Assembly: GCA_965219085.1 (NCBI GenBank)
Contig: OZ244720.1
Coordinates: 1,376,001-1,440,000, forward strand
Source of the DNA: Dehalococcoidia bacterium
Lineage (GTDB): Bacteria > Chloroflexota > Dehalococcoidia > UBA2979
Direction of reading: 5' to 3'
Length of the DNA stretch: 64,000 nt
Part shown: piece after piece, positions 1-64,000 of the stretch
Layout of the letters: every line of letters begins with the position of its first letter
Position numbering within the stretch: the stretch's first letter is position 1
Notes under the pieces: model-generated
What the model saw: only the letters and a program-made list of their open reading frames with translations
The model's database searches: none
What the model was told of the DNA's origin: nothing
Made by a program: the position numbers and the translations under genes

Positions 1-2
1 AC

Positions 3-734
3 ATCCGCGCGGCCGGCGGCGTCGCGCGCATGAGCCACGTCGCGCTGATCGAGGAGATCTGCAACGCCGTCACGATCCCCGTCATGGCGAAGGCCCGCAT
101 CGGCCACTTCGTCGAGGCGCAGATCCTCGAGGCCATCGGCGTCGACTACATCGACGAGTCCGAGGTGCTGACGCCGGCCGACGAGGCGCACCACATCGAC
201 AAGCACCCGTACCGCGTGCCGTTCGTGTGCGGCTGCCGTGACCTGGGCGAGGCGCTGCGGCGCATCGCGGAGGGCGCGGCGATGATCCGCACCAAGGGCG
301 AGGCCGGCACCGGCGACATCGTCGAGGCCGTGCGCCACATGCGCGCCGTCCACGACGGCATCCGCCGCATCTGCTCGATGCGCGACGACGAGCTGGCCAC
401 CTACGCGAAGGAGCTCGGCGCGCCGCTCGGGCTCGTGCGCGAGATCAAGGAGACGGGGCGGCTGCCGGTCGTGAACTTCTCCGCCGGCGGTGTCGCCACG
501 CCCGCCGACGCGGCGCTGATGATGCAGCTCGGCGCCGACGGCGTGTTCGTCGGTTCCGGCATCTTCAAGTCCGACGAGCCGGCCAAGATGGCGTCCGCCA
601 TCGTCCGCGCCGTGACGCACTACGAGGACCCGATGGTGCTGGCCGAGGTCTCGCGCGGCATCGGCGAGCCCATGCGCGGCCGCTCGGCCGCGTCGCTGCC
701 GGCCGAGGAGCAGCTCGCGGCGCGAGGGAACTGA
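3..734 (+). CDS. pdxS: Pyridoxal 5'-phosphate synthase lyase subunit PdxS (5'-truncated by window edge)
   Basis: Motifs [40 protein letters not shown]; frame open from window start; followed by pdxT. Confidence 0.97.
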
Positions 735-777
735 GGGCGCTCACCCTGCCACGCGCTACCACGCCGCCGGGAGCACC

Positions 778-1401
778 GTGACCACCGCGCCGGGACGCGC
801 GAGCGTCGCGCCGCGCATCGGCGTGCTCGCGCTGCAGGGCGACGTGCGTGAGCACATGGAGGCGCTGGCCACGCTCGGCATCGAGGGCGCGGAGGTGCGC
901 ACGCTCGCGCAGCTCGACGCCGTCGACGGACTCATCATCCCCGGCGGCGAGAGCACGACCATCGCGCGGCTGCTCCTCACGTTCGAGATGCACGAGCCGC
1001 TGCGGGCGCGCATCGCGGCGGGCATGCCGGTGTGGGGCACCTGCGCCGGCGCGATCCTGCTCGCCGAGCGCGCAGACCTCGACCGCCCGACCCTCGGCCT
1101 GATGGACATGCTCGCCGAGCGCAACGCCTACGGCCGCCAGGTCGACTCGTTCGAGGCCGACCTCGCCATCGCCGGGCTCGACGGCGGACCGCTGCGGGCG
1201 GTGTTCATCCGTGCGCCGCGGCTGGCCGAGCCCGGCCCGGGCGTCGAGGTGCTGGCGCAACTCGAAGAGGACTCGATCGCCGCGTGCCGGCAAGGGCATA
1301 TGCTGGCGACGGCGTTCCACCCGGAGCTCACCACGGACAGCCGCCTGCACGCGTACTTCCTCGCCATGACCGAGGAGGCGCTCACGGCGACGAGGGCGTA
1401 G
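778..1401 (+). CDS. pdxT: PLP synthase glutaminase subunit PdxT
   Basis: GVLALQG, PGGEST, GTCAG nucleophile, FHPE catalytic motif. Confidence 0.96.
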   Translation: MTTAPGRASVAPRIGVLALQGDVREHMEALATLGIEGAEVRTLAQLDAVDGLIIPGGESTTIARLLLTFEMHEPLRARIAAGMPVWGTCAGAILLAERADLDRPTLGLMDMLAERNAYGRQVDSFEADLAIAGLDGGPLRAVFIRAPRLAEPGPGVEVLAQLEEDSIAACRQGHMLATAFHPELTTDSRLHAYFLAMTEEALTATRA

Positions 1402-1403
1402 CC

Positions 1404-2339
1404 ATGATCGGCCCCAGCGACCTCATCGCATTCGTCACGTTCGACGGGCACGTCTACGCCAACCAGGCCGTGACCCGCGAGCGGCTGGGCCAGCCGCCCG
1501 AGGCCGCACACGCGCTCAAGGCCGCGCTCGCGCACTGGCTGCGACGCCGCCACGTGTGGCTGGAGGTCGAGGGCCGCCACATCCAGGGCATCGCGACGGC
1601 GCGTCCGCTGTCGGCGCCAACCGCGTGGGAGATCGACACGCTGGTCGACGCGGGTGACCCCGGCGCCGAGGCGACCGTGGTGTGCTCGCTGCTGCAGCAG
1701 GCGCAGGAGGACGCGCTGCGCGACGAGGTGACGCACCTGCTTGTACGGCTGCGGACGAACGCCCCCGCCGTCGTGGGCGCGCTACGCGCAGGCTTCACGC
1801 AGGCCCTGGGCGAGCAGCTCTGGCGCGCCCCCGTCCTCCGGGGCCTCGCCGCGCCCGCCCGCTCGATCACCGTCGAGGGGGCAACCGACGCCGACGACCA
1901 CGACCTGTTCCTGCTCTACTGCCGCGCAGTCCCGGTCACTGCCCGCAGCGCGATCGCGATGACGCAGCAGGAGTGGCTCGCCACGCGCGAGGAACACTGG
2001 GTCGGCCGCCGCTCGCTCTCGCTCGTCGCGCGGTCCGGTGGCCAGATAGCGGGCATGGCTCAGCTCTCGACGTCGCACGGAGTCACACACATCGATCTGC
2101 TGGTCGCGCCCGACGTGGCCGGCGTCGCGGGCGCCCTGGTGGCGGCCACCGCGCCGCGCTGTCCGAGCGGTCAGCCGGTGCTCGCGCTCACGCCGGCCGT
2201 CGCCGGCCTCGCCGCCGGCGAGCTGCGCGCGACCGGGTTCGAGCCGGACGAAGAGTACGTCGTGCTCAGCAAGCGCATCGCCCGCCCCGTCGAGGAGACC
2301 GTGACGGTGAGCCCGGGCGTCGCGGTGCCGGGAGGGTAG
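1404..2339 (+). CDS. Hypothetical protein, possibly tandem GNAT-fold
   Basis: ATG at 1404 just after the pdxT stop; two repeats of a beta-strand/'WEIDTL'...'RxGF' GNAT-like pattern; operonic spacing. Confidence 0.55.
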   Translation: MIGPSDLIAFVTFDGHVYANQAVTRERLGQPPEAAHALKAALAHWLRRRHVWLEVEGRHIQGIATARPLSAPTAWEIDTLVDAGDPGAEATVVCSLLQQAQEDALRDEVTHLLVRLRTNAPAVVGALRAGFTQALGEQLWRAPVLRGLAAPARSITVEGATDADDHDLFLLYCRAVPVTARSAIAMTQQEWLATREEHWVGRRSLSLVARSGGQIAGMAQLSTSHGVTHIDLLVAPDVAGVAGALVAATAPRCPSGQPVLALTPAVAGLAAGELRATGFEPDEEYVVLSKRIARPVEETVTVSPGVAVPGG

Positions 2340-2343
2340 CCCG

Positions 2344-4014
2344 GTGGCGATTGAACACGTGACGGCCCCGGGCGAGGACGTCCTCGCCGACCTGCGCGAA
2401 ATCGAGCTGCTCTTCGAGACGCTCCCGGTGCGCGTCGCCGAAGCGCTCAGCGAGTCGCCCTCGGACGACCTGCTCGAGGTCGTGCTCGACCTCGGCCGCC
2501 AGCCGACGGCGCGCCACGCCGACCGCGAGATCGTGCTCAGCGAGGACGAGGTGACCGCGCAGGACCTCGACCACGTGGTGGCGGCGATCTCGGAGTTCGC
2601 CGACGACAACCGCGCCGGCATCCCGCGCACGCTCCACCGCATCTCCGCGATCCGTAACCGCCGAGGCCGCATCGTGGGGCTCACGTGCCGGGTCGGCCGC
2701 AGCGTGACCGGCTCCGCCGGAGCCATCCGCGACCTGTTCGAGGCGGGGCGCAGCGTCCTGCTCCTGGGCGCGCCGGGCGTCGGCAAGACGACGATGCTGC
2801 GCGAGGCGGCGCGCGTACTCGCCGACGACCTCAACCGGCGCGTGGTCATCGTCGACACGTCGAACGAGATCGGCGGCGACGGCGACATCCCGCACCACGC
2901 CGTGGGCCGTGCCCGCCGCATGCAGGTGCCGCACCCCGAGCTGCAGCACCAGCTCATGATCGAGGCGGTCGAGAACCACATGCCCGAGGTGATCGTGATC
3001 GACGAGATCGGCACTGCCCTCGAGGCGACGGCAGCGCGCACCATCGCCGAGCGCGGCGTGCAGCTGATCGGCACGGCGCACGGCAACACGCTGCACAACC
3101 TCATGCAGAACCCGACGCTCTCCGACCTCATCGGCGGGATCGAGTCGGTCACCCTCGGCGACGAGGAGGCGCGGCGGCGCGGCACGCAGAAAACGGTGCT
3201 CGAACGCCGCGCGCCGCCGACGTTCGAGTCGCTCGTCGAGATCCAGTCGTTCGACCGCGTGGCGGTGCACGAGGACATCGGCGGCACCGTCGACAAGCTG
3301 CTGCGCGGCTTCGACGCCGAGGCCGAGGTGCGCACGATCAGCCCCGGCGGCGAGGTATCGGCAGCCACACGCGTGCCGGTGCCCTCGGGCCCCTCGGAGG
3401 CGGCTGCGGCTCTGCGGGAGCGCGAGTCGATCATGGAACCGCTGCCGCCCGCTCCCGGCGGCCCGCTGCGTCGCATCCTCCCGTTCGGCGTGAGCCGGTC
3501 GCGGCTGGAGCAGGCGATCCACGAGACGCGCTCGGACGCCGAGGTGGTCGATCGCGTCGGCGACGCAGACGCGGTGATGACGCTGCGTCCGTACTACCGG
3601 CGTCGCAGCGGCCCGCTGCGGGAAGCGGCCTCGCGCGGCATCCCCGTCTACGTGCTGCGCAACAACACGATCAGCCAGATGGAGCAGTCGCTGATGCGCA
3701 TGCGCGGCGACGGCAACGAGCCCGACCCCACCACCTCGGCGCTGCGAGAGGCCGAGGACGCCATCGCGGCGGTCAACCTGCGCGGCGAGAGCAGCATCGA
3801 GCTGTCACCGCAGAACGCGTACATCCGCCGGCTCCAGCACGAGCTGGCCTCCCGCCACGGCGCGACCTCGGTCTCGCGCGGGCGCGAGCCGTATCGCCGC
3901 GTGATGCTCACGGCAGGTGACGGCGAGCTGCGCGGTGCCCGTGCGGTGCCCGCCCTCGGCGACGCACTCGAGGCTCTACCAGGAGGCGGGGATACCCCGC
4001 CGGGCTACGAGTAG
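2344..4014 (+). CDS. Ycf45/SpoIIIAA-like AAA ATPase with C-terminal R3H domain
   Basis: Walker A GAPGVGKT, VDTSNEIGG, EAVENHMPEVIVIDEIG; R3H motif RRLQH. Confidence 0.9.
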   Translation: MAIEHVTAPGEDVLADLREIELLFETLPVRVAEALSESPSDDLLEVVLDLGRQPTARHADREIVLSEDEVTAQDLDHVVAAISEFADDNRAGIPRTLHRISAIRNRRGRIVGLTCRVGRSVTGSAGAIRDLFEAGRSVLLLGAPGVGKTTMLREAARVLADDLNRRVVIVDTSNEIGGDGDIPHHAVGRARRMQVPHPELQHQLMIEAVENHMPEVIVIDEIGTALEATAARTIAERGVQLIGTAHGNTLHNLMQNPTLSDLIGGIESVTLGDEEARRRGTQKTVLERRAPPTFESLVEIQSFDRVAVHEDIGGTVDKLLRGFDAEAEVRTISPGGEVSAATRVPVPSGPSEAAAALRERESIMEPLPPAPGGPLRRILPFGVSRSRLEQAIHETRSDAEVVDRVGDADAVMTLRPYYRRRSGPLREAASRGIPVYVLRNNTISQMEQSLMRMRGDGNEPDPTTSALREAEDAIAAVNLRGESSIELSPQNAYIRRLQHELASRHGATSVSRGREPYRRVMLTAGDGELRGARAVPALGDALEALPGGGDTPPGYE

Positions 4015-4019
4015 CGTCG

Positions 4020-4646
4020 GTGGCCGCCTGCGACGGCTGCTTCGTCACCATCGAGGGCGGCGAAGGCGCCGGAAAGTCGACCCTCCTCGACGCGCTCGCC
4101 GAGCGCGCCCGCACCGAGGGTTTCGAGGTGGTGACGTGCCGCGAGCCCGGCGGCACCGCGCTCGGTGAGCGGCTCCGCGCCGCGCTCCTCGGCAGCGACG
4201 GACCCGCGCCCGACGCGCGCGCCGAACTGCTCGTCTTCGCGGCTGCGCGCGCGCAGCTCGTAGCCGAGGTGATCCGCCCCGCCCTGAAGCGCGGCGCGCT
4301 CGTGCTCTGCGACCGCTACGCCGACTCGACGCTCGCGTACCAGCACCACGGCCGCGAGCTGCCTCGTGACACCGTCGACGCCGTGAACGCGGCTGCGACC
4401 GGCGGCCTCACGCCAGACCTCACGTTGCTCCTCGACCTGCCTCCGGCCGAGGGGCTGCGCCGTACGGGCCGCGCCGGCGACTACATGGAGCGCGAGGAGC
4501 TGGCGTTCCACGAGCGTGTGCGCGCGGGCTACGAGGTGCTGGCGCGCACGGAGCCAGAGCGCTGGCGCGTCCTCGATGCGAGTCGGGCGGCTGCTGCGCT
4601 AGCCGACGAGGCGTGGGGTGAGGTCGGGCGCGTGACTCAAAGCTGA
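4020..4646 (+). CDS. tmk: Thymidylate kinase
   Basis: IEGGEGAGKST P-loop, REPGGT, CDRY, PDLTLLLD. Confidence 0.95.
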   Translation: MAACDGCFVTIEGGEGAGKSTLLDALAERARTEGFEVVTCREPGGTALGERLRAALLGSDGPAPDARAELLVFAAARAQLVAEVIRPALKRGALVLCDRYADSTLAYQHHGRELPRDTVDAVNAAATGGLTPDLTLLLDLPPAEGLRRTGRAGDYMEREELAFHERVRAGYEVLARTEPERWRVLDASRAAAALADEAWGEVGRVTQS

Positions 4647-4664
4647 GGCTGCCTCACGGCAGCC
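4647..4664 (+). terminator. GC hairpin immediately after tmk stop
   Basis: GGCTGCC-TCAC-GGCAGCC perfect 7-bp stem; no U-tract. Confidence 0.35.
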
Positions 4665-4836
4665 GCGCGCCCTCTCGCCGAAGCGCACAGGGGGTGTCCC
4701 CGCGATCGTACGCCCCGGAACTCGCCCGACGCCACAGTCGTCCCTCGTCTGCAACAACCGGCGTCGTGTACCGCTGCCGCGAGACTTGTGCGGCACGTCA
4801 CAACCGACCCGCAGCCGCTCCCACGGAGGGTCGTCG

Positions 4837-5355
4837 ATGAGCGAGCCGGAACTGCCGGAGGGGTGGCCGCAGGCGTTCGATGAGGAGGCGCGTGACTACC
4901 TGTACATGGAGGCCAGCACGCGCCTGCGCGAAGTCATCGAATTCGGAAACCAACAACTCGATAAGGGGCTCGCCCTGCTCAGGCTTTCCCTTCTGGTGAT
5001 CGCTGCCGGAGGGATCTTCGGAGACCTGTACCTCGGATTCAGCTTGCTGGGCGTACTCTCAGGACTAGCCGTTGGCGCAGCCCTCGTGGTGGGCGGAATG
5101 GGGCTTCTTCTGCTCTATCCAAGGGACTGGGAAACGGGGGCTAATGTCGACTGGCTCGCCCGCTGGCGAGGGGCGGACACCCGAGCGATGAGAGATTCAG
5201 TGCTCGAAACCATGGTCAGAGGGTTCCGGACCAACCGCAGGATCACTGAACAGCGCGGGAGAATCCTCGTGTTGCTCGTCCCTGCAGTGATGGTTCAGAC
5301 CGTGCTCGTGGTGCTCGTGCAGATCGTGTCGGTACTCGAAGTGTCGGCCAGCTAG
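4837..5355 (+). CDS. Membrane protein (about 3 TM), loosely Pycsar-effector/DUF5706-like topology
   Basis: GGAGG RBS at 4825-4829; hydrophobic segments; pattern 'LDK-hydrophobic...YP...N..I..+-hydrophobic'; codon usage less GC-biased than neighbours. Confidence 0.6.
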   Translation: MSEPELPEGWPQAFDEEARDYLYMEASTRLREVIEFGNQQLDKGLALLRLSLLVIAAGGIFGDLYLGFSLLGVLSGLAVGAALVVGGMGLLLLYPRDWETGANVDWLARWRGADTRAMRDSVLETMVRGFRTNRRITEQRGRILVLLVPAVMVQTVLVVLVQIVSVLEVSAS

Positions 5356-5492
5356 CGGCCCCACTTCTCTATTCGGATGGGGGATCCGGGCGGGCGAGGG
5401 GGCGAAGAAGGCCTCGCGGCACCAGCTGACTCACCCCCGGTCTTGGCTCGCCGCGATGGCCCGACGCAGCTTCCGTGATTCGCCCTACCCAC
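5352..5492 (-). CDS. Microprotein B (46 aa) ending PSSPPRPPGSPIRIEKWGR
   Basis: GAGG then GTG at 5492; C-terminal 19 aa are 16/19 identical to microprotein A, mostly via synonymous codons. Confidence 0.6.
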   Translation of the reverse strand: MGRANHGSCVGPSRRAKTGGESAGAARPSSPPRPPGSPIRIEKWGR

Positions 5493-5535
5493 GGAAGAAC
5501 CTCGCATCCGCGCACGCCAGCACATGTAACCGCAG

Positions 5536-5673
5536 TTAGCGGCCCCACTTCTCGATGGTGCTCGGCGAGCCCGGCGGCCGTGGCGGATCCGACGGCTTGC
5601 CGTCGTGCTTCGGCGTATCGCCAGCCGCGCCACCTTGTGGCGCGGACCCTGCGTCGGCCTTGCCTCCGGCCAT
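5536..5673 (-). CDS. Microprotein A (45 aa) ending PSDPPRPPGSPSTIEKWGR
   Basis: ATG 14 nt downstream of thiolase stop, preceded by GAAGGG; paralog of 5352-5492. Confidence 0.65.
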   Translation of the reverse strand: MAGGKADAGSAPQGGAAGDTPKHDGKPSDPPRPPGSPSTIEKWGR

Positions 5674-5687
5674 CGGTTGGCCCTTCG

Positions 5688-6863
5688 CTAGTTGATGCGC
5701 TCGAAGATCGAGGCGATGCCCTGGCCGCCGCCGATGCACAGCGACACCATCGCGTACCGACCGTCAATGCGCTCGAGCTCGTACATGGCCTTCACCGTGA
5801 GGATCGTGCCGCTCGCGCCCACCGGGTGACCGAGCGCGATCGCGCCGCCGTTCGGGTTGGTCTTCTCCACGGGCAGGTCGAGCGCCGCGCTGCACGCCGC
5901 CGACACCGAGGCGAACGCCTCGTTCAGCTCGATCGTGTCCATGTCGCCCACGGTCAGACCGGCCTTCTCGAGCGCGCTCTGCATCGCCGGGATGGGCCCG
6001 GAGCCCATGATCCGCGGCTCGACGCCCGCCTGCGCGCGAGCGACGAGGCGGAACTTCGGCGTCATGCCCAGCTCGGCGGCCTTGCTCGCCGTGGTCACGA
6101 CCACCGCGGCTGCGCCGTCGTTGATGCCCGAGGAGTTCCCGGCCGTCACCTGGCCGTCCGGCTTGAAGGCCGGGCGCAGCCGCCCGAGCGACTCCATGTC
6201 CGTCCGGCGTGGGTGCTCGTCGGTGTCGAACGTCGCGGTCCTGCGGCCCTGGCGGACCTCCATCGGGAGGATCTGGTCCTTGAAGTACCCCGCCTCGATA
6301 GCCGCGAGCGCGCGCTCCTGGGAGCGCACCGAAACCTCGTCCTGGGTCTCACGCGAGACCTCGAACTGCTCGGCGAGGTTCTCGGCCGTGACGCCCATGT
6401 GACAGGACTCGTACGGGTCCGAGATGAGGTGCAGCAGGTTGTCCTCAAGCGCGTCGTGGCCGAGGCGGTAACCCGCGCGGCCCTTGCGCAGCAGGTAGGG
6501 CTGCATCGTCATGTTCTCGGCGCCGCCGGCGACGATGATGTCGGCGTCGCCGGTCTGCAGCCAGCGGGCGGCGCTGTTGATCGCCTCGAGGCCCGAGCCG
6601 CAGATGCGGTTCACCGTGTAGGCCGCGGTGCCGACCGGCAGGCCGGCCTTCAGCGTGGCGACGCGGGCGATGTAGCCGTCCTCGGCCACCTGCCCGACGC
6701 AACCGAGGATGACCTGGTCGATCTGTTCGCCCTCAAGGCCGGCGCGTTCTACCGACTCGCGGATGACAGCCGCCCCGAGGTCGGAGGCAGGCGTCTGGCT
6801 GAACGAGCCGTTCATCGTGCCGATCGCGGTGCGCACGCCGCTGAGCAGGACAATGTCTTCCAT
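5688..6863 (-). CDS. Acetyl-CoA C-acetyltransferase (thiolase)
   Basis: NRICGSG, NEAFA, GHPVGASG, SLCIGGG catalytic motifs; start taken at MEDIVLL. Confidence 0.95.
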   Translation of the reverse strand: MEDIVLLSGVRTAIGTMNGSFSQTPASDLGAAVIRESVERAGLEGEQIDQVILGCVGQVAEDGYIARVATLKAGLPVGTAAYTVNRICGSGLEAINSAARWLQTGDADIIVAGGAENMTMQPYLLRKGRAGYRLGHDALEDNLLHLISDPYESCHMGVTAENLAEQFEVSRETQDEVSVRSQERALAAIEAGYFKDQILPMEVRQGRRTATFDTDEHPRRTDMESLGRLRPAFKPDGQVTAGNSSGINDGAAAVVVTTASKAAELGMTPKFRLVARAQAGVEPRIMGSGPIPAMQSALEKAGLTVGDMDTIELNEAFASVSAACSAALDLPVEKTNPNGGAIALGHPVGASGTILTVKAMYELERIDGRYAMVSLCIGGGQGIASIFERIN

Positions 6864-7052
6864 CGGAAGCCCCCTACGGTCGGTACTCGCTGGCCGTTCG
6901 GCCACCGCCGGTACCCGTATTCTGTGTATACAAGTGTACGGCGCGTGGCGCTAGCGCGGCATGTGGACATCGCCCCAGACGGGCGAATTTCGAGGAATTT
7001 CCGCATCGTGCGGGCGCCTCGGGACACCCTGCGTGCATGCGGGCGCCTCTCA

Positions 7053-7081
7053 TTGCCCGCCCCCGGACGCGCCCATAAACT
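7053..7081 (+). promoter_or_regulatory. Sigma70-like promoter for thrB, probably leaderless
   Basis: TTGCCC-N17-TAAACT ending 6 nt before the ATG at 7088. Confidence 0.5.
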
Positions 7082-7087
7082 CGATCC

Positions 7088-7987
7088 ATGAGCGCATCGA
7101 GCGTCGCCGTCGAGGTCCCGGCTACCTCCGCCAACCTCGGATCGGGATTCGACAGCCTCGGCGTCGCGCTCGACTGGACGCTGCTCCTGCGCTTCACCCT
7201 CCACCACGACCCACAGCCCCCGCCCCAGGATCCGATCGCGCTCATGGCCGGGCGGGCGGCGCTCACGCTCTACAATATGGCCGCGATCCCGGCCCCCGCC
7301 GGCCTCGAGGTCAGCGTCGAGCCGGACGGGCCACCGGTCGGGCGCGGGCTCGGCCTCTCGGCGGCCGCGCGCGTCGCCGGCGTGATCGCCGCCAACGCGC
7401 TCACCGGCAGCGACTACGACCCCGAGACGCTGCTCCCGCTCGCGGTGCAGCTCGAGCGCCACGCCGACAACGCCGTCCCGGCGATGTTCGGCGGGCTCCA
7501 GGTGGTGGTCGAACACGACCTCGACGGCGTACTGCACCTCGGCCTCATGCCACCCGAGGAGCTGCGGTTCGTGCTGCTCGTGCCCGACCTGACGATGGCA
7601 ACCGAGGAGACGCGGCAGCAGCTGCCGCAGCGCGTCTCCCGCAACCACGCCGTACACAACATCGGCCGCGCGGCGCTGCTCGTCGCCGCCCTCACCGAGC
7701 GTCGCTACGACCTGCTGCAGGCGGCCACCGAGGATGTGCTGCACCAGCCGGCGCGCGCCACGATCTTCGAGCCGATGTACCCGATCTTCCAGGCCGCCCG
7801 CGACGCCGGCGCGCACGGCGCGTACCTCTCCGGCGGCGGCCCCTCGATCGCCGCGCTCGCCACCGACCACTTCGAGGAGATCGCGGGCGCAATGCGCGCC
7901 GCGGCCGCCTCGCACGGCGTCGACGCGATCACGCGCATCTGCGAGGCCCGCGCGGAGGGCGCCGTGCTGCTGCCGGACGAGGCCTAG
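7088..7987 (+). CDS. thrB: Homoserine kinase
   Basis: VPATSANLGSGFDSLG, PVGRGLGLS, HADN, LSGGGPS. Confidence 0.95.
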   Translation: MSASSVAVEVPATSANLGSGFDSLGVALDWTLLLRFTLHHDPQPPPQDPIALMAGRAALTLYNMAAIPAPAGLEVSVEPDGPPVGRGLGLSAAARVAGVIAANALTGSDYDPETLLPLAVQLERHADNAVPAMFGGLQVVVEHDLDGVLHLGLMPPEELRFVLLVPDLTMATEETRQQLPQRVSRNHAVHNIGRAALLVAALTERRYDLLQAATEDVLHQPARATIFEPMYPIFQAARDAGAHGAYLSGGGPSIAALATDHFEEIAGAMRAAAASHGVDAITRICEARAEGAVLLPDEA

Positions 7988-7996
7988 GGCCGTCCG

Positions 7997-9217
7997 ATGG
8001 CGCTCGTCGTCCAGAAGTACGGCGGCTCGTCGGTCGCCGACGCGGAGAAGATCCAGCACGTCGCGCGCCGCATCATGGCGCGCCACACCGCCGGCGACCG
8101 CGTCGTCGCGGTTGTTTCGGCGATGGGCAAGACCACCGACGAGTTGATCGCGCTGACGGCGCAGATCACCGCGAACCCGCGCCCGCGCGAGCTCGACATG
8201 CTGATGGCGACGGGCGAGGCCGTCTCCTCGACGCTGCTCTCGATGGCGCTGCACGAACTCGGGGCCGGGGCAATCAGCCTCAGCGGCCCGCAGGCCGGCA
8301 TCCGCACCGACGCCGTCTTCGGGCGCGCCCGCATCTCCGGCATCGACACGGCGCGCCTCGAGCATGAGCTCGACCGCGGCCAGGTGGTCATCGTTGCCGG
8401 GTTCCAGGGCGCGTCGGACGACTTCGACATCACCACGCTCGGCCGCGGCGGCAGCGACACCACGGCCGTCGCGCTCGCCGCGGCGCTCAACGCCGACCGC
8501 TGCGAGATCTACACCGACGTCGGCGGCGTCTATACCGCCGACCCCCGCGTCTGCCCGGCGGCGCGGCCGCTGCGCGACATCGGCTACGAGGAGATGCTGG
8601 AGCTGGCGACCACGGGCGCGCGGGTCATACATGCGCGCGCGGTCGAGATCGGCGAGCTGTACGGCGTCGCGATCCTCGTCGCGAGCACCTTCGACGCCGA
8701 GGCGCCCGGTACGCTGATCCACAAGGAGACGACGATGGAGCAGGCCAACAAGGTGCGCGGTATCGCGCACGAGTCCAACATCGCGAAGATCACGGTGCGC
8801 GGCGTGCCGGACCAGCCGGGTGTGGCGGCGCATCTCTTCGGCCCGCTCGCCGAGGCCGGCATCTCGGTCGACACGATCGTGCAGAACGCGAGCGTCGAGC
8901 AGCTCACCGACATGACGTTCACCGTCGGTCGCGACGACCTCGCGGACGCCGTGGGCGTCGTCGAGGAGGTGCTGCCCCGCATCGACGCCGCCGAGGTGAT
9001 CGCCGACCCGGACTTCGGCTCGATCTCCATCGTCGGCACGGGTATGACGAGCAGCCCGGGCTACGCCGCGCGGATGTTCGAGCTGCTGTACGAGCACGGC
9101 ATCAACATTGAGCTGATCTCGACCTCGGAGATCCGCATCACGTGCATCGTGCGCGCGGAGCAGGTGGAGGCGGCGGTGCAGGCGCTGCACGATGGCTTCG
9201 CACTCGACCGGGAGTAG
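7997..9217 (+). CDS. lysC: Aspartate kinase with two ACT domains
   Basis: VQKYGGSS, TTLGRGGSDTTA, ISTSEIRI. Confidence 0.96.
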   Translation: MALVVQKYGGSSVADAEKIQHVARRIMARHTAGDRVVAVVSAMGKTTDELIALTAQITANPRPRELDMLMATGEAVSSTLLSMALHELGAGAISLSGPQAGIRTDAVFGRARISGIDTARLEHELDRGQVVIVAGFQGASDDFDITTLGRGGSDTTAVALAAALNADRCEIYTDVGGVYTADPRVCPAARPLRDIGYEEMLELATTGARVIHARAVEIGELYGVAILVASTFDAEAPGTLIHKETTMEQANKVRGIAHESNIAKITVRGVPDQPGVAAHLFGPLAEAGISVDTIVQNASVEQLTDMTFTVGRDDLADAVGVVEEVLPRIDAAEVIADPDFGSISIVGTGMTSSPGYAARMFELLYEHGINIELISTSEIRITCIVRAEQVEAAVQALHDGFALDRE

Positions 9218-9246
9218 ACTTGATCGAGTAGGGAAACCGGGGTCCG

Positions 9247-9729
9247 ATGCAGCGCGACCCGAGACTCGTCCGCCTCTCCGAAGAACACCACCACGGCCTC
9301 GTCTTCGCGCTGCGCCTCGAGCGCGAGCTGCCCGAGGCAGGTGACGCCGAACTCGCCGCCCTCTACGGCGACCTGCTGCGCTTCTGGGCGCGCGGCCTGC
9401 TGCCGCACTTCCACGCGGAGACCGAATGCATCATCGCACGCCTCGTCCGCCATGTGCCGGACGACGACGAGCGGGTGCGACGGCTGCAGCGCGACCACCT
9501 CGGCATGGAGGCGCTGGTGGCGCGCATGCGCGACGCCGCGGGTCACGAGGAGCGTCGAGACGCCCTCGCGACGTTCGGGGAGTCGCTGCGCGCACATATC
9601 CGCTGGGAGGAGCGCGTGCTGTTCGAGTCGCTGCAGGAGGAGCTCAGCGAGGCGGAGTTGGACGCGGCGGGCGTCGAGATCCTGGAGCGGCTGCCGAAGC
9701 CGACTCGGTCGCCGTGGGTGGAGGGGTAG
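9247..9729 (+). CDS. Hemerythrin-domain protein
   Basis: LSEEHHH, HFHAE, RDH, HIRWEERVLF His/Glu ligand pattern. Confidence 0.85.
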   Translation: MQRDPRLVRLSEEHHHGLVFALRLERELPEAGDAELAALYGDLLRFWARGLLPHFHAETECIIARLVRHVPDDDERVRRLQRDHLGMEALVARMRDAAGHEERRDALATFGESLRAHIRWEERVLFESLQEELSEAELDAAGVEILERLPKPTRSPWVEG

Positions 9730-9846
9730 CCGGAGACTCCCGCTCCAGCGAGCGCGATGCGACGCAGCTCACGAGCTACGTGGTTGAGCCCAGGTGCCGA
9801 GTGCTCAATACGGGTCTACGGGCGGTTATGCTACGACCCGGGGGAA

Positions 9847-10047
9847 GTGAACTTGGCGACTGTTCGGATTGCGGTCGAACCACGAGTCCTCGTCTGGGCG
9901 CGGCTCAACGCGGGTCTGGATGAGGACAGCGCCGCCAAGAAGATCGGAGTCTCACCTCGAACGCTCACTCGGTGGGAGTCGGGTGAACTGGATCCGACCG
10001 TCGTCCAATTGAGGAAGACGGGGAAAGCCTACGGGCGCCCCCTCTAG
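9847..10047 (+). pseudogene. XRE HTH fragment, probably the N-terminus of an XRE-ImmA/IrrE (DUF955) protein
   Basis: VLVWAR...AAKKIGV...WESG...PTVVQL...YGRPL then stop; the expected metallopeptidase domain is absent. Confidence 0.6.
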
Positions 10048-10161
10048 GCCCACGCGACAGAACTTGCTGGCGGCGCTTCCTCGCCCCGTGTACTATTCCC
10101 CGTACGCCCGTTCGCGTAACGACGTAAGCCCATTCCCCGATGAGCGCGAGGCGCTAGCGCC

Positions 10162-13100
10162 ATGTTCGCCCACCTCCATACCCACTCCGAGTACTCCCTG
10201 CTCGACGGGATGAGCACGATCCCCGACCTCGTGGCGCGCGCGAAGGCGCTGGGCCAGGACGCCCTCGCCATCACCGACCACGGCGCGCTCTACGGGGCGC
10301 TCAAGTTCTACGAGGAAGCCCGCGCCAACGACCTCAACCCCATCATCGGCCTCGAGGCGTACGTGGCGCCCGGCAGCCGGCTCGAACGCAACCCGTCCGA
10401 GCGCACCCCCTACCACCTCACCCTGCTGGCGCAGAACGAGACCGGCTACCGCAACCTGCTGCGGCTCTCCTCCGCATCCCACCTCGAGGGCTTCTACTAC
10501 CGCCCGCGCGTCGACCGGGAGCTGCTGGCCGTGCACCACGAGGGGCTGATCGCGCTGTCCGCGTGCCCGTCGGGCGAGGTCCTGACGGCGCTGCAGGAAG
10601 ACCGCGACGACGCTGCGCGCGAGGCGCTCGGCTGGTACCGCGACCTCTTCGCGGGCCGCTACTACGTCGAGCTGCAGGACCACGGGCAGGAGCAGTTCTC
10701 GCGCTACACGCCGAGGCTCGTCGAGCTGGCGCGCGAGCTCGAGCTGCCGATGGTGCTGACCAACGACTCGCACTACACCACGCCTGAGCAGGAGCACCCG
10801 CACGACGTGCTGCTGTGCATCGGCACGAACGCGACCGTCCACGAGACGAACCGCATGAAGCTCGAGGGCGGCTCGTTCTACCTCAAGTCCGAGGACGAGA
10901 TGCGGGCGCTGCTGCCCGAGTTGCCCGAGGCCTCCGACGAGACGGCGCGCATCGCCGAGCAGGTCGACATCCGCCTCGACTTCGGGCGCACGCTGCTGCC
11001 CGACCCCGGCATCCCCGCGGGCGCGACGGCGGAGAGCCACCTCCGCGATCTCTCCGAGCAGGGCCTGCGCGAGCGCTACCCGCACGCCACCGCGGAGCAG
11101 CGCGAGCGGCTCGACTACGAGCTGTCGGTGATCGCGGAGACCGGCTTCAACGAGTACATCCTGATCGTGCGCGACATCGCGCGCTTCGCGCGTGAGCGCG
11201 GCATCCCGATGGGCGTGCGCGGCTCCGCCGCGGCGTCGATGGTGCTGCACTGCCTCGACGTCACCGACATCGAGCCGACGCAGTACCGGCTGGTGTTCGA
11301 GCGCTTCCTCAACCCCGAGCGGCGCGAGATGCCGGACGTCGACTTCGACTTCGCCGACGACCGCCGCGAGGAGGTCATCCGCTACGCCGCCGAGCGCTAC
11401 GGCCACGAGCGCGTCGCGCAGATCGTGACCTTCGGGACGCTGGGCGCGAAGGCCGCGATCCGCGACTCCGGCCGCGCGCTCGGCATGAGCTACGGCGACG
11501 TCGACCGCCTCGCGCGGCTCGTGCCGAACACGCTCGGCGTCACGCTCGACGGGGCACTCGCCGACGTCGAGGAGCTGCAAGCCGCGTACGAGGGCGACCC
11601 CGCGTCACGCGAGCTGCTCGACACCGCGCGCTCGCTCGAGGGCGTCGCGCGGCACGCGAGCACGCACGCCGCGGGCATCGTCATCTCGCGCGAGCCGCTC
11701 GTCGAGGTGGCGCCGCTACAGCGCGCGACCTCGGACCGCAGCGACGAGGCCGAGACGCTGCCGACGACGCAGTACGACATGAACGACGTGGCGAAGATCG
11801 GGCTGCTCAAGCTCGACTTCCTCGGCCTCGCGAACCTCACCATCCTCGGCAAGGCCGGCGAGCTGATCGAGGGCGGGCTCGACCTCGAGAGCATCCCCGA
11901 CGGCGACGAGGCGGCCGCGCAGCTGCTCGCCGAGGGGCGCACGTTCGGCGTGTTCCAGCTCGAGGGCGGCGGGATGCGCCGCTGGGTGCAGGAGCTGCAG
12001 CCCAGCGACATCCGCGAGCTCGCCGCGATGATCGCGCTCTACCGCCCCGGCCCGATGGAGCACATCCCCCGCTACATCGACGTCAAGCACGGCCGCGCCG
12101 AGGCGCACTACCCGCACGAGGACCTCGCGACGGTGCTCGACGAGACGTACGGCGTGATCACGTACCAGGACCAGGTGCTGGAGATCGCACGCATCTTCGC
12201 CGGCTACACGCTCGGGCAGGCTGACGTGATGCGGAAGGCGATGGGCAAGAAGATCGCCTCGGTGATGCTCGCCGAGCGCGAGCGCTTCATCGGCGGCGCG
12301 ATCGAGAAGGGCTACGAGCAGCGCCTCGCCGAGCAGCTCTTCGACCTCATCGAGCCGTTCGCGGGGTACGCGTTCAACAAGGCGCACGCCTTCTCGTACG
12401 CGGTGATCGCGTACCGCACGGCGTGGCTCAAGGCGCACTACCCCGTCGAGTTCATGACGGCGGTGCTGATGGCCGCGGGCGCGCACCCGACGGGCGCGCA
12501 GGACCGCATCGCGGCAGCGATCGCCGAGTGCGCCCGCCTCGGCATCGAGGTGCTCCCGCCGCACGTCAACGAGTCGGAGCAGAACTTCCGCATCGCCGCC
12601 CATGCCTCCGAGGACAGCGCCGGCTCGATCCGCTTCGGGCTCGCGCAGATCAAGACCGTCGGCCAGGGCGCCGTCGAGGGGTTGCTCGCGGTGCGCGAGA
12701 AGGACGGCCTGTTCACCTCGATCGAGGACTTCGCGCGTCGCGTCGACCCGCGCGACTGCAACCGCCGGGTGCTGGAGGCGCTCGCCAAGGCCGGCGCGCT
12801 CGACCCGCTGCTGCGGCGTGACCGCGGCGAGGATCGCTCGGCCGTGGTGTTCGGCGTGGACCGCATCCTCACCGTGGCGCAGGAGGCGCTGCGCCAGCGC
12901 GAGACGGGCCAGACCTCGATGTTCGACCTGTTCGGCGCCGAGGTGGACACGCCGCTGCCGGCGCTCGAACTCGAGGCGGTACGGACGCCGGAGCGTGAGA
13001 TCGGGGAGTGGGAGCGTGAGCTCCTCGGCACGTACGTCTCGTCGCACCCGTTCCGCCAGTCGGCGCAAGGCCTGTCGCAGTGGATCACGCACCAGACGAC

Positions 13101-13953
13101 CGAGCTGACCGCGGACCTGTCGGGCCAGGAAGCCATCGTGGCCGGCATGGTCACCGGCATCCGCAGGCTCACCACGCGCCAGGGCAAGGCCTTCGCCGCC
13201 GTCACCATCGAGGACCTCGGCGGTACTGCTGAACTGACCATCTGGCCCGACCGCTACGAGGAGCAGCAACACCGCCTCGTGCAGGGCAACGTCCTGCTCG
13301 CCAAGGTCGAGGTGCGCGAGCGCGGCGACCGGTTGACGATCGCCGTCGAGGAGCTCGCCCCGTACGACCAGGACCGCGGCAGACCCATCGAGTTCGAGCC
13401 CTCGAAGTTCACGGTCACGCGCGGTGCGCGCCGCCGCGGCCGCCAGCGCAACGGCGCGGCGACCGCCGACGCTTCCAACGGCCGAGGCCCGAACGGGAGC
13501 GGCCCAGGTGGCCCGGGTGGGGGCGGACCCAACGGCGGCGGACCCAACGGCGGCGGCCCCGGCCCGCGACTGCACGCCGTCCCGTCGAACGGCGACGCCA
13601 CCGCGAACGGCACGACCTCGAACGGCGGCTTCCCGCGCGAACTCCCCGCCGCCCCGGTCGACGGCCCGGCGCGCCTCCACATCGCGATGGAGGAGACGAC
13701 CGACGTCGCCGCGGACCGGCGACGCCTCGGGCGCATCCTGCGGCTGCTCGCCGAGCACCCCGGCGACGAACTCGCCGAGTTGGTCGTCGTCGCGCGTGAC
13801 GGCTCGGAGACGTTGCTGCGGCTGCCGTCCGTCGCGGACATCGACGCGCTCGTGGCGGCGCTGCGGCCGCTCCTCGGCGTGCTGGGACGCGCAGAGCGCG
13901 CTGGCGAGGCCGCCGAGGACGCCGCGCGGCTGGCGGCGGTCGCCTCGGGGTAG
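10162..13953 (+). CDS. dnaE: DNA polymerase III alpha subunit
   Basis: PHP HLHTHSEYSLLDG, ITDHG, RGSAA, MPDVDFDF, GYAFNKAHA, OB-fold C-terminus. Confidence 0.98.
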   Translation: MFAHLHTHSEYSLLDGMSTIPDLVARAKALGQDALAITDHGALYGALKFYEEARANDLNPIIGLEAYVAPGSRLERNPSERTPYHLTLLAQNETGYRNLLRLSSASHLEGFYYRPRVDRELLAVHHEGLIALSACPSGEVLTALQEDRDDAAREALGWYRDLFAGRYYVELQDHGQEQFSRYTPRLVELARELELPMVLTNDSHYTTPEQEHPHDVLLCIGTNATVHETNRMKLEGGSFYLKSEDEMRALLPELPEASDETARIAEQVDIRLDFGRTLLPDPGIPAGATAESHLRDLSEQGLRERYPHATAEQRERLDYELSVIAETGFNEYILIVRDIARFARERGIPMGVRGSAAASMVLHCLDVTDIEPTQYRLVFERFLNPERREMPDVDFDFADDRREEVIRYAAERYGHERVAQIVTFGTLGAKAAIRDSGRALGMSYGDVDRLARLVPNTLGVTLDGALADVEELQAAYEGDPASRELLDTARSLEGVARHASTHAAGIVISREPLVEVAPLQRATSDRSDEAETLPTTQYDMNDVAKIGLLKLDFLGLANLTILGKAGELIEGGLDLESIPDGDEAAAQLLAEGRTFGVFQLEGGGMRRWVQELQPSDIRELAAMIALYRPGPMEHIPRYIDVKHGRAEAHYPHEDLATVLDETYGVITYQDQVLEIARIFAGYTLGQADVMRKAMGKKIASVMLAERERFIGGAIEKGYEQRLAEQLFDLIEPFAGYAFNKAHAFSYAVIAYRTAWLKAHYPVEFMTAVLMAAGAHPTGAQDRIAAAIAECARLGIEVLPPHVNESEQNFRIAAHASEDSAGSIRFGLAQIKTVGQGAVEGLLAVREKDGLFTSIEDFARRVDPRDCNRRVLEALAKAGALDPLLRRDRGEDRSAVVFGVDRILTVAQEALRQRETGQTSMFDLFGAEVDTPLPALELEAVRTPEREIGEWERELLGTYVSSHPFRQSAQGLSQWITHQTTELTADLSGQEAIVAGMVTGIRRLTTRQGKAFAAVTIEDLGGTAELTIWPDRYEEQQHRLVQGNVLLAKVEVRERGDRLTIAVEELAPYDQDRGRPIEFEPSKFTVTRGARRRGRQRNGAATADASNGRGPNGSGPGGPGGGGPNGGGPNGGGPGPRLHAVPSNGDATANGTTSNGGFPRELPAAPVDGPARLHIAMEETTDVAADRRRLGRILRLLAEHPGDELAELVVVARDGSETLLRLPSVADIDALVAALRPLLGVLGRAERAGEAAEDAARLAAVASG

Positions 13954-14064
13954 CCGCGCGGCCCGCGTGCCTCGTCCCCGGGCGCACGGTCGCCCGGCCT
14001 GCTGCCCGGGACATCAGCGCACAGACGCCAACGCTCACTGCACCACGTCGCTACCATCGGGCCC

Positions 14065-15318
14065 GTGCTGCGTATCACGCCCGAGGGGCACCGAACGGCG
14101 AGGCAGTCCCGCGAGCTTCTGACGCGGCAGATCGAGCGCTCATCGCGTGGCGGACCGCTGGTGCTCGCCGCGATCGTGGGGCTGGGCGCCGGACTCGCCG
14201 CTGTCGGCTTCGCGGTGCTCGTGGAGCTCAGCGACCGCTTCTTCTTCGACGTCGTGAAGGACGAGTGGCTCGCCGGGTTGCCGGGCGCGCGGCTGATCCT
14301 GATTCCCGTCATCGGCGGGCTGCTTGTCGGGCCCATCACCCATCTCCTGGCGCCGGGCGCGCGCGGCCACGCCATTCCCGAGGTGATGGCGGCGCTCGAT
14401 TCGCGGGGCGGCCGCCTGTCCTCCACCGACGCGGTCGCCAGGATGGCGGCTGCGACGCTCACGATCGGCTCCGGCGGCGCGGTCGGCCGCCAGGGGCCCG
14501 TCGTCTTCCTCGGAGCCGCGTTCGGCTCGCTCGCCGGACGCGCCCTGCGGCTCAACGACCAGACGATGCGACTGCTGGCGACGGGGGGCGCGGCCGGAGG
14601 TGTCGCGGGGATCTTCAACGCGCCGATCGCGGGCGTGTTCTTCGTGGTCGACGATGCAGCCGAGCCCTCGAACGTCATAGCGCAACTGCGCCTCTCCGAC
14701 GCGATGGCGCCGCTGATGGAGTCCTTCGGGCCCACGGCGACCCTCGACGAAATCACACTCGCCTTCGAGGGCGACCCGGATCCGATCGCGCTGGTGGTCC
14801 GCGAGAACGGCGACATCCACGGCATCATCACCGGCGCCGACATCGGCGAGGCGCTCAATCTCTTCACCTCGCAGCGACTGCGCGCCCTGCCGGTGGTCGA
14901 GGCGGACAGCCCGAGGCGCCCGGCAGGGCTGCTGCGCCGCGCCGGCATCATGCGCACCTACGCCGAGGCCGTGGACCGTCGCGCCTCGCGTGACCGGCGG
15001 CTGCGGCTGCGGCCCGCGCTCCGCAGCGTCCGCTACCTGGAGTTGCGCGTCGCGCACGAGAGCAGCCTCCGACGGCACGCTGCTGTCCGACCTCCGTTTG
15101 ACGGAGGACCCTGTGATCGTGGCCGTCCGCCACCAGGGCGCCACGCTGATCCCGCGCGGCCAGACGCGCCTCGCAGCCGACGACCGCGTCACCATCATCA
15201 CCGCGGCCAGCTCCGTCGCCGAGGTGCGCGCCACCTTCGAGGGCCGCCCTTACGGGCTGCCCCTGACGGGCCGCACCGGGCGGCAGTGCGAGGTTCGCGG
15301 TGGGCTCGGATTCGGTAG
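14065..15318 (+). pseudogene. Decayed CLC chloride channel (CLC-CBS-TrkA_C) with internal deletions and a frameshift
   Basis: GHAIPEV, GSGGAVGRQGP, FNAPIAGVFF then jumps to CBS-like sequence; extra C near 15070 moves the TrkA_C domain into another frame. Confidence 0.75.
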
Positions 15319-15370
15319 ACTGAATGAAGCTTCGAGCCGCCCCACCCGCGCAGCCAGAAAGTCGCCGGCC

Positions 15371-16372
15371 ATGACGCAGCAGACCTCGGAGCCCGAGGCG
15401 CCGCGCGCGCGCGAGTCCGCCGCCACCAACCCGGTGATCGCACGCGTCCAGGAGCAGGTCGCGCGCGTCATCGTCGGGCAGCAGCGGCTCATCGACCGCC
15501 TCTTCGTGGCGCTCGTCACCGAGCAGCACGCGCTCATCGAGGGCGTCCCGGGACTGGCGAAGACGCTCACGGTCTCGACCCTGGCGCGCGCCCTCGACCT
15601 CTCGTTCGCGCGCATCCAGTTCACCCCGGACCTGCTGCCCGCCGACATCACGGGCACGCTCGTCTACAACCAGAACGCCGGCGAGTTCTCGCTGCGTCGG
15701 GGCCCGCTCTTCGCGAACGTGATCCTCGCCGACGAGATCAACCGCGCCCCCGCCAAGGTGCAGTCCGCGCTCCTCGAGGCGATGCAGGAGCGGCAGGTGA
15801 CGATCGGCGGCGAGACGCATCGGCTGCCGCAGCCCTTCTTCGTGCTCGCCACGCAGAACCCGATCGAGCACGAGGGCACGTACCCGCTGCCCGAGGCGCA
15901 GCTCGACCGCTTCATGCTCAAGGTGATCGTCGGCTACCCGCGCCGCGACGAGGAGCGCACGATCCTCGCGCGCTCGCTCGATGGCGACGAGCCGATCGTG
16001 CATCCGGCAGCAGACTCGGCCGACCTCGCGCAGATCGGGCGCGAGGCCGCCAACGTGCAGGTCAACGAGCGGCTGCGCGAGTACATCGTGCGGCTCATCG
16101 AGGCGACGAGGGATCCGGCGCGCTACCGCATGCCGGAGTTGGAGCCGCTCATCGAGTTCGGCGCATCCCCTCGCGCGGCGACAATGCTCGCGCGCGCGGT
16201 GCGGGCGCACGCGTTCGTGTCGGGCCGCACCTATGCACTGCCCGAGGACGTCAAGGACCTCACGCCGGACGTGCTGCGCCACCGGCTCGTGCTCACGTAC
16301 GAGGCCGAGGCGCAGGGGGTGAGCGCCGACGAGATCATCGAGCGCCTGCTCGAGAGCGTCGGGATCCCGTAG
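15371..16372 (+). CDS. moxR: MoxR family AAA+ ATPase
   Basis: [56 protein letters not shown]. Confidence 0.95.
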   Translation: MTQQTSEPEAPRARESAATNPVIARVQEQVARVIVGQQRLIDRLFVALVTEQHALIEGVPGLAKTLTVSTLARALDLSFARIQFTPDLLPADITGTLVYNQNAGEFSLRRGPLFANVILADEINRAPAKVQSALLEAMQERQVTIGGETHRLPQPFFVLATQNPIEHEGTYPLPEAQLDRFMLKVIVGYPRRDEERTILARSLDGDEPIVHPAADSADLAQIGREAANVQVNERLREYIVRLIEATRDPARYRMPELEPLIEFGASPRAATMLARAVRAHAFVSGRTYALPEDVKDLTPDVLRHRLVLTYEAEAQGVSADEIIERLLESVGIP

Positions 16373-16374
16373 CC

Positions 16375-17397
16375 GTGCCTCGCTTCCCCTGGCTGCCGTG
16401 GCCGGGGCGCGCGCGAGGCCGGGGTGACGCCCAGGACCCGACCACTCGCCCGCTCGGCGAGGCGCCGATGCTGCCCGCCACACTGCTCGCCTCGATGCGT
16501 CGCCTCGAGCTGCGCGCGCGGCGGCTCGTCGCGACGGAGCTGGCCGGCGAGTACCGCAGCGTGTTCCGCGGCTTCGGCATCGAGTTCGCCGAGGCGCGCG
16601 AGTACGTGCCCGGCGACGACGTGCGCCTGATCGACTGGAACGTGACCGCCCGCATGGGCTCGCCGTGGGTGAAGGAGTACACCGAGGAGCGCGAACTGCA
16701 CGTCGTCTGCGCGGTCGACATCTCGGCCTCGCAACGCGCGGGCCGGCCCGAGCAGGGCCGCCGCGCGGCCGCCGCCGAGGTGTGCGCTCTGCTGACGCTG
16801 TCTGCAGCGCAGAGCCAGGACCGCGCCGGGCTGCTCACCTTCGCCGGCGCACCGGAGCGCTTCGTCCCACCCGACAAGGGCACGCGCCACGCGCTGCGGA
16901 TCGTGCGCGAGGTGCTCGACCACCCGCCGCCGGCCAGCGGTGGCACCTCGATCGCGGCGGCGTGCGACTACCTCGGCCGCGTGCTGAGGCGGCGCTCGCT
17001 CGTGTTCCTCATCTCCGACTTCCTCGACGACGGCTACGTGCGCGCGCTGCGCGACCTCGCCCAGCGCCACGAGGTGATCGCCGTCTCCATCGTCGACCCC
17101 CTCGACGAGGCGCTGCCCGAAGCGGGGCTGATCGAGATCGAAGGCATCGAGGGGTCGGGCCGCGTCCTCGTCGACAGCTCCGACGCCCGGCTGCGCGAGC
17201 GCTACGCCGCGGCCGCCAGCGAGCGCGCGGAGGCGCGTCGCGAGGTGCTGCGGTCGGCAGGTATCGACGAGATCGAGGTGCGCACCGACGACGACGCGGC
17301 GCAGCCGGTCATGACGTACTTCCGGCGGCGCGCCGCCGGGACGCAGCCGCGAGAGCGCCCCCACGGCCGACGCGCGTACCGCGCCCGCGGGATCTAG
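16375..17397 (+). CDS. DUF58 family protein
   Basis: GIEFAEAREYVPGDDVRLIDWNVTAR, ISDF; follows moxR. Confidence 0.92.
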   Translation: MPRFPWLPWPGRARGRGDAQDPTTRPLGEAPMLPATLLASMRRLELRARRLVATELAGEYRSVFRGFGIEFAEAREYVPGDDVRLIDWNVTARMGSPWVKEYTEERELHVVCAVDISASQRAGRPEQGRRAAAAEVCALLTLSAAQSQDRAGLLTFAGAPERFVPPDKGTRHALRIVREVLDHPPPASGGTSIAAACDYLGRVLRRRSLVFLISDFLDDGYVRALRDLAQRHEVIAVSIVDPLDEALPEAGLIEIEGIEGSGRVLVDSSDARLRERYAAAASERAEARREVLRSAGIDEIEVRTDDDAAQPVMTYFRRRAAGTQPRERPHGRRAYRARGI

Positions 17398-17402
17398 CTG
17401 CC

Positions 17403-18434
17403 GTGCCCCCCCGCCCGCGGTTGCTCGCCCTCGTCGTGACGGTCGTGGCCGCGCTCGCCGCGCACGGCGTGGCGCTGGCGCAGGAAGCACCCATCGACGT
17501 GAGCGTCGACCTCGAACCGCGCCGCGCGACGCTCGGCGACCGGGTGCGCATGACGGTGACCGTGACGCATACCGACGCCGTGCTGATCACGGCGGAGCCG
17601 CCCGCCCCGCGCGAGGGCCTCACCATCGTCGACACGATCCCGGTCAGAACCATGGTGCTCGCCGACGGGCGGCTGCGCAGCGAGTTCGGCTTCACCTTCG
17701 CCGCGTTCGAGCTCGGCGTGATGCAGCCGGGCCCGGCGCGCATCCTGTGGCTGCACGAGGACGGCCGCTCCGGCGCCACCGAGATCGTGCCGCCGCCGTT
17801 CGAGGTGGTCTCGGCCGCCGTCGGCGACCCCTCGGCGCTGCGGCCGCTCAAGCCGCAGGCGGAGTACGGCGAGCCGCCCGCGGCGTGGCTGCGCCCGGCG
17901 ATCGTGGGCGGCGCGGCCGCGGGCGCGCTCATCGTGGCGGCCCTCGTCGTGTGGTGGCGGCGCAGGCGCACGCCGGAGCCCGTGGCCGCGCCCGTCGTGG
18001 TAGCCGCCGGGCCGGAGGCCGAAGCACGACGGGCGCTCGAGGAGCTCGCGTCGAGCGGGCTGCTGGAAGACGGCGACTTCGGGACGTTCTACGGCACGAT
18101 CGCGGTGGTGATGCGACGCTACCTGGAGGCGCGCTACATCTTCCCCGCCACCGCCCTCACCACGCCCGAGCTCGACGAGCGCATGGGCGACGCCGGCATC
18201 GAGCGCTGGCAGTCGCGGCTGGCCGAGGGGCTGCTCGACCGCTGCGACGCGACGGTCTACGCGGGCTACGTGCCGGACCCCGTCGCCGCCGACCACGACC
18301 TGACCGTGGCGTTCGAGATCGTCGAGCTCGCGCGTGAGCGACCGGCCGCTGAAGCGACGGTAAGCTCCGAGCGGCCCGCGGGCGGCGGAGACATGGCCAA
18401 CGGGGGCGGCAACGGGAACGGGGGCGGGCGATGA
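17403..18434 (+). CDS. Exported/membrane protein of the Bat operon (BatD-like)
   Basis: Signal peptide, Ig-like region, one TM, C-terminal 'RRYLE.RY...A...TT.E' domain; position between DUF58 and VWA genes. Confidence 0.7.
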   Translation: MPPRPRLLALVVTVVAALAAHGVALAQEAPIDVSVDLEPRRATLGDRVRMTVTVTHTDAVLITAEPPAPREGLTIVDTIPVRTMVLADGRLRSEFGFTFAAFELGVMQPGPARILWLHEDGRSGATEIVPPPFEVVSAAVGDPSALRPLKPQAEYGEPPAAWLRPAIVGGAAAGALIVAALVVWWRRRRTPEPVAAPVVVAAGPEAEARRALEELASSGLLEDGDFGTFYGTIAVVMRRYLEARYIFPATALTTPELDERMGDAGIERWQSRLAEGLLDRCDATVYAGYVPDPVAADHDLTVAFEIVELARERPAAEATVSSERPAGGGDMANGGGNGNGGGR

Positions 18435-19378
18435 GCTTCGCGAACCCGTGGCTGCTCGCGCTGGTGCCGCTCGGCGGCGTGCTGCTCGGCTGGCGGTGGT
18501 GGTCGCGGCCCGCCCGGCCCGCGCTCGCGCTCGCCGATCTCGGCGTGCTGCGCCAGGCGGCGCGCCCCAGCTGGCGACTGCGGGCGCGCTGGCTGCCCGC
18601 CGCGCTGCGCGTCGCGGCGCTCGTGCTGGTCGTCGTCGCGCTGGCGCGGCCGCAACGCGGCCTCGCCGTCACGACGGTGCCCGAGGAGGGCATCGACGTG
18701 GTCGTCGCCCTCGACGTGTCCGGCTCGATGCAGCAGCGCGCGACGCTGGGCGACCGCACTTCGAAGCTCGTCGCCGCGAAGGTGGCGATCGACGAGTTTG
18801 TGCGGGATCTCGAGGGCGACCGCGTCGGCCTCGTGACGTTCCAGTCGACGGCGCTGCTCATGTCACCGCTCACCCTCGACCGCGTCGCGCTGGCGCGGCA
18901 GGTGTGGTCCGTCGAGCCGGGGCTGGTGGTGGACGGGACGGCGATCGGGCTCGGGCTGTCGGAGGCGGTGAACCTGCTGCGCGACTCGCCCGCGCGCAGC
19001 CGCGTGGTGGTGCTGCTGACCGACGGCGAGAACAACGCCGGCGAGGTGCCGCCGTTGCAGGCGGCCCGCATCGCCGAGGCCCTCGGCGTGCGCGTCTACA
19101 CCATCGGCTTCCACGGGGCGGCCCGATCGTCGAGCAGCGTCGACGTGCGGCTGCTGCAGCAGGTCGCCTCGGCGACCGGCGGGGCCTACTACGACGCATC
19201 GAGCCCGGACGAGGTGGAGCAGGCGTACGAGTCGGTGCGCACGCTGGAGCGCAGCCGCGTGGGGGAGCGGCAGTTCACGGAGTTCGAGGAGTTGGCGCCG
19301 CGACTGGCGATCGCCGCGATCCTGCTGCTGCTCGCCGAGGCGGGGCTGCGCTCGACGCTGCTCCGGCGGTACCCGTGA
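18431..19378 (+). CDS. VWA-domain protein BatA-like
   Basis: MSFANPW N-terminus, ALARP, MIDAS DVSGSM, LTDGENN, VYTIG. Confidence 0.92.
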   Translation: MSFANPWLLALVPLGGVLLGWRWWSRPARPALALADLGVLRQAARPSWRLRARWLPAALRVAALVLVVVALARPQRGLAVTTVPEEGIDVVVALDVSGSMQQRATLGDRTSKLVAAKVAIDEFVRDLEGDRVGLVTFQSTALLMSPLTLDRVALARQVWSVEPGLVVDGTAIGLGLSEAVNLLRDSPARSRVVVLLTDGENNAGEVPPLQAARIAEALGVRVYTIGFHGAARSSSSVDVRLLQQVASATGGAYYDASSPDEVEQAYESVRTLERSRVGERQFTEFEELAPRLAIAAILLLLAEAGLRSTLLRRYP

Positions 19379-19388
19379 GGTCGCGGCG

Positions 19389-21218
19389 ATGATCACGTTC
19401 GCGAACCCGCTCGCGCTGGTGTGGCTGCTCGCCGTCGCCCCGGCGGTGGCCGCCGCGTGGTACGCGTCGAGGCTACGCCAACGCGCCGACGAGGCGTTCG
19501 GCGGGGCCGCGGAGCTCCGGCTCGGGCGCAGCGGCTGGCGGCGTCCGCTGCAACTCGCGCTGCTGCTGGCCGCGCTCGTCCTCGCCGCCGTTGCGGTGGC
19601 GCGCCCGCAGTGGGGCGCCGAGGAGCGCGAGCTCACCCGCCTCGGCGTCGACGTGGCCGTCGCGCTCGACATCTCGCGGTCGATGACGGCCGACGACCTC
19701 GACCCCTCGCGCGCCGAGGCGGCCGCCGCCGGGCTCACCGAGATGCTCGCGCACCTGCGCGGTGACCGCGTCGGTCTCGTCACGTTCGCGGGCGAGGCGT
19801 TCCAGCGCTCGCCGCTCACGCTCGACCTCGAACCGCTCACGCAGCTGATCGCGCGCTCGCAGAACGAGGCGGCGCTCGTCGCGCAGGGCACGGATCTGGG
19901 CGGCGCGCTCACGGCAGCCCTCGACCTGCTGGACGTCGACGACCCGGCGGACACGCAGGTGATCGTACTCATCTCGGACGGCGAGGACGTCGCCGAGGGC
20001 TTCGAGCAAGCCCTGCTGCGTGCCAACGATCTGGGCGTCCGCGTCTACACCGTCGCCGTCGGCACACCCGAGGGCGGCTGGATGCCGGGCTCGCAGGACC
20101 GGCCGAGCTATGTGGACGTCGACACGCTGGGCGCCATCGCCACCCGCACCGGCGGCAACATGCGCACCCTCGACGCTATCGCGGGACTCGCCGTGGAGTT
20201 CCAGCGGCTGCGGCGCTCCGCATTCGACGAGGGCGCGAACAGCGCGCCGATCGACCGCTTCCAGTGGTTCCTCGCGGGTGCGCTCGTGTTGCTGCTCGCG
20301 CAGTCGTGGATCGCCGAGGGGGCGCGCACGGCGGCGCGCCTGCCAGACGCGCGCATCGTGCTCGCCGGCACCGGAGTGCTCGCGGCGTTACTCCTCGTCG
20401 GCTGCGGCAGCGCGGCGTACGAGGACGTGCGGCGCGGCAACGAGGCGTACGAGGAGGAAGCGTACGAGGGCGCGCTCGCCGCCTACCAGGGGGCCGCGGG
20501 CGATCCCTCCGAGTCCGAGGCGCCACCACCGATCGACTACAACATCGGCAACACGCTGCACCGCCTCGAACGCTACGAGGAGGCGACCGTCGCCACGACC
20601 GCGGCGCTGAACGCGACGGACGATCCGGTGCTCGTGGCCCGCGCCTCGTACGCCGTCGGCAACCACGCATTCCAGCGGGGCGACCTCGAGGCGGCTCGGG
20701 AGGCGTACATCGCCGTGCTGCTGCGCGATCCCGGCGACGTCGACGCAAAGCACAACCTCGAGCTCGTGCTGCGCCTGCTCGCGGGTGGGGAGCCGCCCCC
20801 GGCGGCGGGCCAGCAGCCGCCTCCCCCCGACCCTCCGGACAGCGACAACGAGGGCGACTCGGACGAGCAGGAGCAGGATCCGGGCGACGGCCCGGGCGAC
20901 CCGGGCGACCAGGAGCCCGAGGAAGACAGCGGCGGCGAGGGCGACCCGGGCGAGGAGGGCGACGAGCCTCCGACCGAGGGTGGCTCGGACATGCCGCCCG
21001 AGCAGGACCAGGACGGCACGCCCAGCGGTGACCAGCCGACCCCGCCGCGGAACCTCGACGAGGCGCGCGCGCAACTGTCGGAGGCACTGCTGGAACTCGG
21101 CGACACGCCGCTCTCGCTGGAGCAGGCCCTCGACATCCTCGACCTGGTGCGGATCGCGAACTCGCTGGAGGCGCTCGAGCCGCCGGAGCGGACGGGCGGC
21201 GCGCTCCCCGACCGATAA
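19389..21218 (+). CDS. VWA + TPR protein (BatB-BatC fusion) with acidic tail
   Basis: ARPQWG, DISRSM, ISDGED; TPRs (YNIGN, AKHNLEL); D/E/G/P-rich C-terminus. Confidence 0.88.
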   Translation: MITFANPLALVWLLAVAPAVAAAWYASRLRQRADEAFGGAAELRLGRSGWRRPLQLALLLAALVLAAVAVARPQWGAEERELTRLGVDVAVALDISRSMTADDLDPSRAEAAAAGLTEMLAHLRGDRVGLVTFAGEAFQRSPLTLDLEPLTQLIARSQNEAALVAQGTDLGGALTAALDLLDVDDPADTQVIVLISDGEDVAEGFEQALLRANDLGVRVYTVAVGTPEGGWMPGSQDRPSYVDVDTLGAIATRTGGNMRTLDAIAGLAVEFQRLRRSAFDEGANSAPIDRFQWFLAGALVLLLAQSWIAEGARTAARLPDARIVLAGTGVLAALLLVGCGSAAYEDVRRGNEAYEEEAYEGALAAYQGAAGDPSESEAPPPIDYNIGNTLHRLERYEEATVATTAALNATDDPVLVARASYAVGNHAFQRGDLEAAREAYIAVLLRDPGDVDAKHNLELVLRLLAGGEPPPAAGQQPPPPDPPDSDNEGDSDEQEQDPGDGPGDPGDQEPEEDSGGEGDPGEEGDEPPTEGGSDMPPEQDQDGTPSGDQPTPPRNLDEARAQLSEALLELGDTPLSLEQALDILDLVRIANSLEALEPPERTGGALPDR

Positions 21219-21368
21219 CATATGTACGCCTCCAACGTATGATCGCCACGGACGCGATGTTGTGGCTATACTGCACGGACGAAGGTTGCTCGACACGACC
21301 TTCCGTCGGTATGTCGCTCCCACCGTGATCGCCAGGACCCTCTACCATGGGTCACGGGAGAACGGGCT

Positions 21369-21620
21369 ATGGCCAGACCAACGTTCGACACGCTGCGCGC
21401 GGTGCGGAAGCTCCGAGGCTCCGGCATGGACGAAGAGCCCGCGGGGGCGGTAGTGGAAGTCGTCGGAGACGCCACGAGCCCCCTCGTCACACTGGAAATG
21501 CTTCAATCGGAGTTCCGGGCGCAGCAGCTTCGGCTTGGCGGCATGTTTGTGGTCGCCACGGGGATCATCCTCGCGGCGTTGGCCATAGCGGCGGGAGCCG
21601 TGATCCAGGCTATCGGCTAG
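21369..21620 (+). CDS. Small DUF1640/CCDC90-like protein with C-terminal TM
   Basis: FDTL.A...L...G....A.A motif, short coiled region, hydrophobic C-terminus; GGGAG RBS. Confidence 0.65.
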   Translation: MARPTFDTLRAVRKLRGSGMDEEPAGAVVEVVGDATSPLVTLEMLQSEFRAQQLRLGGMFVVATGIILAALAIAAGAVIQAIG

Positions 21621-21651
21621 AACAGCCGCGCCGCCATCCCGAACGAACCCG

Positions 21652-24096
21652 CTACCCGGCCGACCCGCGTCGCCGCAGCCGGAACGGGCGCAGCAGCGCA
21701 AGGCGGACGAGCCGGTTGCGGACATCCCGGTACGCGCGGTCCAGGCGTTCCAACTCTCCGTCGTCGTCGCCGCCGCCGTCGCCGATCGCGCGGCCGTATC
21801 GCTCGCGCGTGAACGAGCGCGCGAGCTGGGCGACGGGCTCGCCGACCTCGATCGCGCGGCCGACGGAGGCCGCGGACTCCAGCGGCGTGCGGTCCGGGCC
21901 GGGCGAGATCCCGGCCCAGATGGACAGGCGCTGCACCTTCGCCCAGCGCTGCGTCGCAGGCGCGAGCCGACGATAGGGGTACGCCCAGGCGAGGCTCACG
22001 AGGAAGTACAGCGCGGAGAGCGCGGCGACGATCGCGAGCAGCCACAGCATGGGCGTCGCGAAGTCCAGGCCAGCGGCATCGGCACCCGCTCCACCCCGCT
22101 CCGGGGCGGCCAGGTCTTCCTCGTCGCCGAAGGCGTCGGCCTCCAGGAGCAGCAGCTCGTCCGTGCCCTCCGCGATCGTGAGCGGGTCCTCTTCGTCCAG
22201 ACCGAACGCCTGCGGGCCGGGCCGCAACACCTTCGCGCGCAGCGGTGTGGGGTTGAACTCGACCCAGCCGAGGCCGGGGAAGTAGACCTCCGGCCACGTC
22301 CACGAGTCCTCCTCGGTGAGCACGTAGGTCTCCGTCTCGTCGTCGTAGACGTGCTCGCCGACGAAGAAGCCGACGGCGACGCGGGCGGGGTAGCCGAGCG
22401 CGCGCATCATCACGGCCATCGCCGAGGCGTGATGGTCGAAGTAGCCCTCGCGCGATTCGAACAGGAAGTAGTCCACGGGGTCGCGGCGCGGCGGCTGGTC
22501 GTCGACCTTGAGGTTGAAGCCGTAGTTCGTGCGCAGGTAGTTCTCGATCTGGAACGCAGCCACGTACGGCGACTCGGTATTCCCCGCGATGTCGAACGCC
22601 AGCTCGCGTACGCGGTCCGGCAGGCTGTCGGGGAGCTGCAGGTAGCGCTCCGTCACCCATGCCGGGTAGTCCGTGCCCGCGCCGACGAGGATCTCCGGGT
22701 TGGCTGCGGAAACGGTGCCGACGGTCACATACGAGTCTCCGGATTTGACGCGCTCCTCGGGCTGCAACGCCGCGAGGTCCGCTGCCGAGGGCCCCGTCAC
22801 GGCCTCCGCCTCGATGTCCGTCGCGAGGGGGTCGCCGGCCGAGAGCAGGCGGCGGTCCGACAGCGGACGGATCACCTCGATCCGGGTCACGACGGGGCGG
22901 CGTAGCTGCGTGCGGGTCTCGGGCGTGCCGAAGCTCGCGGCCTCGATGGTCGTGCCGGGCAGCGGCTCGCGGTCGGTCTCGGACAGCTGCCAGCCGGCGC
23001 GCGTGTACTCGTCGAACGCGGTGGCGCGCAGGTGCAGGAACTCGTCGGCGCGCAGTAGCTCGTTCGACGGCAGCGAGACGACGTACATCGGGTCGTCCTC
23101 GAGCTTGACGCGGCCCTGCAGCGGCAAGGCGCTGTCGAAGTGGTGGATGAGGTTGCCGCGCTTCGAGTCGATGCCGAGGAACACCTGGCCGAAGCGGTCG
23201 ACGCGGTCGGTGACGGGCTGGGTGAGGCGCTCCCACCCCGCGGAGACCCGGTCGAGCTCCCCGGCGGTCGGGACGAGCCAGGAGGCGAGGATGAGCAGCA
23301 CCGCGACCCACGCTCCGGCGTGCAGCACCTCGAGCGACAGCAGCTGCGGCAGCGCGGCCCGCTGGCCCTCCCAGCGCGTCACCGTGCGCAGCAACTGGAG
23401 GCGCGTGAAGAGCAGGATCGCCGCGAACAGGAACAGGATGAACGCGATCGAGGGCTGACCCGGCAGGTAGGAGATGTTGGTGAGGATGCCCACCCCGGCC
23501 GGCACGAGCGCGAGCCACGGGTTGCGCCAGCGGAACACGGCCCACCCCGACAGGTACGGCACGATCCACGTGACGAACACCATCAGCAGCACGAACGGCA
23601 GCGGGTCCGAGGAGACGCCGCCGAAGATCAGCGCCCCGCCCCAGTCCTTGAGGCGCGCCCACAGCTCCGACCAGCGCGCGACGATTCCCCCGGTGGTGAG
23701 CGGGTCGGCGAGCTCCATGGTGTGCATGACCATCGCGACGGAGGCGAGCGCGCCGAACGCGAGTCCGGCGGGGAACAGCCACCACGCCGACCAGCGCACG
23801 CGGGCGAGGGCCGCGCGCCCAGCCGGGCTGTACGCGAACCACGGCGCTGACCCACGCATCCGCGCGAGCGCGGCGCCCACCAGGAGCCCGCCCCACGCCG
23901 CGACCGTGAGGCTCGGCATCTCGTCGACCCAGTTGGCGTTCGCGATCGAGAGGGCGAAGGCGGTCTGGCTCGCCGCCAGCAACACGAAGGTGAGGATGTC
24001 CTCCCAGTACGCGAAGGCGACCGTCCGGTCCCCCTCGGCGATGAGGTCGGAGAGGCCGCGCCGCCCCTGCCCCGCCGGGATGCCGGTGGCGGTCAC
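21652..24096 (-). CDS. Membrane transglutaminase-like protein (TgpA type)
   Basis: Multi-TM N-terminus; REGYFDHHASAMAVMMRALGYPARVAVGF, WPEVYFPGLGWVEFNPTP; GTG overlapping the DUF58 stop. Confidence 0.88.
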   Translation of the reverse strand: MTATGIPAGQGRRGLSDLIAEGDRTVAFAYWEDILTFVLLAASQTAFALSIANANWVDEMPSLTVAAWGGLLVGAALARMRGSAPWFAYSPAGRAALARVRWSAWWLFPAGLAFGALASVAMVMHTMELADPLTTGGIVARWSELWARLKDWGGALIFGGVSSDPLPFVLLMVFVTWIVPYLSGWAVFRWRNPWLALVPAGVGILTNISYLPGQPSIAFILFLFAAILLFTRLQLLRTVTRWEGQRAALPQLLSLEVLHAGAWVAVLLILASWLVPTAGELDRVSAGWERLTQPVTDRVDRFGQVFLGIDSKRGNLIHHFDSALPLQGRVKLEDDPMYVVSLPSNELLRADEFLHLRATAFDEYTRAGWQLSETDREPLPGTTIEAASFGTPETRTQLRRPVVTRIEVIRPLSDRRLLSAGDPLATDIEAEAVTGPSAADLAALQPEERVKSGDSYVTVGTVSAANPEILVGAGTDYPAWVTERYLQLPDSLPDRVRELAFDIAGNTESPYVAAFQIENYLRTNYGFNLKVDDQPPRRDPVDYFLFESREGYFDHHASAMAVMMRALGYPARVAVGFFVGEHVYDDETETYVLTEEDSWTWPEVYFPGLGWVEFNPTPLRAKVLRPGPQAFGLDEEDPLTIAEGTDELLLLEADAFGDEEDLAAPERGGAGADAAGLDFATPMLWLLAIVAALSALYFLVSLAWAYPYRRLAPATQRWAKVQRLSIWAGISPGPDRTPLESAASVGRAIEVGEPVAQLARSFTRERYGRAIGDGGGDDDGELERLDRAYRDVRNRLVRLALLRPFRLRRRGSAG

Positions 24097-25373
24097 AGCG
24101 GCGACGCCGGGCCGGCGGGCGCGCCGGTCTCGGGATTCGGCGCGCTCGTGGCGGCGCTGAGCACGTGCACGAGGTCGTCGCCGAGCTTCACCGTGTAGGT
24201 GTAGACGCCGCCGGCGGTGAGCGTGCCGTAGACATCGAGGGAACTGCGCTCGCTGCCGAAGGTCTCGCCCTCGAGCAGCACGGCGGCCACCTTCACGCCG
24301 CGCGATGCGAGCGACATGAGCGCCAGCGCCCACGCGTCGTCGGGCGACGGCGTGACCGCGACAACGGTGGTGTGCCGCCCGAAGTTGCGCTGCTCCTCCA
24401 GCAGCAGGTGGTCGAACGGCACCTCGCCGACCGAGCGCGCGAGCGCGAGCGTTTCGAGGATGCGCGTGTAGTGGTTCGCTCCCCGTTCGGGCTCGTCGAC
24501 GCGCAGGTCGTCGCCGTAGGCAATGAGTCCGACGGAGCGGTTGGCGGTGATGAAGTAGCGCGCGATCGAGGCGGCGACCATGACCGCCGTCTCCTCGGTG
24601 CCGTCATCGCCCTCGCCGACGTGCACCTCGTCCTGGAGGTCGAGCAGGACCCAGACGTCGGAGGCGGGGTCGAGCTCGAAGAGCTTGACCATGAGGTTGC
24701 CGGTACGCGCGGTCGCCGGCCAGTGGACGCGGCTAAACGAGTCGCCGGGCTCGTAGGCGCGGATGCCCGCGACATTGGGGGTCACGTTGTGCGTGCGACG
24801 CCGGAAGCGCCCATCGCCGGGCAGGCTCGCCGGCGGCAGGTACAGCCCGGGCAGCTCGGGCGCGTTCGGGTAGACGAGCACCTCGACCTCCTCGCCGAAG
24901 GTGCGCGACATGCGGAAGAAGCCGAACGGGTCGGCCGAGGTGATCGTGATCGGGCCGAGCGTGTAGAGCCCTCGGCGCAGCGTGGGGGTCTGGTAGCGCC
25001 ACACGTCGATGCCGTGGGAGCCGAGCGTCACGACGCGGTTCGTGATATGGCCTGGCATGTCGGAGGCGTCTTCGACCTCCAGCCAGATCTTCGGGAGACG
25101 GGCGCCCGAGCGGATCACCACCCGGCCTTCGAGGTCGCTGCCGCGGGTGACGCGTCGGTCGCGGCGCAGCACGTCCACCTCGATGTTGCGGATCATCGAG
25201 CGGTTCCAGAAGTAGAGGATCGGCACGCCGATGAAGATCACGTAGGCGAGGCGGAACAGCAGCCAGAACCCGGTGGCGAGGCCGATCGCGATGCAGATCA
25301 GCGCGACACCGATCGCGACGGTGACGTTGGGGCGTCGGCGGGGTGCGGCCGCGAGCCACACGAGCCAGCGCAC
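24093..25373 (-). CDS. DUF58 family protein
   Basis: RRG.Y.LGP, DPFG, IRAYEPGD..RVHWPATAR. Confidence 0.92.
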   Translation of the reverse strand: MRWLVWLAAAPRRRPNVTVAIGVALICIAIGLATGFWLLFRLAYVIFIGVPILYFWNRSMIRNIEVDVLRRDRRVTRGSDLEGRVVIRSGARLPKIWLEVEDASDMPGHITNRVVTLGSHGIDVWRYQTPTLRRGLYTLGPITITSADPFGFFRMSRTFGEEVEVLVYPNAPELPGLYLPPASLPGDGRFRRRTHNVTPNVAGIRAYEPGDSFSRVHWPATARTGNLMVKLFELDPASDVWVLLDLQDEVHVGEGDDGTEETAVMVAASIARYFITANRSVGLIAYGDDLRVDEPERGANHYTRILETLALARSVGEVPFDHLLLEEQRNFGRHTTVVAVTPSPDDAWALALMSLASRGVKVAAVLLEGETFGSERSSLDVYGTLTAGGVYTYTVKLGDDLVHVLSAATSAPNPETGAPAGPASPL

Positions 25374-25380
25374 GGGCTGC

Positions 25381-26340
<960 letters not shown>

Positions 26341-26426
26341 GCACTCCAGTGACGCGATGCTGTGGGACGGCGACGAGGCCGAGCGTCAGTATAGCAACTC
26401 GCCAGTACCGCGCTGACAGGGGCGCG

Positions 26427-27395
26427 TCAGGCGCGTCCGGTGACCGCGCCCCACTCCCCGTCGAGCTCGCTCACCACGTCGTGCAGGCCGGCCGCGCGGG
26501 CGGCGGCCTCGACTTCCGCGACTGCCTCGGCAAGGAACCCGCCCGCCACGAGGACACCGCCCGACCGTAGCGCCGCCACGGCACCCGGGAGCAGACCGGT
26601 CACCGCCTCGAGCGAGATGTTCATCACCACACAGTCGTACGCGCCCCGCGCCGGCGTGGCCCACGGCCACGCCGCGCCCAGTGAACCCTCGAGCCCGTTG
26701 ATGCGGTCACCGAGGCCGTTGCGTGCCGCGTTCTCGCGGGCGGCTGCGACCGCCACCGGATCGGTGTCGAGCGCGTCGACGCGGGCCGCGCCCAGGCGAG
26801 CGGCTGCCAGCGCGAGGATCCCCGAGCCCGTCCCCACGTCGAGCACTGCCTCGCCGGGCCGTATGAGGCGATCGAGTGCCGCGAGGCAGAGCCGTGTCGT
26901 GCCGTGCTGCCCCGTGCCGAACGCACGGCCGGGGTCGAGCGTGATCACGAGGTCGCCGGGCCGCACGTCGGCGGTCTCGTCCCACGAGGGCTGCACGAGC
27001 AGCCGCCCGACACGCAGCGGGTGGTGGAAGCGCTTCCACTCCTCGGCCCAGTCGGCCTCGCGCACCTCGGCGTAACGGAGGCGCGCCAGCGGTGTGCCGA
27101 GGGGGAGCGCGGCGAGGCGGCGGCGGATCGCCCGGCGCTGCGACGGAGCGAGCGGCGCGTGGAAGAACGCGCGCACGGTGGCTTCCTCGCCGGTGAGTTC
27201 GAGGCCGAAGCGCTCCGGCTCAACGTTGCGGAACGGCGCATCCATCGACGCGCCGCCGGGCGCGATCACCGCGAGCACGTCGGCGACGATCTCCGCGTCG
27301 GCGGCCGGGAGGCGCAGTGACAGCTGGATCCACGCGTCATCGGGCGCGACCGCGTCGGGCGGGGTGGGGGCGTCGCCGGATGGGGACGACGGCAT
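26427..27395 (-). CDS. prmA: Ribosomal protein L11 methyltransferase
   Basis: DWAEEWK, LDPGRAFGTGQHGTT, LDVGTGSGILA; downstream of dnaJ. Confidence 0.93.
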   Translation of the reverse strand: MPSSPSGDAPTPPDAVAPDDAWIQLSLRLPAADAEIVADVLAVIAPGGASMDAPFRNVEPERFGLELTGEEATVRAFFHAPLAPSQRRAIRRRLAALPLGTPLARLRYAEVREADWAEEWKRFHHPLRVGRLLVQPSWDETADVRPGDLVITLDPGRAFGTGQHGTTRLCLAALDRLIRPGEAVLDVGTGSGILALAAARLGAARVDALDTDPVAVAAARENAARNGLGDRINGLEGSLGAAWPWATPARGAYDCVVMNISLEAVTGLLPGAVAALRSGGVLVAGGFLAEAVAEVEAAARAAGLHDVVSELDGEWGAVTGRA

Positions 27396-27401
27396 GGGCG
27401 G

Positions 27402-28520
27402 CTAGGTGAAGGCCTCCCGCAGGCGGTCCAGGAAGCTGCGCTCGCTGTCCGGCACCGCGGGGGTGCCGAGCGACTCGGCGAGCTGTTCGAGCAGCTCGCG
27501 CTGCTCGTCGGTGATCTTCGTGGGCGTCACCACGTGGGTGTGCACCAGCAGGTCGCCGCGGCCGCTGCCACGCAGGTGAGGCACGCCGTAGCCGCGGACG
27601 GTGAACACGTGCCCCGGCTGGGTGCCCGGGGGCACCTCGAGCGGCACGGGCCCGCCGCCGATGGTCGGCACCTCGACATCCGCGCCGAGCGCGGCCTGCG
27701 CGGGGTTCAGCGGGAGCTCGTATACGAGGTGGTTGCGCTGGCGGCTGAACTGCTCGTGCGGCTCCACCTCGATCTCGAGGTAGACGTTGCCGGCGGGGCC
27801 GCGGCGCTGGCCGGCGTCACCTTCGCCGCTGAGGCGGATCTGGTGCTCCTCGTCCACGCCGGCTGGGACGTTGACCACGCGCGAGACGTGCTCGCGGCGC
27901 AGGCCGCGGCCGCGACACTCGCCGCACGGCTCGGAGACGACCTCGCCGTCGCCGTCGCAGCGCGCGCAGAGCGCGGCGTTGACGAAGCGGCCGAACAGCG
28001 ACTCCTGGACGCGGCGCACCTCGCCCTGCCCGTTGCACTCGGGGCAGGTGACGGGCTTCGTGCCCGGCGCGCCACCGCTGCCGCGGCACTCCTCGCAGCG
28101 CGCGACGCGGTCGAACTCGATCTCCTGCTCGGCGCCGAAGACCGCCTCCTCGAGCGAGATGTGCAGCGTCGCGCGGCGGTCGGCGCCGCGCTGTGGGCCG
28201 GGGCGGCGGGTGGCGGTGCCGTTGAAGAAGGCGTCGAAGATGTCGCCGAAGCCGCCGAACCCCTCGAAGCCGGAGAAGCCGTGCTGCCCGCCGCCGTTGA
28301 GGCCGTTGATGCCGAAGCGGTCGTAGGTGCGGCGCTTCTCCTCGTCGGAGAGGACGTTGTAGGCGGCGGAGATCTCCTTGAAGCGATCCTCGGCGCCGTC
28401 GCTCTTGTTGCGATCGGGGTGGTATTCCATCGCGAGCTTGCGGAAGGCGCGCTTGATCTCCTCCTGCGAAGCATCGCGGGAGACCCCGAGGGCGGCGTAG
28501 AGGTCGGCGTTGGCGTTCAT
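27402..28520 (-). CDS. dnaJ: Chaperone DnaJ
   Basis: J-domain HPD, G/F region, four CxxCxGxG zinc repeats. Confidence 0.97.
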
Positions 28521-28529
28521 CGATCAGTC

Positions 28530-28535
28530 AGTTTA
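28530..28535 (-). promoter_or_regulatory. Possible -10 element giving dnaJ its own near-leaderless transcript
   Basis: TAAACT 9 nt upstream of the dnaJ ATG; same hexamer as the thrB promoter; no RBS visible. Confidence 0.35.
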
Positions 28536-28674
28536 CGTGCTCCGGCCGCTGGCCGCCCTGCCCCCCTCACGGAAGCCTGTCGGCGAGGCAGCCGGTAAAA
28601 GTCTTCGCTCCATTTGGACCGAATTGAAGCGTAGACTTTCCGTCCGGCCGCGTCGCCGCTCCGTGCACCGGGGC

Positions 28675-29676
28675 TCACGCCGTGCCTCGAACGTACCGCG
28701 TCGTGAGGTAGTCCTCTACCCAGTTGCTCGTGCTGCGCCACTGCCCATCGGCGCCACGCGTCGCTTGCAGCCGCCCCCGCGCCGCGGCTTGCCGCAACGC
28801 GGAGTGCGACATCCGCTCATCAGCCAGCGCAGCGAGCGGCACGAGCCGGCCGGGGCCCGCAACCGCTGGGATGATGAACTTGTAGAGGTTGTCGAGTATG
28901 GCACGCGCGATCAGCTCCCCGAGCGGGCCGATGTCGCCGCGATCGGCCCTGCGGAGGGCGTCCAGATACGAATTGCGCTGGTTCTTGTAGATGATCGCGG
29001 GCGGGTAGCCGAGCCGGACGAGGAGCAGGTTCAGCACGAGCCGCCCCGTGCGCCCGTTGCCGTCGAGGAACGGATGGATCCGCTCGAACCGGCAGTGCAG
29101 GTCGGCTACGACTTCTGGGAAGTGCTCGGAGTCTGGCCGGAGACGGCTCACATCGGTGATCCAGTCCGTCATGAGCGACGGTACATCCGTCCACGCAGGG
29201 GGCTTCATGCCTCCCGGGAACGGGTGGATGTCGTGACGACGGTAGGCTCCGGGACCCTCATCGAAGCCAGCATCGGGGTGCGGCGCGACATCCCAGACGG
29301 GCTCCAGGGCGACCTCGTGGACACGCCGTACTTCAGTCAGCGATACCCACTCGCCAGCCGACCAGTCGCCGGGCTCGATGGCCTGACCGTAGACCCAGTT
29401 GGCTGCGTTCGCGTAGCCGTGCACCTCCATGTACTCGCGGAGTTCCTTGTCACCGACGGCGCGCCCTTCACCGAGCAGGGCCTCTACCTGCCTCAGGACA
29501 AGGGTGTTGCCCTCGATGGCGGTCGAGTGATGCGCCTCCTCGAACCAGATACCGCGCCAGATGTCGGAAGCCTCGAGGCGGTTCGGGAGCCCGCCCATGC
29601 GGTTCCACAACTCGTCGATCTGCGTCTCGAGCCGAGCATAGACGGAACTTCGTGACGGCCGACCAGGGCGCGTCAT
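28675..29676 (-). CDS. Fic family protein (class II, FICD-like) with C-terminal HTH-like extension
   Basis: Inhibitory STAIEGN motif; catalytic HPFLDGNGRTGR; C-terminal ALRQAAARGRLQA...GQW. Confidence 0.92.
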   Translation of the reverse strand: MTRPGRPSRSSVYARLETQIDELWNRMGGLPNRLEASDIWRGIWFEEAHHSTAIEGNTLVLRQVEALLGEGRAVGDKELREYMEVHGYANAANWVYGQAIEPGDWSAGEWVSLTEVRRVHEVALEPVWDVAPHPDAGFDEGPGAYRRHDIHPFPGGMKPPAWTDVPSLMTDWITDVSRLRPDSEHFPEVVADLHCRFERIHPFLDGNGRTGRLVLNLLLVRLGYPPAIIYKNQRNSYLDALRRADRGDIGPLGELIARAILDNLYKFIIPAVAGPGRLVPLAALADERMSHSALRQAAARGRLQATRGADGQWRSTSNWVEDYLTTRYVRGTA

Positions 29677-29709
29677 CCGGCCTCCCTCGAAGTTGATGAG
29701 TCTACCCCT

Positions 29710-29792
29710 GTGCTAAATGCACCGCACACTTTGCCTGGCCAGAAAGTGTGCGCTGTAGCCCGTGCTAAATACACCGCACACTTTCGCACACT
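29710..29792. repeat. Direct and inverted repeat array upstream of fic
   Basis: GTGCTAAAT(G/A)CACCGCACACTTT at 29710-29732 and 29762-29784 (22/23 identical); inverted copy AAAGTGTGCGCTGTA at 29743-29757; partial CGCACACT at 29785-29792. Confidence 0.85.
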
Positions 29793-29827
29793 CGTGCTGG
29801 CGCTGACCCTCGTCGCGCCGCGCACGC

Positions 29828-31744
<1,917 letters not shown>

Positions 31745-31825
31745 GGTGTCTCCTCCTTGATGCGTTGGTTGCTGACTGGCTCGTTGGTTGCATGCGCCGC
31801 CGGGCGGTGCCCTCGCGCGGCGCGG

Positions 31826-32407
31826 CTATGCCTCCTGCGTTGCTTCCGTGTCCGTGGAGCCGTCGCCCACCACCACCTGCGCGGGGCGGACGACGTAGTC
31901 CTGCATCGTGTAGCCGGATCGGACCGCCGCGACGACACGGCCGCCGGGGCCCGGCGCGTACGAGATCGCCTCGTGGACGCGCGGGTCGAACGCGGCCTCC
32001 TCGGTCGGGATCGCCTCGACGCCCACCGCTGCGAGGGTCTCGACGAACTTCTGGCGGACGAGGCGGATGCCCTCGACCCACTGGTGTCCCGCGAGGTCCG
32101 CGTCAACGTTGCCGAGCGCGAGGTCGAGGTCGTCGAGCAGCGGCAGGTAGCGCCGCACCGTGTCTGCGAGCGTGTTGCGGGCGCGCTCGGCCCAGTGTTG
32201 CTCGGAGCGCCGGCGGTAGTTGAGGTGGTCGGCGAGGGCGCGCGCGTGCGCGTCCTTGAGCTCGGCGACCTCTGCCTCGAGGGCCGCGATACGCTCGGCG
32301 TCGGTGAGCGGTTCGGTCTCGGCGTCGGTGGCGTCGGCCGCGGCGCCGGTGACATCGGCGGGAGCGTCGACGGCTGCAAGCGGCTGTTCGGCGTCGTCGG
32401 GGGACAG
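31826..32407 (-). CDS. grpE: Nucleotide exchange factor GrpE (probable CTG start)
   Basis: ADHLNYRRR, FDPRVHEAI, GY...VVRPAQVVV; GGAAAGG RBS 8 nt before CTG at 32407. Confidence 0.9.
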   Translation of the reverse strand: MSPDDAEQPLAAVDAPADVTGAAADATDAETEPLTDAERIAALEAEVAELKDAHARALADHLNYRRRSEQHWAERARNTLADTVRRYLPLLDDLDLALGNVDADLAGHQWVEGIRLVRQKFVETLAAVGVEAIPTEEAAFDPRVHEAISYAPGPGGRVVAAVRSGYTMQDYVVRPAQVVVGDGSTDTEATQEA

Positions 32408-32451
32408 AGTCGTGACCTTTCCGTATGCGATGGGTGGGACGAGCGCGGCGG

Positions 32452-33465
32452 CTAGCCCTCGACCTCCTGCAGGAGGTCCGAGATGAGCGAGGAGAAGTAA
32501 CGGACGCGCGGGATCGTGCGCCCGTAGCGCATGCGCGTCGGCCCGAGCACGGCGACCGTGCCGGTGGCCCCCTCGGGGCCGTCGAAAGCCGACACCACCA
32601 CCGTCCACTCCTGCAACCATTCGTCAGGGTTCTCGTCGCCGATCAGGATGCGCGCGCCGGCCTCGGGCGTGTCGGTCGCGCGCAGCGCGCCCCGCAGGTG
32701 GTACGCCTCCAGGTGCTGCACCGCGTCCAGGATGCGCTCGGTGGAATCGAACTCCGGCTGCTCGAGCGCGGGACGGACGCCGGCGATGTACAACTCGGTG
32801 TCCGCATCGTGCTCGTCGAGCAGCTCGGCGATGTCGAGCGTGAGCGTGCGGTCGTACTCGTCCTGGACGTCCGGCGCCGCGGCGTACAGCGCGGCGGCGG
32901 CGGCCTCCGCGCAGCGGCCATTCAAGCGCTCCGCACGCGTGTTGAGCCGGTCCTGGCTCTCCGTCTCCGGCACACCAACGATGCGCTGGCGCACGCTGCC
33001 GTCGTCGAGGACGGCGACGAGCAGCGCCGTGCCCGGGCGGAGGTGCACGAGCTGCGCGTGGCGCAGCGTCGGCAGCGGGCGCCGCGGCCGCGTCACGACC
33101 GCGACGTTGCCGACGGCAGCCGAGAGAATCGAGGCGGCGAGCCGCAGCCAGTCGTCGTAGCCGGGAGCGGCCTGGTGGAACTGGTGCTCGATCATGCGCT
33201 GCTCGGCCAGGCTCACCGGCTCCTCGGCCATCAGGCGCTCGACGTAGAAGCGGTAACCGACGTTGGAGGGCACACGGCCGGCCGAGGTGTAGGGGTGCGT
33301 GATGTACCCCTCCTCCTCGAGCCGCGCGAGTTCGTTGCGGATGGTCGCGGTCGAGAACTCGAGGTGGTGGCGGTCGACAAGCGCGCGCGAGCTGACGGGC
33401 ACGGCCGTGTCGATGTACTCATCGACAACAAGGTTCAGGATGCCGGCTCGGCGCTCGTTGAGCAC
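32452..33465 (-). CDS. hrcA: Heat-inducible transcription repressor HrcA
   Basis: STATIRNEL, HPYTSAGRVPS..GYRFYV, GPTRMRY. Confidence 0.96.
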   Translation of the reverse strand: MLNERRAGILNLVVDEYIDTAVPVSSRALVDRHHLEFSTATIRNELARLEEEGYITHPYTSAGRVPSNVGYRFYVERLMAEEPVSLAEQRMIEHQFHQAAPGYDDWLRLAASILSAAVGNVAVVTRPRRPLPTLRHAQLVHLRPGTALLVAVLDDGSVRQRIVGVPETESQDRLNTRAERLNGRCAEAAAAALYAAAPDVQDEYDRTLTLDIAELLDEHDADTELYIAGVRPALEQPEFDSTERILDAVQHLEAYHLRGALRATDTPEAGARILIGDENPDEWLQEWTVVVSAFDGPEGATGTVAVLGPTRMRYGRTIPRVRYFSSLISDLLQEVEG

Positions 33466-33504
33466 ACGCCCCTCCAGGCGGGTTTCGTGTTGACCGGGTG
33501 TGGA

Positions 33505-33531
33505 TTAGCACTCTCCCCGCGAGAGTGCTAA
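33505..33531. promoter_or_regulatory. CIRCE operator
   Basis: Perfect TTAGCACTC-N9-GAGTGCTAA upstream of hrcA. Confidence 0.97.
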
Positions 33532-33539
33532 CTGGTACG

Positions 33540-33569
33540 ATTGTAGCGACCGGCGGGTAGCCCGGTCAA
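33540..33569 (-). promoter_or_regulatory. Sigma70 promoter of the hrcA-grpE-dnaK operon
   Basis: TTGACC-N18-TACAAT immediately upstream of CIRCE. Confidence 0.75.
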
Positions 33570-33628
33570 CGCTGGAAGACGCCTCGCGCGAGGGCTTCCG
33601 CAGCAACTGCGAGGGCGGTGCCGTCAGC

Positions 33629-34189
33629 GTGGGACAAACCACCGCAACCGGCGATACCGGGGCGCCAGAACACCCCGGCGAGCGCGATGACGACGCCTTC
33701 TCCGCGCTCTACGAGGCGCACGCCGACCGCGTGTACCGCTACCTGCTGGCGCGCACGCCGAGCCCCGCCGACGCCGAGGAGCTGACCTCGCGCACCTTCG
33801 TCAACGCCTTCACGAACCTCGGACGCTACCACGGGCGCGGTTCGTTCGAGGCGTGGCTGATGGCCATCGCCCATAACCTGCTCGCGAACTGGTACCGCGA
33901 TCGCGGGCGACGCCCGCCGACGACGCCGCTCGACGAGGCCATGAGCATCGCCTCGGACGTGCCGGGGCCGGATTCCGAGCTGGAGATGCAGGAACTGCGG
34001 GGACGGATCCGCGAGGCGACGGCCGAGCTCGCGCCCGACCGGCGGCAGCTCATCGCGCTCAAGTACGTCGACGGCCTGACGAACGCCGAGATCGGCCGCC
34101 GCATGGGCCGTAGCGAGGGCGCGATCAAGGCGCTGCACCACCGCGCGCTGCGGCAACTGGAGCAGGTGCTGGGGCCGACGCCGCCGTAG
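33629..34189 (+). CDS. ECF RNA polymerase sigma factor
   Basis: AF..LY......VYRY, AEELTS, F.AWL..IA.N, region 4 GLTNAEIG...GAIKAL.HRA. Confidence 0.92.
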   Translation: MGQTTATGDTGAPEHPGERDDDAFSALYEAHADRVYRYLLARTPSPADAEELTSRTFVNAFTNLGRYHGRGSFEAWLMAIAHNLLANWYRDRGRRPPTTPLDEAMSIASDVPGPDSELEMQELRGRIREATAELAPDRRQLIALKYVDGLTNAEIGRRMGRSEGAIKALHHRALRQLEQVLGPTPP

Positions 34190-34279
34190 CCGGTGGCGCG
34201 CTGGCAGGCGAGGCGACGCCTCGCTACGATCGACGCTGTAACGGGGCTGCTGCCCCGCTCCCCTTGAGGACGGTACGCC

Positions 34280-34936
34280 GTGGACATCAGTTGGCTCGGG
34301 CATGCCTGCGTGCGCGTCCGGACGCGCCAGGCGGCCGTGGTGATGGACCCCGCCGACCGGTCGGCGGGCTTCGACATGGGCCGGCCCACCGCCGACATCG
34401 TGACCGTGAGCCGCCACCACCCGCACCACGGCCACAGCGGCGGCGTGCGCGGCCAGCCGATCGTGATCGACGGGCCGGGCGAGTACGAGATCAGCGGCGT
34501 GCAGGTCTTCGGCATCGCCAGCCCGCTCCCGGCCGCCGACGACGCAGACGGGCCTCCCGACCCTGCGGCGAGACGCAACACCGCCTTCCTCGTGGAGGCC
34601 GAGGGCATGCACCTCGCGCACCTCGGGAGCGGCTGCCAGCCACCGGCCGCGGAAGCTGAACTCCTGAGCAACGTCGACATTCTCATCCTCGCCATCACCG
34701 GCGAGGAGCACACCGATCCCGCGGTCGCGGCGCGCACCGTGCGCGACCTCGAGCCGAAGATCGTCATCCCCGTGGGCTACGGCGGGCCGAACGGGCGCGA
34801 GAAGCAGAGCCCGCTGGGCGCGTTCCTCGAAGCCACCGGGCTGACCGTCGAGGATCCACAGGCACGGCTCAGCATCCAGCGTCGCGGCCTGGGCGAGCAG
34901 CAGCGCGTCGTGCTGCTGGAGCCGAGCCGGCAGTAA
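34280..34936 (+). CDS. MBL-fold metallohydrolase-like protein
   Basis: I.WLGHAC, DIVTVS, GPGEYEI.GV, LAHLG, PKIVIP; metal motif degenerate. Confidence 0.8.
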   Translation: MDISWLGHACVRVRTRQAAVVMDPADRSAGFDMGRPTADIVTVSRHHPHHGHSGGVRGQPIVIDGPGEYEISGVQVFGIASPLPAADDADGPPDPAARRNTAFLVEAEGMHLAHLGSGCQPPAAEAELLSNVDILILAITGEEHTDPAVAARTVRDLEPKIVIPVGYGGPNGREKQSPLGAFLEATGLTVEDPQARLSIQRRGLGEQQRVVLLEPSRQ

Positions 34937-34954
34937 CGCCTACGTCGAACCCGC

Positions 34955-36205
34955 CTACGGCGGCAGGAAGTTGAGCGGGTTCTGCGGTGTCCCGTTGCGC
35001 CGGATCTCGAAGTGCAGGTGCGGACCCGTCGATGCGCCCGTCGAACCGCTGTAGCCGATGAGGTCGCCCTGCTCCACCCACTCGCCGAGGCTCACGGCGA
35101 AGCGGCTGAAGTGTCCGTAGCGCGTCGTGAACGTCTGGTCGTGCTTGATGATCACGTGGTAGCCGTATGAGCAGCACGGGTGGCCGCCCACGAACGTCAC
35201 CTGGCCCGCAGCCGACGCGACAACCGGCGTGCCTCTCGGCATCCCGATGTCGATGCCGAGCGGATGGCTCGGGCGGAACCACGACGTCATCTGGCTCTGG
35301 CCCCCGGCTGGCCAGATGAAGCCATAGGTTGACCCCGTCACCGTGGGCGTCGGCGTTGCCACCGCAGGCGCGGGGGTCTGGGTGGGTGTCGGCGAGGGCG
35401 TCGGCGTAGCGACCACGCTCGCGGGCTGCGGGGTCGGTGTCGGCGTGCGCGTCGAGGGCGGGGTCGGTGTCGGCGTACGCGGCGGGGGCGGTGGTGGTGG
35501 CGGCGCGATGATGCGGCCGCCGGGGACGAGAATGGTCGAACCCTCACGCACCGCGTTCACGTCGGTGAGGTTGTTCGCGGCGAACGCGACGATCTCGTTG
35601 ATGTCGGCTTCGTAGGTCTCGGCGATCTCGATCAGCGTCTCGTGGAGGCGCACGTCGTGAATGATGCCCCCGACGCTCGGGATCTGGAGCATCTGGCCCG
35701 GCGTGAGCAGGTCCGCGTCGGGCAGGATGTCGATGTTATTCCACATGATGTAGTCGGCGTCGATACCGAAGCGCAGTGCGATGCCGATCACCGTGTCGTT
35801 CTGCTGGATTTCGTAGCGGTAGAAGATCGGGAGTTGCCTCTCCGGACGCGGGGTCGGCTCCGGGTCCGGCGCCTCCGTCGCGGCCGGATCCGGAGCGGCG
35901 GCGGGCCCCGGTCCCGGCGTGGGTGTGGCTGGCCCCGGCGTCGAGGTCGGCGCGATAGGTGTGGGCGTCGGCGGCGGATCCGCCTCGGGCTTCGCAGGCT
36001 CGGCGACTCCGCCGAGGCCGGGCAACGACATCACCTCGGCGCGGAGCACGGGCTCGCGCGGCGCGGAGCGCACGGTGCGCGGGAAGAACCCCACGACGAT
36101 CACGACGGCCACCAGCAGCAGCACGACGCCGCCCTGCACGAGCGCGTCGCTCTGCAGGGCGCGGCCCGTTGCGGAGGCGGCCCCGCGACGCCGCGCGCGC
36201 AGCAA
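34955..36205 (-). CDS. LysM + M23 peptidase with Pro/Thr-rich linkers (start uncertain)
   Basis: Two LysM repeats; HPLGIDI, YGH, STGPHLHFEI; N-terminal TM. Confidence 0.88.
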   Translation of the reverse strand: MLRARRRGAASATGRALQSDALVQGGVVLLLVAVVIVVGFFPRTVRSAPREPVLRAEVMSLPGLGGVAEPAKPEADPPPTPTPIAPTSTPGPATPTPGPGPAAAPDPAATEAPDPEPTPRPERQLPIFYRYEIQQNDTVIGIALRFGIDADYIMWNNIDILPDADLLTPGQMLQIPSVGGIIHDVRLHETLIEIAETYEADINEIVAFAANNLTDVNAVREGSTILVPGGRIIAPPPPPPPPRTPTPTPPSTRTPTPTPQPASVVATPTPSPTPTQTPAPAVATPTPTVTGSTYGFIWPAGGQSQMTSWFRPSHPLGIDIGMPRGTPVVASAAGQVTFVGGHPCCSYGYHVIIKHDQTFTTRYGHFSRFAVSLGEWVEQGDLIGYSGSTGASTGPHLHFEIRRNGTPQNPLNFLPP

Positions 36206-36428
36206 CGCGCGCGCGCGGCGAGGGTTGGGTGGAGGAGTGATCAGGCCGCTGATACTCGATCGCCCCCCTGGTGGGCGTCGCGTCGACCGCGAACGCGACG
36301 CCGGACGCCCGGAACGACAGCACTCCCGGAGAGTCTACCAACCGGGGACACATGATCGATGCCCCGCAGGGGCGCTCCGAGTATCCGGATCTTGTTTGGG
36401 CTGACGGGTCCGCGCGGCGCGCGGGCGG

Positions 36429-37820
<1,392 letters not shown>

Positions 37821-38048
37821 GTGCCTACTTGTGTCGCATCACGTGCGAAGCGGAGGGGGATGTGGTGTGGACAAGGTGTTGCCCGGTTACGATTGTAACG
37901 CACCACTCCCGGCGTGAACACCCCCCGTTACACCTGAAGCCTCACTTCTCGCAACGCCCCTGCTAGCATGCGCCAAGCGTCGACCGCGCGAGGCGGCCTC
38001 CTGCGAGTCGACTAGGGTTGTCGATCAGAGCCGTCGGCATGAGAGGTG

Positions 38049-38067
38049 AGAACACTTGTGCTATCAT
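38049..38067 (+). promoter_or_regulatory. Possible LexA-type box overlapping a -10 element
   Basis: AGAAC-ACTT-GTGCT (one mismatch to AGAAC-N4-GTTCT) overlapping TATCAT. Confidence 0.3.
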
Positions 38068-38154
38068 TGAAGGAGTCCACACTTCAGTCCTAGGAGCACA
38101 TGATCGGTTGACGTGCATACTCGGTCGATCATATCCTTCGTCAAGGAGCTTCTC

Positions 38155-38553
38155 ATGCCGGAAAGCGCAATTGATCAACTCCGTCGCGAGATGACCACCC
38201 GGTACTCGTACTTGGACGTCCTAGCGCTCGCCCTCGCGAAGTCCGAGGTTCAGGCCTTCACGGGTGACAGCCTGCGTTGGTCGGAGGCAGTCCGTGAGAT
38301 GCGCGCCAAGTACCCGGAACTACTGTCCGGGATCTGGTTCTCCGAGCGCGGCTACAGTGAGCAATTGGAGGATTTCTTCCGAGTCATGGCCCGCGCTGGC
38401 GCGCTTTCGTTCGCGAATCCCCGATATGAGCGAATCGACATGGCACCTGAGGCGCCTCGCCTCATTGAGGAAGGAGCCCCGGAGGCCTTGCGAGATCACG
38501 AGGAGCCCATCCGGGTCATTGCCAGGCGCCTTGCGGAACTCAAGCTCGGATAG
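38155..38553 (+). CDS. Small hypothetical protein, YwgA/Panacea-like winged helix
   Basis: AAGGAG RBS; 'F...GYSEQLE.....M...G' resembles the (GP)YS.EL motif; 10 nt upstream of the HD gene. Confidence 0.6.
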   Translation: MPESAIDQLRREMTTRYSYLDVLALALAKSEVQAFTGDSLRWSEAVREMRAKYPELLSGIWFSERGYSEQLEDFFRVMARAGALSFANPRYERIDMAPEAPRLIEEGAPEALRDHEEPIRVIARRLAELKLG

Positions 38554-38563
38554 GCGCCGCAAA

Positions 38564-40072
38564 ATGGACCTAGCCGAGGCTACACGCGACGTCGACGAGT
38601 ACGTCGCTGAGACTCTCGGCGACTACCAGGTCCGTCCAGTTACTGAACCCAAGGTCATCCGCGACGCGGTTTATGGGTTCCAGCGCTTTCATCCGCATGA
38701 GCTCGCGATAATCGACTCCCCTATCCTCCAGAGGCTTCGCGGAGTGCATCAGACAGCGTTGAGCTATCTCGTATATCCATCGGCCAATCACACGCGCTTT
38801 GAACATTCGCTGGGAGTTGCAACAAAGGCTGAGCAGTTGGCAATCGCCCTTCGCGCGGCGCCATCACGTCCGGAGGTGTCAGAGACACGGATCTTGGAGT
38901 TACGCTTGGCCGGCCTCTTACATGACACGGGCCACGGACTATTCTCTCACTTGACCGAATCGATATTCAGTGACCGACATCCAGAGCTCGTGGACGATGT
39001 GAAGAAGAGCAGCGAGTTCGCCGAGAAGACAAACCTGGGGGAAGCGCTATCGGCGCTAATCGTCCGTTCGCCGAGCTTTCGCGAGCTGCTCGATGATACG
39101 CGATCAGCCTACAAGGACATGGACGGGCTGAGTGGCGTAACGGCGGACGGGATCGCCGAGCTCATACTCGGAAAGACTTCCAATCCTCACGAGCAATATC
39201 TGGCTGACATCATTAGTGGTCCATTCGACGCCGACAAGCTCGATTACTTGGGTCGGGACTGCCACTTCACTGGGATTCGAGCCGAGGTAGATTGGGAGCG
39301 CATTACACACGCGCTCGAAGTCTACGAGCGCGACGGGCGGAGAGAGCTAGCTGTGCGGCACCCCGCCGTTCCGCACCTCGAGCAGATCTTGTTCAGCAAG
39401 ATGATGCTGTATTCGGCTGTGTATCACCATCACAAGATCCGGGCATTAGAGCAGATGGTACAAGCAACCTTTGAAGTCGCTCGGGACCACAGCGCGGGCC
39501 TCACTGAGCCACTCTTCGCGCTCCAGAAGCTCTCCGACATGTGGCGGCTCTCGGAAGCTGGGTTCTTTGTTCTGGGCGAACGCGAGCCAGCGATCGCCGA
39601 TCGGGTCAGAGCAATCAGAGACCGCCACCTCGTGCAGCGGGCACTGTTACTGAATATCGCTACAATCAAGAAGAACCCAGCCAATATCGAGTTTCAGAAG
39701 CTGTTTGCCGATCCGCGAGGGTCGGAGACAGCGCGCCGGTTAGAGAGAGCTGTTCGCGACGAACTCCCACCCGAGTTCCGGGGTAGGCTCGCCGAACACG
39801 ACATTCGATTCGATTTCCCGCGCTCACCCAAGCTCAGCGAGGACGCAGAACAGTGCAACGTCCTCGTGAGCCCGGGAGTTGCCCAAACCCTGAAGACCTT
39901 CTTCCCGACCGAGGACTGGGTAGCCAGCTACGCTGATAACAAGCTCACCTCCCATGTGTTCGCAGCGGGGAACCTTGAGACCCGGACAGGAGTCGCCGAT
40001 GCGGCGCAGCGTGTCCTACAGGATCTCTACCGCTTGGAACTCGACCTGACCGCGCGGCGGGCGCTGAAATGA
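38564..40072 (+). CDS. HD-domain dNTP triphosphohydrolase-like protein (SAMHD1/YwfO type)
   Basis: QRLR...Q, YP.ANHTRFEHSLG, LLHDTGHG.FSH, DADKLDYL.RD, VY.H. Confidence 0.9.
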   Translation: MDLAEATRDVDEYVAETLGDYQVRPVTEPKVIRDAVYGFQRFHPHELAIIDSPILQRLRGVHQTALSYLVYPSANHTRFEHSLGVATKAEQLAIALRAAPSRPEVSETRILELRLAGLLHDTGHGLFSHLTESIFSDRHPELVDDVKKSSEFAEKTNLGEALSALIVRSPSFRELLDDTRSAYKDMDGLSGVTADGIAELILGKTSNPHEQYLADIISGPFDADKLDYLGRDCHFTGIRAEVDWERITHALEVYERDGRRELAVRHPAVPHLEQILFSKMMLYSAVYHHHKIRALEQMVQATFEVARDHSAGLTEPLFALQKLSDMWRLSEAGFFVLGEREPAIADRVRAIRDRHLVQRALLLNIATIKKNPANIEFQKLFADPRGSETARRLERAVRDELPPEFRGRLAEHDIRFDFPRSPKLSEDAEQCNVLVSPGVAQTLKTFFPTEDWVASYADNKLTSHVFAAGNLETRTGVADAAQRVLQDLYRLELDLTARRALK

Positions 40073-40168
40073 TCTCGCTCCCTGACTCGGCAGCCTGACC
40101 AATTACTGAGTCCGCGCAACCGGTGCTGGGCTTCTGAACGGGATCTTGGGGGAGCGCCGCAGCGCCGC

Positions 40169-40816
40169 CTACACCGGCGTGTATTTGGCGGCGTCTGCCA
40201 GGAAGCGCTGGATCCCCACGTCCGTGAGCGGGTGGTGGATCAACTGGAACAGCACCTTCGGCGGCAGCGTCGCGATGTGCGAGCCCGCCAGCGCGGCCTC
40301 TGTCACGTGTCGCGTGTGGCGCACCGACGCCGCGAGGATCTGGCTCGGCAGGTGGTACGTCTCCATGATCCGCACCGACTCGCGCACCACCTCCATGCCG
40401 TCCTGCCCGCCGTCGTCGATGCGGCCGACGAACGGCGAGATGAGCGTCGCGCCGGCGCGCGCGGCGAGCAGCGCCTGGTTCGCCGAGAACACGAGCGTGC
40501 AGTTCGTACTGATGCCTTCCGCCGACAGCCGGCTGATGGCGGCGAGCCCCGCCTCCGACATCGCCACCTTCACCACGACGTTCTCGTGCCACGAGGCGAT
40601 GCGACGCCCCTCCTCGACGAGCTCGTCGGCCGTCTCCGAGATCGTCTCGGCGGAGATGGGGCCGTCGACGACCTCGCAGATCTCCAGCACGCGGTCGCGG
40701 TACTCGACGCCTTCGGCAGCGACGAGCGAGGGGTTGGTGGTGACCCCGTCGACGACGCCCATGGCGGCGCCGCGGCGGATCTCATCGATGTTCGCGGTGT
40801 CCAGGAAGATGCGCAT
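40169..40816 (-). CDS. fsa: Transaldolase / fructose-6-phosphate aldolase
   Basis: FLDTAN, GVTTNPSL, NVVVK, SPFVGRIDD, LAASVR, HPLTD.G. Confidence 0.93.
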   Translation of the reverse strand: MRIFLDTANIDEIRRGAAMGVVDGVTTNPSLVAAEGVEYRDRVLEICEVVDGPISAETISETADELVEEGRRIASWHENVVVKVAMSEAGLAAISRLSAEGISTNCTLVFSANQALLAARAGATLISPFVGRIDDGGQDGMEVVRESVRIMETYHLPSQILAASVRHTRHVTEAALAGSHIATLPPKVLFQLIHHPLTDVGIQRFLADAAKYTPV

Positions 40817-40893
40817 TCGGGCAGGCTCCTCGGTGTGCTACGCGCGGACTCGTACGCTCAACGCCGGCGCCGGCGCGGTGGGCCGCGGCGCCA

Positions 40894-41361
40894 TTAGAAC
40901 GGCTTCGCGATCGCGAACCACGTCATGACCGGCACGCTGATCACCATCAGGGTGCCAAACACTACTGGCACGCGGTCGTCGAGGGCGTCCTGCAACTCCT
41001 CGGTCATCTCGCCGCGCTTCTGCGCCTGCAGCGCAAGCAGCCGCACGCGACGCAGGCCGACGCCCAACAGCGGCAAGAAGATAAAGACATTCACGATGAA
41101 CAGCACCTCCAGGGCGAGCAGCCACCCCGTGGTGATCAGGTTCGTGTTGTCCGAGGCCGCCCACGCGAACCCGCTGAGCCCGGTGGCGAGCAGCCCCGAG
41201 AGCAGCCAGCGCGTCTCCGCCTGCGCCGCCTCGGTCAGCATCACGGCGCGCGTCTCGAGGTCGTCGGCGCCCCACGCGCGCCAGATCGGCACCATCACCG
41301 CCCCGAGGCCAGCCATCATCCAGAACAGCGCGAGCACGTGAAGCAGGCGGAACAGGTCCAT
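40894..41361 (-). CDS. DUF2269-like membrane protein
   Basis: LHVL N-terminus, 4 TM segments, C-terminal KPF. Confidence 0.7.
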   Translation of the reverse strand: MDLFRLLHVLALFWMMAGLGAVMVPIWRAWGADDLETRAVMLTEAAQAETRWLLSGLLATGLSGFAWAASDNTNLITTGWLLALEVLFIVNVFIFLPLLGVGLRRVRLLALQAQKRGEMTEELQDALDDRVPVVFGTLMVISVPVMTWFAIAKPF

Positions 41362-41443
41362 CGGCTACCGCTCGCCCCTCGTGTGTGGTCCGTCGCGCCC
41401 TGGTCGACGTCGACTCCGAGTGTAGGCGCGCCCGCGCGGACGG

Positions 41444-43078
<1,635 letters not shown>

Positions 43079-43153
43079 CACCCCTCGGTCCATCGGGGAG
43101 GACACGGTTCATATTCTGCGCGGGCCGGGGGTGTGTCAACGAGGGACGGGAGC

Positions 43154-43756
43154 CTACAGGTAGTCAGTGTGGTCTCGCACTGACAGGTAGTCGTCGTAGT
43201 TGAGGTAATGGACCCACGTCGTTCGCTCCCCGCGGGCCGTCAGCGCGCGATTAGATCCTGGCCCGCGCCATGCCGCAGCCTCAGCTCGCGGGTATCGTTG
43301 AAAGCGATCAGTCACGAATTCGAGCGCGGGCCTGAGGTCGGTGTCGGTCGAGAAGATGACGCCGACGTCATAGCTGCGATCGATGGCGCCGGCTATGAAG
43401 TCGATCGCGAGCTCTACATCCACGCCCTTCTGCTCCGCGCGCCTCTGCGGCCAATCGCCGGGGTAGCGGAGAGTTCTCGGCACGACCACCGCGCCCAAGC
43501 GCTCCCATGCCTCACACTGACGCATGTGCGCGCCGTACGTCTTCGGGTCCTTGGTCGAGTCGGGGCGGCCTGTGTAGATTCGTACCTCACCGAGTACGCG
43601 AGTGTGGTCTGGCGGAGGTCGACTACAGATGAGTTCGCCGAGCGCCATCGGGTCGACCTGGCCGTCGGTGTGGTAGCGGGGTCCGGTATGGAAGCTCCGT
43701 TGAGCTCCCATGTAGGCATTCTGTGCGTCGATGAACAGAACAACCCGGTCGGGCAT
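43154..43756 (-). CDS. NYN-domain (PIN-like) ribonuclease
   Basis: LFIDAQN, QKGVDVELAID, STDTDL.PA conserved acidic catalytic residues. Confidence 0.9.
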   Translation of the reverse strand: MPDRVVLFIDAQNAYMGAQRSFHTGPRYHTDGQVDPMALGELICSRPPPDHTRVLGEVRIYTGRPDSTKDPKTYGAHMRQCEAWERLGAVVVPRTLRYPGDWPQRRAEQKGVDVELAIDFIAGAIDRSYDVGVIFSTDTDLRPALEFVTDRFQRYPRAEAAAWRGPGSNRALTARGERTTWVHYLNYDDYLSVRDHTDYL

Positions 43757-43774
43757 TGGGCACCACTCAACGAA

Positions 43775-43838
43775 TAACCCCGCCAGTTCACCACCCGGAG
43801 GCAGTGGACGGCGGGGAGGATTAGCCCCTTGGGGCACC
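43775..43838 (-). ncRNA. Putative structured RNA/leader upstream of the NYN gene
   Basis: Small hairpin at 43824-43835 and long hairpin CCCCGCC...GGCGGGG at 43778-43816, downstream of a TTGACA promoter. Confidence 0.4.
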
Positions 43839-43841
43839 GAC

Positions 43842-43885
43842 AGTCTCCGAACCAAGTCGGCGGTTTGTCAAGTTGGATCTGACAA
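43842..43885 (-). promoter_or_regulatory. Promoter TTGACA-N18-GAGACT with an overlapping inverted repeat
   Basis: Consensus -35 at 43866-43871; TTGTCA-N9-TGACAA palindrome at 43865-43885. Confidence 0.55.
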
Positions 43886-44057
43886 CAACCCCTCGGCTCG
43901 GCCTTGAACTTCTGCACATCCAACGTTACACCACCGGATGGTTTGCTTCGGGCGCGACCTCCTCTCGCCTCCCCGTTTCTTGCTGGCGACCCACCACCCC
44001 CGGTACGCTGACCTGACCCGCGGCAACCACGCCACGAGGCGAGGGGAGCACGCACCC

Positions 44058-45344
44058 ATGCCGTCAGCCGACGCCATCCGCCCCGAGATCAGCACGCTCG
44101 ACAATGGCCTGCGCATCGTCACCACCTCGATCCCGACGGCGCAGTCGGCGAGCACCGCCTTCTTCGTCGGCGTCGGCTCGCGCGGCGAGGACCGCCGCAA
44201 CAACGGCGTCTCCCACTACCTGGAGCACATGCTCTTCAAGGGCACGGAGCACCGCCCCACCGCCCCGGAGATCAGCCAGGCGATCGAGGGCGCCGGCGGC
44301 GCGCTCAACGCCTACACCAGCCGCGAGCTCACCTGCTACTGGAACAACCTCCCGTTCGAGCGCGCCGAGACCGGCATCGAGGTCGTCGCCGACATGCTCC
44401 AGCACTCGCTCCTCGCCGCTGAGGAGATCGACCGCGAGCGCACCGTCGTCCAGCAGGAGATCCGGCGCGGGCACGACACGCCCGCCGCGCGCGCGGGCGA
44501 GCTAATGGTGCAGGCCGTCTACGGCGACCAGCCCATCGGCTGGCCGGTGACCGGCTCGCTCGAAACCGTCGGCGCGCTACAGCGTGAGGACTTCACCACG
44601 CACGTCGAGCGCTTCTACACCGCCAGTAACTCCGTGCTGTCGGTCGCCGGCAACATCGAGCACGCCTGGGTCGTCGACACCGCGGCGCGTCACTTCGAGG
44701 ACCTGCGCGGCGGCGACCCGGACCCGCATGCACCGGCCGTACACGGCCCGCCCGAGGAGCGCGTGATCGTCGAGGAACGCGAGATCGAGCAGACCAACCT
44801 CGCGCTGTCCGTGCAGGCGCTGTCGCGCCGCGACCCGCAACGCTACGCGCTGGAGCTGCTGCACACCGTCCTCGGCCGCGGGATGTCCTCGCGGCTGTTC
44901 AAGGAGGTGCGCGAGCGGCGCGGGCTGGCCTACTCGGTGGGTTCGAGGATCGCGCGCCACCGCGACATCGGCATGTTCTCGGTCACCGCCGGCGTGACCG
45001 CGGACGACCAGGAAGAGGCGCTGGAGGTGATCCTCGGCGAGCTCGGCCGCGCGGCCAGCGAGCCAGTGTCCGACGAGGAGCTGCAACGCGCGCTCGACTT
45101 CGCCACCGGCACGTTCCGGCTGAGCCTGGAGACGCCGATGTCGCTCGGCCAGCGTTTCGGCGAGCAACTGCTGCAAGACGGCGAGCTCGAGTTACCCACG
45201 GACACCGTGGCGCGCATGCAAGCCGTGACCGCCGGCGACGTGCAGGCGGTCGCACAACGCGTCTTCGCCGACCGTGCGTTCGCGCTCGCGGTCGTCGGCC
45301 CGTCGGCGCCCGCCGACCGGCTCGAAGAGCTGCTCGCGGTCTGA
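44058..45344 (+). CDS. M16 family (pitrilysin-like) peptidase
   Basis: HYLEH (HxxEH), NAYTS.E, SSRLFKEVRERRGLAYSV. Confidence 0.95.
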   Translation: MPSADAIRPEISTLDNGLRIVTTSIPTAQSASTAFFVGVGSRGEDRRNNGVSHYLEHMLFKGTEHRPTAPEISQAIEGAGGALNAYTSRELTCYWNNLPFERAETGIEVVADMLQHSLLAAEEIDRERTVVQQEIRRGHDTPAARAGELMVQAVYGDQPIGWPVTGSLETVGALQREDFTTHVERFYTASNSVLSVAGNIEHAWVVDTAARHFEDLRGGDPDPHAPAVHGPPEERVIVEEREIEQTNLALSVQALSRRDPQRYALELLHTVLGRGMSSRLFKEVRERRGLAYSVGSRIARHRDIGMFSVTAGVTADDQEEALEVILGELGRAASEPVSDEELQRALDFATGTFRLSLETPMSLGQRFGEQLLQDGELELPTDTVARMQAVTAGDVQAVAQRVFADRAFALAVVGPSAPADRLEELLAV

Positions 45345-45359
45345 GCGAGCACGCGCACG

Positions 45360-46004
45360 ATGCCCGCACCTCGCACGAACCTCATCCTGCTGCCCGGCAG
45401 CGCAGTCGCCGCGACGCGTGCCGACGCCATGACGGCAGGCGTCGAGAACATCGCCGAGGCGGTCGCGACCGGCGCCGAAGTACACATGCGCGTCGCGAAC
45501 CCCCGCGCGGAGCGGCTCCGCGAGGACCTCGAAGTGGTCGCCGGCGCGGGCTGCGCGGCGGTCCTGCTCGCCGAGACGCTCATCCCGCAGGACCTGCGCG
45601 ACGCCGACGTCGAGTTGCGCCGGCAGGAGCTGCACCACGACCTCGTACCCGGCCAGGTGGGGCTGATCCCGGAGATCGGCAGCGCCGCCGCGCTCGCGCG
45701 GCTGCCGCAACTGCTCGCCGCCGTCGACCGGCTCGTGGGCGTCTGCGTGGACCTCAAGGCGGTCGCGAAGGACCTCGGCGCGCCCGACCCGACGGCCGCG
45801 GCTGTGCAGGAGCCGCTGCTCGCGCAGATCGCCGTGATGGCGACCGCCGCCCGGCTGCCGTGGACCGTCGGGGCGATGGGCTTCACGGCGGGCCAGCGAT
45901 CCGCGCTGGCGAGGCGCGCACGGGCGCTCGGCGCGGCGGGGGTGTACGTGGCAGGTGAGGCCGAGGTCGCGGGAATGAACACGCTCTTCGCCCGCCCCGG
46001 GTAG
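45360..46004 (+). CDS. HpcH/CitE-like aldolase/lyase fold protein (degenerate)
   Basis: RV.N, LIPEIGSA, DL...AKDLG pattern. Confidence 0.55.
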   Translation: MPAPRTNLILLPGSAVAATRADAMTAGVENIAEAVATGAEVHMRVANPRAERLREDLEVVAGAGCAAVLLAETLIPQDLRDADVELRRQELHHDLVPGQVGLIPEIGSAAALARLPQLLAAVDRLVGVCVDLKAVAKDLGAPDPTAAAVQEPLLAQIAVMATAARLPWTVGAMGFTAGQRSALARRARALGAAGVYVAGEAEVAGMNTLFARPG

Positions 46005-46014
46005 CCCTCGACGC

Positions 46015-46521
46015 CTACTCCGGCAGCCGCCCCAACCTCGTCAGCAGCCAGCGAATGTCGCGCACGATGCGGTCGTGGCCCTGCTCGAGCGTGCGGCGCG
46101 CTCGCTCGATGTAGGCGGCGTCGGCCGGGCCGAGCAGCCCGCTGCCGCGCGCCTCGGCGACCTCGTCCTCGTCCTCCCAGCGCGGGACGCCACCCTCGAC
46201 CCAGCAGTCGAGGAGCAGGTCAAGGAAGCGCACCTCGCCGTCGGTGATCTCGATCTCGCGCGCCACGTCGAAGCGCGTGACCACCTCGCGGCCGATGTCG
46301 GGTGAGCCCTCGGTGCGCACCATGTGGTAGCAGACGTACGTGCGGTCGGCCCAGTAACAGCCGTAGGAGTCGACCGGTCCCCAGCGCGACTCCGGCATGC
46401 GGTACAGCACGACAAGGGCGCCGCGCGCGCGGTACACGAGCTCCGTCTCGAAGCGCTCCTCGCGGCCGTCGAGGTGGCGCTTGACCTCGACGACCACCGG
46501 GGCTGCGTCGTCTCGCGTCAC
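46015..46521 (-). CDS. DUF402-like protein
   Basis: FLDLLLD.W...DEDEV motif; GTG overlapping the upstream stop. Confidence 0.75.
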   Translation of the reverse strand: MTRDDAAPVVVEVKRHLDGREERFETELVYRARGALVVLYRMPESRWGPVDSYGCYWADRTYVCYHMVRTEGSPDIGREVVTRFDVAREIEITDGEVRFLDLLLDCWVEGGVPRWEDEDEVAEARGSGLLGPADAAYIERARRTLEQGHDRIVRDIRWLLTRLGRLPE

Positions 46522-47231
46522 TCCAGCACCACAAGCCACGCGATCACGGGCGCCGGGCCCCCATCCGGGGAGGGATCGACGGCGACGGCCACCTCGGCGT
46601 CTCCGATGACCTGCGCCACCTCCGCCAGGTCGTTGGCGCTGGGGCTCAGGCCCGCACCCCAGTATCGCGAGCCGCTTGCGGCGTTGAGCCGCACCTCGCC
46701 ATCAGCGGTCGCGATGCTGATCCAGTGGCGCGCGCTGTCGGCGATCGTGCCGGTGATGACGCGCTGGCCCACCCATCGCACCACGCGCCCTTCGGCGTCG
46801 CCGTGTGCGGTGTGCAGCCCGTCGAACTTGTCCCGGAACACGGCGCGGAAGCCCGGCACGAGGGCCTGTGTGCAGGCCGCGCCCGGCATCGCTACCCCCA
46901 GGCATCCGTCCGACCACACGAGTGCCTCGCTCTCCGCAACATCAAAGTGGGTGACCGACCAGCCGAGCCACCCCGCCATGAGCCCGATCGCGTTGCCGAC
47001 GAGTGCTTCGAGAACCTCGGGAGAGGGTGCACCCTCCGCCGACGGTGCCGGAGTCGCCGTGTCCCCGGCAGGGGCGGCGGACGCATCCGGCGTTGGGGAC
47101 GCCGATACCGTGGGCGTTTCGCCGAGCGGGCTGCGCGGCGGCGGCTCGTCGTTCTGGGTGCAGGCCGCGACGGCCACGATCGCGAGGGCTGCGACAGCAA
47201 GCTGGACGGCTCTGATCATGCGAGCAGGCAT
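46518..47231 (-). CDS. Lipoprotein of unknown function
   Basis: GGGAG RBS; lipobox VAAC; WSDGCLG...CTQALVPG motif. Confidence 0.7.
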   Translation of the reverse strand: MPARMIRAVQLAVAALAIVAVAACTQNDEPPPRSPLGETPTVSASPTPDASAAPAGDTATPAPSAEGAPSPEVLEALVGNAIGLMAGWLGWSVTHFDVAESEALVWSDGCLGVAMPGAACTQALVPGFRAVFRDKFDGLHTAHGDAEGRVVRWVGQRVITGTIADSARHWISIATADGEVRLNAASGSRYWGAGLSPSANDLAEVAQVIGDAEVAVAVDPSPDGGPAPVIAWLVVLE

Positions 47232-47378
47232 CGTGCTCCCCCGGGGCAGCCGAGGCTTCATCGCCCCGGTAACGTCGCGGGAGAACAAGCGCGCGACCTG
47301 CGGTATCATGTCCTGGGCTCCCACGCTCCGAACGTACAGCATGAGCGCCCGCGGGCGCGCGACCCGAGGTGCCTAGAC

Positions 47379-48695
47379 GTGCCTGCCACGGTGATCATCG
47401 GCGGACAGTGGGGCGACGAGGGCAAGGGCCGCGTCGTCGATTTCCTGTCGCGCAGTTGCTCCGTCATCGCCCGCTATTCAGCCGGCAACAACGCGGGTCA
47501 CACGATCGTGAACGACCTCGGGCGCTTCGGTCTGCACCTCGTGCCTGCCGGCATCTTCAACCCGGACACCACCTGCATCGTCGGCAACGGCGTCGTCATC
47601 AACCCGCGCTCGCTGCTCGACGAACTCGCGATGCTCACCGCGCGCGGCGTCGACACCTCGCGCGTGCGCGTCAGCGACCGTGCGCACATCGTCATGCCGT
47701 GGCACCTCGCCATCGACGAGCTCGACGAGAAGATGCGCGGCGAGCACGCCATCGGCACCACCGGCACGGGCACCGGCCCGGCCTTCACCGACAAGACGGG
47801 CCGCCTCGGCGTGCGCATGATCGACCTCGTGCAGCCCGAGTCGCTCGAGGCGCTGCTGAGCTTCGTGCTGCCCTACAAGAACCGCATCATCACCGAGCTG
47901 TACGGCGGCGAGGCGCTCGACCACGAGCAGATCCGCGACGAGTACCGCGACTACGGACGGCAGCTGCGGCCATACGTCGCCGACACCTCGCGGCTCGTGC
48001 AGGACGCGCACGACCGCGGCGAGCAGATCCTGCTCGAGGGCGCGCAGGGCACGCTGCTGGACCTCGACAACGGCACCTACCCCTACGTCACCTCCTCGGT
48101 GCCGTCGTCGATGGCGGCCGGGGCGTGTCTCGGCGTCGGCCTCGGACCGACGGCGGTGGACCGCGTGGTGGGCGTGTACAAGGCGTACCAGACGCGCGTC
48201 GGCGACGGCCCCTTCCCGACCGAGCTGTTCGGCGAGGAGGCGGCCGCGCTGCGCGACCACGGCATCGCCCAGGGCACGGGCGAGTACGGCACCACCACCG
48301 GGCGGCCGCGCCGTTGCGGCTGGTTCGACGGCGTGCTCGCGCGCCAGACGGCGAAGCTCAACGGCGTCAACTCGATCGCTCTCACGCGCCTCGATGTGCT
48401 CGCGCAGTTCGACGCGGTGCACGTCTGCGTGGCCTACGAACTCAACGGCAAGCGCATCGACTCGCTGCCCGCCTCGCTGCGCGAGGCGAACGCCGTCCGC
48501 CCCGTCTACGAGGAGTTGCCGGGCTGGCGCATGGAGGTCTCCGACGTGCGCCACTTCCCCGACCTGCCGCCGGAAGCGCGGGCCTTCGTGCGTCGCATCG
48601 AGGATCTCGTCGACGCACCGGTCGACATGATCTCGGTCGGGCCGGCACGCGAGCAGGCGATCGTGACACGCGACATCTTCGGCGGGCCGCTCTAG
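47379..48695 (+). CDS. purA: Adenylosuccinate synthetase
   Basis: GQWGDEGKG, NAGHT, EGAQG.LLD, GTTTGRPRRCGWFD. Confidence 0.97.
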   Translation: MPATVIIGGQWGDEGKGRVVDFLSRSCSVIARYSAGNNAGHTIVNDLGRFGLHLVPAGIFNPDTTCIVGNGVVINPRSLLDELAMLTARGVDTSRVRVSDRAHIVMPWHLAIDELDEKMRGEHAIGTTGTGTGPAFTDKTGRLGVRMIDLVQPESLEALLSFVLPYKNRIITELYGGEALDHEQIRDEYRDYGRQLRPYVADTSRLVQDAHDRGEQILLEGAQGTLLDLDNGTYPYVTSSVPSSMAAGACLGVGLGPTAVDRVVGVYKAYQTRVGDGPFPTELFGEEAAALRDHGIAQGTGEYGTTTGRPRRCGWFDGVLARQTAKLNGVNSIALTRLDVLAQFDAVHVCVAYELNGKRIDSLPASLREANAVRPVYEELPGWRMEVSDVRHFPDLPPEARAFVRRIEDLVDAPVDMISVGPAREQAIVTRDIFGGPL

Positions 48696-48742
48696 GCCGA
48701 CGCAGGCCGACGCCCGCGGGCACATCGGAACGGGAGCGAGTC

Positions 48743-49264
48743 GTGGAGCATTTACTGCCCGGGCTGCACGTGCTGTTTGCGTCGCTGCTCGTGGGCGGCG
48801 AGGTACTGCTGTTCTTCGCGGTCGTGCCCTCCACCTGGCTGATCGGCGACGAGGGACTGCGCCGCCAGGTCACGCTCGTCGTCGCACGGCGCTTCAGCGG
48901 GATCGTGGGCGTCTCGCTCACGGGGCTGCTGCTGACCGGCCTGGCGATGTTCTACACGGACATCTACGTGCCGCCCGGCATCCGCGAGGACATCATGGAC
49001 TTCCACTTCGGGCGCGTCTTCGTGACGAAGATGACGCTGTTCGTGGTCCTCGTGGCGATGATCGCCATCCACGGCGTGGTCTTCGGGCGTCGCATCGCCC
49101 GCATCTCCGACGCCGTCGAGGCGGGCGAGATGGACGCGGGCGAGCTGGAGCAGGCGCGCCGCAACTCGTTCCTGTTCTCGGCATTCATGGTGCTGGTGGC
49201 GATCGTGCTGCTCTTCCTGGGGGCGGCCCTGGGCGACCACGCCTACTCGCACGACCCGATCTAG
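48743..49264 (+). CDS. CopD-like/DUF2269-like 4-TM membrane protein
   Basis: LHV...LVGG, LLLTG, K..L..., H; GGGAG RBS. Confidence 0.65.
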   Translation: MEHLLPGLHVLFASLLVGGEVLLFFAVVPSTWLIGDEGLRRQVTLVVARRFSGIVGVSLTGLLLTGLAMFYTDIYVPPGIREDIMDFHFGRVFVTKMTLFVVLVAMIAIHGVVFGRRIARISDAVEAGEMDAGELEQARRNSFLFSAFMVLVAIVLLFLGAALGDHAYSHDPI

Positions 49265-49265
49265 C

Positions 49266-49838
49266 GTGCCGGCAGCGATCCCGGCGGACGGACCCGCAGT
49301 TGCGGGTGCGCGCGTGCGCACGCTGCCCGACCTGCTCCGCCCCGGCCTCGACCTCGTCTTCGTGGGCATCAATCCCGGCGAGCGATCGGCGCAACTCGGC
49401 CACTACTACGGACATCGCGGCAACGCCTTCTGGCGCGCGCTCTCGGAGAGCTCGCTCGTCCCGTACGAGGTCGGCCCGCGGGACGACCGCACGCTCCCCG
49501 GCTGCTGGGGCATCGGCTTCACCGACGTGGTGAAGCGCGTCGTGACCGACTCGACGCGCGTGAGCAACGCCGAGCTGCGCGCGTCGGCGCGCGCGTTCGA
49601 GCGACGCATCGCCTACGCCTCGCCGCGTGCGGTGTGCTTCACGACCACGCGCGCGTTCGACGTGCTGTTCCCGCGCGTACGCGCCTCGGGCGCGTGGGGC
49701 CGCCAGCCCGTCTGCGTCGCTGACGCCGACGTGTGGGTGATGCCCTCGACGTCGGGCCGCGCCGCTGGCTACCGCGAGGAGGGACGCCGCGTGCTGGCCG
49801 AGCTGGCGTGCGCCCTCGGACGGAGCGCGCCGCGATGA
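49266..49838 (+). CDS. mug: G/U mismatch-specific DNA glycosylase (MUG/TDG), copy 1
   Basis: FVGINPG, GHYY...GN.FW, GIGFTD, MPSTSG. Confidence 0.9.
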   Translation: MPAAIPADGPAVAGARVRTLPDLLRPGLDLVFVGINPGERSAQLGHYYGHRGNAFWRALSESSLVPYEVGPRDDRTLPGCWGIGFTDVVKRVVTDSTRVSNAELRASARAFERRIAYASPRAVCFTTTRAFDVLFPRVRASGAWGRQPVCVADADVWVMPSTSGRAAGYREEGRRVLAELACALGRSAPR

Positions 49839-49924
49839 CCGTCGAGGGCGGCGAGAGCCGCTACGTCCCCGACGACGACTGCCCGCCAGTACGCTGCCGA
49901 CCATCGAAGGGTAACCCCGAATGA
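49835..49924 (+). pseudogene. 29-aa remnant duplicating the N-terminus of the 50448 gene
   Basis: MTVEGGESRYVPDDDCP versus MTTDSGERRYVPDDECP; ATGA overlaps at both ends. Confidence 0.7.
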
Positions 49925-50451
49925 CAGACATCCAGACGCTGGACGACCTGATGCCCCCCGGCCTTGATCTCGTGTTCGTCGGAATCAACCCACCCGAGTA
50001 CTCTGCCCAGCGCCGCCACTACTACAGCCACCCCACGAACAGATTCTGGCGCTGGCTCTCGGAGAGCACGCTCGTGGACCGCCAGGTCGGCCCGGCTGAC
50101 GACCACGTGCTGCCCGAACGCGACGGCATCGGCTTCACGGACGTGGTGAAGCGGGTCGAGACCGACTCGCGGAACGTCACTCAGGCTGAACTGCGGGCCG
50201 CCGTGCCCGATTTCAAGCAGCGCATTGCGGACGCGTCACCCCGTGCCGTGTGCTTCAACGGGAAGAAGGCGTTCGAGGCGGTGTTCCCCAGAATGTGGAC
50301 GCCCGGCGCCTGGGGCCGCCACGACGTCCCACTCGCGGGCACCATGATCTGGGTGATGCCCTCATCATCGGGCAGCGCGGGTGCTTATCACAAGGCCCCT
50401 CGCGTGTTGCGCGACCTCGCGCACGCCCTCGGACGAGGCCCGAGGCGATGA
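49921..50451 (+). CDS. mug: G/U mismatch-specific DNA glycosylase, copy 2
   Basis: FVGINPP, HYY..PTNRFW, GIGFTD, FNGK, MPSSSG. Confidence 0.88.
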   Translation: MTDIQTLDDLMPPGLDLVFVGINPPEYSAQRRHYYSHPTNRFWRWLSESTLVDRQVGPADDHVLPERDGIGFTDVVKRVETDSRNVTQAELRAAVPDFKQRIADASPRAVCFNGKKAFEAVFPRMWTPGAWGRHDVPLAGTMIWVMPSSSGSAGAYHKAPRVLRDLAHALGRGPRR

Positions 50452-50969
50452 CCACCGACAGCGGCGAACGCCGCTACGTCCCCGACGACGAGTGCCCGCT
50501 GTTCAGCGAGCGGCTCGAGGAGCACCTCGTCGCAGTCACGCGCGGAGAGGCGCCGAACGCCGGCCGATTCTGCGGCCACTGCTACACCCCGCTCGGCGAG
50601 CAGACCGCGGTCTGCCCCCACTGCGCCACGGCGACCTCGGAGCGCCGGGCCGTGCGCCGCATCCCCGAAGTCATCGTCGAGATGCTGCAGGCGCAGCGCA
50701 AGACGGAGAGCCGCATCGTCAACGGGTTCGCGTACCTCGGCCTCACGCTCGCGGTGGTGGGCGGCCTCGTGCTGGTCCTCGGCGTGCCCTACCTGCGCAG
50801 CCACCTCATCTGGGCCACGATCGTCTACGCGGCCGTGCTCATCGTGGGCGGACGCGTGCTGGCGGGCGTCCTCGGCGGCTACTACGGCGACCGCATCGCG
50901 TACGAGCGTGCGCGAGGGCGGCTGCGTGAGGAGTGGGCGGAGTGGGTGGCGGAGCGGGACGAGGGGTGA
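50448..50969 (+). CDS. Zinc-ribbon + 2-TM hypothetical protein
   Basis: CGHC...CPHC followed by two hydrophobic segments. Confidence 0.75.
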   Translation: MTTDSGERRYVPDDECPLFSERLEEHLVAVTRGEAPNAGRFCGHCYTPLGEQTAVCPHCATATSERRAVRRIPEVIVEMLQAQRKTESRIVNGFAYLGLTLAVVGGLVLVLGVPYLRSHLIWATIVYAAVLIVGGRVLAGVLGGYYGDRIAYERARGRLREEWAEWVAERDEG

Positions 50970-51218
50970 GGTCAGATCGAGTGCGTCTCACCTGGACGCC
51001 CACCTGCGCGTTTGCGTGATCGCGGCGTGGGGTATGCTGGTAGGTGGCGGGACGAGAGGACGTGAAAAGAGGCCCGGAGGCCTCTTCGAGCCGACCAACT
51101 GCTGCCACAGTTTCCGGTCGGCATTCCCAGCGCGTTCAGTTCAAGCCGTACCTAGCGCATGGCTTGTTGTGGTGCGCGTCCAGCGCCCGCCTCAAGCTCA
51201 GCCGGAGGGGGCGCTCCC

Positions 51219-51767
51219 GTGGCCAACCGCTTCAGGCGCGACAAGTTCGCCGAACTCATACTCTTCATCGCCAAAGAGTCAGCAGATGACCTCAGGTTCG
51301 GAGAGGTCAAGCTGCATAAGCTATTATACTTTTCAGACTTCCGCGCTTACGCTCGCTGGGGGGAGTCCATTACCGGGGCTCGCTACATGAAGAACCGGTA
51401 CGGACCGACCGCGCGGGTACTCGTGCATGTTCTCGATGAGCTCGAGGACGAGGGACGTGCTAGCGTCGAGGAAGCTACCTACTACGGTCACCCTCAGAGG
51501 CGCGTTGTACCCAAAGACGAACCTCGCAAGAGCCTGTTCTCTGGGGATGAGCTTGAGCTCGTTCGTAACGTTATCAGCGAGTTTCGCGATGAGGATGCGG
51601 CCGCGATTAGCGACATCTCGCACGATGTCCCTGGATGGCGGCTCGCGCGCGAGTTTGAGGACATCCCTTACTTCACGGTGCTAATCGACCCCGAAGAACC
51701 GCCGTCGGAAATCAAACGGGAAGCTGCAGAGCTGGCAAAGCGCTATGGTTGGGTACCGCGGACGTAA
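51219..51767 (+). CDS. Panacea (SocA/DUF4065) domain antitoxin
   Basis: KLHKLLYFSDF, SITG..Y....YGP, ISDISH..PGW; GGAGG RBS. Confidence 0.88.
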   Translation: MANRFRRDKFAELILFIAKESADDLRFGEVKLHKLLYFSDFRAYARWGESITGARYMKNRYGPTARVLVHVLDELEDEGRASVEEATYYGHPQRRVVPKDEPRKSLFSGDELELVRNVISEFRDEDAAAISDISHDVPGWRLAREFEDIPYFTVLIDPEEPPSEIKREAAELAKRYGWVPRT

Positions 51768-52041
51768 CGATGATCCCCCGCCGTGGCACCTCGTTGAGAG
51801 CAGCTTCTTCTGGTACCTCGTTGAACGGGAAGGGATCGACGCGCGCGAGCTCGATGAAGCGATTGACGCCATCAAGTGGACGATCGCGCGCGACCCGACC
51901 TTCTACCCGCCGTCTGACGACGAACGGGTCAGAATCGCCCACATTCGGGCTCGCGGCTCGATCCCCGCAGGCTACGTCTACTACACAGTCCACTACGACG
52001 AGCAGACGTGCGTGCTCCAGTGGTTCCGGCTGTTCCCCTGA
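51745..52041 (+). CDS. Small putative toxin (RelE/ParE-like)
   Basis: 98 aa, overlaps the Panacea gene; helix-IARDP then strands 'YVYYTV...CVL' resembling RelE topology. Confidence 0.55.
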   Translation: MVGYRGRNDDPPPWHLVESSFFWYLVEREGIDARELDEAIDAIKWTIARDPTFYPPSDDERVRIAHIRARGSIPAGYVYYTVHYDEQTCVLQWFRLFP

Positions 52042-52046
52042 GCTAG

Positions 52047-52197
52047 CAGGCTGCTGAAAAAGTCTTCCCGGGCGGTCTCGGCCCTGAATCGGCTGATTGC
52101 GGCTCACGCGAAACCCTTTGTTTTCAAGGGGTTCTTGTAGCTCCGCAGCGCTCCAAGCGCTCCGTTTCCGCGCCTTCAGGGGTTTTTCAGCACCTTG
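52047..52197. mobile_element. MITE / internally deleted IS (151 bp)
   Basis: TIRs CAGGCTGCTGAAAAA / TTTTTCAGCACCTTG flanked by CTAG direct repeats (52043-52046, 52198-52201); no transposase. Confidence 0.85.
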
Positions 52198-52238
52198 CTA
52201 GGTGTAGCGCCAAGTAACGGTTGCAGGCGCCGAGTCGG

Positions 52239-53138
52239 CTAGACCGCCACCGTCACGTCGATCTGGTGCTTCGCCAGCTCCTCGCGGATCGCCGCCTGCG
52301 AAGCCTCCGAGGGCGGGATCAGCGGCAGCCGCAGCGTGCCGGCGCGCACGCCCACCTCGTTCAGCGCGAACTTCACCGGGATCGGGTTCGACTCGATGAA
52401 CAGCGCGTCGACGAGCGGGAGCAGCCGCTCGTGGATCGCCTGCGCCTCGTCCAGGCGCCCCTCGGCGGCCCCGTACACCATCTCTCGGATCTGGCGGGCG
52501 ACGAGGTGTCCCGCGACGGAGATCACGCCGTAGCCGCCCATCTCGACCATCTGCTTCGTGTCGCCGTCGTTGCCCGACCACATGAGGAAGCCCTCGGGCG
52601 CGCCGTTGAGGATCGCCTCGATCTGCGCGAAGTCCCCACTCGCCTCCTTGATACCGATGATGTTCGGCGCCTCGGCCAGCCGCAGCGTCGTCTCCGCGGC
52701 CATGTTGAGCGAGGTGCGCGACGGCACGTTGTAGAGGATGCACGGCAGCGGGGTCGCCTCGGCCAGCGTCGTGAAGTGGCGGACGAGGCCTTCCTGCGGC
52801 GGCTTGTTGTAGTACGGCACGGTCAGCATCACCGCGTCCATGCCTGCCTCGACGCAGGCCCGGACCAGCGGCAGCGACTCGTTGGTGGCGTTCGTCGACG
52901 CGCCGCCCACAAGCGGCACGTCGGGGCCGACCGCCTCGCGCACGGCGCGCCAGACGGCGATCTGCTCCTCGTTCGTCAGCGAGGGCGCCTCGCCGGTCGT
53001 GCCGGTGACGACGAGCCCGTCGTTGCCGGAGGCGATGAGCGCACGCGCGAGCTCGCCCACGGCCGGGTAGTCGACGGCGCCATCGGCGTCGAAGGGTGTG
53101 ACCATGGCTGTGAGCACGCGACCGATCTCGTTGGTCAT
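52239..53138 (-). CDS. dapA: 4-hydroxy-tetrahydrodipicolinate synthase
   Basis: GTTGE, PYYNKP, LYNVPSRT, GIKEASG, SNPIPVK. Confidence 0.96.
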   Translation of the reverse strand: MTNEIGRVLTAMVTPFDADGAVDYPAVGELARALIASGNDGLVVTGTTGEAPSLTNEEQIAVWRAVREAVGPDVPLVGGASTNATNESLPLVRACVEAGMDAVMLTVPYYNKPPQEGLVRHFTTLAEATPLPCILYNVPSRTSLNMAAETTLRLAEAPNIIGIKEASGDFAQIEAILNGAPEGFLMWSGNDGDTKQMVEMGGYGVISVAGHLVARQIREMVYGAAEGRLDEAQAIHERLLPLVDALFIESNPIPVKFALNEVGVRAGTLRLPLIPPSEASQAAIREELAKHQIDVTVAV

Positions 53139-53190
53139 GGGGGCGTCTCCCGTCGCGGCGCGCCGGGTCTGTTGCGACGGCGCGCGGTCC

Positions 53191-54216
53191 CTACAGTTTG
53201 CCTCGCCGGATCAACTCCTCGGCGATCTGGATGGCGTTGGTGGCCGCGCCCTTGCGCAAATTGTCGGTCACACACCAGAACACCGCCCCGTGTTCGACCG
53301 AGGAATCCTTGCGCAGCCGACCCACGAACGTGCGGTCGTCGCCGGCCGTGTTGAGCGGTGTCGGGTAGCTCGCCGACGCCGGGTCGTCCATCAGCTCGAT
53401 GCCGTCGTGGGCCTCGAGAGCCTCGCGCAAGTCGCCGATGGGCGCGGGGCCGTCGAACTCGACGTGGACGGCCTCCGCGTGGCCGATCATCGTCGGCACG
53501 CGTGCGCAGGTCGACGAGAACGGCAGGTCCGGCAGGTGGAGGATCTTGCGCGTCTCGTTGCGCATCTTCAGTTCCTCGCGGGTGTAGCCGTCCTCCTCGA
53601 AGTCGTCGACGTGGGGCAGCACGTTGAGCGCGATCTGGTGCGGGTACTGCACCGGCGCCGGCAGCTCCTCGCCCCGACCGTAGGCGGCGAGCTGTGCGTC
53701 GAGCTCCGCGGCGGCGGCCGCGCCCGAGCCGGTCACGGCCTGGTAGGTGGCGGCGGTCACGCGCTTGAGCGGGGCGACGGTGCGCATCGCGTGCAGCACG
53801 AGGGCGAGCGGGGTGGTGGTGCAGTTGGGGATCGAGATGATGCCCTCGTGCCATTCGATGTCGTCGCCGTTGACCTCGGGCACGACGAGCGGGACGTTCG
53901 CCTCCATGCGGAACGCGGAGCCGTCGTCGATGAGGATGCCGCCGCCCGCGGCCACCTTCGGCCCCCACATCCTCGAGGCGGCGGCGGTGGCGGAGCAGAA
54001 CACGAGGTCGGCGCCCTCGATGCTCTCTTCGGTGGTCTCCCGGACGGTGATGGTCTGGTCGCGGTAGCGCAGCTGACGCCCTGCGGAGCGGTGGGTGGCG
54101 AGCAGGCGCAGGTTGCTGATCGGCAGGTCGCGTTCGGCGGCGACGGCGAGGAAGACGGCGCCGACGGCGCCGGTCGCGCCGATGACAGCGATGTCGAGTC
54201 CGTTGGTGTTGCTCAT
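53191..54216 (-). CDS. asd: Aspartate-semialdehyde dehydrogenase
   Basis: GATGAVG, PLVVPEVN, PNCTT, DNLRKGAATNA. Confidence 0.96.
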   Translation of the reverse strand: MSNTNGLDIAVIGATGAVGAVFLAVAAERDLPISNLRLLATHRSAGRQLRYRDQTITVRETTEESIEGADLVFCSATAAASRMWGPKVAAGGGILIDDGSAFRMEANVPLVVPEVNGDDIEWHEGIISIPNCTTTPLALVLHAMRTVAPLKRVTAATYQAVTGSGAAAAAELDAQLAAYGRGEELPAPVQYPHQIALNVLPHVDDFEEDGYTREELKMRNETRKILHLPDLPFSSTCARVPTMIGHAEAVHVEFDGPAPIGDLREALEAHDGIELMDDPASASYPTPLNTAGDDRTFVGRLRKDSSVEHGAVFWCVTDNLRKGAATNAIQIAEELIRRGKL

Positions 54217-54255
54217 AGTGGGATCACCGTGCGCCAAGCATCACCCGGACGAACC

Positions 54256-54801
54256 CTACTCGCCAGCGGCGGCTTCGTCGGAGCGCGGCTCTGTCCAGAC
54301 AGTTAGCGTGGGCACCTTCTCGAAGTCGTCGTCCATCGTGACGACGTCGTAGACGCCCGTCGTGCTGGCTATGGCGACGACCAGCGCGTCGTGGGACTTG
54401 AGATCGTAGCGACCCGCGTGCAGGTTCGCCAATCCAAGTACGTCTTCCCCCAACGCTATCTCCCAGCGGTCGAACCCTCCAAGGAACCTTCGCAGGAGTG
54501 CCGATGCGTCTCGGAAGGCGCGTCCGACCCTGTCGCGCTCGTCGCGTCTCCCGCTCGGGAGCGGGAGGGCACCCTTTTGCAAGAGCCGTCTCCAACACTG
54601 CGGCGCCTCGAGGAAGATGAGAGGCGAGACTACGAGCGTCACTCCTCCCATGCGAAGGCGCTCGGCGAACGCCACGCATAGCTCGTGACGACCATCTCCT
54701 TCGAGTGGGTCGATGAGAGCTTCGAATACGAAACTGGAGTCGACGACCACTGTCGGTGGGAGCGGATCATCCTCAAACGCCCGCGGTGTTGCCTGTACCA
54801 C
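54256..54801 (-). CDS. PIN-domain (VapC-like) toxin
   Basis: VVDSS, IFLE, HDALVVA, VTMDDDF acidic tetrad. Confidence 0.85.
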   Translation of the reverse strand: MVQATPRAFEDDPLPPTVVVDSSFVFEALIDPLEGDGRHELCVAFAERLRMGGVTLVVSPLIFLEAPQCWRRLLQKGALPLPSGRRDERDRVGRAFRDASALLRRFLGGFDRWEIALGEDVLGLANLHAGRYDLKSHDALVVAIASTTGVYDVVTMDDDFEKVPTLTVWTEPRSDEAAAGE

Positions 54802-54804
54802 TAC

Positions 54805-54972
54805 CTAACCCACTTTGGAGTCCTTGATGACTTCCCTCAGGTCCTTAACGCGCTTCGCAAGACGAAGAACCGGCAGCGCTCCGTTCTCGGAGTCATCCCG
54901 CTTGTGGAACTTTGCCAAACCCGAGCTTTCGAGTTCGTGCAGCTTCTCTTCCGCTGGTCGCGTTTCCTCCAC
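54805..54972 (-). CDS. 55-aa putative antitoxin (not in the ORF track)
   Basis: GGAGG RBS + GTG; MEETRPAEEKLHELESSGLAKFH...DLREVIKDSKVG; stop 3 nt before the PIN start. Confidence 0.6.
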   Translation of the reverse strand: MEETRPAEEKLHELESSGLAKFHKRDDSENGALPVLRLAKRVKDLREVIKDSKVG

Positions 54973-55266
54973 GATTAGCCCCTCCGGTCAGGATTCTCCA
55001 CCGGGGGGCACTTGCGTGCACAGAGCCCGGCGGATACGCTTAATGCGCATCCGCTTGGGCGGGTTGATCGAATGCATGGCCTCAGCCGCGCCAACGGCGA
55101 ATAGGCCTAGCGGGCTCGACAAAGTTAGAACATCGGCGAGCCCACCGTCTGACACATTGAGTATAAGTGCCTAAGCGTATCTGCCGCTACCGCGGCGATT
55201 CGCGCATCCGCCTCCGGGAATCCAGTTGACCAAAGAGCCACTCATCCGCGCCGTTTAGCGGCGCGC

Positions 55267-55941
55267 CTACGCCCCCGTACCCCGCCCCAGCGTCACCATC
55301 CGCCTGTTCAACTCGAACAGCATCTGTCGTGCCGGGTCGCCCTCCGGGTCGATCAGCACCCCGCCCCACCCCGCGTCCAGCGAGGCGTCGATGTGGCGCT
55401 TGCTGTCGTCGAAGTAGAGGATGCGGCGCTCCTTGAAGCCGGTCGCCGCCATTACGGCCTCGAAGACGGCTCGCTCGGGCTTGATCACGCCGAGCAGGTG
55501 GCTGCCGAAGCGCTGCCCGATGCGACGCACCGACGCGTAGCGCTCCGCTTCGGACTCGTCGAGGAGCTGGCGATGCCAGTGTGACTCGTCGGTGTTTGAC
55601 AGGATCGCCGTCTCGACGTCCGCCGCGTGTACGGCGTCGATGACAGCGCCGACGCCGGGGTACTCGCCGATCAGCCACGCACCGTGGACAGCCTCGACGT
55701 CACTCGGGCTGTAGACACCCCCGGACGCGTCCGCGACGAGGCGGTAGTACTCGGCGACAGCGAGTTCGCCGCGCTGGCGCTGCTCGCTCAACTCGAGCCG
55801 TCGCGGTTCGAAGTCGCGATCGGTGGGCGGATCGCCCGCAAGGCCGACACGCGCATGCCCGTCCGCCCACGAGCTCACCGTCTCGACGAGCACCCCGCTC
55901 AGGTCGAACACGACGAGGTCGTAGGGCTTCGGTAGCCGCAC
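55267..55941 (-). CDS. HAD-family hydrolase
   Basis: FDLSGVL, LSNT, KP...F, FDD motifs. Confidence 0.85.
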   Translation of the reverse strand: MRLPKPYDLVVFDLSGVLVETVSSWADGHARVGLAGDPPTDRDFEPRRLELSEQRQRGELAVAEYYRLVADASGGVYSPSDVEAVHGAWLIGEYPGVGAVIDAVHAADVETAILSNTDESHWHRQLLDESEAERYASVRRIGQRFGSHLLGVIKPERAVFEAVMAATGFKERRILYFDDSKRHIDASLDAGWGGVLIDPEGDPARQMLFELNRRMVTLGRGTGA

Positions 55942-56732
55942 TACGCGAGCCCCATCAGCGCGTCGAGGCCGTATACCAGCCCCTCACGCCCCATCACGTC
56001 GCGCACAGCCAGCAGCACCCCCGGCATGAACGAGTCGCGGCCCGTCGAGTCGTGGCGGAGCGTCAGCGTCTGGCCAAGGCCGCCGAAGATCACCTCCTGG
56101 TGCGCGACGAGGCCCGGCAGCCGCACGGAGTGCAGCCCGACGCCCCCGAACTGCGCGCCGCGCGCGCCCTCGACATGCTCGATCTGTGACTCCGGGTGGG
56201 CGAGGTTCTCGCCGCGCGCCTCGCGAATGAGCTGCGCGGTGGCGACGGCGGTGCCGGATGGCGAGTCGACCTTGCCGTCGTGGTGCAGCTCGATCACCTC
56301 GGCGGCGTCGAAGTGCGGCGCGGCCATCTTCGCGAGGTGCATCAGCACCACAGCGCCGAGCGCGAAGTTGGGGGCGATCACCCCGCCGAGCCCGCGCTCG
56401 GCGAGCCCGGTGCGGGCACGCTCGACCACCGCGTCGGGGATGCTCGACGTGCCGATCACCGGCCGCACGCCGTGCGCGATCGCGGCGTCGAGGAGCGTCG
56501 GGGCGAACGACGCGTTCGTGAAGTCGACGACGACGTCGGGCGTGACCGCCTCGAACAGCGCGGCGGGGTCGGCGCTGGCCGGGTAGACGGCGCCGCTGGC
56601 GGCCGTGATCTCATCACCCTCGACGCCGAGTGGCTCGATGACGCCGACGGGTTCGAGGTCGTCCTGGGCCTCGATCGTCCCGAGGACCTGGCCGCCCATG
56701 TTGCCGCTGCCGCTGACGACGACCCTGATCAC
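55941..56732 (-). CDS. dapB: 4-hydroxy-tetrahydrodipicolinate reductase
   Basis: G.SGNMG, DFT, APNFALG, IELHHDGKVDSPSGTA. Confidence 0.96.
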   Translation of the reverse strand: MIRVVVSGSGNMGGQVLGTIEAQDDLEPVGVIEPLGVEGDEITAASGAVYPASADPAALFEAVTPDVVVDFTNASFAPTLLDAAIAHGVRPVIGTSSIPDAVVERARTGLAERGLGGVIAPNFALGAVVLMHLAKMAAPHFDAAEVIELHHDGKVDSPSGTAVATAQLIREARGENLAHPESQIEHVEGARGAQFGGVGLHSVRLPGLVAHQEVIFGGLGQTLTLRHDSTGRDSFMPGVLLAVRDVMGREGLVYGLDALMGLA

Positions 56733-56871
56733 GGTGCACCCCCTCGCTGCATGACCGCAGACGGAACGACGCCCCGCCCGGTCATCTCTGACCTGCCTTC
56801 CGGCAGTGGGCGTGGCGCCAGTGTACCGGCCCACATCCTGGTAGTGCGGGCCGGGCTACGCGGGGCGAGGG

Positions 56872-59370
56872 CTACCAGCGACGGCCGCCGCCGCCGCCAC
56901 CACCGCCGCCTTCGGGGCGCCCGCCGCCGCCACCGCCGCCTTCGGGCCGCCCGCCACCGCCGCCGCGGCTCTCGCCGTCGGAGCGTGGGCCTCGGCCTCC
57001 GCCGCCACCCCCGCCGCCGCGCGGGCCGCGGTTGTGATCGCCCCCGCCACCGCCGCCGCGCGGGCCGCGGCCTCCACCGCCGCCTCCGCCACCGCCACCG
57101 CGCGGGCCGCCACGTCCTCGACCTCCGCCACCGCCACCACGGGGACCACGGCCACCGCCGCCGCCGCGCGGGCCGCGATCGCCGGCCATGGCAGGCTCGC
57201 GATCCGCGGCCTCGGCTGCCTCGTCGGAGAGACCGACGCGCTCGGAGCCGTCCTCGCCGTCGCGCAGGCGCGTGAGGTTGATGCGCCCGAGGTTGTCGAT
57301 CTCGATGACCCGCACGCGCAGCGTCTCACCCTCGCTGACCTCGTCCTCCACGCGGTTGACGTGGTAGTCGGCGAGGTCGGAGATGTGCACCAGTCCGTCC
57401 TTGCCGGGAAGGATCTCGACGAACGCGCCGAAGTCGAGGATGCGGACCACGGAGCCCTCGTAGATTTCGCCGACCTCGATCTCCTTGGTGAGCCCGCGGA
57501 TCATCTCGATGGCGCGGCGCACGCCATCGGCGTCGGATCCGCTGACCAGCACGACACCGTCGTCCTCGACGTTGATGTTCGCGCCGGTCTCCTCCTGCAT
57601 GGCGTTGATGACGCGGCCACCGGGGCCGATCACCGCGCCGATCTTCTCGCGGTCGATCTGCAGCGCCTCGACGCGCGGAGCGTACGGCGACAGCTCCTCG
57701 CGCGGCTCGGAGATGGCGTCGAGCATGACCTCGAGGATCTGGAGTCGCGCCTGGCGCGCGCGCTCGAACACCGTGTCGAGCAGGCCGTCCGGCAGCGACT
57801 GCAGCTTGATGTCGAGCTGCACGGCGGTGACGCCCTGCTCGGTGCCGGCGACCTTGAAGTCCATGTCGCCGAGACCGTCCTCGACGCCGGCGATGTCGGT
57901 GAGCACGCGGTACTCGTCGCCCTCGCTGGCGGTGATCAGGCCCATCGCCACGCCGGCGACGGGCGCCGTGATCGGCACACCCGCGTCCATCAGCGCGAGG
58001 GTGGAGCCGCAGACCGACCCCATCGAGGTCGAGCCGTTCGACATCAGCGCCTCGGACACGACGCGCAGTGCGTACGGAAAGTCCTCGGCCGGCGGGAGGA
58101 CCGGCAGCAGCGCGCGCTCGGCGAGCAGGCCGTGGCCGATCTCGCGACGGCCGGGGCCGCGCAGCGGCCGCGCCTCGCCAACGGAGAACGGCGGGAAGTT
58201 GTAGTGGTGCATGTAGCGCTTGAACTGCGTCGGCGACAGCGTGTCGAGGCGCTGGCGGTCGGCCAGCGGGCCGAGCGTCGCGACCGACAGGATCTGCGTG
58301 CCTCCGCGGCGGAACAGCCCGGCGCCATGCGCGCGCGGGAGCATGCCCACACGGCTGAACAACGGGCGGATCTCGTCCTCGGCGCGGTCGTCCGGGCGCA
58401 GGTTGTCCTCGACGATGCGACGGCGCACGAGCGCCTTCACCTCGTCCTCGACGCAGGCGCGCACGGCGCGGCGGTCGAGCGAGTCGTCCTCCTCGCCGCC
58501 GAGGCGCTGCCAGACATCGAGCCCGAGCTGGTCGACGCCGCGGAAGCCCTCGTCCTGCACCGCGCCGAGCAGATCGGCGTCGTCGACGCCTTCGAGGTCG
58601 GCGTGGACGCGGGCCTGCAGCTCCCCGTCGGCGGCCGCCGGCTCGTACGGGGTCTTCTCCTCGCCGACCGCGTCGATGACCTCGCGCTGCAGGGCGTTGA
58701 GCTGGGCGATGATGCCCTGTGCATACTCGACGGCCTCGATGACCTCGGCCTCCGGCACCTGGTCGGCCCCGGCCTCGATCATCACGATCGAGTCCTCGGT
58801 GCCCGCGACGATGAGGTCGAGGTCGGACGCCTCGATCTCCTCGTAGGTGGGGAACGCCTTGAACGCGCCATCGACACGGCCGATGCGCACCGACGACACG
58901 GGCCCCTCGAACGGGACGTTCGACATGCCAAGCGTGGTCGAGGCGCCAAGGACGCCGAAGATGTCAGCCGGGTTCTCGCGGTCGGAGGCGAGGGTGAGCA
59001 GCACGAGCTGGATCTCGCGGCGGTAGCCCTTCGGGAAGAGCGGGCGGATCGGCCGGTCGGTCATGCGCGCGGCGAGGGTGGCCTCGTTGCCGGGGCGGCC
59101 CTCGCGGCGGAAGAAGGAGCCGGGGATCTTGCCGATGGCGTACATCCGCTCCTCGAAGTCCACGGTGAGCGGGAAGAAGTCGATGCCCGCGCGCGGCTCG
59201 CCGTCGGTGAGTGTGGCGAGGAGCACGGTGTCGCCGTAGCGCATGGTGCACGCGGCGCTCGAGTTCAGGGCGAGCAGCCCGACGCCGATCTCGAGGGTCT
59301 TACCCTCGATCTCGGTGCTGAAGATCTGCTCCTCGACTTCCATACGCGGCGCCGGGATGGTCTGGGTCAT
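56872..59370 (-). CDS. pnp: Polyribonucleotide nucleotidyltransferase with Gly/Arg-rich tail
   Basis: FFPLTVD, RREGRP, HHYNFPPFSVGE, GDMDFKVAG, KH and S1 domains; AGGAGAGG RBS. Confidence 0.97.
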   Translation of the reverse strand: MTQTIPAPRMEVEEQIFSTEIEGKTLEIGVGLLALNSSAACTMRYGDTVLLATLTDGEPRAGIDFFPLTVDFEERMYAIGKIPGSFFRREGRPGNEATLAARMTDRPIRPLFPKGYRREIQLVLLTLASDRENPADIFGVLGASTTLGMSNVPFEGPVSSVRIGRVDGAFKAFPTYEEIEASDLDLIVAGTEDSIVMIEAGADQVPEAEVIEAVEYAQGIIAQLNALQREVIDAVGEEKTPYEPAAADGELQARVHADLEGVDDADLLGAVQDEGFRGVDQLGLDVWQRLGGEEDDSLDRRAVRACVEDEVKALVRRRIVEDNLRPDDRAEDEIRPLFSRVGMLPRAHGAGLFRRGGTQILSVATLGPLADRQRLDTLSPTQFKRYMHHYNFPPFSVGEARPLRGPGRREIGHGLLAERALLPVLPPAEDFPYALRVVSEALMSNGSTSMGSVCGSTLALMDAGVPITAPVAGVAMGLITASEGDEYRVLTDIAGVEDGLGDMDFKVAGTEQGVTAVQLDIKLQSLPDGLLDTVFERARQARLQILEVMLDAISEPREELSPYAPRVEALQIDREKIGAVIGPGGRVINAMQEETGANINVEDDGVVLVSGSDADGVRRAIEMIRGLTKEIEVGEIYEGSVVRILDFGAFVEILPGKDGLVHISDLADYHVNRVEDEVSEGETLRVRVIEIDNLGRINLTRLRDGEDGSERVGLSDEAAEAADREPAMAGDRGPRGGGGGRGPRGGGGGGRGRGGPRGGGGGGGGGGRGPRGGGGGGDHNRGPRGGGGGGGGRGPRSDGESRGGGGGRPEGGGGGGGRPEGGGGGGGGGRRW

Positions 59371-59638
59371 CGTGGTTGTCGCCTCTCCTGGGTGCGCCCG
59401 GTCATGGGTGCCTGTGTCTGATGCTGGGGGTGGATTGCTGAACGGTGCGGGCCGCCTGGGTGGTTGTGCGGCCCTGTGGTGGGGTGGTCGATGCTGTTCC
59501 TTCGCTCCTCGCGCGCCTATCTGCGCGTACTGCTCCTTGTGCGCCTGCCGGCGCTGTCGCACGCCGATCGCGCGGCGTGCGCATCCGGTTGGGTGTCGCG
59601 CGGTCGGGAGGTACGAGGCGGTGCGGAGCAGCGCGTGG

Positions 59639-59914
59639 TTAGCGGCGCAGTCCGAGCCGTGCGATGAGCGTGCGGTAGCGCTCTACGTCCCTCTTGCTGA
59701 GATAGCGGAGTTGCCGACGGCGGCGGCCGACGAGCTTGAGTAGCCCGCGCCGCGTGTCGTAGTCGTGCGAGTGCTCGCGGAGATGGTCCGTGAGGTGCCG
59801 GATGCGCTCAGTCAGTAGCGCGACCTGCACCTCCGGGGAGCCGGTGTCTCCCTCGTGCGTCTGGTAGTCGTGGACGATCTCTTGACGGCGTTCCGCATTG
59901 ATGAGCGAGGCGAT
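59639..59914 (-). CDS. rpsO: 30S ribosomal protein S15 (probable ATC start)
   Basis: [16 protein letters not shown]...HD...[15 protein letters not shown]...LGLRR; in-frame TAG 6 codons upstream of ATC at 59914; no ATG/GTG/TTG before the conserved core. Confidence 0.95.
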
Positions 59915-59929
59915 GCGAGTTGGTCCTGT

Positions 59930-60050
59930 TCCCTATTGCCACCTACACACACTCAGCGCCTTGGTCCTCCCGGGACCGGGCGGTAGCCGCGGGGCCGTTG
60001 CTCGGCGATCCGGCGCGCGCACGCGCCGTGCGGCTACGCGATTACGCTAG
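59930..60050 (-). promoter_or_regulatory. rpsO promoter and structured 5' leader (possible S15 autoregulatory RNA)
   Basis: Extended -10 TGcTAGCGT; GTAGCCGC...GCGGCTAC stem and GGTCC...GGACC stem. Confidence 0.45.
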
Positions 60051-60104
60051 CACAGGGCTCGATGGCGGCCAACCGCGGCAGCCCACGCGATCCTTCGGCT
60101 CTAG

Positions 60105-61280
60105 GGATGGTCTGAACAGGTGGCGTATCGGGCGCGGTGCGGGTCGATCGGCGTACTGCGCTGCGCTGCGGGGGCCGATGCCGCGATTCAGGGGGCGATC
60201 CCGTTCCCATTCCGCTGCGGGCTCGCCTGCGGGAGCGATTCCGGACGCAGCGCTCCCGCGATCACGCGAGCTGAGGCTCAGCTCGCAACAGGTTCGTGAA
60301 ACCGAGCAGCAGCATGAGACGCTGGCGGTTCTTCTCAAGACCCCGGTAGCGGACCTGCGCGTACCCGAAGTGCCGCTTCACGTAGAGAAACGGATGCTCA
60401 GCCTTGGCGCGCACCGAGGCCTTGCGCCGCTCCGCCTGCGCCTCCTCGCCCCCCGGCGCCAGCTGCCGCCTGAGACCCGGACGCATCGCCACCTGCCAGC
60501 TCACCTCCGACCCCGCGTGCTCCGGGCGCTTCTCCACTCCCTGGTAGCCGGCGTCGCCCCACGCCTCCGTCTCGCCGCCGTGCAAGAGGCGATGCGCCTC
60601 GGTCACGTCGGAGACGTTCGCCGCCGTCGTGCTCACGCTGTGGACCAGCCCCGTCCGCGCATCCGTGCCGGTGTGCAGCTTCATCCCGAAGAACTACTGC
60701 CGGCCCTTGCTGGTCTGGTGCATCTCGGGGTCGCGCGCACGCTCGCGGTTCTTCGTCGATGACGGCGCGCTGATGATCGTGGAGTCCACGATCGTGCCCT
60801 CGCGCACCTGCAGACCCTGCCGTGCCAGGTGCGCGTTGATCGTCGCGAACAGCTCCGTTCCCAGCTGATGGCGCTCCAGCAGGTGGCGGAAGTTGAGGAT
60901 CGTCGTCTCATCGGGAATCGGCTCGGAGAGGCTGAGACCGGCGAACTCGAGCATCGAACGGGAGTCGTAGAGTTCCTGCTCCATGCCGGGGTCGCTGAGG
61001 TTGAACCAGAGCTGCAGGCAGTGGATGCGCAGCATCACGCGCAGCGCGTAGGGGCGGCGTCCGCGGCCGCGCTTCGGGTAGACGGGCGCGATGCGCTGCT
61101 CCAGCTCAGCCCAGGGGACGAGCCTGTCCATGCGCTCGAGGAACGTCTGCCGCCTCGTCTTGACCTTCTTGTGCTCGTACTCGACGCTGCCGAACGAACG
61201 CTGCTGCATGGGTCGCCCCTCTCCGGGTCGCCCCATGATCGCATCTGCTCACCCGCTCAGGCGAGTTGTTCAGACCATCC
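60105..61280 (-). mobile_element. IS5-family insertion sequence (1176 bp)
   Basis: Perfect 14-bp TIRs GGATGGTCTGAACA; flanks CTAG / TTAG; IS5-type transposase inside. Confidence 0.93.
60262..61209 (-). pseudogene. IS5 transposase with internal nonsense codon
   Basis: PDETTILNFRH, VDSTII.APSSTKN, GDAGYQG, RAK.EHPF, RYRGL.KN; GRQ-TAG-FFGMK at 60694-60696 where Trp is expected. Confidence 0.9.
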
Positions 61281-61370
61281 TTAGAGGTCATCCTGTACCA
61301 TTCATGAGCCGGGTATGCGTTCGGGTCGCAGCCCGCGAGGCGGTGTCACCACAAGCAAGGCAGATCTCTC

Positions 61371-62201
61371 ATGCCAGCATCCCTCGCTCTCACAATCGAC
61401 GGAGACAGGATCGGTCTCCCCGGTCTAGGCCAAGCCGTCGTTGACTTCTCGGAGCTACTCACCGAGCTCGACGCCGCGCTCTTCCCTCAGGGTCGGGCAA
61501 CGGTTCACTGGGAACTCGCAGCGATCAGTTACTCGAGCCCGGTGCGCATTCTTGCAACGGCCGTCCCTTCCCAGAACGGCGCCGACAGGGCGCCGCAGGT
61601 CGCTGAAGTCTGTATCGCCGGCGCGCGGGCCCTCACTGATGGTGCGCGGCGCCCGCCCGGATTTAGCGATGAAGCCTTACAGCGAATCGGGCGGCTCGGC
61701 GAACTAACCGGCCAGGGTATCCGCACGATACGGATCACCGACGCGATCCACGACGGCCGAGGAGGGGACGACACCCCGCAGGACGCAATCGTAACCGCTG
61801 CTACCGCTGCTAACGCCGCTGCTGTGCTCGCCGAGAGCACAGACACGACCACAGCGGTCGAGCCTTCGGTCTACGGGTCAGTCGAAGGACCCGCCGAGGC
61901 ATTCAACGTGCATGCGGCACCGTTCTTCACAGTGTGGGACCTGCTCACGGGTAAGGCAGTTCAATGCTACTTCGACGCTTCAGACCGCGAGCGCATCGCC
62001 GACATTGTGGCGGAGCGCCGCACTGTGTCCGTGAGCGGGCCCTTGCGCCGGAATCCCGACGGTAGCCTGGGCCGGATTCGCCCGGTGGACGCAATTGAGG
62101 TCATTGATGAACCGCTGCCGGGCGACTGGGCGCCTCCGACGGGCCTCTTCGGTGGCGTCAGCGATACTCAAGCCTACCTGCGGAATATCCGTGGCGAGTG
62201 A
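61371..62201 (+). CDS. Hypothetical protein with antitoxin-like C-terminus
   Basis: 276-aa ORF overlapping the downstream PIN gene; ends DTQAYLRNIRGE. Confidence 0.7.
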   Translation: MPASLALTIDGDRIGLPGLGQAVVDFSELLTELDAALFPQGRATVHWELAAISYSSPVRILATAVPSQNGADRAPQVAEVCIAGARALTDGARRPPGFSDEALQRIGRLGELTGQGIRTIRITDAIHDGRGGDDTPQDAIVTAATAANAAAVLAESTDTTTAVEPSVYGSVEGPAEAFNVHAAPFFTVWDLLTGKAVQCYFDASDRERIADIVAERRTVSVSGPLRRNPDGSLGRIRPVDAIEVIDEPLPGDWAPPTGLFGGVSDTQAYLRNIRGE

Positions 62202-62715
62202 CGCGGCCGCCAGTTCCTCGGGCCCGCCCGGCGAGACGAATCCCGACTTCGTCTACCTCGACTCGAACTTCTATCTCGACTATCTGATCGGCGACAGGCC
62301 ATACGGTGATGCTTTGAACTCAATCATCGAGGCTTGGCGCAGCGGGGAGCTTCGTGTGGCCACGTCGGCTCTCACCCTTACTGAGGTGCTGTACTTGCGG
62401 CGCGTCGACGGAGGGCCGCGCCGTCGTCTCGCTCCCCAGGACGAGCCCCGCGTAATCGACTTGTTTCGGCCTGTTCCGCCGCGCAGATTCCTGCTCGTCG
62501 AGGTCACGCGAAGAGTAGCGGAGCAAGCACGGGAACTCGTCTGGGACCTCGGCATCGAGCCAAAGGACGCTATCCACGTTGCTTCTGCCCTACTCGTGGG
62601 GGCGCCGACGATGTTTACATCGGACGACGGTCTACTCGACAAGCACGCTGGTGGCGATCCTCCGTTGCGGATGGATCGGCCCCACTGGACCACGCAGACG
62701 TCGTTCCTCGGCTGA
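62191..62715 (+). CDS. PIN-domain (VapC-like) protein
   Basis: YLDSN, LTLTEV, KDAIHVASA, FTSD. Confidence 0.88.
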   Translation: MASDAAASSSGPPGETNPDFVYLDSNFYLDYLIGDRPYGDALNSIIEAWRSGELRVATSALTLTEVLYLRRVDGGPRRRLAPQDEPRVIDLFRPVPPRRFLLVEVTRRVAEQARELVWDLGIEPKDAIHVASALLVGAPTMFTSDDGLLDKHAGGDPPLRMDRPHWTTQTSFLG

Positions 62716-62760
62716 GAGCGTTGGAGCCATCCGGTTCGAGGCTTGGGCGTAGCGCTTGCG

Positions 62761-63639
62761 CTACGCCGTCGTCGGGCGGCCCGTGCGCCCGGACCGCGCG
62801 GCGCCTCGACTCGGCTCGGGCTGGCGGCGCAGCCCGGCCCGCCGCGCAAGCACCGCGCCCAGCGCGGGGTAGCCCCGGCGCTGCATCCACACCGCCACGC
62901 CAAGCGCGACCACGCAGACGATGAGCCCCACGACGCCGTCGAAGATGTAGTGGTTACCCGTGCCGACGACGGAGATCACCTGTAGCACGAAGACCGCGAT
63001 CGCCGCCAGCCGCAGGATGAGGTTACGCGTCGAAACGAACACGCCCGCCGCCAGCAGCAGCGCCCACCCCACGTGCAGCGACGGCACCGCCGCGAACGGG
63101 TTCACGAACGGCTGCATCGACTGCGCCTGGTAGGAGAGGTTGTCGTACACCGCGAGCGTGTCGACGAAGCCCCACTCGGGGAGGAAGCGCGGCGGGGCGA
63201 CCGGGTACGCCCAGTAGAGCAGCAGCGCCATCCCGCCCGAGATGAGCATCGCGTCGCGCGTCAGCGTGTAGGCGCGGCGGTGCTTCCAGAACAGCACGAA
63301 CCCGACCACCACGATGAGCGGGAAGTCGAGCCAGAAGTAGACGAAGTTGAGCAGCCGGCTCAGCAGGTCGTAGTCCAGCACCCAGCGCTGGAACGCGGGC
63401 TCCACGAACACGCCGAGGTTGAGCTGCAGGTCGATGATCCAGCGCGCATGCTCGATCGCGTCGGCGGTGCGGTCGACGACGGCGCCGCGCACGAAGAAGT
63501 AGCAGAGGAACGCGAAGACGACGATGAGCAACTCAGAGATGTCCCAGCGCGTGACGCCGATCCGCTCCGGGTTGGTGGAGTAGAAGAGGTAGCGGGCCAG
63601 TCGGCGAGGTATTCGAGACACAGGGCAGCTACGCTCCAT
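62761..63639 (-). CDS. PAP2 / AUR1-like (inositolphosphotransferase-type) membrane protein
   Basis: YPVAPPR, NPFAAVPSLHVGW, TGNHY.FD motifs. Confidence 0.9.
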   Translation of the reverse strand: MERSCPVSRIPRRLARYLFYSTNPERIGVTRWDISELLIVVFAFLCYFFVRGAVVDRTADAIEHARWIIDLQLNLGVFVEPAFQRWVLDYDLLSRLLNFVYFWLDFPLIVVVGFVLFWKHRRAYTLTRDAMLISGGMALLLYWAYPVAPPRFLPEWGFVDTLAVYDNLSYQAQSMQPFVNPFAAVPSLHVGWALLLAAGVFVSTRNLILRLAAIAVFVLQVISVVGTGNHYIFDGVVGLIVCVVALGVAVWMQRRGYPALGAVLARRAGLRRQPEPSRGAARSGRTGRPTTA

Positions 63640-63727
63640 CGCAGCAAGTGCGGCGTCTTGATTGGGTAGATTGTAACGTACGGACCAAGTCAGGTCGGCC
63701 CGGCCGGACGCGCGAAGGAGACAGAGC

Positions 63728-64000
63728 ATGCAGATCGAGGTGACGAGCGGCGAGCTGGCCGACCAGAACGTCGAGACCGTCGTGGTGTCGCTCCCCGAGG
63801 GATCGAGGCGACCGGGCGGCGCCGCGGGCGCACTCAACGCGGCGCTCGGCGGCGCCATCAACGCGATGATCGCCTCGCGCGCGATCCGCCTCAGTGACGG
63901 GGCGCTCACACCGGTTCCCGTAACGGGCGCCATCGGCGCACGGCGCGCATTTGTCCATGGCCTGGGCGCCCGCGACAAGCTCACACTCGGGCGCGCTCGC
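63728..64000 (+). CDS. pepA: Leucyl aminopeptidase N-terminus (3'-truncated by window edge)
   Basis: AAGGAG RBS; M17 N-terminal pattern (L.GAI...GLG...L); catalytic domain lies outside the window. Confidence 0.6.
   Translation, partial: MQIEVTSGELADQNVETVVVSLPEGSRRPGGAAGALNAALGGAINAMIASRAIRLSDGALTPVPVTGAIGARRAFVHGLGARDKLTLGRAR

What the first reader, a model, noticed from the sequence alone, without database searches (positions are those of the whole stretch)
4837..5673. Two tandem unannotated microproteins with a conserved PPRPPGSPxxIEKWGR tail, facing an effector-like membrane gene
Seen: two ~45-aa minus-strand ORFs (5536-5673 and 5352-5492), each with an RBS-like sequence. Their N-termini are unrelated and G/A/S-rich. 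Their last 19 aa are 16/19 identical, yet 10 of those 16 codons differ synonymously and the stops differ (TAA/TAG). That pattern points to selection on the peptide rather than a recent DNA repeat. The second ORF's stop overlaps the stop of a less GC-rich ~3-TM gene on the opposite strand (shared CTAG). Inference: a cassette of peptide ligand, tag or antitoxin plus a membrane effector with loosely Pycsar/DUF5706-like topology. The invariant free C-terminus suggests recognition or conjugation. No modifying enzyme is adjacent, and I recognise no described system with this architecture.
Basis: partly seen in the sequence, partly recalled or inferred. Interest (0 to 1): 0.8.

Follow-up and report, generated by a model that had tools for sequence, protein, structure and literature searches.

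The report
Membrane effector with small proline-motif partners
Two tiny genes that share a proline-rich tail are the conserved partners of a neighbouring three-helix membrane protein distantly related to phage-defence pore proteins, which probably makes an undescribed toxin-and-regulator style module in Dehalococcoidia bacteria.

Summary
ORF A (5536-5673, 45 aa) and ORF B (5352-5492, 46 aa) share 16 of their last 19 residues, 10 of those 16 codons differ synonymously, and ORF B's stop overlaps the stop of the 3-TM gene (4837-5355) in a shared CTAG.

The tail is a selected peptide unit, roughly P-R-P-P-G-x-P-x-T-I-x-K-x-G. All 17 loci of close homologues of the membrane gene carry a convergent small ORF with this unit. 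The unit occurs one to three times within one ORF, or in two tandem ORFs as here.

The membrane protein has no Pfam hit. Profile-profile comparison links its family to PycTM (hhalign probability 94.5%, clean controls), and PADLOC PycTM models hit remote members. No cyclase is present in the genome.

More distant homologues across Dehalococcoidia also carry convergent small ORFs with related tails, while 0 of 11 true PycTM loci do. Small ORFs occur without the membrane gene, but an intact membrane gene of the close family was not seen without one.

Best reading, confidence 0.5: a PycTM/SpdB3-like membrane effector held in check by a small disordered partner. A C-terminal conjugation tag is unlikely. 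Binding, toxicity and translation are untested. No description was found in print.

The parts
4837..5355 (+). Gene for a 172-aa three-TM membrane protein (P0003), a remote PycTM/SpdB3-like 3TM family member. The acidic N-terminal region and the basic 94-143 loop are predicted cytoplasmic.
   Evidence: Translation. Hydropathy and charge. AF2 model is all-helical, pLDDT 65.5. No Pfam or PADLOC hit for this protein itself. hhalign of the family against PycTM gives 94.5%. Atlas neighbours carry PF18967.
5352..5492 (-). Small ORF B, 46 aa with a GTG start. Its N-terminus is hydrophilic and poorly conserved. It ends in ...PPRPPGSPIRIEKWGR.
   Evidence: Orthologues in G014 and G016.
5352..5411 (-). 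Conserved proline-motif tail of ORF B (last 19 codons plus stop).
5352..5355 (.). Shared CTAG: the stop codons of the membrane gene (TAG) and of ORF B (TAG on the other strand) overlap by 4 nt. The same -3 offset recurs for the motif-bearing ORF at distant homologues in G402, G493, G434 and G620.
5536..5673 (-). Small ORF A, 45 aa with an ATG start. It ends in ...PPRPPGSPSTIEKWGR. It starts 14 nt after the thiolase stop.
   Evidence: Orthologues in G018, G016, G007, G014 and L081.
5536..5595 (-). Conserved proline-motif tail of ORF A (last 19 codons plus stop).
5688..6905 (-). Context: acetyl-CoA acetyltransferase (thiolase) gene directly upstream of ORF A on the same strand. Co-transcription with ORF A is probable.
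   Evidence: ORF list. Synteny in 5 genomes. Metatranscriptome contigs bridging 5591-5900 and 5653-5900 are a weak hint.

Best explanation
The region holds a conserved module. It encodes a 172-aa three-TM membrane protein, a remote relative of the PycTM / pJV1-SpdB3 family of membrane effectors. It also encodes, convergently and with touching stop codons, small hydrophilic and probably disordered proteins. Their only conserved part is a 15-17-residue proline-rich unit, P-R-P-P-G-x-P-x-T-I-x-K-x-G, at the C-terminus.

In this genome the partner is present as two tandem single-unit genes, A and B. In relatives the units are strung two or three times in one gene.

I propose that the unit docks on the cytoplasmic face of the membrane protein, which is probably oligomeric. 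The candidate surfaces are the acidic, aromatic N-terminal region and the 94-143 loop. The partner would then keep the protein inactive, as an antitoxin or gatekeeper does. Several units per chain, or several genes, would give multivalent binding. Loss of the partner would free a membrane-damaging effector. There is no cyclase, so a genetically encoded peptide would stand where the cyclic nucleotide stands in Pycsar.

Shown: the ORFs, selection on the peptide, the strict linkage and geometry, and the remote homology of the membrane protein.

Inferred: translation, binding, the direction of regulation (inhibition), toxicity of the membrane protein, and any role in phage defence.
For: 1. Peptide-level selection. 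Position-3 entropy is 1.21 bits against 0.75 and 0.62. Tail pN/pS is 0.19-0.21 against 0.50 for the N-terminal part. A and B differ at 9.9 of 13.8 synonymous sites but only 5.1 of 37.2 non-synonymous sites.

2. Linkage.
- Homologues of the membrane gene with E<1e-40 are in 10 of 19 genomes of the genus.
- All 11 loci in those genomes, 5 further loci from genome contigs and 1 metagenome locus make 17 of 17 with a convergent motif ORF right after the stop.
- The pair sits in at least four different contexts: tmk/thiolase; after an MmeI-like RM gene; after a Type_ISP_C gene; and between acyl-CoA dehydrogenase and DapF. It therefore moves as a unit.

3. Repeat behaviour. One to three units occur per ORF, or two tandem ORFs.

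4. Wider family.
- In 21 loci of more distant homologues, a post-hoc tail pattern is present in 10 of 58 positional ORFs (10 of 21 loci) against 3 of 1279 other ORFs, Fisher p = 3e-12.
- Further loci show looser variants.
- At 16 paralogue loci, 'PP.G' is present in 7 of 45 positional ORFs against 21 of 1025 others, p = 9e-5.
- 0 of 11 true PF18967 loci have such an ORF.

5. Membrane protein.
- hhalign of 50 family representatives against 11 true PycTM proteins gives probability 94.5%, E = 8.4e-8, 148 columns. Reversed and shuffled controls score 10-17 against 54.7.
- PADLOC PycTM models hit the remote members P0172 (6.5e-7) and P0164 (3e-5).
- The nearest Atlas clusters carry PF18967, score 0.94.
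- Passages read: PycTM proteins are 3TM effectors, and the related EcPucTM forms a hexameric channel (bioRxiv 10.64898/2026.08.12.744502). SpdB3 expression was highly toxic to E. coli (PMC4447253).

6. Asymmetry expected of a toxin and antitoxin. Four small ORFs stand without an intact membrane gene: G009_2, G015:C4:70086 with gene remnants, G016:C14 and G013:C27. G018 keeps ORF A beside a frameshifted membrane gene. No intact membrane gene of the close family was seen without a partner.

7. Foreign-looking composition of all three ORFs.
Against: - The genes are convergent, not co-transcribed as in classical type II toxin-antitoxin pairs.
- No result shows binding, toxicity or translation.
- The window's membrane protein has no Pfam or PADLOC hit. 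With the narrow family profile, hhalign gives only 9.8% probability. Only 2 of 50 remote members give weak Pfam PycTM hits, best E 0.018.
- The AF2 model is of modest confidence, pLDDT 65.5.
- A profile of the genus-level unit does not detect the distant tails; only 1 significant hit, G651. Homology of the distant partners therefore rests on position, size and a pattern defined after seeing them. Related genomes are not independent.
- In 11 of 21 distant loci the strict pattern is missing, and a few (G027, G607, G610) show no candidate at all.
- Many loci lie among housekeeping or lipid-metabolism genes rather than defence islands. Some genomes hold six or more paralogues. A defence role is therefore uncertain.
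- ORF B's N-terminal part is unlike its orthologues.
Confidence: 0.5

Rival explanations
1. The small protein is a positive partner of the membrane protein rather than an inhibitor. It could be a stoichiometric subunit, an assembly factor, or the activating ligand that takes the place of the cyclic nucleotide.
For: The same linkage, geometry and repeat evidence applies. No cyclase is in the genome, so some other input is needed. Many loci are in housekeeping contexts, and there are several paralogues per genome.
Against: Orphan small ORFs survive without the membrane gene, but the reverse was not seen in the close family. This fits a neutraliser better than an activator. An activator of a harmful pore encoded right behind a constitutive thiolase gene would be odd.
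Confidence: 0.2
2. The functional link is mainly at the RNA level. The convergent, overlapping 3' ends make antisense transcripts that control each other, and the peptide has a separate or minor role.
For: Stop codons overlap or lie within about 50 nt in nearly all loci. The 4-nt overlap recurs in distant relatives. No terminator-like site lies between the genes.
Against: Selection acts on the amino-acid sequence of the tail, with freely changing third positions. ORF A's tail, 180 nt from the membrane gene, is as conserved as ORF B's. Internal repeats of the unit make no sense for an antisense role. No Rfam match.
Confidence: 0.1
3. The small ORFs are precursors of a ribosomally made, processed or exported peptide with several core copies, and the membrane protein is its exporter or immunity protein.
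For: Repeated conserved units separated by variable linkers resemble multi-core precursors.
Against: No modifying enzyme, protease or transporter is adjacent in any of the contexts examined. There is no leader-like conserved N-terminus. The membrane protein is related to pore effectors, not transporters.
Confidence: 0.05
4. One reading: the invariant C-terminus is a tag for conjugation or for recognition by a protease, like Pup or ubiquitin-like tags.
For: In every ORF the last unit ends 1-2 residues before the stop. P0100 carries the unit as a C-terminal extension of a DUF2283 domain.
Against: Internal copies of the unit exist. The terminal residues vary. No ligase, deamidase or protease gene is linked.
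Confidence: 0.03
5. The small ORFs are chance open frames in GC-rich DNA and are not genes.
For: High-GC DNA is full of spurious ORFs. Gene callers did not call them in this genome. There is no direct evidence of translation.
Against: Codon-position pattern and pN/pS. Conservation in 17 of 17 loci, with ATG starts and Shine-Dalgarno-like sites. Orthologues are called in other genomes.
Confidence: 0.02

Closest known systems
PycTM / PucTM, the three-TM effectors of Pycsar and Pucsar antiphage systems (Pfam PF18967; 'pJV1-spdB3 family 3TM')
   Same: Similar size (about 170-200 aa). N-terminal helix running into TM1, a TM1-TM2 hairpin, a P-R after TM2, a helical cytoplasmic insert and a C-terminal TM3. 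Remote homology by hhalign (94.5%), with bridging PADLOC hits.
   Different: No Pfam hit for this protein. No cyclase next to it or anywhere in the genome. No cyclic-nucleotide-binding domain. Always paired with a convergent small proline-motif ORF, which 0 of 11 true PycTM loci have.
SpdB3 of Streptomyces conjugative plasmids (pJV1, pSVH1)
   Same: Named by Burroughs/Aravind as the founding member of the same 3TM family (passage). Toxic when expressed in E. coli, and followed by a small gene, spd79 (passages of PMC4447253).
   Different: It is a plasmid-spread function in mycelial actinomycetes, and its genes are co-directional in one operon. No homologue of the window's protein was found in the plasmid or phage collections. 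Whether Spd79 resembles the proline-motif proteins was not tested.
Type II toxin-antitoxin modules and abortive-infection pairs with membrane toxins
   Same: Two small linked genes that move together between contexts. Several dispersed paralogues per genome. Orphan 'antitoxins' are tolerated. The partner is disordered and poorly conserved apart from a short binding motif.
   Different: Convergent rather than operonic genes. The partner has no DNA-binding domain and no fold. Toxicity and neutralisation are untested.
SLATT / DUF4231 2TM effectors of nucleotide-signalling conflict systems
   Same: Small helical membrane effectors in defence islands. One sits about 5 kb from the module in G006. 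There are weak DUF4231 hits in 2 of 50 remote members, best E 0.38.
   Different: No significant similarity. A different number of TM helices.

Membership tests
Pfam PF18967 PycTM (Pycsar effector, formerly DUF5706) | Match to the family HMM above the gathering score | tested here: not met
   No Pfam family at E<=10 for P0003. PF18967 finds nothing in the whole genome at E<=10. Only 2 of 50 remote family members give weak hits, best E 0.018.
PycTM / pJV1-SpdB3 3TM superfamily (remote homology) | Profile-profile similarity over the whole length, with controls | tested here: met
   hhalign A4 against A5: probability 94.5%, E 8.4e-8, 148 columns. Reversed controls score 16.5-17 and five shuffled controls 10-11. 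The narrow profile A3 gives only 9.8%. PADLOC PycTM HMMs hit P0172 at 6.5e-7 and P0164 at 3e-5.
PycTM / pJV1-SpdB3 3TM superfamily | Three TM helices with a helical cytoplasmic insert between TM2 and TM3 | tested here: met
   Hydropathy and charge distribution. AF2 helices at 16-61, 70-93 and 115-171, pLDDT 65.5.
Pycsar / Pucsar defence system | Adjacent class III nucleotide cyclase (PycC or PucC) | tested here: not met
   The neighbours are tmk and thiolase. PF00211 finds nothing in the genome at E<=0.001; the genome is 92.7% complete.
Pycsar / Pucsar defence system | Activation of the effector by a cyclic mononucleotide | not testable with these tools
   No cyclic-nucleotide-binding domain was detected by Pfam. 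Binding cannot be computed here.
Type II toxin-antitoxin pair | Toxin and antitoxin in one operon | tested here: not met
   The genes are convergent with overlapping stops in the window and in all relatives.
Type II toxin-antitoxin pair | Antitoxin may occur alone, toxin not | tested here: met
   Four orphan small ORFs, plus one beside a frameshifted membrane gene. 16 of 16 intact close homologues of the membrane gene have a partner.
Type II toxin-antitoxin pair | Toxin is harmful and is neutralised by direct binding of the antitoxin | not testable with these tools
   Needs expression and binding experiments.
Type I toxin-antitoxin (small hydrophobic toxin plus antisense RNA) | The small ORF is a hydrophobic membrane peptide | tested here: not met
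   ORF A and B are hydrophilic; the maximum 19-residue hydropathy is -0.34 and -0.46.
RiPP precursor | Linked modifying enzyme or protease-transporter | tested here: not met
   None in the window or in the contexts examined.
Pup / ubiquitin-like C-terminal tag | Invariant C-terminal residue used for ligation, and a linked ligase | tested here: not met
   The end residues vary and internal copies exist. No ligase-like neighbour.

The most novel reading that the evidence does not exclude
A previously undescribed family of two-gene modules, widespread in Dehalococcoidia and present in up to six or more copies per genome. In it a PycTM/SpdB3-type channel-forming membrane effector is gated by a genetically encoded, disordered polyproline peptide rather than by a cyclic nucleotide. 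The peptide is present in one to three copies per chain, which would make a multivalent plug for an oligomeric pore. It is encoded convergently with overlapping stop codons, so that RNA-level and protein-level control are coupled. The module would act as an addiction or abortive-infection device, sometimes riding behind single-chain restriction enzymes.
Probability: 0.3. Interest if true: 0.75.

Novelty: new variant of a known kind. Interest (0 to 1): 0.66.

Why it matters
If the reading holds, the PycTM/SpdB3 pore fold is used outside cyclic-nucleotide signalling, with a small peptide as its regulator. That would add a new input logic to a known class of membrane effectors. It would also give a defined 15-17-residue peptide motif for studying how these pores are held shut.

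The case also shows that functional genes of 35-60 codons, missed by gene callers in this genome, can be found by their fixed position next to a partner gene. The lineage, Dehalococcoidia/Tepidiformaceae MAGs, cannot yet be studied genetically.

The convergent, stop-overlapping layout kept over large evolutionary distances is itself unusual and unexplained.

Tried and rejected
Searches that gave nothing:
- Complex prediction of the membrane protein with ORF A: no answer, score 0.00 in two runs, controls not run. This is no evidence either way.
- Pfam (E<=10) and PADLOC (E<=1) on A and B, and on the 83-aa three-unit relative in PADLOC only: no family.
- PDB sequence search with the three-unit protein at E<=10: nothing.
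- Search for longer proteins (147-2000 aa) carrying the motif: none at E<=0.01, which is weak evidence. The idea that the tail is the remnant of a larger known protein therefore has no support.
- tblastn of the membrane protein against the plasmid and phage collections: no match.
- Rfam on 4600-5800 at E<=1: nothing.
- Promoter and terminator consensus scans on 4500-5900: nothing.

Tests with limited reach:
- A profile of the genus-level unit against six-frame ORFs of 23 distant and 11 control loci found only G651 significantly. The distant tails cannot be tied to the window's motif by sequence statistics alone.
- The narrow membrane-family profile found no match at E<=1e-8 in any of 400 other genomes drawn across the phylum. 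I had meant to use the broad profile there.
- The metagenome-contig scan gave one locus only.

RNA runs: four metatranscriptome runs, each holding 5-7% of the sampled words, were laid. Their contigs cover mainly the conserved thiolase gene. Nothing was laid on 4732-5567, which includes the membrane gene and ORF B, and this proves nothing. Two contigs run from the thiolase gene into the first part of ORF A. I draw no conclusion on habitat.

Ideas considered and dropped: a DNA repeat or REP-like element (synonymous changes); an EF-P stalling leader for the membrane gene (wrong strand and position); a holin (no prophage context).

Supplementary files of the papers were not seen. They might list gene neighbourhoods of 3TM proteins that bear on novelty.
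Full report
**What is there.**

The window lies in a 3.31-Mb, one-contig genome of 69.8% GC. Relatives in public records are labelled Dehalococcoidia or Tepidiformaceae MAGs.

Three ORFs lie between a thymidylate kinase gene (4020-4646, +) and a thiolase gene (5688-6905, -):
- a 172-aa gene on the + strand (4837-5355, P0003);
- ORF B (5352-5492, -, 46 aa, GTG start, TAG stop);
- ORF A (5536-5673, -, 45 aa, ATG start, TAA stop).

The last 19 residues match at 16 of 19 positions, 10 of the 16 identical residues use different codons, and the N-terminal parts do not align. ORF B and the + strand gene share CTAG at their stops.

All three ORFs have Shine-Dalgarno-like sequences. All three also have a lower GC3 (0.68-0.78) than the surrounding housekeeping genes (0.88-0.96).

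The motif occurs nowhere else in the genome. The exact A and B proteins are not in the 15-billion-protein collection, whereas the membrane protein is.

**The tail is a selected peptide unit, not a DNA repeat.**

I collected 20 units from 10 genomes of the genus. Third codon positions vary far more (1.21 bits) than first and second positions (0.75 and 0.62). In the P-R-P-P-G core the figures are 1.2-1.8 bits against 0-0.5.

Among six orthologues of ORF A, pN/pS is 0.19 for the tail and 0.50 for the N-terminal part. Over nine WGR-type tails it is 0.21. Within the window, A and B differ at 9.9 of 13.8 synonymous sites but only 5.1 of 37.2 non-synonymous sites.

**The unit is a repeat, and it always faces the membrane gene.**

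Strong homologues of the membrane gene (E<1e-40) occur in 10 of the 19 genomes of the genus, G000 included. Every one of their 11 loci has a small ORF with the unit, convergent to the gene and ending within a few tens of bases of its stop.

A scan of genome contigs gave 14 loci, 5 of them new. All 14 have the small ORF: 12 by pattern and 2 by inspection. The single metagenome locus has it too. In total that is 17 of 17 loci.

The loci fall into two groups:
- The window's syntenic group (G000, G014, G007, G016, G018) has one or two single-unit ORFs ending in ...IEKWGR.
- The second group (G015, G013, G009, G001, G006 and others) has one ORF with one to three units ending in ...KKGIG. An example is a 37-aa-per-two-unit pattern such as APRPPGKPSTIRKHG..APRPPGKPSTILREG..NRPPGKPSTIQKKGIG.

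Seventeen such proteins of 37-91 aa are on record in the protein collection, all unnamed. The existence of internal copies argues against a role that needs a free C-terminus.

**The pair moves as a unit.**

The window's group sits between tmk and thiolase. In G015, G001 and G013 the membrane gene starts just after a roughly 976-aa MmeI-like type IIL restriction-modification gene; in G009 it lies about 1.3 kb after a 1024-aa one. In G006 it follows a protein with the Type ISP specificity domain. A second copy in G015 lies between an acyl-CoA dehydrogenase gene and dapF. Transposases, a serine recombinase, a DUF2283/DUF4258 pair and a Uma2 endonuclease are nearby.

**What the membrane protein is.**

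It has three hydrophobic segments: 45-62, 70-93 and 144-167. The N-terminal 44 residues are acidic (4 K+R, 11 D+E). The 94-143 loop is arginine-rich (11 K+R, 7 D+E). Both regions should therefore be cytoplasmic. The AF2 model is all-helical but only moderately confident, pLDDT 65.5.

HMMER finds no Pfam or PADLOC family for this protein, and PF18967 finds nothing in the genome.

The language-model Atlas places it next to clusters in which 15-33% of members carry PF18967 PycTM, score 0.94. I followed this lead in four steps:
1. A profile of 46 close homologues searched against 1.84 billion representatives gave 78 clusters.
2. Fifty of these were aligned (A4).
3. Eleven true PycTM proteins, all above the Pfam cut-off, were taken from Chloroflexota genomes.
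4. hhalign of the two alignments gave probability 94.5%, E = 8.4e-8 and 148 collinear columns.

The alignment matches the Q/D-x-K-A motif before TM1, the P-R after TM2 and the N...K/R..L motif before TM3. Reversed alignments score 16.5-17 and five column-shuffled ones 10-11, against 54.7 for the real pair. The narrow profile alone reaches only 9.8%.

PADLOC's PycTM models hit remote members of the family: P0172 at 6.5e-7 over nearly its full length, and P0164 at 3e-5. Pfam gives only weak PycTM hits in 2 of 50 members.

I conclude that the protein is a divergent relative of the PycTM / pJV1-SpdB3 3TM family, not a member of PF18967 as currently defined.

From passages I read:
- This family is the membrane effector of Pycsar and Pucsar systems, and EcPucTM forms a hexameric channel lined by TM2 (bioRxiv 10.64898/2026.08.12.744502).
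- PycTM is thought to disrupt membranes (PMC11224242).
- SpdB3 was highly toxic to E. coli on induction (PMC4447253).

**It is not a Pycsar system.**

No cyclase is adjacent, and PF00211 finds none in the genome, which is 92.7% complete. Of seven true PycTM loci whose neighbours I scanned in Chloroflexota, only one had a cyclase next to it. Cyclase-less relatives are therefore not rare.

**The partnership extends to distant relatives.**

With the broad profile, 67 of 401 sampled Dehalococcoidia genomes have family members. In one GTDB family 18 of 25 genomes do, with up to six matches per genome.

In the loci of these distant homologues, a 35-60-codon ORF again converges on the stop of the membrane gene. 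In G402, G493, G434 and G620 the motif-bearing ORF shows the same 4-nt overlap. The tails include ...RRPLPRTIHKNGA...GRPLPLKLHKRGL...RPPGIPLIVRKRFLF and ...PPPPGSPLRVTKRSV.

A pattern written after seeing these tails ([RK]P[PLY][PG] placed 5-11 residues from the end) is met by 10 of 58 ORFs in that position, in 10 of 21 loci. It is met by 3 of 1279 other ORFs in the same loci, Fisher p = 3e-12.

Sixteen further paralogue loci show convergent ORFs with LPPPGP- or LPPRGE-type motifs. 'PP.G' occurs in 7 of 45 positional ORFs against 21 of 1025 others, p = 9e-5. None of the 11 true PycTM loci has such an ORF.

Three caveats apply. The patterns are post hoc. The genomes are related. A profile of the genus-level unit does not by itself find the distant tails.

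**Asymmetry.**

Small ORFs exist without an intact membrane gene:
- next to a DUF2283 gene in G009;
- beside remnants of the membrane gene in G015;
- in G013 at the locus syntenic with the second G015 copy;
- in G016, where a Schlafen AlbA_2 gene takes the place of the membrane gene behind the 3' end of an MmeI-like gene.

G018 keeps ORF A next to a membrane gene split into two frames. I saw no intact close homologue of the membrane gene without a partner (16 of 16). This is the pattern expected if the membrane protein is harmful and the small protein protects against it.

**Expression.**

Only a weak hint exists. Two metatranscriptome contigs from different studies run from the thiolase gene across its stop into the first 7 to 27 codons of ORF A, covering 5591-5900 and 5653-5900. 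ORF A starts 14 nt after the thiolase stop, so read-through from a housekeeping gene would supply it steadily. DNA carry-over in such libraries cannot be excluded.

**Interpretation.**

The best-supported reading is a linked pair. One partner is a PycTM/SpdB3-like membrane effector. The other is a small, disordered, cognate protein that recognises it through the proline-rich unit.

The direction of the interaction, inhibition, is inferred from the orphan asymmetry and from the toxicity of family members. The multivalency is inferred from the one to three units per chain, from the tandem genes, and from the hexameric structure of a family member.

A defence role is suggested by the restriction-enzyme and mobile-element contexts of one group. 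It is weakened by the many loci among lipid-metabolism and other housekeeping genes. I give the full statement 0.5.

Rivals are a positive subunit or ligand (0.2), mainly antisense control (0.1), a processed or exported peptide (0.05), a conjugation tag (0.03) and chance ORFs (0.02).

**Novelty.**

Four full-text searches found no paper describing a PycTM-like protein paired with a small proline-motif protein. The terms were PycTM/Pycsar; spdB3/3TM effector; DUF5706/PF18967; and PycTM-like/Pycsar-like. I read listings and the passages named above, and no supplements. I rate it a new variant of a known kind.

The search of earlier findings, fold search, a second structure prediction, and the Atlas for new sequences were closed.

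Noticed in passing
G000 C1:2068240-2068490 (outside the window; loci L126, L128): A frameshifted C-terminal fragment of a second membrane gene, closest to the KKGIG-type group. No motif ORF lies beside it. It looks like a decayed second copy of the module.
   Followed up: partly
G000 C1:1616111-1616572 (L125) and C1:3053259-3053708 (L124), outside the window: Two distant paralogues of the membrane family in the same genome. The first has its own convergent small ORF with a G-L-P-K-A-K-L-Q-Y-I motif. The second looks truncated.
   Followed up: partly
L065 (G016:C14:43416-46556): The order is: the 3' end of an MmeI-like gene, a 394-aa Schlafen AlbA_2 gene, a convergent orphan KKGIG-type small ORF, and a Uma2 endonuclease gene. 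The slot usually held by the membrane gene is taken by another defence-type gene while the small ORF stays.
   Followed up: partly
P0100 (91 aa, from a 777-bp contig); L029 2436-3162: One database protein is a DUF2283 domain with the proline unit as its C-terminal extension. In G009 a DUF2283/DUF4258 pair lies next to an orphan small ORF. In G015 a DUF2283 ORF ends with the same residues as the C-terminus of the membrane protein, which suggests a recombination joint.
   Followed up: partly
L025 (G018:C2:1428099-1431485), about 1388-1905: The orthologous membrane gene is split into two frames near codon 40, from a frameshift or an assembly error. ORF A is intact and ORF B is absent.
   Followed up: no
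L041 5427-8357; L043 8866-11796; L044 8994-11921; L045 4435-7509: MmeI-like type IIL restriction-modification genes of about 976-1024 aa lie directly upstream of the module in four genomes. In G015 the ATG of the membrane gene is 11 nt after the RM stop.
   Followed up: partly
window 4837-4911 (residues 1-25 of the membrane protein): The N-terminus carries invariant L-P-x-G-W-P and R-D-Y-L-Y-x-E in a low-confidence, acidic segment. Its P-x-G-x-P resembles the partner's P-P-G-x-P. Possible mimicry or docking site; untested.
   Followed up: no
window 2344-4014 (+): A 556-aa protein with SpoIIIAA-like AAA, PTPase-like and R3H domains lies upstream of tmk. It is conserved in synteny in five genomes.
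   Followed up: no
L091, L090, L089, L103 (family f23 loci): In distant relatives the membrane gene ends one operon (thiolase-like plus ChsH2 OB-fold genes, or an ATP-grasp ligase gene). Where checked (L091), the small ORF follows a CoA-transferase III gene on the converging strand; in the ATP-grasp loci an MFS transporter gene lies beyond it. The module sits where two operons meet.
   Followed up: partly

Follow-up and report, generated by a model that had tools for sequence, protein, structure and literature searches.

A conserved hairpin-RNA gene beside NYN nuclease genes suggests an undescribed RNA-plus-nuclease pair in several bacterial phyla

The locus described here, found in a 64,000-nt stretch of DNA from a Dehalococcoidia bacterium (the window), suggests an undescribed pair of a small-RNA gene and a nuclease gene that is distributed across several bacterial phyla and may act as a toxin with an RNA antidote. 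The structure of the RNA is conserved, its linkage to the NYN gene is near-obligate, and a protein partner is absent. The first part of the cassette would be a small-RNA gene with its own promoter, about 6 nt of single strand, a conserved bulged hairpin and a U-rich tail; the predicted RNA measures about 55–70 nt, and in the window's copy it is preceded by an extra 5' mini-hairpin. The second part would be the gene of an NYN (PIN-like) nuclease with a predicted intact catalytic site.

Results

Layout of the locus

All elements of the locus lie on the minus strand, and a re-reading of the sequence recovered, in place, every element that the initial annotation had named. The putative promoter of the RNA unit, as read from the sequence, consists of a −35 box TTGACA (43866..43871) and, after an 18-nt spacer, a −10 box GAGACT of the nAnnnT type (43842..43847). 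A clade-specific mini-hairpin of 12 nt (GCCCCAAGGGGC; 43824..43835) stands at the predicted transcript start and is followed by the conserved single-stranded linker UAAUCCU (43817..43823; consensus cAAUsyU in alignments A2 and A4) and by the main stem-loop of 39 nt, CCCCGCC-GTCCAC...GTGAAC-T-GGCGGGG (43778..43816). The outer stem of the latter has 7 bp (CCCCGCC/GGCGGGG) with a bulged U on its 3' side; a junction GUCC/GAAC with a C-A mismatch leads into a covarying inner stem, closed by the loop UCCG. Next comes a U-rich tail (TTATTCGTT / UUAUUCGUU; 43769..43777), a terminator-like end for a short RNA, and promoter and tail together delimit a predicted small RNA of about 69 nt (43769..43837). 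Hairpin (about −30 kcal/mol) and tail form a predicted Rho-independent terminator between the RNA and NYN. A non-conserved spacer (43757..43768), which leaves no room for a second promoter, precedes the NYN-domain gene (43154..43756; 200 aa; ATG at 43756, stop codon at 43156..43154), whose ATG lies 21 nt past the hairpin stem. Downstream of NYN is pyrG, with its own TTGACA box directly after the NYN stop codon, and upstream of the unit is a divergent M16 peptidase gene.

Two further readings of this region were rejected. A palindrome, TTGTCA (43885..43880)-N9-TGACAA (43870..43865), does overlap the −35 box as first described, and was considered as an operator; it is absent from the orthologues, so that conservation lends no support to a function of the palindrome. 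A longer NYN protein, starting at TTG 43855 and reading through the hairpin, was discarded because the distance from hairpin to start codon shifts the frame among orthologues (21, 24, 26, 25, 27 and 17 nt), and the hairpin region covaries as RNA.

A generic promoter and terminator scanner called no site at the RNA unit of the window, since GAGACT agrees with TATAAT at 3 of 6 positions and the stem is bulged; the case for function consequently rests on conservation. At no more than 200 nt upstream, the same layout of a TTGAC-type box, a −10 box, cAAUCCU, a CCCCGCC...GGCGGGG hairpin and a U-rich tail was present in all 26 homologous loci of related genomes (at least 41% identity), a count that left out four weak matches (L019–L022). 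The −10 box of orthologues reads GACACT, GATACT or GAGACT, and TTGAC-like boxes occur in homologues at the same relative position, while the spacer to the start codon varies among orthologues in both length and frame.

These signals extend to a wider set, the 94 distinct matches to covariance model R1 that are described in the next section. A promoter rule (a −35-like box plus an nAnnnT box) was satisfied in 69 of them, and the remaining 25 have, by eye, a −10-like box at the same distance; from the end of the −10 box to the stem the median is 12 nt. At least five T were found among the first 9 nt past the stem in 89 of the 94, in genomes of about 55–70% G+C. With this spacing and this tail, transcription should start some 6 nt ahead of the stem and can stop just past it.

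Structure and covariation of the RNA

For the predicted 69-nt RNA, the computed folding energy is −36.4 kcal/mol (z −3.79), a stability that none of 200 shuffled sequences reached, and the RNA scores 65.4 bits against the covariance model. Model R1 was built from 24 local sequences, and a second model, R2, was built later. The covariation set comprised 96 R1 matches at E up to 1e-3, which correspond to 94 distinct rows. In an alignment that is itself fitted to the covariance model, 93.1% of stem cells are paired, compared with 76.6% in shuffles, and none of 500 shuffles attained the observed value; sliding the 3' partner as a control gave pairing of at most 54%. Compensatory changes on both sides were seen in 12 of 15 pairs (217 cells), so a covarying structure upstream of NYN homologues, as the initial annotation had envisaged, is indeed present. 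RNAalifold, applied to a plain MAFFT alignment, returned the same helix with 5 of 11 pairs compensated. The excess of GU/UG over AC/CA among wobble cells (87 vs 23) indicates that the fold belongs to the sense strand.

Conservation differs between parts of the RNA. The inner stem varies between orthologues and paralogues yet remains paired (ACUGCC/GGUGGU, GCCGC/GUGGC, GCCCC/GGGGC, UGCACC/GGUGC), and the mini-hairpin of orthologues, at the same place, consists of different self-complementary sequences (GCTCCGCAAGGAGC, ACCCCTCCGGGGGT, GCCCCGTCAGGGGC). This mini-hairpin is confined to the window's clade and is absent in L010, L011 and the paralogues. Sequence conservation of the stem, the bulge and the flanks reaches from Chloroflexota to Actinomycetota, Sorangium and one Elusimicrobia genome.

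Comparison with Rfam 15 gave no match in the RNA unit when positions 42800–44400 of the window were searched at E up to 10. Three matches elsewhere in this interval fell well below their gathering scores: two of them, mir-512 (E 0.0024) and Cis52, overlie NYN codons, and the third, sR53, lies in the M16 gene. A search of 15 diverse loci at E up to 0.1 returned one tRNA and nothing else. No Rfam family, abiF included, was found in the RNA unit of the window or, apart from that tRNA, in the 15 loci, so that the comparison with abiF-associated RNA loci made at the outset gains no support from Rfam. Resemblance to cellular RNAs was considered as well. Mimicry of 5S rRNA was rejected, helix I of the genome's own 5S rRNA (GUCCUGGUGG/CCGCCAGGAC) being unlike the motif, and in a likeness to the 16S decoding site or a tRNA minihelix, noted by eye, the similar letters fall in the non-conserved inner stem.

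Distribution and copy number

Protein matches were found in 22 of 41 related genomes (at least one per genome). A scan of one genome per species gave 520 loci encoding NYN relatives, and the best 80 of these 520 were analysed. These 80 come from Chloroflexota, from many Actinomycetota (Microbispora, Herbidospora, Frankia, Kineosporia, Modestobacter, Geodermatophilus and Microbacterium, as well as Bifidobacterium, Actinomyces and Mycobacteriaceae assemblies), from Sorangium cellulosum, and from one Elusimicrobia and one Burkholderiales assembly. With E up to 1, R1 matched directly upstream of the gene in 73 of the 80 loci; a threshold of 1e-3 left 68.

The window's own 3.3-Mb genome holds three full R1 matches: the one in the window, one before a paralogous NYN gene at 2,180,000 and one at 384,273, where NYN has been deleted. 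Up to three copies of the cassette occur per genome, and one tandem triplet was seen.

The distribution bears on the possibility that the hairpin is a constitutive attenuator and 5' stabiliser read by host machinery alone (RNA polymerase, Nus factors, 5' exonucleases), which would keep a potentially harmful nuclease low without NYN recognising the hairpin. The element does have the form of a strong intrinsic terminator, and its 5' position together with the mini-hairpin would protect the 5' end of a message. Conservation of a stem's sequence, its pyrimidine bulge and its 5' flank from phylum to phylum is, however, not a property of ordinary terminators; the genome contains only three full copies, all at NYN loci; and the convergent and divergent units described below would be left unexplained. 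We regard this explanation as improbable.

The NYN protein

The reading frame encodes an NYN domain (Pfam PF01936; E 3.6e-9, 37.7 bits against a cut-off of 24.2), and Pfam found no other domain in it. A structure predicted with AlphaFold from an alignment of 62 sequences has a pLDDT of 96.1, and the best fold matches of this model are 2qip (NYN/LabA-like; E 6e-6) and the NYN domain of MARF1; a sequence search of solved structures gave a weak match to 2qip alone. Residues D113, D138 and D140 do not vary, and at least 90% of the 62 sequences share D10. With its catalytic acidic residues retained in alignment and model, the nuclease looks active. In a library of defence systems only a partial match to HEC-09 was obtained (residues 106–153, E 2.1e-8), and searches with the NYN protein of the NCBIfam library and of a phage collection yielded no match.

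Position of the RNA unit relative to NYN

Layouts were classified by script with model R2 in 80 genome loci and in 80 metagenome loci, the latter obtained by a scan with alignment A6. The unit precedes NYN on the sense strand in 76 of the 80 genome loci and in 58 of the 80 metagenome loci. It is convergent, downstream of NYN and nowhere else, in two genome loci (L071, L086) and six metagenome loci (L157, L167, L170, L183, L199, L204), where it abuts or overlaps the NYN stop codon; it is divergent and upstream in no genome locus and in four metagenome loci (L165, L198, L218, L219); and it is found solely downstream on the same strand in one locus of each set (L114, L154). R2 had no match in one genome locus (L072), where a variant of the unit was recognised by eye, and in 11 metagenome loci, six of which have no upstream flank. 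Variants could also be recognised by eye in L224, L229 and, in divergent position, L210; in L175 and L222 no unit was found by R2 or by eye. At most 2 of 154 subfamily NYN genes stand without a unit.

Of the 154 loci whose flanks could be used, 134 have the unit as a 5' leader to NYN and 14 have it in a non-leader position. These 14 non-canonical units carry a −10-like hexamer (TAnnnT or related; CAGACT in L086), ending some 10–21 nt before the stem, and a U-tail, with the exception of L219, the weakest match (17 bits), which has neither. The U-tail and the NYN frame overlap at several convergent loci, the stop codon falling within the tail's complement. Among relatives of the L086 and L071 genomes the gene was present in 3 of 41 and 2 of 41, none of them close, and a metagenome scan with the L071 protein alone retrieved no relative.

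The leader position of most units is what would be expected of an autoregulatory leader acting only in cis, in which the hairpin-terminator attenuates NYN, NYN binds or cuts its own message, the short RNA is a by-product and the real targets of NYN lie elsewhere. The 134 loci are explained equally well by such a role, a further promoter would not fit into the spacer ahead of the start codon, and the sequence-specific conservation fits recognition by NYN. GC-rich hairpins also precede the start codons of two other NYN subfamilies in the window's genome, and the NYN gene of a 3.5-kb E. coli plasmid is preceded, at 20 nt from its start, by an unrelated hairpin of terminator-like form; both agree with a leader function. 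Against this stand the 14 loci with an intact unit in which the role of a sense leader is impossible, and ten units, presented below, that outlast the NYN frame. A leader restricted to cis would have no function in the 14 non-canonical positions, and a trans-acting RNA partner is accordingly ranked first; we consider the purely cis-acting leader unlikely, though still worth weighing. It should be noted that the stem is nearly palindromic as DNA, so that the NYN message in convergent or divergent layouts could carry a similar hairpin, with the bulge on the other side.

Judged by its promoter and tail signals, the unit is an autonomous small-RNA gene, beyond a leader. The early proposal that the RNA acts in its own right is favoured by the 14 non-canonical loci and by the asymmetry of gene loss within the genus.

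Loss of NYN and retention of the RNA

In the 41 relatives, all 30 NYN genes of the subfamily (E below 1e-20) have an adjoining unit. Conversely, 10 of 40 units in the genus (E up to 1e-3) have no NYN gene, a count for which orphan detection reaches intact units only; all ten were inspected. Codon remnants of NYN persist at three of these orphan units (L128, L137, L139). At the pyrG site, genome G012 keeps the unit with about 30 remnant codons, and in G014 the unit immediately precedes the pyrG promoter. The internal deletions at a second site differ between G016 and G014, and the window's own genome retains the unit alone there; at a tRNA-Arg site the unit alone is retained in four genomes. 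Across its whole genome, G014 carries three units, while subfamily NYN genes are missing from it.

A toxin whose antidote is an RNA would be expected to leave such a record, in which the nuclease disappears and the RNA stays, and not the opposite one. The orphan units may be scars of recent deletions rather than selected genes. The same asymmetry weighs on the opposite proposal, in which the RNA would assist NYN instead of inhibiting it, as its cofactor, guide or scaffold or as a precursor from which NYN makes a functional product. Such a partnership would account for tight linkage in any orientation, and there is a loose resemblance to a tRNA minihelix in the 7-bp stem flanked by a 5' leader and a 3' tail; protein-only RNase P makes use of NYN domains. 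It predicts, however, that NYN genes without RNA, which would do no harm, are to be found and that lone RNA genes decay, and the reverse is seen (2 of 154 vs 10 of 40), which makes a positive role, in our estimation, a poor candidate.

Genomic context and mobility

NYN is the sole gene co-conserved with the unit. Leaving aside NYN and the shadow frames antisense to it, the most widely shared neighbour family is present in only 5 of 80 loci, which bears out the initial view that no protein antitoxin is adjacent. Orthologues have different neighbourhoods. The closest relative, G008, lacks the cassette at the pyrG site, where 204 nt separate pyrG from the peptidase gene, against 828 nt in the window, and among the relatives of the two carriers named above (L086 and L071) the cassette is present in 3 of 41 and 2 of 41. 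The unit also precedes distant NYN genes (24–31% identity) at 6 of 7 actinobacterial plasmid loci, with par, rep, mob or methylase genes close by; the carriers are Miniimonas, Clavibacter, Pseudonocardia, Dietzia, Rhodococcus and Rothia, and the NYN locus of a Mycolicibacterium alvei plasmid has no unit. Patchy occurrence, multiple copies and presence on plasmids are typical of mobile or accessory genes.

This mobility raises the question of whether the hairpin could be a DNA-level element, a site at which a small mobile cassette recombines or inserts, with NYN acting on DNA. The cassette occupies differing sites in close relatives, frequently beside tRNA genes, and at one locus the cassette, or what remains of it, is bordered by a direct repeat of about 13–17 nt that duplicates the upstream gene's 3' end. 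On the other hand, the orientation of promoter and U-tail relative to the hairpin is constant and wobble pairs favour the sense strand, as given above; a flanking target duplication amounts to a 9-nt repeat at most at the window's cassette, within chance, and no flanking repeat was seen by eye at L011; and no recombinase is linked. Of all the readings weighed here, we hold this one to be the most remote.

Discussion

The reading ranked first is that the hairpin RNA is a specific partner of NYN, most likely an antitoxin-like inhibitor, with the terminator setting the dose of NYN, and we hold it with roughly even confidence on the signals and conservation described above. In the common layout, to which the window's copy belongs, NYN would have no promoter of its own and would be transcribed solely by read-through of the terminator of the RNA, from which much short RNA and little NYN message would be expected. 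The RNA would then be bound by NYN and would most likely keep the nuclease inactive in the manner of an RNA antitoxin, and the pair would behave as an addiction or abortive-infection module. Termination at the hairpin, binding of RNA and protein, inhibition and toxicity are the steps that we infer in this scheme.

The nearest parallel is offered by type III toxin–antitoxin systems, in which a ToxN homologue is preceded by a Rho-independent terminator and this in turn by a tandem repeat array (PMC5086642). Like ToxIN, CptIN and TenpIN, the locus combines a promoter, a non-coding RNA, a Rho-independent terminator and a nuclease gene without a protein antitoxin, and type III systems likewise occur patchily on plasmids and chromosomes, their terminator being expected to set the ratio of RNA to toxin (PMC5086642). 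The nuclease here, in contrast, has an NYN/PIN-like fold, and neither Pfam nor the fold search found a ToxN/AbiQ fold. The type III RNA consists of tandem 34–36-nt repeats processed into pseudoknots (PMC5086642), whereas the RNA here is one bulged hairpin that is itself the terminator, and its gene, unlike that of type III systems, can be convergent or divergent to the nuclease gene. Tandem Repeats Finder reported no rows at 43100–44100, and no direct repeats were found at 43700–44060. The type III-like layout claimed at the outset stands for the order of promoter, RNA and terminator, as predicted from the sequence; with neither the ToxN fold nor the repeat array, the locus may work like type III without being a member. 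A single hairpin is also a different kind of molecule from the repeat-derived pseudoknots of the known RNA antitoxins, a contrast that counts against the reading ranked first. The classic type III families are described mainly from Firmicutes, Fusobacteria and Proteobacteria (PMC5086642).

Other known systems share single features with the cassette. VapBC and related PIN type II systems are likewise mobile, multi-copy cassettes that encode a small PIN-like, metal-dependent nuclease and abound in Actinomycetota (PMC5499597); unlike in VapBC, no protein antitoxin gene adjoins the nuclease here, and the constant neighbour is an RNA gene. The message of autoregulated RNases likewise contains a structured element, possibly recognised by the nuclease. 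In the E. coli rne and rnc leaders and at the stem-loop of Regnase-1, the nuclease controls its own mRNA; the element described here differs in having its own promoter and terminator and in persisting apart from, or without, the nuclease. The abiF RNA motif, an Rfam family found upstream of AbiF-type abortive-infection genes, is similar as a conserved structured RNA before a defence-type gene with a suspected antitoxin role. The present RNA has no Rfam 15 match, unlike abiF, and its protein belongs to a different family.

Closest on the protein side are the LabA-like group NYN.COG1432 (PMC5499597) and HEC-09 (10.1101/2024.01.29.577857), which share Pfam domain PF01936 with the present protein. 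In HEC-09 a helix-turn-helix-like part stands at the N terminus, and the match obtained here covers the catalytic core only, not the full length. This NYN candidate was reported to give no phage defence when tested (10.1101/2024.01.29.577857), which also counts against the reading ranked first. In the available portions of both sources, no RNA partner is mentioned for LabA-like NYN proteins or HEC-09 (PMC5499597; 10.1101/2024.01.29.577857). A search of literature readable without subscription found no RNA described as linked to bacterial NYN genes, and the pairing, which had not been recognised as characterised when first noted, is absent from Rfam 15.

It is tempting to generalise further, to a new cross-phylum class of RNA-antitoxin systems in which solo NYN (PF01936) genes follow promoter-proximal terminator hairpins, the hairpin itself being the antitoxin and read-through setting the dose. 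The Chloroflexota and Actinomycetota family would be its best-defined member, and the differing hairpins in this genome and on E. coli plasmids would represent sister families. We offer this extension tentatively, and with more doubt than belief.

Bacterial NYN proteins of the PF01936 type are very common, and a survey of PIN domains from 2017 describes PF01936 groups of unknown function for which functional studies are lacking (PMC5499597). An RNA of about 60 nt that is conserved, simple to synthesise and a companion of one NYN family provides a direct experimental handle on such proteins, and the motif, captured in models R1 and R2 and in alignments of 96 and 73–89 members, merits an entry as an RNA family. 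Should the RNA prove to be an antitoxin, the range of RNA-antitoxin systems would widen to PIN-like nucleases and to the Actinomycetota and Chloroflexota.

Sequence context of the NYN gene and pyrG

Two signals on the opposite strand overlap the coding region of the NYN nuclease gene in the window (43154..43756, minus strand). An open frame of 189 aa runs antisense to the gene (43208-43777, plus strand), and 54 of 80 loci have a comparable one; we take these to be shadow frames of a G+C-rich gene and do not count them as genes. The other signal, a sub-threshold Rfam match to mir-512 lying within the NYN coding region (43320-43383, plus strand), scored 29 bits, where the family's gathering score is 94, and is read as a chance match.

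A TTGACA box for the downstream pyrG (43134-43139, minus strand) begins 14 nt past the NYN stop codon. Because this box is shared with relatives that have no NYN cassette (G008, L131), pyrG appears to be transcribed independently of NYN. At the equivalent site of another relative, between pyrG and the M16 peptidase gene (L128, G012:C1:2113900-2115150), an RNA unit with a covariance-model score of 66.5 bits is followed by only ~30 remnant NYN codons, and a different NYN-family gene of the YVDGFNLYY type (224 aa; Pfam NYN, E 3.5e-8) is convergent to it.

Hairpins and repeated units upstream of NYN genes

The window's own genome carries genes of two other NYN subfamilies (L032, G000:C1:1352022, plus strand; L035, G000:C1:1345655, minus strand), and in both cases a GC-rich hairpin, together with a box resembling a promoter element, stands directly 5' of the start codon. 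These hairpins, GGGCCACGGG...CCUGUGGCCC and GGCCCCCGUCAGGGGGCC, are unrelated in sequence to the motif of the window-type RNA unit. A NYN-domain gene is also found on a family of 3.5-kb mobilisable plasmids of E. coli and Salmonella, where a terminator-like hairpin, AAAAAGGCCTGCATATGCAGGCCTTTTT, lies ~20 nt 5' of the NYN ATG (L124, positions 1390-1440, E. coli plasmid NZ_CP080176.1).

Upstream of NYN, the RNA unit is duplicated in tandem at three loci (L043, L044 and L041), each copy carrying the first few NYN codons, and a Demequinaceae contig (L082) has three successive NYN genes with one RNA unit apiece.

Orphan units and possible insertion sites

Outside the window, the same genome contains an orphan RNA unit (G000:C1:384273-384333, minus strand, 38 bits; locus L121, 1300-1800) in which promoter, hairpin and U-tail are all present and the NYN gene is absent. 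It is flanked by a gene ending in ...DEDLAREL* and, on the other side, by an NfeD/ClpP-like gene. On either side of this orphan stands a direct repeat of ~13-17 nt, a copy of the upstream gene's 3' end; the repeat also brackets NYN remnants at the corresponding site in G014 and G016 (L137, L139), and it does not flank the intact cassette of G006 (L011).

In several genomes, NYN cassettes or orphan RNA units lie within ~100-250 nt of tRNA genes, namely tRNA-Arg CCU (L133, L134, L138, L140) and tRNA-Gly CCC (L183), a proximity which hints that such sites are insertion hot spots.
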